A stretch of DNA of 22,778 bases from a virus (Duplodnaviria > Heunggongvirae > Uroviricota > Caudoviricetes). How positions within the stretch are numbered: the first letter of the stretch is position 1; each line of letters opens with the position of its first letter. The notes beneath the pieces are model-generated. The model was not told where the DNA came from and searched no databases. It saw only the letters and a program-made list of their open reading frames with translations. The stretch lies in the IMG/VR virus record IMGVR_UViG_3300032665_000003, one strand, 5' to 3'. This document shows, one piece after another, positions 1 to 22,778 of this stretch. The position numbers and the translations under genes are program-made.

Positions 1-144
1 TAACTTATCCGCTTTTTCCTTGAATCCGGGAGAGGCGTCAATCAATGCAGCCGGCTTTGTACCAGCAAGCATCAACTCAAGTTCCCGACCATGGTGAGGA
101 GCACGGTATGGTTCACTTGGAGAAAATATTTCAGCAATTCTCAT
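1..144 (-). CDS. Hypothetical protein, 3'-truncated by the window edge (MRIAEIFSPSEPYRAPHHGRELELMLAGTKPAAL...)
   Basis: Not in the ORF track. ATG at 144 follows the neck gene stop by 1 nt (TAA-C-ATG) and the frame is open to position 1. Confidence 0.75.
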   Translation of the reverse strand, partial: MRIAEIFSPSEPYRAPHHGRELELMLAGTKPAALIDASPGFKEKADKL

Positions 145-145
145 G

Positions 146-931
146 TTAACCTTGAATCCATGTCAGGGGTTGTGAATAATCCACATACTTCTTGAGTTCA
201 GTTAGCAGTCGTTCCATATCAGCCTTTGACTCTGCTTTCATAGCAGTACCGTTTAGGGTAGTTCCTCCACCTGGACCCACAACGGTGCTAAACTTTTCAC
301 GAGCTTCACCCATGATACCTTTAAGCACCGCAAGCATGAAGTCTCCGATCCAAACGCCGGCGCCCGGATCTTGTAAAAGAACAGCTTCTGGGCGTTGTAT
401 GTCAGCCCAAATAAGAATGCGTTCACCCGTACCTTTAAAATCACGAGTAATACGTAGGACCTTTGTTACCGGATCAAATGTGTATGTCAAGTATCCACCG
501 AACATACGTGCTGCTAGCTCAACGTATCCTGCATAGAAGTCATACGTCGCCATGCCGCCCGTATAGTTGTAATTCAACAAATACGTATTGAGAATTGCGC
601 TTGAGAATGGATCGAACGAAGATGACGATGGCCCTGTTTCTAAACCCACTGTTCTACGATACAAACAGCGCACGTTGATAAAGTCACTGGGTAGTGTATA
701 CGTGTCTACGTTTTTGATTACCGTCATCAGAGTATATGACTCTTGGGTCGCGTTTTGCGCACGTTGACGATAAGTTTTGATCGTATAGTTGTACGCAGCC
801 TCATAGTGCTGCGGATCAATTTCTAGGTCGATTATATCTCCGCCTAAACGCAGTCTGATATTTTCAAAGAACGCTTCTTTGATTTCTTCAAGATTGTAGT
901 TTGTCGGTGTTGATAGAATGCTTGCGGTCAT
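146..931 (-). CDS. Neck protein, T4 gp13-like
   Basis: 261 aa. The N-terminal IRLRLGGDIIDLEIDPQHYE pattern and the C-terminal IMGEAREKF...GGGTTLNG pattern match gp13-like neck proteins as I recall them. Late promoter and AGGA SD upstream. Confidence 0.75.
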   Translation of the reverse strand: MTASILSTPTNYNLEEIKEAFFENIRLRLGGDIIDLEIDPQHYEAAYNYTIKTYRQRAQNATQESYTLMTVIKNVDTYTLPSDFINVRCLYRRTVGLETGPSSSSFDPFSSAILNTYLLNYNYTGGMATYDFYAGYVELAARMFGGYLTYTFDPVTKVLRITRDFKGTGERILIWADIQRPEAVLLQDPGAGVWIGDFMLAVLKGIMGEAREKFSTVVGPGGGTTLNGTAMKAESKADMERLLTELKKYVDYSQPLTWIQG

Positions 932-932
932 G

Positions 933-968
933 TGCGTTTCCTGTTGATAGTATTTATCAGGAAACGCA
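933..968 (-). promoter_or_regulatory. Late promoter GATAAATA (951-958) inside an 11-bp perfect hairpin whose 3' arm contains the neck gene SD
   Basis: Arms tgcgtttcctg (933-943) and caggaaacgca (958-968) are exact reverse complements. The 14-nt loop holds ATAAATA on the minus strand. Confidence 0.85.
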
Positions 969-979
969 TACCGCAGCTC

Positions 980-1225
980 CTATTCAAACATAAAAGCGTC
1001 TTCTGGCTTATATTTTTCTTCTAAAACAGTAGCAATGGATTCAAGTTCGTTAATCAACTTTTCATTCAGAGTAAAGTAGCCTGATTGTAGATCAAACAAA
1101 ACCTTATACTTTGATAGATCCTTAGCAAATTCGCTCCTACGAATGTCATAGATGTTTTCCTCAAACCATTTCATTCGTTTAGCTACTACGATGGCTCGTA
1201 GGTTCAGATGATCATCTTCAACCAT
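980..1225 (-). CDS. Small hypothetical early protein (about 81 aa)
   Basis: ORF track gives TTG at 1285, which overlaps the MazG gene. ATG at 1225 (MVEDDHL) lies 16 nt after the MazG stop and is more plausible. Confidence 0.65.
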   Translation of the reverse strand: MVEDDHLNLRAIVVAKRMKWFEENIYDIRRSEFAKDLSKYKVLFDLQSGYFTLNEKLINELESIATVLEEKYKPEDAFMFE

Positions 1226-1241
1226 TGCACTGCTTTCTGTG

Positions 1242-1691
1242 TTACAGATCACCGACTTGACGATTTTCGCTATAGAACGGATCAAATTCTCCGCCTGGAT
1301 AGCGAGATTCTAGCTTGTTGACGTTCTCTACGATAACATCATTTGGGTCAAGACCAAGAGCGCGACACGCATTTACCCAATACCAGATAACGTCCCCTAG
1401 CTCACGCTTCATGTGGAATACGTTTTCTTCGGTAAGAGGCTTTCCTTGAAAGAGAAGCTTCTTTAGGATTTCTTGGAATTCACCTGCTTCACTGCCCAGA
1501 CCTAGTCCCGAAGTGATTAGAAGCGGGACGTTAATGTTTGGGCCATTCTGCATTTCACCATTAGGGCCATAGTCTTCGAAGTTTTGATCCAGTTGGGCTA
1601 GACGCCGCTGAAACTCCTGCAGATCATTGCTTTCTTTGCTAGTTACAGCTTGTACAAAGTCCTTGTACTTGTTTAGGTCAATATTTTTCAT
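1242..1691 (-). CDS. mazG: MazG-like nucleoside triphosphate pyrophosphohydrolase
   Basis: Motifs LGSEAGEFQEILKK, KRELGDVIWY and ENVNKLESRY are typical of phage MazG-like all-alpha NTP-PPases. SD AAGGA. Confidence 0.88.
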   Translation of the reverse strand: MKNIDLNKYKDFVQAVTSKESNDLQEFQRRLAQLDQNFEDYGPNGEMQNGPNINVPLLITSGLGLGSEAGEFQEILKKLLFQGKPLTEENVFHMKRELGDVIWYWVNACRALGLDPNDVIVENVNKLESRYPGGEFDPFYSENRQVGDL

Positions 1692-1700
1692 CTTTTTTCC

Positions 1701-2948
1701 TTAATAAACTTTCAAAATAATCATCTTGTCGTTGAAGCGACCATTCGGGCACGTAGCGACAGCCTTGATGTCCTTGAAGAACTTGCGTGCAGCTGGACGA
1801 CTGCCCATCACAGCTTTGAGTTGCTCAGCCGGCTTGCGAACAGTCTTAACTTCACTGTCCTTTATGTCAAACCCGAGCAGAGTGTTGCCCTTCACAGACA
1901 GCACCTGACTGTAGTTATCGGCCACATAGTGATGCAGCTTTCGCTTTGCAGTGTCGTACACCCAGGCTTCGGTGCACCCATGAAGCTTAGAAGGATGCAG
2001 ACTGGTCAGATCAACCTTTGTGGCCTCATCCTTCAAGGTTTTGAGATACTTAAGCTTCGCAACGATCTTTTCAATCGGAACAGGCTTGCGGGTCCGAACA
2101 CCAGTAGCTTTAGTGGCTTTCTTAATAGCGATATACGCATTCAGATCATTGATGATTTGATCAATCATCTTGACGATGTTGCGAACTTGCATCTTAGAGA
2201 AGCGAGCGTAGCCTTCGACAAGTTGCTTGTCCCTACCATCCTGCAGATCGACGTATTCGGCACGAAGACGTTCCCAAGGCTTAATCAGCGTCGGAATATG
2301 TTGCGGAAGAACTTTGCGTTCGTCCAATTCTTTTTGGACTACCTTGTCCATACTAAACTCTTTGGGGCAGCCAGCAGCGATGAAGGAATCATACATACCT
2401 TCAATCTCAGCAGCAGCTTCGCTAGCACGCTCACGCATGATTTCTTGAACGTTTTGACGAGCGGGCTTGGCAGCAGATTCTTGTTCTGCTTTCTTTTCAG
2501 CATCTACGATCTGCTTACCCTTCTTCACAGCTTCATCAATCATACGACGAGTGTGTTCTGTAACTGGATACAGCTTGTCACCGGTACCAGGCAAAGCTTC
2601 CCAGTATTCTGCATGGGTCTTGTTGTAGTCCGGCATTCCTTGCCGAAGAAGCTTGCAGTTAATAGCGACACCAAAACCGATACTTTGAGTCTTTGCAGCA
2701 CGAATATCATTAACGTTATACTTATTATCCTTCATCCAAGCCCAAACATCGGGAAGAAGGTCAACCAACTTGTAATTTTCGTAGAAGAAGTCACGGGCCT
2801 TAAGTCGATTGAGGTGATAAACTTCACCGGACCAGGATTCCCAACCATCAAAGCTAGGACCAACAACCTTAGCTCCGCGCTTTACACGAGGGGCAGCTTT
2901 GACTGTCTTCTTAGTCCTACGAACAGTAGTCGTTTTAGCGCGAGCCAT
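1701..2948 (-). CDS. Hypothetical basic protein, 415 aa, resembling a family conserved in T4-like phages; function unknown
   Basis: Long ORF with Lys/Arg-rich termini, own sigma70 promoter and GGAGA SD. C-terminal WVYDTAKRKL...SVKGNTLLGFD...KTVRKPAEQL...PNGRFN looks conserved to me. Confidence 0.8.
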   Translation of the reverse strand: MARAKTTTVRRTKKTVKAAPRVKRGAKVVGPSFDGWESWSGEVYHLNRLKARDFFYENYKLVDLLPDVWAWMKDNKYNVNDIRAAKTQSIGFGVAINCKLLRQGMPDYNKTHAEYWEALPGTGDKLYPVTEHTRRMIDEAVKKGKQIVDAEKKAEQESAAKPARQNVQEIMRERASEAAAEIEGMYDSFIAAGCPKEFSMDKVVQKELDERKVLPQHIPTLIKPWERLRAEYVDLQDGRDKQLVEGYARFSKMQVRNIVKMIDQIINDLNAYIAIKKATKATGVRTRKPVPIEKIVAKLKYLKTLKDEATKVDLTSLHPSKLHGCTEAWVYDTAKRKLHHYVADNYSQVLSVKGNTLLGFDIKDSEVKTVRKPAEQLKAVMGSRPAARKFFKDIKAVATCPNGRFNDKMIILKVY

Positions 2949-2974
2949 TGGATATCTCCGTTGTCGATTGTTTG

Positions 2975-3002
2975 ATTATATATCAGTTGAAGTAGGAGTC
3001 AA
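2975..3002 (-). promoter_or_regulatory. sigma70-type early promoter TTGACT-N16-TATAAT
   Basis: -35 at 2997-3002 and -10 at 2975-2980 on the minus strand, upstream of the 415-aa gene. Confidence 0.75.
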
Positions 3003-3370
3003 CCGATATTAGCCATTTTCTTTTGTGTGAGTTCTCGGTGTTTTTCTTCGGTCATGCTTTGGTCGTTTAGATACCAATACCGAGTTCCATCCGCATCTTC
3101 AACCGCCGGGCCGTCTTCTCGGTGAAGTTGCCCGTTAAGATACCAATACCGAGTTCCGTTCGCATCTTCAACCGCCGGGCCGTCTTCTCGGTGAAGTTGC
3201 CCGTTAAGATACCAATACCGAGTTCCGTTCGCATCTTCAACCGCCGGGCCGCCTTCTCGGTGCCACTGCCCGTTTAGACACCACTCCCGATTTCCGAATA
3301 CGTCCACGTTAATAGTATACCCCTTAAGGATATACCACATCATTTGTTCATCAGATATCGGAGGTAGCAT
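2999..3370 (-). CDS. 23-aa tandem repeat protein (YLNGQLHREDGPAVEDANGTRYW; MORN-variant-like beta-hairpin repeat)
   Basis: 123 aa with three near-identical repeats plus capping segments. Confidence 0.85.
   Translation of the reverse strand: MLPPISDEQMMWYILKGYTINVDVFGNREWCLNGQWHREGGPAVEDANGTRYWYLNGQLHREDGPAVEDANGTRYWYLNGQLHREDGPAVEDADGTRYWYLNDQSMTEEKHRELTQKKMANIG
3069..3278. repeat. 69-bp tandem repeat, about 3 copies, coding
   Basis: Unit agataccaataccgagttcc... starts at 3069, 3138 and 3207. Confidence 0.95.
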
Positions 3371-3399
3371 GTCTGCTCTTTTAGGCTTTCTAGCCTATG

Positions 3400-3657
3400 T
3401 TAGATACTCGGTTTATCTCGATTGTTAGCCATTTCCTTGGCTTCTTCGGCCCGTCGGACCTTAGCTTCTTCGGCACTCATGACCTGAGTTTGAGAGGCAC
3501 GAACTTCTGCAAGTTCTTCTGCACTTAATCGTCCCATTACGTCGGTCAGAGCCATTTGGAGATAAGAAACAGTTCCTTCCCAGCCTTCAGGTTTATTAAT
3601 TTGCAAGCTCATGATTTGACCGTCAATTTGCTTTACGTACTCTTGATTCTTGTTCAT
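3400..3657 (-). CDS. Small hypothetical early protein (85 aa, MNKNQEYVKQ...)
   Basis: ATG at 3657 has an AGGAAA SD and lies downstream of a sigma70 promoter. The ORF-track start at 3714 lies in or upstream of that promoter. Confidence 0.75.
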   Translation of the reverse strand: MNKNQEYVKQIDGQIMSLQINKPEGWEGTVSYLQMALTDVMGRLSAEELAEVRASQTQVMSAEEAKVRRAEEAKEMANNRDKPSI

Positions 3658-3682
3658 CGTATTTCCTATTGAGTGAATGTTC

Positions 3683-3711
3683 AACTTAGCAGGGTACTGT
3701 AGACTTGTCAA
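3683..3711 (-). promoter_or_regulatory. sigma70-type early promoter TTGACA-N17-TAAGTT with extended -10 (TGc)
   Basis: Perfect -35 at 3706-3711, 17-bp spacer, -10 at 3683-3688. Heads the leftward early operon. Confidence 0.75.
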
Positions 3712-3732
3712 CATTTTTATCGTAGACCCGAC

Positions 3733-3740
3733 GATAAATA
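3733..3740 (+). promoter_or_regulatory. T4-type late promoter GATAAATA, 5 nt before ATG (leaderless)
   Basis: GATAAATA-aagat-ATG with no SD. Confidence 0.8.
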
Positions 3741-3745
3741 AAGAT

Positions 3746-5458
3746 ATGCCACGACTTAGTTTATACCGCCCGAATAAGCAGAACGATTATAGGTTCTTAG
3801 ACCGCACGATTTCAGAAATGTTAACGGTCGGCGGAACAGACCTGTATATCCATAAATATGCAGGAGTCACGAATCAAGGACCTTCTATAGATTACACGCA
3901 GCCGCAGTATGTAGATCCTGATCCGACTCAAATTCAGGATCTACTGTTTTTGGAAAACAGAGATAGAAAATACGACTCAAACATATATCGCCTGCGAGGG
4001 CACTATAATGTGCAGAATCTGGATTTTGATCTAAGTCAATTTGGACTTTTTCTGAATAACGACATCATTTTTATCACAGTTCACTATAACGATATGATTG
4101 ACATAATCGGTCGTAAACTGATGGTAGGAGATGTGTTGGAGTTGCCGCACTTGCTGGACTATAATCCTCTCAACGAAGCTATCCCTACTGCACTGAAACG
4201 TTTCATGCAAATAACAGATGCTAACTATGCAAGTGAAGGGTTTTCGCAAACATGGTTCCCGCATCTTTGGCGAATTAAGTGCGAGCCTCTAGTGAACTCT
4301 GAAGAATTTGCTGATATTCTTAACGCTCCAATTCAACAGGATAATTATTTAGGGGACTTTGATCCTACTAAAACCTATCCGCCGGGATATACCGTTACCT
4401 ACGGCGGTGTTGTTTATCAATCAACAACCGATGTTCCCGTCGGTACAACACCACCAAATGCAGCATACTGGGAAGTTGTGTCAGACGGCAGTTTGGCAGA
4501 TATTCTATCAACGTACAACAAAAATATTGCAATCAATGATGCCGCTTTAAAGGAAGCAGAGCGCTTGCTTCCAAAATCAGGACACGATACCAGCAATCTT
4601 TATATCGTACCTACTTATGGTACGTATGAGTCTAATGGAACGTTGTCCGATAAAATTAACCAACCTGCTCCGCCTATCAATCTTGCAGTAGACTTAAATA
4701 ATACGCCAGTAGCATATGGATCAGTCGTGATGATACGTGATCCTCGCTATAGAAATGCAGCGGCCGGAATTAAAGTTTCCAAAGAAGTAATGCAAAGTAT
4801 TTGGGACATGACCGCGGATATGGTCGGAATAGAAAAAATAGATTCGTTTGTTCAGGCACAATTGCAAGTGGTGGAGGTAGCTCCTCAAAGAACGGCGGGA
4901 GGATCAGGATCTGTCGAATCAGATAAATTACTCACTATTGAATCCTTAGGTATGGCGTATGGCCCGTACGGTACTGCTGATAACACATATGCTACAGCAG
5001 ACCAGGATCCTACTGCAACCGGATTTATCGGCGATATAACCATAAACATGGACTATCGTGCAGACTGTATTCCAGGTTATCAATATATCACTCGTTCTAC
5101 ACCTAGATCGTTCGGATATACGATGGGTTATTTGATAGGAGACGGCACTGCACCAAACGGTGAAGCGACTGGCGCCGGCATTTCGTTCCCGCAAAATCCA
5201 CAAGTCGGGGAATACTTCTTACGTATCGACTACTTACCGCAACTTCTATATCGTTGGGACGGAGTAATGTGGGTTAGAATCTCCGAAAATGTTCGAACAC
5301 AAACCGGATTCGAATCTAACGCAAACCAATCGTTGCTGTCAAGCTTTATTAATGATACCAATGAAATTTATGTAAATAATGAAGGGAAGCGTGTGCCAGA
5401 AGCGCAGCCTCTATCTTCAATTTTACAATTGACTCCCGACGTACCACCACCAGAATAA
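3746..5458 (+). CDS. Neck/head-completion protein, T4 gp14-like, with extra domains (570 aa)
   Basis: Start corrected to ATG 3746 (MPRLSLYRPNK). The N-terminal ~200 aa resembles gp14-like proteins, the gene lies directly before a gp15-like gene, and it has an internal CBM5/12-like segment (4358-4480). Confidence 0.7.
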   Translation: MPRLSLYRPNKQNDYRFLDRTISEMLTVGGTDLYIHKYAGVTNQGPSIDYTQPQYVDPDPTQIQDLLFLENRDRKYDSNIYRLRGHYNVQNLDFDLSQFGLFLNNDIIFITVHYNDMIDIIGRKLMVGDVLELPHLLDYNPLNEAIPTALKRFMQITDANYASEGFSQTWFPHLWRIKCEPLVNSEEFADILNAPIQQDNYLGDFDPTKTYPPGYTVTYGGVVYQSTTDVPVGTTPPNAAYWEVVSDGSLADILSTYNKNIAINDAALKEAERLLPKSGHDTSNLYIVPTYGTYESNGTLSDKINQPAPPINLAVDLNNTPVAYGSVVMIRDPRYRNAAAGIKVSKEVMQSIWDMTADMVGIEKIDSFVQAQLQVVEVAPQRTAGGSGSVESDKLLTIESLGMAYGPYGTADNTYATADQDPTATGFIGDITINMDYRADCIPGYQYITRSTPRSFGYTMGYLIGDGTAPNGEATGAGISFPQNPQVGEYFLRIDYLPQLLYRWDGVMWVRISENVRTQTGFESNANQSLLSSFINDTNEIYVNNEGKRVPEAQPLSSILQLTPDVPPPE

Positions 5459-5469
5459 TGAGATGTTAA

Positions 5470-6846
5470 GTGGCTGAATTCTTCTACGACAATCAAATCC
5501 GACGTTATCTAATCCAATTTGCTAAGATTTTTAGTTCTTGGAACGTCACTAAAGGAAAAGATCCTAACGGTAACAATATTATCGTTAGAATACCTGTCAT
5601 GTACGGGGATAGTAGCCGACAAGCTGCTACCATTATCGCCAACAACAGTGCGAGCAATCTACCTACGGCGCCGCTAATTACATATTATATCAGTGGATTA
5701 GAGTATAATCAAAAGTGGACTCAGGATCCCACGTTTGTTGATAGATTGAATGTGAGACAGCGTGCATATAATCAAGAAACCCAGACATATGACACTACGC
5801 AAGGACAAGCATTTACGATTGAGCGCTTGATGCCAGTGCCGTATACTCTAAGAATAACTGTTGACTTTTGGACTACCAACTATCAGCAGAAACTAGAAAT
5901 CATCGAACAGCTGGGGACACTATTCAATCCTGCTCTTGAAATTCAAAGCACTGATAACTTTATAGACTGGACTTCGTTGTCATCTGTGTTCCAAGACGGA
6001 CTTACATTCACTAGTCGTTCTATTCCTCAAGGTACAGGTAATCCTATCGACATCATGACTTGGAAGTTCTATATGCCTGTTTGGCTCTCGACTGCTGCTA
6101 AACTCAAGAAGATGGGAGTCATTCAAAAAATTATAGCATCTATCTATCAAGGTACTGCATTACAAGATGTTCAGGATGAAGACCTTCTATTGGGTACTAG
6201 ACAAAAAATTACGCCATATGGCTATAAGTTATTATTAATAGGCAATCAACTGCAACTTCTTCCGGCAGATGAGGCATTCTTTCCTAGTAATTCAGACCTT
6301 GAACAACCAATCAGTCCTAACACCGACTTGTATTGGTCTAGTTTACTAAATGTATACGGTACGGTAGTGCCGGGTATCTCGCAAATTTGGCTACAGAACC
6401 CATATATGGAAAATGACATTGTGGGGACTATCGTACCTAATCCAACGGATGACAGATTCTTGATCTATAATATTGATCCGGATACACTACCTCAAAACAC
6501 AATGCCACCAGTAGATAGTGTTATCAATCCATTACTAACTGGTCCTAATGCCGGGCTTCCGGGACCTACTACAAATAAAAGATATTTAATCGTTGAACAT
6601 ATCGGTCATACCGGTGACAGCACTATTGCTTGGGGAAATTTAGTAGCCAATGCAAATGACATCATCGAATATGATGCTGAAACGGGACAATGGTTTGTTG
6701 CATTTGATAGCCAAGCTTCTTCTGGTGTAGAATTTGTGACCAATCTAACCACAAACGTTCAGTATCGTTATGTAAACACTCAGGGAATGTGGATTAAATC
6801 TGTGGAGGGTTGGTATGATCAGGGTGACTATTCGATAGTCATTTAA
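5470..6846 (+). CDS. Tail sheath stabiliser / tail terminator, T4 gp15-like, with C-terminal extension
   Basis: GTG start. FFYDNQIRRYLIQFAKIFS, RIPVMYGD and IIEQLGTLFNP patterns are typical of gp15. Confidence 0.8.
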   Translation: MAEFFYDNQIRRYLIQFAKIFSSWNVTKGKDPNGNNIIVRIPVMYGDSSRQAATIIANNSASNLPTAPLITYYISGLEYNQKWTQDPTFVDRLNVRQRAYNQETQTYDTTQGQAFTIERLMPVPYTLRITVDFWTTNYQQKLEIIEQLGTLFNPALEIQSTDNFIDWTSLSSVFQDGLTFTSRSIPQGTGNPIDIMTWKFYMPVWLSTAAKLKKMGVIQKIIASIYQGTALQDVQDEDLLLGTRQKITPYGYKLLLIGNQLQLLPADEAFFPSNSDLEQPISPNTDLYWSSLLNVYGTVVPGISQIWLQNPYMENDIVGTIVPNPTDDRFLIYNIDPDTLPQNTMPPVDSVINPLLTGPNAGLPGPTTNKRYLIVEHIGHTGDSTIAWGNLVANANDIIEYDAETGQWFVAFDSQASSGVEFVTNLTTNVQYRYVNTQGMWIKSVEGWYDQGDYSIVI

Positions 6847-6865
6847 TATATCACCGATATATCAG

Positions 6866-6873
6866 ATTAAATA
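6866..6873 (+). promoter_or_regulatory. Late promoter ATTAAATA, 5 nt before ATG (leaderless)
   Basis: ATTAAATA-ccaat-ATG at 6879 with no SD. Confidence 0.65.
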
Positions 6874-6878
6874 CCAAT

Positions 6879-7286
6879 ATGACAATTATTCAAGCAGCAG
6901 GTGTGTTTTTCTACAGCACCTCTACTAATAGATACCTGTATCTATTGAGAGCCGACCAAAAAAATCCTACATGGAGTATACCGGGCGGAAAAATAGAAAA
7001 AACTGAAACCCTGTATGAAGGGATCCAACGAGAATGTACTGAAGAAATAGGAATGTTTAATCCATTATGGAAGCTCATTCCAATTCAAAAATTTGTGAAT
7101 AACTCATTCACATATAATACATTTTTTTGTGAAGTTACAGAAGAATTTATTCCGGTGTTGAACGACGAACACGTGGGATATGCTTGGGTTAAAGAAGGAC
7201 AGTACCCTAAACCATTACATCCTGGTTTATTTTCTACTGTCAATATTGATATCGTTAATGAAAAACTAAGATCGCTTGAAAAATAA
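6879..7286 (+). CDS. NUDIX hydrolase
   Basis: Intact Nudix box G-KIEKT-E-TLYEGIQ-RE-CT-EE-IG (GX5EX7REUXEEXG). Confidence 0.92.
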   Translation: MTIIQAAGVFFYSTSTNRYLYLLRADQKNPTWSIPGGKIEKTETLYEGIQRECTEEIGMFNPLWKLIPIQKFVNNSFTYNTFFCEVTEEFIPVLNDEHVGYAWVKEGQYPKPLHPGLFSTVNIDIVNEKLRSLEK

Positions 7287-7607
7287 TTAGTGCATACCTA
7301 ATAATTTGCCCAGTACTGGCCAACCCATTGCTCCTGCCAGTACACTTGCTCCCATAATCATCCATTTCCACTTTTCTAAAGCGGTGATTTTGGTTGCCAT
7401 TTCTTTGTGAGCCTTAACATTTTCAATTTGATATTCTTTAATAAGCGTTTGAGTATCTTCTATGTGCTTATCTATATGAGTGCGAAGGTCCTTCAAGTCA
7501 GTTTTCAAATCACTGACTTTTTCATCAATGTTTTTGTACTTTACCTGAAGGACCGCAACTTCGGTTTCGGTCTGATTTAATTGCTCAACTGAAGTTTGAA
7601 TCGCCAT
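7287..7607 (-). CDS. Coiled-coil protein with C-terminal transmembrane helix; putative holin (XhlA-like)
   Basis: Heptad-rich N-terminus, then LEKWKWMIMGASVLAGAMGWPVLGKLL. Located in a late operon. Confidence 0.5.
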   Translation of the reverse strand: MAIQTSVEQLNQTETEVAVLQVKYKNIDEKVSDLKTDLKDLRTHIDKHIEDTQTLIKEYQIENVKAHKEMATKITALEKWKWMIMGASVLAGAMGWPVLGKLLGMH

Positions 7608-7620
7608 AGTATTCTACGCC

Positions 7621-8889
7621 TTACGCTGCGCCGATAGTCACGATTGGGTAAGGTTGAGCATTTGCTGTATTTGCGTCTGCTGCCGCTGCACTATTGAACG
7701 TTGCATATGCAGGGTTTGCATTTTCTAGAACGATGTTGCCGGTAGCAGTAGTTCCTGAAGTGGAACTGAATAGTTCCGCAGTGTGATCGCTCAAGCTTTG
7801 AACATTAACAGTTGAACTATTTGCATAAGTTGCAGTAATAGTCATTGTGTTTGGTGTTAGAGCAGTATTAGCAAGATTAGCAGTATATGCTGCACCCACG
7901 ATACCAGTTGTAGTGCCCTTTACCAAATACTTTTGCTTGCCCTTTTGACGCACAATGTATCCTGCTTCTGGAAGAACCTGAACGAATGGGTCTCCGTAAC
8001 CAGTTGGACCACTTGAGTTATTAGCTGAAACGGCACTCAACACAACACGATTTTGAACTGCATTTCCAGTTACGCTAACGTTTGAAGTTAGTGCCTGCAC
8101 CGCGCCGCCTGGTGTAGTAGAAACAGTGAATGCTGCTGCGTTAGCGATAGTTTTGACAAAGTAAGTTGTACCTGCAGTTAGGTTACCGAAGGATGCGTCA
8201 AATACCACCGGAGTATTTACAGTAAGTGTTTGAGCATTACCTGAAGTACCTATAACGTTACCTGTTGCAGTAGTGTTAGCAACAGCTACCGTTAGATTGC
8301 CGTTAGTTGAGGTCGTAGTTCCTAAAAGTTGTTGTGATCCATCAGCCCAAATTGCGTAAAGAATAGTACCAGTTGCAACGTTTGCAAAATCAGTACCTAA
8401 TCCTACAACCACATTGCTTGACGTGGAAGCAAACTCAGTACCAGTGCCGTTTACACCAAATCCTACATTACATAGAACTTGATTACCGTAAAGAGCAGTA
8501 TTTCCACCTACTACTGAGTAAGTGTTTGCATTAGTTGCAGGCCATTGTGATCCGGTTGGATTGTTGAAATACATGTCAACTGGAGCAACAGTAGTCGAAA
8601 CAGAACCCGAAGCAGTGCTTAGTGGAACTTGTGCATTAGTTGGATTAGCATTAAGCGGTGTTGCAGAAACAGTGAAGGTGCTATTGTTTCCTGCATTCAA
8701 TATGCTAAGAATCCAATATAGCTTTCCGGCAGTAAGTCCACCGATGCTAGATGCAGTTACGAACGGCATACCTGCAATAATACCTAGCGTGGTGAAATTT
8801 GCTGAAGTTGTTACGACGTTGGTCGTAGTAGTTGTGTTTGTGATAGTTACGACTGCTTGTGCCTTCGCAATCTTTAGAGGACGTCCCAT
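7621..8889 (-). CDS. Putative virion structural protein (422 aa, Thr/Ala/Gly/Asn-rich, two related beta-rich repeats)
   Basis: Repeats GGLTAGKLYWILSI...FTVSATP and GNLTAGTTYFVKTI...FTVSTTP. Strong AAGGAG SD and a late promoter. Confidence 0.7.
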   Translation of the reverse strand: MGRPLKIAKAQAVVTITNTTTTTNVVTTSANFTTLGIIAGMPFVTASSIGGLTAGKLYWILSILNAGNNSTFTVSATPLNANPTNAQVPLSTASGSVSTTVAPVDMYFNNPTGSQWPATNANTYSVVGGNTALYGNQVLCNVGFGVNGTGTEFASTSSNVVVGLGTDFANVATGTILYAIWADGSQQLLGTTTSTNGNLTVAVANTTATGNVIGTSGNAQTLTVNTPVVFDASFGNLTAGTTYFVKTIANAAAFTVSTTPGGAVQALTSNVSVTGNAVQNRVVLSAVSANNSSGPTGYGDPFVQVLPEAGYIVRQKGKQKYLVKGTTTGIVGAAYTANLANTALTPNTMTITATYANSSTVNVQSLSDHTAELFSSTSGTTATGNIVLENANPAYATFNSAAAADANTANAQPYPIVTIGAA

Positions 8890-8976
8890 TTGTTTTCTCC
8901 TTTATGTGTGGGTTCTAGCCACTACGCGGTGGGTAACCGCGTAAACTCTCAACAGAGTGTTCTTTCTATATTTATC
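8890..8976 (-). promoter_or_regulatory. Late promoter GATAAATA (8969-8976) followed by a ~74-nt structured 5' leader with three adjacent hairpins
   Basis: Stems actct/agagt (8945-8958), tacgcggt/accgcgta (8923-8943) and gtgg/ccac (8908-8922), followed by the SD. Confidence 0.65.
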
Positions 8977-8984
8977 ATAAGGTT

Positions 8985-9015
8985 AAAAAAATAGGAGATG
9001 TTATAGTCTACCTAC
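8985..9015 (-). terminator. Possible intrinsic terminator overlapping the tail fibre stop codon
   Basis: Minus strand gtagg-t-aga-(8-nt loop)-tct-cctat followed by a U-tract. Confidence 0.4.
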
Positions 9016-11100
9016 TGCTACTTCGATCACACCGAAGAGACCGTCGAAGTCTTCTAGAGACTTACCTATAACTGTGCCCATAGACGGAGAAGATGACGCC
9101 ATTGCGCGTCCATATCCCGCACTTACTAGCATGTCACCTTTTCTAATAGAACCCGTAACTTTACATGGCACACGTCCTTGTAGTGCAATTGGAACCGCAG
9201 GTGCTGCACATATTTCATGCATGGCAAATGCAGGATTAGTAGAAACTACTCCCGCGACCCTACTTGTTTCGGGGGAGGCTACAGTTACTTCTGCTGTTCC
9301 CCCAAACTGTAATACGGTGCCGGGTTCATATGTGCTAATATCAGCGGTATAGTATTCTGCTAAGTCAGCGTAAGTTGATTGTAGTTTTGATCCGCTAGAC
9401 AGGGACCAATTACCTGTGATTGTTCCGGCAGTTGTGTTTGCTCCAGTAGTAAGCGCGGTTGCTCCTACCGTTCCGGTATACGTAGGCAAATATGAGGCGA
9501 CGTTTGAGTTGCTATATGCGCCATCAAAACTAATTGCTACGCCATTGGCATAATAATAATTATCAGTCTTAATTCCGCCCGTTGTTACGTTTGCAGTAAC
9601 GGAGACTGCGGACAGCGTACCAACTGATGTGATGTTTGGTTGTGCATTAGTTGTCACTGTACCTGCTGTAGTTGCAGATGTAGCAGAACCACTAAGTGTT
9701 CCTACAAAACCAGTAGCAGTGATGTATCCATTAGCTAGGTTAGCGAAGAAGTTGGCATTTGATGCGTGTGTATAATTGCCATTCGCAGTAGACGAGATGA
9801 ATGGAATATAATAAGTACCAGTTGATGCTGAATTATTAAGGACTGCGGCTGCATTCGTAGCACTAGTTGCAGAAGAAACTGTACCAGAAACATTGCCGCC
9901 TGCCACTGCGTTTGCTGTCGTAGCATATGTGGCTAGACCTACCGCGCCTGAAACATTGGCGCCTGCCACTGCGTTTGCTGTAGTTGCGTATGCGACTGCA
10001 CCCGATACGTTTGCACCTTGAATGTTAGATAGGTTGTTGCCGGCACCATAATGGTTTCCAATTATATTTGCACCACTTATGTTTCCAGTAACTGTTAATG
10101 ATGTTAGTGTACCAACTGATGTGATATTTGGTTGTGCGTTAGTTGTTACCGTACCTGCGGTACCTGCGGTTGCAGAATTTAAGTTTGCTACTTGAGTAGT
10201 CGATGTAACTGTAAATGGTGCAGTTCCGGTAGTTACATTTGACACAAATCTAGTAGATGTAACAATACCGTTGGAGTTGAGATTACCTACGTTTGCGTCA
10301 CCATTAAGAGATAAAACCTTACCTGTGTAATCATAAACTAAGTTTGCATCTCCAGTTATCACGCTGCTGGCATTATATTGAATTGAAGTGTTTGAACCGC
10401 CAGCTGCTGCGGTTCCGCTACCCGAAGAAATAATAGCAGTTGCAATAGCGTTGGGAGAATTGGTGTAAGTTAATCCAGTTCCATTAACTCCAGTAGTTAA
10501 ACCTGCATCAGTATACAAGGATACGTTACCAGACGAAGGGAAATCACTCGCAAGCTTAACATAAAATGTGTTACCATTAACATTGGCATTAGCAACACCG
10601 TTAACACCACTAATAGTAACCTGCAAGTCATTTGTGTATGGAGTAGTATTTGCTACTGTCATGACAACAGGAGTATCATTGCTTAGAGCCACGATGTTGG
10701 TATAAAGTGAACCTTTTGGTGTCCAAGAAAGATTACCTAAACCATCAGTGCTTAACACATAACCAATAGCTCCGCCGGTAATTTTTACATTTGATATACT
10801 ACCAAAATTTAAAGTGCCACCAGAAGACCCACCTGTGTTTACCCAACTACTTCCATTGTACGCTAGTACCTGTCCAGCAGTTGGAGAAGTAATTAAAAGG
10901 TTCCCAACCACGCCATCAATTTGACTGAAGGCTATTTTCGAATAGCCAGTAAGAACTTCAATGTTTTCGTTAGGAGTAGTTTTACCTACAAACAAACGTT
11001 TATTATCTGTGGCCCAACCAAATTCACCTTCATCTAGTTGCGGTAGATCAACTAGGTTACCTGTACGAACTTGAAGTTTTGAAATTTGTAAAATCGACAT
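9001..11100 (-). CDS. Tail fibre/spike-like virion protein with Mtd-N-like N-terminus and C-terminal intramolecular-chaperone (Peptidase G2/S74-like) domain
   Basis: Start ATG 11100 (MSILQISKLQVRTG...LPQLDEGEFGWATD). C-terminal ADLAEYY...RVAGVVSTNPA...ALQGRVPCKV...KGDMLVS...IGKSLE. Internal TAGTVTTNAQPNITSVGTL repeats. Confidence 0.78.
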   Translation of the reverse strand: MSILQISKLQVRTGNLVDLPQLDEGEFGWATDNKRLFVGKTTPNENIEVLTGYSKIAFSQIDGVVGNLLITSPTAGQVLAYNGSSWVNTGGSSGGTLNFGSISNVKITGGAIGYVLSTDGLGNLSWTPKGSLYTNIVALSNDTPVVMTVANTTPYTNDLQVTISGVNGVANANVNGNTFYVKLASDFPSSGNVSLYTDAGLTTGVNGTGLTYTNSPNAIATAIISSGSGTAAAGGSNTSIQYNASSVITGDANLVYDYTGKVLSLNGDANVGNLNSNGIVTSTRFVSNVTTGTAPFTVTSTTQVANLNSATAGTAGTVTTNAQPNITSVGTLTSLTVTGNISGANIIGNHYGAGNNLSNIQGANVSGAVAYATTANAVAGANVSGAVGLATYATTANAVAGGNVSGTVSSATSATNAAAVLNNSASTGTYYIPFISSTANGNYTHASNANFFANLANGYITATGFVGTLSGSATSATTAGTVTTNAQPNITSVGTLSAVSVTANVTTGGIKTDNYYYANGVAISFDGAYSNSNVASYLPTYTGTVGATALTTGANTTAGTITGNWSLSSGSKLQSTYADLAEYYTADISTYEPGTVLQFGGTAEVTVASPETSRVAGVVSTNPAFAMHEICAAPAVPIALQGRVPCKVTGSIRKGDMLVSAGYGRAMASSSPSMGTVIGKSLEDFDGLFGVIEVAVGRL
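9617..10158. repeat. Dispersed coding repeats in the tail fibre: 50-bp pair (9617-9666, 10109-10158) and ~30-bp pair (from 9898 and 9961)
   Basis: The 50-bp copies differ only at synonymous third positions. They encode AGTVTTNAQPNITSVGT; the shorter pair encodes YATTANAVAG. Confidence 0.8.
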
Positions 11101-11140
11101 AAGAGTATTTTCACCCAACTGGTATATACTCTTATTTAGT
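11101..11140 (-). promoter_or_regulatory. Late promoter ACTAAATA (11133-11140) overlapping a hairpin that ends at the tail fibre ATG
   Basis: aagagtat (11101-11108) and atactctt (11126-11133) are perfect complements. Inner acc/ggt pair overlaps a GGGTG SD-like sequence. Confidence 0.7.
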
Positions 11141-11160
11141 CTTTACATATTAGAATTCCG

Positions 11161-11847
11161 CTAAAGGAATTTAGTGTAGTACTGTTCTACTCGTTTCCAC
11201 CACAAGTCAGCATAACGATCAAACTCATTTCCTTCAATTATGAATTCTTGATAGATCACGTCAGCAGAACACATAAAAATAACACCCTTTCGAATTTTGG
11301 TTCCCCAAACTTCGTTATGAGCATTAGCATATGCAGTGGTTTGCACGAAATAGTCGTCAATCCATTCGCGCTTTTTAGGTTTATTTGTTTGTTTGTGGTC
11401 CATAACCGCTTCATCACCTGCATGAACTCCGACCAAATCTGTCGTGCCTGCATAGATTTCAGGAAAATACAAACCTACTTCGGTTCCCCAATATTCAGTG
11501 CAATTGACTAGTCCCTGAGAAATAATGCTCTGTGCCATAGCATGACTTTGTGTGCTGTATGGATTAGTACCTGGATCACCAGTAGCATCTAACTTAATGT
11601 AGTTTTCGATCCACTTGTGCATACGAGTACCTCTACCCGCTGCCTCAGTGGTGATTTCCTGAGCTTTGGCATGACCTACACGATTTCGCCAATTTTGAAG
11701 TGCTTTTTTCGAATCTTCTGATTTTGTAGCATCGAGTATAGTCGTTACAGAAGGTAGTTTGTTACCATCAGGAGTTACGTATCTTCTTGATCCGTCAACA
11801 TTTACTCTTTGTAGGTCTGTATAAGGGAATTTATTAGTTATAGCCAT
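11161..11847 (-). CDS. PD-(D/E)XK exonuclease (Cas4/MGME1-like phage exonuclease)
   Basis: LPSVTTIL, RGTRMH, E...YAGTTDL...MDHKQ...WIDDYFVQTTAYA motifs. Confidence 0.88.
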   Translation of the reverse strand: MAITNKFPYTDLQRVNVDGSRRYVTPDGNKLPSVTTILDATKSEDSKKALQNWRNRVGHAKAQEITTEAAGRGTRMHKWIENYIKLDATGDPGTNPYSTQSHAMAQSIISQGLVNCTEYWGTEVGLYFPEIYAGTTDLVGVHAGDEAVMDHKQTNKPKKREWIDDYFVQTTAYANAHNEVWGTKIRKGVIFMCSADVIYQEFIIEGNEFDRYADLWWKRVEQYYTKFL

Positions 11848-11853
11848 CTGTAC

Positions 11854-11881
11854 AGTATACAGTAATGTATAATCAAATCAA
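11854..11881 (-). promoter_or_regulatory. sigma70-type promoter TTGATT-N16-TATACT, 6 nt before ATG (leaderless)
   Basis: -10 at 11854-11859, -35 at 11876-11881, no SD before ATG 11847. Confidence 0.6.
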
Positions 11882-11894
11882 TGGTATTGGGCTA

Positions 11895-12251
11895 TCATTT
11901 ATTGGCTGACTTAAGATTAGATAGCGCAGAATTGGCCATTTTAGATACTATCTTTTTGTTTTCATCTTCTGGTGCTTTTGTCTCAGCAGAATCATCTTCT
12001 TGTCCTTTAAAGACTACTTTATCACCTTGAATGTTCTTAACAAGTGTTTTGAGCGGCGCGACCTTAATCATGTTGTATAAATCGTTAACATCTAGAATAA
12101 CGTCATATTGTTGAAAGTAATCCAGCAATTCATCAACGGTAAAATTGTCACTATCAACTTCGCCGTTTTCTACATCATCTTTCAATTGATTGGTTAGCGC
12201 AACAATTTTTGCGACTTGTGCGCTATCCTGATCGAATTCAAAAAGAAACAT
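11895..12251 (-). CDS. Hypothetical late protein (118 aa, MFLFEFDQDS...)
   Basis: ATG 12251 lies 4 nt after the upstream stop. The ORF-track start at 12308 overlaps the upstream gene. Confidence 0.75.
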   Translation of the reverse strand: MFLFEFDQDSAQVAKIVALTNQLKDDVENGEVDSDNFTVDELLDYFQQYDVILDVNDLYNMIKVAPLKTLVKNIQGDKVVFKGQEDDSAETKAPEDENKKIVSKMANSALSNLKSANK

Positions 12252-12255
12252 TAAA

Positions 12256-12963
12256 TTATCGCTTTGGGCGGCCTGCACCGCTGAATCTAGGTGGAAGTTC
12301 TTCCTCATCAGACTTTGGTTCAGAGAGATCCATATCTAAATCTTCTTCGTCACCAAGTTCGCCACCTAAGTCGGCTCCTAACTCTGCACCCATGTCAGCT
12401 CCAAGCTCAGGTTCGTTGGTTGCAAATGCATCTTCGCCGCCTTGACCAGTGAGTGTGCCTAGCGCACCTTGAAGCGCAGCCTTTGTTTCTTGTAGAGTGC
12501 TATTGAGAGTAGTAAGTGCTTCGGACACTTGCTGATTGAATTGTGTGCTTTCGTTGACACCAATTTCTGATTGAATCGAATCGACCAGTGCCGGAAGTTC
12601 CTTAACAAGCATATCATTGACATCTTCATAGTACTTTTGTACAGTGTCAACCATATCTTGTGCAGCAAGAATGACCTGTGACTTCTCTACTTCTTCATTT
12701 TCAAATACGATGCGAGGAGACTTAGCATAAGGTAAATGCTGAGTTAGAGCCTGCTCCATAAACTTCAACTTCAAATAAGTTGGATTGTTCTGTGCTTTAT
12801 GAAAATTAGGTGATCGTCTTGATTCGTTGATCAGACCAGTAACCTTCTTTAACATAGCACGGGTTTTTGCGCGGTCTAAGTTCGATACGTCAAAATTCAT
12901 AGAAAAGGATTCCTTAAGTGCTCTTTCAGCAACGTTATTCTTGTCTAAATCGTTAAGTTTCAT
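12256..12963 (-). CDS. Hypothetical late protein, helical with acidic low-complexity tail; prohead core/scaffold-like candidate
   Basis: 235 aa, own late promoter and CAGGA SD. Acidic ELGADMGAELGADLGGELGDEED tail followed by basic GRPKR. Confidence 0.7.
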   Translation of the reverse strand: MKLNDLDKNNVAERALKESFSMNFDVSNLDRAKTRAMLKKVTGLINESRRSPNFHKAQNNPTYLKLKFMEQALTQHLPYAKSPRIVFENEEVEKSQVILAAQDMVDTVQKYYEDVNDMLVKELPALVDSIQSEIGVNESTQFNQQVSEALTTLNSTLQETKAALQGALGTLTGQGGEDAFATNEPELGADMGAELGADLGGELGDEEDLDMDLSEPKSDEEELPPRFSGAGRPKR

Positions 12964-12988
12964 AAGTTAATCTTCCTGTTGATTGTAA

Positions 12989-12996
12989 TATTTATC
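12989..12996 (-). promoter_or_regulatory. Late promoter GATAAATA overlapping the upstream TGA stop
   Basis: tatttatc at 12989-12996 on the plus strand. Confidence 0.7.
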
Positions 12997-13483
12997 ATCG
13001 GTATGTAAATTTACGTTCTTTTGACTTGTCAAACTTACGAGCCTGAATCATCATAGAACTATTTATGAAAGAATTGACTTCATTGACTACTTGTTTTTTC
13101 TGAAAGGTGTCTTCCTGTAACTTCATTCTATACATTTGTTTAGTGTAAACATTGGTTGATGTTCTGCTCATATTTTTATGTAGAGTAATCTCTACTTGCA
13201 AGCTACTAAGTTTTGCATCTAGTTGTTGTAACCTTCTTGCTTGTTTTCCCAAATCAGCATGCTGCAATGTACACCAGGTAACAGCATTTCTTAGTGTAGT
13301 AAACTCATGGGCGTCTTTATTTTTTAATACAACTACTTTATACCAACCTGCAGGTGTGAGTTTAACTAAATATTTACCAAATAGACCATATTCTCCAAAT
13401 TGGTATTTAGTAACTAACACTTCACTGAGGTTAGAATTCAATTCTTCGTCAAAAAATTTAGCTAGTTTTACCACATTTTTCAT
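12995..13483 (-). CDS. Hypothetical late protein (162 aa)
   Basis: Closely coupled to the upstream gene (TAA-T-ATG). C-terminal coiled-coil-like segment. Confidence 0.75.
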   Translation of the reverse strand: MKNVVKLAKFFDEELNSNLSEVLVTKYQFGEYGLFGKYLVKLTPAGWYKVVVLKNKDAHEFTTLRNAVTWCTLQHADLGKQARRLQQLDAKLSSLQVEITLHKNMSRTSTNVYTKQMYRMKLQEDTFQKKQVVNEVNSFINSSMMIQARKFDKSKERKFTYR

Positions 13484-13484
13484 A

Positions 13485-13925
13485 TTACATTATCTCAAAA
13501 TAGATATTTTTTAACTCTACTGTAGTATTTAAAAAGGATGAAGTGGGAACATTCTGTTCTCCGCAAACTATCATCGGTACTCCGTCACAATCGCTGTACA
13601 ATGATCCCAACGGTACAATTCCATTTTCAAATACGCTAGTGTGTTGAATCTCAAACTCGAAACTCCAGCAGTAACTAAATTTATCTTGCATCTCATATGC
13701 AAACCCAAATTTTTCAAATTCAGATTCACTCATTTCTATTTTAGTAGGTAATTTAGTTACCTCAGGCTGCGATCTTAAAGATATAATCTGAAGTACTGTA
13801 TCGAAATTGCATTGTGTATTACGTTTACGTAGCCAACCGTCAATGTCATCCACATTCGGTCTAGAACGATTCATCACTCCAGTTTGGGTGATGTCAAATA
13901 ACGTATAGCACCGAATTCTATGCAT
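13485..13925 (-). CDS. Hypothetical late protein (146 aa)
   Basis: Leaderless late start. CYTLFDITQTG...RNTQCNFDTVLQIISLRSQP segment looks conserved to me. Confidence 0.78.
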   Translation of the reverse strand: MHRIRCYTLFDITQTGVMNRSRPNVDDIDGWLRKRNTQCNFDTVLQIISLRSQPEVTKLPTKIEMSESEFEKFGFAYEMQDKFSYCWSFEFEIQHTSVFENGIVPLGSLYSDCDGVPMIVCGEQNVPTSSFLNTTVELKNIYFEIM

Positions 13926-13930
13926 AGTGT

Positions 13931-13938
13931 TATTTAGA
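13931..13938 (-). promoter_or_regulatory. Late promoter TCTAAATA, 5 nt before ATG (leaderless)
   Basis: TCTAAATA-acact-ATG at 13925. Confidence 0.75.
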
Positions 13939-13943
13939 GCAAC

Positions 13944-13976
13944 AAAAAGCCCGGAAATAATATTATTTCCGGGCTT
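13944..13976 (-). terminator. Intrinsic terminator: 30-bp perfect palindrome plus U-tract
   Basis: aagcccggaaataat|attatttccgggctt (13947-13976), followed by ttt-gttg on the minus strand (five U counting the end of the arm). Lies just after the 127-aa gene. Confidence 0.88.
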
Positions 13977-14001
13977 CGTTAGTTAATAATAACTTTTTAT
14001 A

Positions 14002-14385
14002 TTAGAGGTCTGAACCAGCAACGAAAGTTGCGCCGGTTGCAGTAGTTGTACCAGTTACGCCAGCTGCGGTTAGAGCAGTGTCGATTGCAGAAGCAGTCCA
14101 AGCTGATGCTGGGTAAAGAGCAGCAGCGAAGGTGTCGTTTGAGCCACCAGTTGTGAACTGATAGATGTGTACTGTTGCAAGTTGCTCAAGAGTCTGAACA
14201 ATGGTTAGAACTTGGGCGCCAGTCAAGTGGCCAGTAGCAGTAGAAGTGAAGTAGTCAAGCTTTGGGCCCTGTGGTTGTACAGCTACGCCTGAAGTTACAG
14301 CGTTAAGAGCGCCAGTTGTATATGCTGGTGAGTCAATGTGTAGTACTGGTTGAAAATCACCATGTGTCTTTGTAAATTGTGCCAT
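14002..14385 (-). CDS. Small Ala/Thr-rich protein (127 aa); likely abundant virion component
   Basis: Own late promoter, TAAGGA SD and strong terminator. Codons favour TTC/GAC/TAC/GCT/ACT. Confidence 0.75.
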   Translation of the reverse strand: MAQFTKTHGDFQPVLHIDSPAYTTGALNAVTSGVAVQPQGPKLDYFTSTATGHLTGAQVLTIVQTLEQLATVHIYQFTTGGSNDTFAAALYPASAWTASAIDTALTAAGVTGTTTATGATFVAGSDL

Positions 14386-14398
14386 CTTGATGGATCCT

Positions 14399-14439
14399 TA
14401 TTAATATTTGGAACCTGCTGTTCCATATTAATATTTATG
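14399..14439 (-). promoter_or_regulatory. Late promoter CATAAATA (14432-14439) overlapping a 14-bp bulged hairpin that reaches the SD
   Basis: Minus strand tattaatatggaac-agcag-gttcc(aa)atattaata, then aggatccatcaagATG. Confidence 0.72.
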
Positions 14440-14466
14440 CCTGGCAACAAAAAAGTCGGTTTTGGG

Positions 14467-15612
14467 TTATCGGCCTTGAAGATTTTGACGAGAAAATCCC
14501 ATACGATCAACAAACTTAAGACCTTGTGCGACGAAACCCTCATGTGTCTGTGATCCATCCTGCAAATATCCCTTTACGGGACTATGTGTAGCTGATGCGT
14601 CTAATTGTTTCACTACATTCATTTTAAGATTGTACAATGATATCCAAACTTTGAAGGCACCTACTAGGCCTTCTTTGTTTACTTCTAGATGTTCTAGAAT
14701 TTTTTGCTTCATGGCGTCGGACATAGGTCTAGCTTTTACATACTCTAAAAAGTCTTTTATTAAATTAGTAAGACTACCTGACACAATTTTCTTGTTGATG
14801 TAAACTGTAAAAAGTTGATTGAATGTATTTCTAGCCTGAGGGGCAGTATTCATCAAATCTTTGATTGATGGTCCATACTGCTGTAGTTCTCTTTCTGCTA
14901 CGTTCTTGAGTCTAGCTGGCATTTTTAATTTAGGTGTAATCGGCATCTTACTAGGTACTATAGCTACATTAGAAGCATTTTGTAGATTACCCAATGATCC
15001 GTTCAATGAAACAGCCTCATCAGTTGACGCCGACTGAGCCGGTATAAACTGGTGGACAGCAATACCAGCGGCTTTTCCTGCTAGTAGTTTACCAACGTCG
15101 CTGTTTACATCTACTGTATATGCAATTCCATTAGGATTGGCTCTAAACTTGAATACCCCATTTTCATCCTTAAGTGGACTGCTAAATAAAAGATCACCCC
15201 AGTAGTAACCATTTCCACCGCGATCATCTTTTTCCAAACCAGACCAAATAGTACCAATCAGATGGTATAGATTTCCTCTGTCTACTCCTCTGGCCCGATC
15301 ATATTCCATAAATTGTTCAGGACTGTATACTGCTCTACCAGTGCCGTCCTTTTTATTAAACATGTGCTTATCCATGATGGAGAATTTTCCATCAGATCCT
15401 CGACCGAATATAAGCGCAGGATACCCGTCCCATTTGATAGTTATAGAGTTTGGTTGATTTACAGTTGCTTCTATTGCAGATATTGCGCGTTTTGCACCTT
15501 CCTCATCCCCTAAAAAAACTAAATCTTCAGGATGATCCAAATGACCTTTGCCTTCAACAACTACGGTGTTGATGGATTCCAGTTTATCTATTAAGGCCCT
15601 GAGGTCACTCAT
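14467..15612 (-). CDS. DUF6267-like protein; putative ATP-dependent ligase-fold nucleotidyltransferase
   Basis: HLDHPEDL and TIKWDGYPALIFG resemble DUF6267 as I recall it. KxDG, GDLLF, EGFV and KFV occur in ligase motif order. Confidence 0.7.
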   Translation of the reverse strand: MSDLRALIDKLESINTVVVEGKGHLDHPEDLVFLGDEEGAKRAISAIEATVNQPNSITIKWDGYPALIFGRGSDGKFSIMDKHMFNKKDGTGRAVYSPEQFMEYDRARGVDRGNLYHLIGTIWSGLEKDDRGGNGYYWGDLLFSSPLKDENGVFKFRANPNGIAYTVDVNSDVGKLLAGKAAGIAVHQFIPAQSASTDEAVSLNGSLGNLQNASNVAIVPSKMPITPKLKMPARLKNVAERELQQYGPSIKDLMNTAPQARNTFNQLFTVYINKKIVSGSLTNLIKDFLEYVKARPMSDAMKQKILEHLEVNKEGLVGAFKVWISLYNLKMNVVKQLDASATHSPVKGYLQDGSQTHEGFVAQGLKFVDRMGFSRQNLQGR

Positions 15613-16946
15613 TGTGCTGTTTGATTAATGTCTGCTATAATTTTTTTATATTCAGCTGGGTTTTTGTTTTTTAGTGAGTCCAACGAGGCCTTTATTTGTT
15701 CCGAAGAAGTAGAGAGTGACCCTGATGTAGATGGGGTATTTTTTATTAATTCAGGTTTAGCTGCGGCTGTAAGTTTGAACGCTAATAATGCCAATTTTTG
15801 GAGTGCTTCATTGCCCTTGTCTTTGCTATACGTAGCATCTACTTGGCTAAGTAAATCACTGATTAGCTTTTGTTGGTTATCATTAATGTTTACTCCGTGC
15901 ATATAGTTATAAAACCAGCTATTCAATATCTGAGAAGGTTTTCCTTTAGGGGCAGCGGGTTGTGGTGGCGCCGTCTTTGGTGCGGCGGCCTGTGGCGCTA
16001 CCGTCTTTGGTGCGGCGGCCTGTGGCGCTACCGTCTTTGGTGCGGCGGCCGATGACGCAGGCTTTGTGCCGAATCTAGGAGTATTAACCGCTTTAGGCGC
16101 AGTTGGTTTTGGTGCATTGCCGGTAGTTCTAGCCAAAGTAGGATCATATTCTGATATGATACTTTCAAGTACGTAATTTAATCTATCATACGGTGAGACT
16201 ACGACGGAAACTGGCTTGCAAGTGCTTATAAAGACTCCAGATCCTTTAACACTTTCAGTCAACCTAATACGAAGACCTAGATTAGCCCAAACCAGTCCGT
16301 GTTCCTTAAGCATTTTACTTATAGCGCGATATACACTCTGGGTCAAGAACCTTTCACCTGCCTTGCTGCTTGCTGTCCATGCTGGTGCTAGCTTACTGAC
16401 ATCGTATCCAGCATTTGCAAATTTTAAAATCTTATTAGCAGCAAAGGCGCCACTTTCCTTATCACCCTTAGCTAATTTTTGCATATCTCCTTGCAAGCTT
16501 GCAACCATATTAGCCGGAAGAGGCTTTGCATTTGGTGTAGGTTGAATACTACGTACTTGTCCTTTAAGGTTTTCATAAGGGTCTGTGGATGCTGTATTTT
16601 GTGTAGTTGCAGTTGCAGCAGTCGGGGCAGAAGATGCTGCTGTTGGACCCGCAGACCCTGTCGGGGCAGAAGATGCTGCTGTTGGACCCGCAGACCCTGT
16701 CGGGGCAGCTGGTGCTGCTGATACCCTAGTGGCAGGAGCAGCTACATTAGCCAAAGCCGTTGATGCACTCTTAAGAAAGCTATTGATGAAGTTTTTCTGG
16801 GTTAAATTCTGTTGTGCCCGTTTCATCATTGGCTCAGCGTACTTACCGAGTGTATTCGTAATAGTAGATGCTCCGTAATCTCCAAATACGTTGCTCAATA
16901 GACCCTCATCTACTTGCTTAGGTGAATTAAACTCATTTATCTTCAT
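15609..16946 (-). CDS. Ala/Pro/Thr-rich late protein (445 aa) with two tandem-repeat linkers; possible internal head/ejection protein
   Basis: Strong TAAGGAGG SD and ATGA overlap with the downstream gene. Confidence 0.75.
   Translation of the reverse strand: MKINEFNSPKQVDEGLLSNVFGDYGASTITNTLGKYAEPMMKRAQQNLTQKNFINSFLKSASTALANVAAPATRVSAAPAAPTGSAGPTAASSAPTGSAGPTAASSAPTAATATTQNTASTDPYENLKGQVRSIQPTPNAKPLPANMVASLQGDMQKLAKGDKESGAFAANKILKFANAGYDVSKLAPAWTASSKAGERFLTQSVYRAISKMLKEHGLVWANLGLRIRLTESVKGSGVFISTCKPVSVVVSPYDRLNYVLESIISEYDPTLARTTGNAPKPTAPKAVNTPRFGTKPASSAAAPKTVAPQAAAPKTVAPQAAAPKTAPPQPAAPKGKPSQILNSWFYNYMHGVNINDNQQKLISDLLSQVDATYSKDKGNEALQKLALLAFKLTAAAKPELIKNTPSTSGSLSTSSEQIKASLDSLKNKNPAEYKKIIADINQTAQ
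15961..16050. repeat. 30-bp tandem repeat x3 (AAAPKTVAPQ)
   Basis: ccgtctttggtgcggcggcctgtggcgcta is perfectly periodic over 15971-16050. Confidence 0.95.
16621..16708. repeat. 39-bp perfect tandem repeat x2.3 (APTGSAGPTAASS)
   Basis: gtcggggcagaagatgctgctgttggacccgcagaccct at 16621 and 16660, partial copy at 16699. Confidence 0.95.
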
Positions 16947-17181
16947 GATTCCTCCTTATGGACTTCGAAAATCTTGCTTGATCTTTACCTTTGATAGCGC
17001 TAAGCAATTTCTTTTCAAGAAATTCTGCTTTTTCAGGAGAATAATTACGATTCATCAATTCAATTAGATTGATAGCACTGGTAATAATATTGGAAGCCCG
17101 AGACTCAATAATATGATTGACATCACGGTTTTCACCATATGCTTGTAATTCCTCAAGAAGGCTTTTTGTTTTCTTTTGCAT
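16933..17181 (-). CDS. Hypothetical late protein (82 aa, helical)
   Basis: First gene after the late promoter at 17204-17211. AGGA SD. Confidence 0.78.
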   Translation of the reverse strand: MQKKTKSLLEELQAYGENRDVNHIIESRASNIITSAINLIELMNRNYSPEKAEFLEKKLLSAIKGKDQARFSKSIRRNHEDK

Positions 17182-17203
17182 TGGGTAAAGATCCTACTGA
17201 CAG

Positions 17204-17211
17204 TATTTATG
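17204..17211 (-). promoter_or_regulatory. Late promoter CATAAATA overlapping the helicase stop codon
   Basis: TCA-TAA-ATA at the end of the helicase gene. Confidence 0.7.
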
Positions 17212-18616
17212 ATTTCTTGAGAGAATTTAACAACGATTTTAATTGTGCAGATTTGACATCTGCAACTACGTGCTTTGGTGCTGCTTCTACAGTTGCATGT
17301 ACCGCTGCGTCTACTGAGCCAACTTGGCTAGTTGTTTTTATTTTACTGATAATGTCATTAGCAGACGGTTGTGGTTTGTAATCATTTTCTGGATCTTCGT
17401 CGGTTATTCTCATGGTTTCGATGTTATATTCTAAGTCGATCTTTTGACCCACTCCAGTGGAACTACGAGACTTCATACACTGAATTTGATACTTTCCGCG
17501 TTCACGCATTGACCTGGAAGTGAAAATACCAAACACATAGTCTGCTGTGTTGATCTTTGAAATACCACCAGCAATGTGTGAGTGATCGAACTCAATTTCT
17601 TCAACTGCCGAACGATTCAACTGCGATGCCGTAACCATCAGAACACCTAATTCCTTAGCTAGATTACGTAGTTCTTCTGAAACATACTTGTCCTTGATAA
17701 ACTGATCATTAGGATTTACTTTTACGGAGACTGGCATGACTAGATCGAGATAATCGATCATCACAAAATCTACTTTGATGCCAGTCTGAATCTGAACTTC
17801 TTTTAGATAGCTTCGAATATCATTTACGTTAGACTGTGCCGGAAGACCCTTAACACGATACTTACCAGACTTTCTAGCAACCATCTTGACTTTTAGCTCA
17901 GCAGTATCCATATCCTTTCGAATATCTTTTGTACTCATGCTAGTCAACATGGCATCAGTACGTAGCGAAGTCAATTCTTCTGATAGTTCTAGCGTTATGT
18001 ATACTCCGCTTAACCCTTGCTGTAGCCAGTTTAGAGCCAGATTCATCATCACCAATGATTTACCCGAGCCCGAACCACCTGCAAAGATGTTCAACTCTCC
18101 TCGACTCATGCCACCATACATGACACGATCAAGCTGTGGCCAACCTGTGCTTACTTGACCACCTGCATTGAAGTATTTGTTTAGTCGCTCTTTTGGATCA
18201 GCAAAGTAGTCTGTACCCATATCTCGTTGCAATGAAATCTGAATAGCATCTTTTATTAATTTTTCAATTGGATTAAAGTCGCCCTTCTCTAGCATATCCG
18301 CTGCTTTAAGAATGGCTCGCTCAAGCTCTTGTCTCTTAGTGAATGATTCGAATTCTTCTAGAAACCAATCATAGTGTCCATCAGTAAGCTCTGGTATAGG
18401 TTCTATGCTAACACCAGTCGTAGCCTTGATCTGAATAGGATCCGGCATAACATTATATTTGGTAGCGTGTTCTACCAAGAATTCTGCGGATGCTCTCAGC
18501 GTCCTATCAAAATTATTTGGATTCATGATGTTTATGACGCGAGTATATAACTCGGCGTTGGTTACCATCATACGTAGAAAGAGCGTCTGTACGTCTATGT
18601 TATATTCTTTTGTCAA
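17207..18616 (-). CDS. Replicative DNA helicase, DnaB/T4 gp41 family
   Basis: TTG start. Walker A GGSGSGKS, Walker B VMIDYLDL, TASQLNR and KSRSS motifs. Confidence 0.95.
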   Translation of the reverse strand: MTKEYNIDVQTLFLRMMVTNAELYTRVINIMNPNNFDRTLRASAEFLVEHATKYNVMPDPIQIKATTGVSIEPIPELTDGHYDWFLEEFESFTKRQELERAILKAADMLEKGDFNPIEKLIKDAIQISLQRDMGTDYFADPKERLNKYFNAGGQVSTGWPQLDRVMYGGMSRGELNIFAGGSGSGKSLVMMNLALNWLQQGLSGVYITLELSEELTSLRTDAMLTSMSTKDIRKDMDTAELKVKMVARKSGKYRVKGLPAQSNVNDIRSYLKEVQIQTGIKVDFVMIDYLDLVMPVSVKVNPNDQFIKDKYVSEELRNLAKELGVLMVTASQLNRSAVEEIEFDHSHIAGGISKINTADYVFGIFTSRSMRERGKYQIQCMKSRSSTGVGQKIDLEYNIETMRITDEDPENDYKPQPSANDIISKIKTTSQVGSVDAAVHATVEAAPKHVVADVKSAQLKSLLNSLKKS

Positions 18617-19577
18617 GCGTTCTCCGTTGCATCTTAAGCTTGATTTTGCTAGTAGTTGCGCTTTGCAATATACTTAGCAGAGTAGGAAGTCTTCCATACT
18701 TTCTAACAGCATCATTGGTGTCTTTTATTCCTTCGGCCCAATTTGGTATACTCACCTGAAAACCCAAATCTAGCGCTCGGTCACATATAGCTAGCCCTGT
18801 CTTATCCAAATCAGGAACTACAATAATACGTTTATTAAGGCGACGAAGAACCTCTGCTTGTTCGTCGCTTATAGTATCATGAGTTAGTGCGCAGCCATTG
18901 ATACTGAGTGCGTCAAATATGCCCTCAACAACGATACATACTTCCCATTCTGGTTTTTGTAAGTCGAAGCCAAATACGAATCCGGGTTGTTGCTCCTTAA
19001 TATATTTGGGAAATCTGTCATCTAGATATCTGCTTATATGACCGACAACTTTATTATTGAAAGTATATGGAATGATAATTCTATTAGCATTTCTACCTTC
19101 ATCTTTAGGAGTGATTAAAAATGGATAATCGTTTGGTTGAAATCCTCTTGTGGAAAGATAGTCTATAAAAGGTTTATGCTCAGGACAGGCAGAATCAATC
19201 ATTATAGCATTTTGTGGTAGCGGTATCTCATTAAATCTTACTTTCTTGAGATTTTTCTTTATCGTATATAGGTCTACTAAATCTCGATGCTGAAGGCTCT
19301 CAAAATTCCATTTAGTAATCTCACTGTCACCGACACCGCACCAAAGCAATAATTGTCGTAGATTCTTACTAATTTGTTTACCTAAGGTAAATCCGCACTT
19401 GTAATCGCAGTTAAAGCAATGAAACGACCAGTTAACGTCTGTTATAAACTTGATTCCGCCGCGCATACGTTTATCTGCTTTATGACCGCGATGATGACAG
19501 CACGGTGCATTAAAGCTAATCCAGCCACTACCGGTAGTCTTCTTTTTTCCCGGAATTACTGACAGAATATTAAACAT
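18600..19577 (-). CDS. DNA primase, DnaG/T4 gp61-like
   Basis: N-terminal Zn-binding NAPCC...HCFNC, TOPRIM VVEGIFDALS and VPDLDKTG, KDTND. Adjacent to the helicase. Confidence 0.92.
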   Translation of the reverse strand: MFNILSVIPGKKKTTGSGWISFNAPCCHHRGHKADKRMRGGIKFITDVNWSFHCFNCDYKCGFTLGKQISKNLRQLLLWCGVGDSEITKWNFESLQHRDLVDLYTIKKNLKKVRFNEIPLPQNAIMIDSACPEHKPFIDYLSTRGFQPNDYPFLITPKDEGRNANRIIIPYTFNNKVVGHISRYLDDRFPKYIKEQQPGFVFGFDLQKPEWEVCIVVEGIFDALSINGCALTHDTISDEQAEVLRRLNKRIIVVPDLDKTGLAICDRALDLGFQVSIPNWAEGIKDTNDAVRKYGRLPTLLSILQSATTSKIKLKMQRRTLDKRI

Positions 19578-19583
19578 AAAGGT

Positions 19584-19611
19584 ATTGTAACACTTACTGA
19601 GTAAAACTCAA
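19584..19611 (-). promoter_or_regulatory. sigma70-type promoter TTGAGT-N16-TACAAT with extended -10 (TGT), 6 nt before ATG (leaderless)
   Basis: -10 at 19584-19589, -35 at 19606-19611, no SD. A 9-bp bulged hairpin (19594-19615) overlaps the -35. Confidence 0.65.
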
Positions 19612-19624
19612 GTAATACGGTAAC

Positions 19625-20404
19625 TTAGCGAGATAGAATATTGGTGACCGCGCCGGCGTTGCTAGAAAATACCATACGAACAAACGGATGGAAACCTTTT
19701 ATAGTGTATCCAAAAGTATCAGTAACATCCTCGTATGTATTGTTAAGAATAGGATACCAATCAGCGTCAGGTTGGGTAGATCCTTCAATTGTCACATCAC
19801 CATTGTATTGGTCATAGCTAGCCTGTATAGTGAGTATAGGATTGTCTTCTGTGTTTATGACACTACTATAGTATGCTCTTGAATTCGCAGGAACAGACCA
19901 TTCAGCATTATTGTTTAGATTAGGAAAGGCTTGACCAGACGGAATAGTAACATTGGATGAAGGGACAAATGCAGGAAGCACAGAATTGACAATATTCATA
20001 TCGCCCCTTGCGCCTGCATTTTGATCCACGAAGACCGGATATCCGAAGTCTCCGATAGGAATCTCTAGAGAATAGTGACATTTCTGCGCAGGAATGTCCT
20101 CGATGTCAGCCGCATTTAAATTCAAAGACGCAATTCCAGTAAGAGGAAGATCCAAATCTAAGGCTTTGTTAATTAATACAGCATTACCGTCATAGCTGAT
20201 AACTCTGCAGGTGATTGATTTACCTGTAATGTCGACGGGCTTTTGTTCCTGATTGAGAAACTGAAATTGGATTTTATTGTCCACACCTCTGTGTAGCGTT
20301 AGTGGTTTGGCGTACTGGGGCATGTATATTCTCGCTGAGTTACCTACTAGTAGGACAACAATCTGGCGTTGGACATACACGAATACTTGAGTACTATAAG
20401 CCAT
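19625..20404 (-). CDS. Putative virion structural protein (259 aa; BppU-N/Ig-like N-terminal domain)
   Basis: LTLHRGVDNKIQFQFLNQEQKPVDITG pattern, beta-rich, late promoter. Confidence 0.6.
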   Translation of the reverse strand: MAYSTQVFVYVQRQIVVLLVGNSARIYMPQYAKPLTLHRGVDNKIQFQFLNQEQKPVDITGKSITCRVISYDGNAVLINKALDLDLPLTGIASLNLNAADIEDIPAQKCHYSLEIPIGDFGYPVFVDQNAGARGDMNIVNSVLPAFVPSSNVTIPSGQAFPNLNNNAEWSVPANSRAYYSSVINTEDNPILTIQASYDQYNGDVTIEGSTQPDADWYPILNNTYEDVTDTFGYTIKGFHPFVRMVFSSNAGAVTNILSR

Positions 20405-20430
20405 GGTTACTTGTTATCCCTATCATCATA

Positions 20431-20438
20431 TATTTAGT
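20431..20438 (-). promoter_or_regulatory. Late promoter ACTAAATA
   Basis: 26 nt upstream of ATG 20404, with a GGGA SD. Confidence 0.65.
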
Positions 20439-20475
20439 CTTAGAAATATGAAAATATTATCTTTGGGCAAAATAG

Positions 20476-20483
20476 TGTAAATA
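20476..20483 (+). promoter_or_regulatory. Late promoter TGTAAATA, divergent from 20431-20438
   Basis: 9 nt upstream of ATG 20493, no SD. Confidence 0.55.
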
Positions 20484-20492
20484 TAGTATAGT

Positions 20493-20873
20493 ATGAGCAG
20501 CAACGAATTTTTCAAGAAATTAAGTGAAAATCACCCGTTTATTTCGGTGTGTTCCTATGCGCAACAAGATTATGTGGGCATCATTCAAAACAGGGATGAT
20601 ATGGTCACTACGCTCTATGACTATGGTGCAATAGTTCAGTCTGAGTTGCGAGCTAAGTTTTTAGAATTAGGTGATATATGGTGGTGGGAATCGAATAGAT
20701 CGATCCCCATCAACATATTTCTCAAAGAAGAATGGGCTATCTTTAGACCATACATTCGAACATTCAATAACAAGAGTTTGATCGTTCTTCACGGACCCGT
20801 AGTTAGCATTACTGAATTTACTAAAAAGCGGGCTAAAAGAAAGAGCATCACACTGGTTAAGCGTTTGCCCTAG
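20493..20873 (+). CDS. Hypothetical late protein (126 aa, WWWESNRSIPINIFLK motif)
   Basis: Only plus-strand gene in the right half. Basic C-terminus. Confidence 0.8.
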   Translation: MSSNEFFKKLSENHPFISVCSYAQQDYVGIIQNRDDMVTTLYDYGAIVQSELRAKFLELGDIWWWESNRSIPINIFLKEEWAIFRPYIRTFNNKSLIVLHGPVVSITEFTKKRAKRKSITLVKRLP

Positions 20874-21367
20874 CGGCCTTTTTTTGCGTCTTTGGTTCTC
20901 TTTTCTTTAGCCATTTTCATACTAAGATCACCCACACGCTGATCAAATGTTATTCCCATCAGATGATCATACTCATGAAGGAAAACACGGGCCATAAACC
21001 CAGAAATTTCTTCTTGTTTGGTTTCTCCTGTGGTCGTTTGATATTCAACCATGGCGCCGGCGGGCCTCTTTACCTTAAGGTAAAGATTAGGAAAGCTTAG
21101 ACAGCCTTCAAGCGAAAAGTCTCGTTCCTCTGATAACGCGACAATCTTTGGATTGATGCAGACAACCATCTTAGTAAAGTTACCCATGATAAAGATACGC
21201 TTCTTAATTCCGCACTGCGGAGCGGCAAGACCGACGCCCCCGTTTTCAGTTAGAACACGAACCATTTCCTTTACTAGATCGGTCGGATCACCGTCAACTT
21301 CAAAATCCCATAATTCGGAAACTTCTAATAGTTGCGGATCGTTTTCTTTTAAGAGTTCTAATTTCAT
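20870..21367 (-). CDS. def: Peptide deformylase
   Basis: All three PDF motifs present: GVGLAAPQCG, EGCLS and HEYDHLMG. Confidence 0.96.
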   Translation of the reverse strand: MKLELLKENDPQLLEVSELWDFEVDGDPTDLVKEMVRVLTENGGVGLAAPQCGIKKRIFIMGNFTKMVVCINPKIVALSEERDFSLEGCLSFPNLYLKVKRPAGAMVEYQTTTGETKQEEISGFMARVFLHEYDHLMGITFDQRVGDLSMKMAKEKRTKDAKKGR

Positions 21368-21612
21368 CGCTTTAACACATCCATCATTTTTTCTTTACCC
21401 ATTTTGTCTTCGTCGTATAGTTGCACATATCTAACTACAATGACTGTTATCAGTACTATCAGTCCAAATATGATGGCGGTCGCAACATATCCAAAATGTC
21501 TTAACGCATATATTTCACTAAATATCAACGCAACAACACCAATTGTAATAGGTAACCACTTTACACCGTCCCAGATGGCCTGTAATACTAACCTAATGTT
21601 AATTAATTTCAT
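21364..21612 (-). CDS. Small membrane protein (two hydrophobic segments)
   Basis: ATG 21612 (MKLINIRL) overlaps the upstream stop region. ATGA overlap with def. Confidence 0.65.
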   Translation of the reverse strand: MKLINIRLVLQAIWDGVKWLPITIGVVALIFSEIYALRHFGYVATAIIFGLIVLITVIVVRYVQLYDEDKMGKEKMMDVLKR

Positions 21613-21883
21613 CTCCTTTTCCTGCAAAAATGTTAGACCAGATTTTTAGACGTTCTAGCTTAGCTGCCTTTGATATCTCTAGTTGGTCTGCTGAGATAAT
21701 TCCTCGTGATACCAATAAGTCTACCATGCACAATAGATCACCTAACTCATTAGCCAGTAGCTGTCTATTAGTCGGACCAGTAAAGTTAGAGTCCAAACCA
21801 AATCGAAGTGATTTAGTTACTATCTGTGTTACCTCGGCACATTCTTCTGCTGTAATAACTAGAATTTCTTCATTCACTGTCAT
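21599..21883 (-). CDS. Short MazG-like (all-alpha NTP pyrophosphohydrolase) protein
   Basis: EECAEVTQIVTKSLRFG...LANELGDLL acidic motif pair. Confidence 0.75.
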   Translation of the reverse strand: MTVNEEILVITAEECAEVTQIVTKSLRFGLDSNFTGPTNRQLLANELGDLLCMVDLLVSRGIISADQLEISKAAKLERLKIWSNIFAGKGDEIN

Positions 21884-22217
21884 CAGTTTCCCATTCCCAA
21901 CCTTGCTCTGGTCTCAGGTCTATTAAGAATTCTTTTTCTTTGGGACAACTGCTAAACTCCAACTGGCAGTCCAACCTGTAAAAATCATCCCACGGTTCAC
22001 CCTCAGTTGAGATGACATATCCTTGACTTTTTAGGCAATCAAGAAATATGTATCCACCTACTGCACTGTGCCAGTAGACAGATCCGTCTGCCTTTTTCAT
22101 GATCAGATAGGCATCGTGTTTGTCTTCGGCGTATCCAATCAACCGCACAACCTCAGTGTCTACCAGTACTGGTTCGTTGAAATGCTTTTCACACATTTCT
22201 CGAATGTGATTACGCAT
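21870..22217 (-). CDS. Hypothetical early protein (115 aa, acidic)
   Basis: Clean ORF overlapping the downstream gene start. GGAA SD-like sequence. Confidence 0.7.
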   Translation of the reverse strand: MRNHIREMCEKHFNEPVLVDTEVVRLIGYAEDKHDAYLIMKKADGSVYWHSAVGGYIFLDCLKSQGYVISTEGEPWDDFYRLDCQLEFSSCPKEKEFLIDLRPEQGWEWETDDSE

Positions 22218-22279
22218 TTTGTTCCATTATGGAAACTTGAACGTCAACTTCTAAAATTTTGTTCCTAGAAAGCACTTGC

Positions 22280-22778
22280 TTAGGTGTCATCATTTCGTGT
22301 ATCATGTTCTTCGATCATAGTATATAATTCGTCAAGAGTCAACTCGCTTTTTGACCCTTTACTTGAGTTTACCCTTGCTTCAAGTATGCGAAGATTGGCA
22401 GGGTGATTAACTATATGCTCCGGTAAGTTGTTCTTCCATGCGTCTAATACACTAAACCGATGATCAACATGATAAGTCTGTTTTCCCAAAACATGCCCAT
22501 TTTCAGTAGCCCATTTTTGGGCCCGAGCCCGGACAAGCCGGGCGTAGTGGCGATAATCTACCGCTCGTTCCGGATCGTATGTTCCAAACTTTTTGCGTCT
22601 AGTATTAGACACCTTTTCATAATTTTCATTATTGTGTAAACGTTTTCGTAGTGACCTTGCAGTTTCTTCTTTTCTAGCTACTGCTTCCGGTCTTTGCCAG
22701 TGTTCTTTAATTCTTTCGGAATGTTTCTCTAAATAACCCGGACAGTGTTGTGATATTTTAGAGCAGGAATAAGTTCCT
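22280..22778 (-). CDS. HNH endonuclease (free-standing homing-type), 5'-truncated by the window edge
   Basis: HVDHRFS...HPANLRILEARVNSSKG motif. The frame is open from 22280 to the window end (...YSCSKISQHCPGY...), so the GTG at 22612 is probably not the true start. Confidence 0.75.
   Translation of the reverse strand, partial: GTYSCSKISQHCPGYLEKHSERIKEHWQRPEAVARKEETARSLRKRLHNNENYEKVSNTRRKKFGTYDPERAVDYRHYARLVRARAQKWATENGHVLGKQTYHVDHRFSVLDAWKNNLPEHIVNHPANLRILEARVNSSKGSKSELTLDELYTMIEEHDTRNDDT

Follow-up and report, generated by a model that had tools for sequence, protein, structure and literature searches.

The gene at positions 14,467 to 15,612 on the minus strand of the window, as we call the whole 22,778-nucleotide stretch of jumbo-phage DNA analysed here, encodes a member of a predicted new family of the ligase superfamily. 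The open reading frame described in the earlier note is real: it translates without stops into a protein of 381 residues, P0001, in which K60 is encoded by the codon at 15433-15435. P0001 is a full-length member of DUF6267 (PF19782), with residues 24-379 matching positions 3-373 of the 376 in the profile at E 1.4e-36 (127.1 bits; gathering cut-off 27), and a 70% identical orthologue is found in full synteny in a complete relative of 360 kb. DUF6267 is common among T4-like and jumbo phages: with clustering at 50% identity, 861 clusters match it at E <=1e-3. The family is unstudied, and no mention of it was found in the literature searched. The explanation that we tentatively prefer is that P0001 belongs, as a divergent form, to the superfamily of covalent nucleotidyltransferases (polynucleotide ligases) and may act as a specialised sealing enzyme. 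It would be the third of its fold, because complete relatives have two others, a tRNA-repair ligase of the Rnl1 type and a canonical ATP-dependent DNA ligase. The features of the window referred to below are as follows.

15609..20404, minus strand: genes that precede DUF6267 in its tightly packed run (a 259-aa gene, primase, helicase, 82-aa and 445-aa genes), in an order kept in relatives G001, G003 and G004
18600-19577, minus strand: primase
17207-18616, minus strand: DnaB-like helicase
14467..15612, minus strand: coding sequence of P0001, 381 aa, DUF6267 ligase-fold protein (translation, Pfam match, syntenic orthologue)
15553..15612, minus strand: leader, residues 1-20, an amphipathic helix and then a disordered linker, with V-V-E20 just before GKGH (model, family leaders)
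15523..15534, minus strand: family-specific motif H27-P-E29-D30, where the N-terminal helix (residues 28-52) begins; E29 and D30 each 47/48
15424..15441, minus strand: motif I, T-I-K60-W-D62-G63
15184..15207, minus strand: motif III-like strand YYWGDLLF with D140; G139 45/48
14590..14916, minus strand: five-helix insert, residues 233-341, with K330 (structure model)
14503..14544, minus strand: beta-hairpin of motif IV (E358-G359-F-V) and motif V (L-K366-F-V-D-R370); V368 44/48, R370 47/48
13946..13977, minus strand: strong intrinsic terminator-like hairpin with a 14-bp stem and a T run, past the gene that follows DUF6267

The full-length structure model has a pLDDT of 94 and a pTM of 0.89. Foldseek searches of the PDB with the full and a truncated model gave no match at E <=1e-3; ligases head the weak rows, and on a second look at the list the best 41 rows were all ligases (NgrRnl 7.2, T4 Rnl1 6.5). 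Matches outside DUF6267 in BFVD and AFDB were to proteins mostly named RNA ligase, and a structure search of AFDB Swiss-Prot returned nothing convincing. With the Foldseek list led by ligases, the model bears out the ligase nucleotidyltransferase fold that had been proposed from the letters, and P0001 very probably carries a fold of this type. At E up to 1, DUF6267 was the only Pfam family that P0001 matched, and PF01068, PF09414 and PF09511 gave no match; sequence searches of the PDB with P0001 alone and with a 48-sequence family profile found nothing relevant. P0001 thus cannot be tied by sequence to a ligase family that has been characterised, which counts against a ligase reading.

Conservation was counted in an alignment of 48 stand-alone DUF6267 homologues of 24-58% identity. 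All five segments from which the earlier note had put together its ligase signature are present and in the order given, namely TIKWDG (residues 58-63), YYWGDLLF (136-143), AVHQF (185-189), HEGFV (357-361) and LKFVDR (365-370), and none of the 48 homologues has lost K60, D62 or E358. Also invariant (48/48) are G63, D140, G359 and K366 of the motifs, together with H27, Y165 and K330, and V368, R370 and H187 are kept in at least 90%. Because they are invariant or nearly so across homologues this divergent, the motifs are not a product of chance. K60 is the predicted nucleotidyl-accepting lysine, on the strength of conservation and of alignment ranges: in structural alignments that start just before the motif I strand, the aligned ranges, and these only, bring K60 to 0-2 residues from the lysine that is catalytic in REL1, in LigIV or in the Chlorella virus ligase. 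Model and conservation together supply the acidic residues of motifs III and IV, D140 being on strand 135-143 and E358-G359 by strand 359-362; residue 140 is Asp, where most ligases have Glu. The assignment of AVHQF to motif IIIa fared less well, for the segment exists and its H187 is kept in 47/48, yet Y165 and F156 (46/48) are equally good aromatic candidates and 35/48 have an aromatic residue at position 189, so that the assignment is uncertain. Motif V has one invariant lysine, K366, and the position two residues on is Val or Ile in 48/48 rather than the second lysine of a K-x-K; R370 or K330 may stand in for it. Judged by the ends of the aligned ranges, K366 lies opposite the lysines of motif V in T7 ligase, T4 Rnl2 and NgrRnl. 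The H-P-E-D motif could, judged by its position, help to place the donor nucleotide's leaving group.

A helical insert ahead of motif IV had also been predicted, and in the model one indeed separates the core strands from the motif IV/V hairpin, although it measures 109 residues and not about 150. The insert is basic (net charge +6, pI 9.7), and the family means are +3.0 for the insert versus -0.2 for the core. The predicted lack of an OB-fold agrees with the model, which stops 15 residues past K366 with one short helix; the OB domain (with motif VI) by which ATP-dependent DNA ligases and mRNA capping enzymes are recognised is absent. To our knowledge, characterised ATP-dependent DNA ligases carry such a domain. 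For a well-studied enzyme class this layout is new: the helical module is inserted ahead of motif IV, H-P-E-D lies near the N-terminus, motif V has a lone lysine, and an OB domain is lacking. The Asp in motif III, the single motif V lysine and the want of a known nucleic-acid-binding domain are also points against a ligase reading.

Among the closest known systems are NgrRnl of Naegleria gruberi and DraRnl of Deinococcus, nick-sealing RNA ligases of the Rnl5 type (PDB 5cot/5cou). NgrRnl carries an OB-like domain at its N-terminus and has K-x-K in motif V, whereas DUF6267 has the H-P-E-D helix and a lone lysine in these places; the 109-aa insert and the motif III Asp are further differences, and sequence homology between the two is not detectable. 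Resemblance to T4 Rnl2 and Trypanosoma REL1 (PF09414) is structural only, the accessory domains being different and the C-terminal domain of Rnl2 missing from DUF6267. A weak language-model lead (0.76) concerned the same Rnl2/REL1 family. T4 Rnl1 (RnlA, PF09511) has its helical domain after motif V, unlike the module of DUF6267, and the phage's own genome has a genuine Rnl1 at another locus. Profile-profile comparison of DUF6267 with a 62-sequence Rnl1 alignment in hhalign was not significant overall, with motif IV alone aligned, to EGFV (P 0.037).

If P0001 works as other members of the superfamily do, K60 would attack the alpha-phosphate of ATP to give an enzyme-AMP intermediate. The metal and the ribose would be held by D62, D140 and E358, and the phosphate by K366, perhaps aided by R370 or K330. 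The AMP would then be transferred to the 5'-phosphate end of a nucleic acid, and attack by the 3'-OH would seal the break; the basic insert would replace the absent OB or other nucleic-acid-binding domain. Taking the analyses together, a K60-nucleotide adduct probably forms, and action on polynucleotide ends is fairly likely. RNA is a possible substrate and DNA a rather doubtful one, and a role in RNA-strand or nick sealing like that of T4 Rnl2 or Naegleria Rnl5 is slightly favoured over a role on DNA. The proposed activities are directly testable by standard ligase assays.

The contig from which the window comes (175.7 kb, about 49% complete) carries a canonical Rnl1 (PF09511, E 1.6e-33; PDB 2c5u, E 1.5e-26), the gene of which has a P-loop kinase gene nearby. 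Neither a PF01068 nor a PF01653 ligase was found on this half-genome, but its relatives have PF01068: complete relatives G001-G003 each combine DUF6267 with an Rnl1 and a PF01068 DNA ligase.

The gene had been placed in a late cluster, apart from replication genes, and this is not borne out. DUF6267 is the fifth gene in a run of primase, helicase, 82-aa gene, 445-aa gene and DUF6267, all on one strand with ends overlapping or nearly abutting; the stop codon of the gene for the Ala/Pro-rich 445-aa protein overlaps the DUF6267 start (ATGA), and the 82-aa product belongs to a 'virion structural protein' family. The order from helicase to DUF6267 recurs where DUF6267 identity is just 23-28%, T4-like cyanophages included; for the run as a whole the figure is 26-28%. 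The T4 late promoter TATAAATA is absent from the window, and the gene appears to be expressed from the primase-helicase transcription unit, which the hairpin at 13946..13977 probably ends. An exonuclease gene lies farther downstream of this terminator. Two transcriptome studies gave nothing usable on when the cyanophage orthologue is expressed.

Many of the 150 cluster representatives are fused to a HIGH nucleotidyltransferase (of two types) and/or to a nucleotidyltransferase with a Pol-beta signature, the latter in more than 30 representative clusters. Relative G002 encodes DUF6267 and the HIGH and Pol-beta types as an operon, and in cyanophages the DUF6267 and HIGH nucleotidyltransferase genes overlap. 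Ligase-like, Pol-beta-like and HIGH-type proteins thus form a recurrent trio, a three-nucleotidyltransferase module, whose members would work jointly in many relatives. The HIGH module bears a weak resemblance to PPAT/NMNAT (E about 1e-3). Among 20 members of the Pol-beta type, one gave a weak DNA_pol_B_palm match (E 0.0018), which leaves an identification as PolX unconfirmed, and others matched the palms of poly(A) polymerase or AbiEii weakly; a profile of this partner found nothing in the PDB. HMMs of the three partner modules had no matches among all ORFs of the phage's own contig. The Pol-beta module was not found in the complete relative G001 either, and no HIGH-type partner adjoins DUF6267 there. 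The lack of a Pol-beta-type partner in this lineage (G000 and the complete G001), like the HIGH-type result, counts against the preferred explanation. BLASTP of the flanking 445-aa and 127-aa proteins against the fused relatives found no similarity, and therefore the flanking genes are not split-off partner domains.

P0001 could instead be a DNA ligase for replication or for fill-and-seal repair, replacing gp30 in cyanophages and serving with the Pol-beta-type partner as a second, repair-dedicated ligase in jumbo phages; we consider this rather unlikely. One ground for it lies in cyanophages, where the orthologue of DUF6267 is the core gene T4-GC71 (S-SM1 gene 189; E 5.6e-30 against the family HMM), still annotated as 'hypothetical'. 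T4-GC71 is present in 16/16 marine cyanomyoviruses compared in 2010, and gp30 DNA ligase and RnlA are found in 10/10 non-cyanophage T4-likes and 0/16 cyanomyoviruses (PMC3037559), which makes DUF6267 a concrete candidate for how cyanomyoviruses cope without the two. RnlA being absent along with gp30, however, this complementary pattern fits an RNA ligase equally well. The gene lies in a replication and recombination block both here (primase, helicase, exonuclease) and in cyanophages (gp43, UvsX, gp41), and in structure comparison the best RNA ligases lead DNA ligases by no more than 1-1.5 Z units. The missing OB domain argues the other way, as does the canonical PF01068 ligase already present in the complete jumbo relatives. 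Fusion to Pol-beta-signature modules recalls PgVPolX of Phaeocystis globosa virus, a fusion of PolX with an NAD+-dependent DNA ligase for which base-excision-repair activity has been demonstrated (PMC5537341), and the Pol X and ligase of ASFV invite the same comparison. DUF6267 relatives share this layout of polymerase plus ligase, but the ligase part of PgVPolX is a LigA homologue, P0001 stands alone in a lineage without the Pol-beta-type partner, and the PolX match of that partner is confined to the one member noted above.

It is improbable, to our minds, that DUF6267 is the 'missing' cyanophage ligase and acts as one unit with the NMNAT/PPAT-like adenylyltransferase that always lies next to it, a unit preloaded in the capsid in some phages. 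For example, the ligase might use NAD+ and release NMN, which the partner would re-adenylylate. If true, strand joining would be independent of the NAD+/ATP status of the host or of NAD+-depleting defences.

An equally improbable alternative is that P0001 joins no strands and is a nucleotidylating effector that AMPylates or otherwise modifies a host protein, a nucleic-acid end (as in capping) or a small molecule. It might use NAD+ supplied by the NMNAT/PPAT-like partner, and might itself be delivered from the capsid against host defences. We know of no precedent for a ligase-fold enzyme acting on a protein. The single-lysine motif V and H-P-E-D, which are unlike typical ATP-dependent ligases, and the PPAT/NMNAT-like HIGH module are consistent with this alternative, and so are further fusions in the family, to ART-PolyVal with Sigma70_r4, ADPrib_exo_Tox, Acb1 (4/67), NT5C, ParB_N and Cu/Zn SOD. 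Such fusions are typical of injected 'polyvalent' proteins (PMC5512222).

Delivery from the capsid bears on the N-terminal leader, of which residues 15-21 have a pLDDT below 50 and residues 1-20 are a candidate capsid-targeting or propeptide segment. The capsid-targeting sequence (CTS) of T4 is MKTYQEFIAE (PMC8442874, PMC9026906), and 14/55 stand-alone representatives have leaders like it under a strict pattern (e.g. MKTIRELIE...); in close homologues the leader ends in [LIV]-x-E before (A/G)KGH. This hxE motif precedes the domain inside fusions too, however, and may therefore be structural. The leader of P0001 itself, MSDLRALIDKLE...VVVE, departs from the CTS consensus and is a weaker match. 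Complete relatives encode a T4-type (gp21-type) prohead protease; none was found on the phage's own contig, about half a genome. The cytidylyltransferase partner T4-GC190 was detected in S-SM1 virions, but the virion proteomes of S-SM1, S-PM2 and Syn9 provide no evidence of T4-GC71. Co-orientation and packing with replication genes also speak against an effector. T4 internal proteins and Alt, which are targeted to the capsid, processed by gp21 and injected, offer a parallel in the CTS-like starts of many members and the protease of relatives, whereas for DUF6267 we infer packaging from such features, the leader here being the weaker match. That P0001 is packaged in virions is conceivable but somewhat doubtful; under the preferred sealing-enzyme explanation, too, the leader may bring the enzyme into the head.

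Finally, that P0001 derives from a ligase but is catalytically dead and has a structural or scaffolding role, as could be read from the modest fold match and from neighbouring genes that match PHROGs labelled virion structural protein, is very improbable, since all catalytic-type residues (K60, D62, D140, E358 and K366) stay invariant in homologues that have diverged widely, as expected where selection maintains an active site.

The DUF6267 coding sequence (14467-15612, minus strand) is an uninterrupted ORF of 381 aa whose ATG start shares an ATGA with the stop of the upstream gene. An orthologue in G001, a complete 360-kb relative, aligns end to end (residues 1-381) with 70% identity, and the gene model is therefore sound. 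Pfam places the protein in DUF6267 (PF19782) across its full length (E 1.4e-36), and PHROGs in phrog_455, function not annotated. The family gave 1297 matches in a 90%-clustered database, every one unnamed or 'hypothetical', and forms 861 clusters at 50% identity. Family members in isolated phages are 23-28% identical and come chiefly from T4-like cyanophages (Kyanoviridae), along with the Methylophilales phage Melnitz. The window's source contig (G000) is viral, 175.7 kb long and an estimated 49% complete; complete genomes of relatives measure 333-518 kb.

Covalent nucleotidyltransferases carry motifs I (KxDG), III (acidic), IV (EGxV) and V (K). The earlier note had read a ligase or capping-enzyme fold from the strings TIKWDG (K60 at 15433-15435), YYWGDLLF, AVHQF, HEGFV and LKFVDR, all of which are found in that order. 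In an alignment of 48 stand-alone DUF6267 members with 24-58% identity to the query, H27, K60, D62, G63, G70, D140, Y165, K330, E358, G359 and K366 are identical in 48/48, so that the three residues proposed for a conservation check (K60, D62 and E358) are invariant. At least 90% of the members share E29, D30, G75, D81, K82, G135, G139, F156, P160, G174, H187, V368, R370 and F373. Judged from the alignment, this is the pattern expected for motifs I, III, IV and V. However, motif III has an Asp (D140) in place of the usual Glu, and motif V has one lysine, with Val or Ile at position +2 throughout the 48 members. An H-P-E-D motif about 30 residues ahead of motif I and K330, within an insert, are specific to the family.

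An AlphaFold2 model fed with the 48-member alignment (pLDDT 94, pTM 0.89) contains the following elements:

Residues 4-18, N-terminal helix, poorly defined
Residues 15-21, linker with pLDDT <50
Residues 28-52, long helix
Residues 58-220, beta-rich core, broken by helices 98-130
Residues 233-341, five-helix insert
Residues 346-367, closing hairpin carrying motifs IV and V
Protein end, short single C-terminal helix

Both the helical insert ahead of motif IV and the missing OB fold, noted earlier from the sequence, are borne out by the model. The insert is basic (net +6, pI 9.7). Several structural alignments start just ahead of motif I (truncated model numbering, in which K60 is index 39):

Model 37-201, chain 84-244, REL1
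Model 34-202, chain 268-406, LigIV subdomain
Model 41-201, chain 28-138, Chlorella virus ligase

By these aligned ranges, modelled K60 falls 0-2 residues from the catalytic lysines of REL1 (K87), LigIV (K273) and the Chlorella virus ligase (K27). Judged by where the full-model alignments end on the C-terminal side, K366 lines up with the motif V lysines of T7 ligase, Rnl2 and NgrRnl.

The same phages encode other ligases. Outside the window, G000 carries a canonical Rnl1 of 401 aa (PF09511, E 1.6e-33, plus T4_Rnl1_C; within locus L001, G000:C1:85518-88961), which matches T4 Rnl1 structures at E about 1e-26; it is followed on that strand, after approximately 280 bp, by a 173-aa P-loop kinase (AAA_33), and the two look like a standard RNA-repair pair. 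When the DUF6267 profile was compared with that of the Rnl1 family found in the same phage, the EGFV motif alone aligned (P 0.037); DUF6267 is therefore a distinct branch, and a divergent Rnl1 identity was rejected. The complete genomes G001, G002 and G003 each encode DUF6267, a PF01068 DNA ligase (ATP-dependent, about 450 aa), Rnl1 and a T4 gp21-type prohead protease. In these jumbo phages DUF6267 is thus not the replicative ligase, and not the standard one for tRNA repair either. T4, with gp30, Rnl1 and Rnl2, is a precedent for such a set of three.

The neighbouring features in the window are:

19625-20404, minus, 259-aa protein, function not annotated
18600-19577, minus, primase
17207-18616, minus, DnaB-like helicase
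16933-17181, minus, 82-aa protein, phrog_11854, labelled virion structural protein
15609-16946, minus, 445-aa Ala/Pro-rich protein, directly upstream of DUF6267
14002-14385, minus, 127-aa protein, directly downstream of DUF6267
13977-13946, minus, intrinsic terminator-like hairpin (14-bp stem and T run) after the 127-aa gene
11161-11847, minus, exonuclease, beyond the terminator and four small genes

From primase through DUF6267 the genes overlap or are separated by 25 nt or less, and the very strong hairpin probably ends this transcription unit. Matches to sigma-70-like promoters are concentrated at 20425-20515, between divergent genes, and the window contains no T4 late promoter TATAAATA. 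G003 and G004 keep the order primase-helicase-82 aa-...-DUF6267 though DUF6267 identity is just 26-28%, and in the cyanophages P-TIM40, S-CAM9 and S-SM1, as in Melnitz, DUF6267 lies a few genes downstream of the gp41 helicase in the gp43/UvsX/gp41 block. The earlier placement of the gene in a late cluster, away from replication genes, was therefore wrong.

Roughly half of the best 150 DUF6267 cluster representatives are longer proteins, and their extra segments sort into three recurring modules. Module A is a HIGH nucleotidyltransferase (consensus containing PGGFQPFHLGH and SASEIRK) with weak resemblance to PPAT/NMNAT and a Pfam CTP_transf_like match in 8/67 members; it is fused C-terminally in the query's closest relatives (48-59% identity). 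Module B, of about 220 aa and mostly N-terminal, has the signature G-S-x9-D-L-D; because a weak PolX-palm match appeared in just 1/20 members, a PolX identity was not adopted and the module is labelled only as Pol-beta superfamily. Module C is a second type of HIGH nucleotidyltransferase. Some single proteins unite A, B and DUF6267, and G002 has a three-gene operon B-DUF6267-A. Module B is absent from the window's lineage (G000, G001), and a search of the 49%-complete G000 turned up no HIGH module. In cyanophages DUF6267 adjoins a module C gene annotated 'cytitidyltransferase', the two overlapping in S-CAM9 and S-SM1. Further fusions involve ART-PolyVal with sigma-70 region 4 (Sigma70_r4), an exoenzyme-type ADP-ribosyltransferase (ADPrib_exo_Tox) and Cu/Zn superoxide dismutase, with examples in relatives P0125 and P0101 and in ESM Atlas clusters, as well as NT5C, ParB_N and the anti-CBASS phosphodiesterase Acb1 (4/67 fused representatives). 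This repertoire resembles that of phage 'polyvalent proteins' (PMC5512222).

The S-SM1 homologue, SSM1_189, is T4-GC71 (Sullivan et al. 2010, supplementary ORF table, PMC3037559). It matches the DUF6267 HMM at E 5.6e-30 over the HLEDLVF...KWDG and QHEGFV...VKLVDR ends (S-SM1 locus L103:3935-6059). T4-GC71 is present in 16/16 cyanomyoviruses and 0/10 other T4-likes, the reverse of gp30 DNA ligase and RnlA (0/16 and 10/10, respectively), and in most cyanomyoviruses T4-GC190 'cytitidyltransferase' lies directly downstream (PMC3037559). T4-GC190 was detected in purified S-SM1 virions; for T4-GC71 the virion proteomes of S-SM1, S-PM2 and Syn9 offer no evidence (PMC3037559).

In the best-supported reading K60 would transfer a nucleotide, adenylylating and sealing polynucleotide ends, with the basic insert serving as a candidate nucleic-acid-binding element. 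An RNA substrate is slightly favoured because nick-sealing RNA ligases come nearest in structure, an OB domain is lacking, and the protein comes as a third ligase in addition to a DNA ligase and Rnl1. Action on DNA is a serious rival, given the location in the replication block, the Pol-beta-type partner and the distribution complementary to gp30. An effector that nucleotidylates without joining ends, perhaps with an NAD+ link by way of the NMNAT/PPAT-like partner, seems less likely. The kind of enzyme, the ligase superfamily, is already known; in the literature searched, DUF6267 is not mentioned, nor are the family, its architecture or its partner set described.

The T4 capsid targeting sequence (CTS) is MKTYQEFIAE (PMC8442874), with targeting by residues 4 and 7 and cleavage by 8 and 10 (PMC9026906). 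Many stand-alone DUF6267 members open with near-CTS sequences (MKTIRELIETLE, MKIIELLTE, MRAIEFLTE), and 14/55 representatives have a strict CTS-like pattern. The query's clade has a leader of about 20 aa ending [LIV]-x-E directly ahead of (A/G)KGHLDHPED; in the query this end (...VVVE20|GKGH) sits in the linker that the model shows as disordered. Such leaders, the prohead protease of relatives and the ART fusions make loading into the phage head plausible, yet hxE also precedes the DUF6267 domain within fusions, the motif is short and the protein appears in no proteome; on balance we regard loading as a tentative possibility, somewhat more doubtful than probable.

The 82-aa gene is an oddly stable small gene within the replication block, in the same place in G003 and G004. 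The 445-aa protein, translationally coupled to DUF6267, matched no Pfam or PHROG family; it has long low-complexity Ala/Pro repeats (AAPKTVAPQ-like) and an N-terminus (MKINEF...) that resembles a capsid-targeting leader and alone is conserved in G001. A 705-aa ORF (9001-11118, minus, TTG start), whose C-terminal 100 aa match tail-fibre PHROGs, is wedged between the exonuclease gene and genes lacking annotation, so structural and replication genes interleave in that region. On the opposite strand, the block 3677-7286 (plus) comprises genes for a virion structural protein of 593 aa, a tail sheath of 458 aa that starts at GTG, and a NUDIX hydrolase of 135 aa. G001 has the sheath and NUDIX genes in this order as well, with 77% identity.
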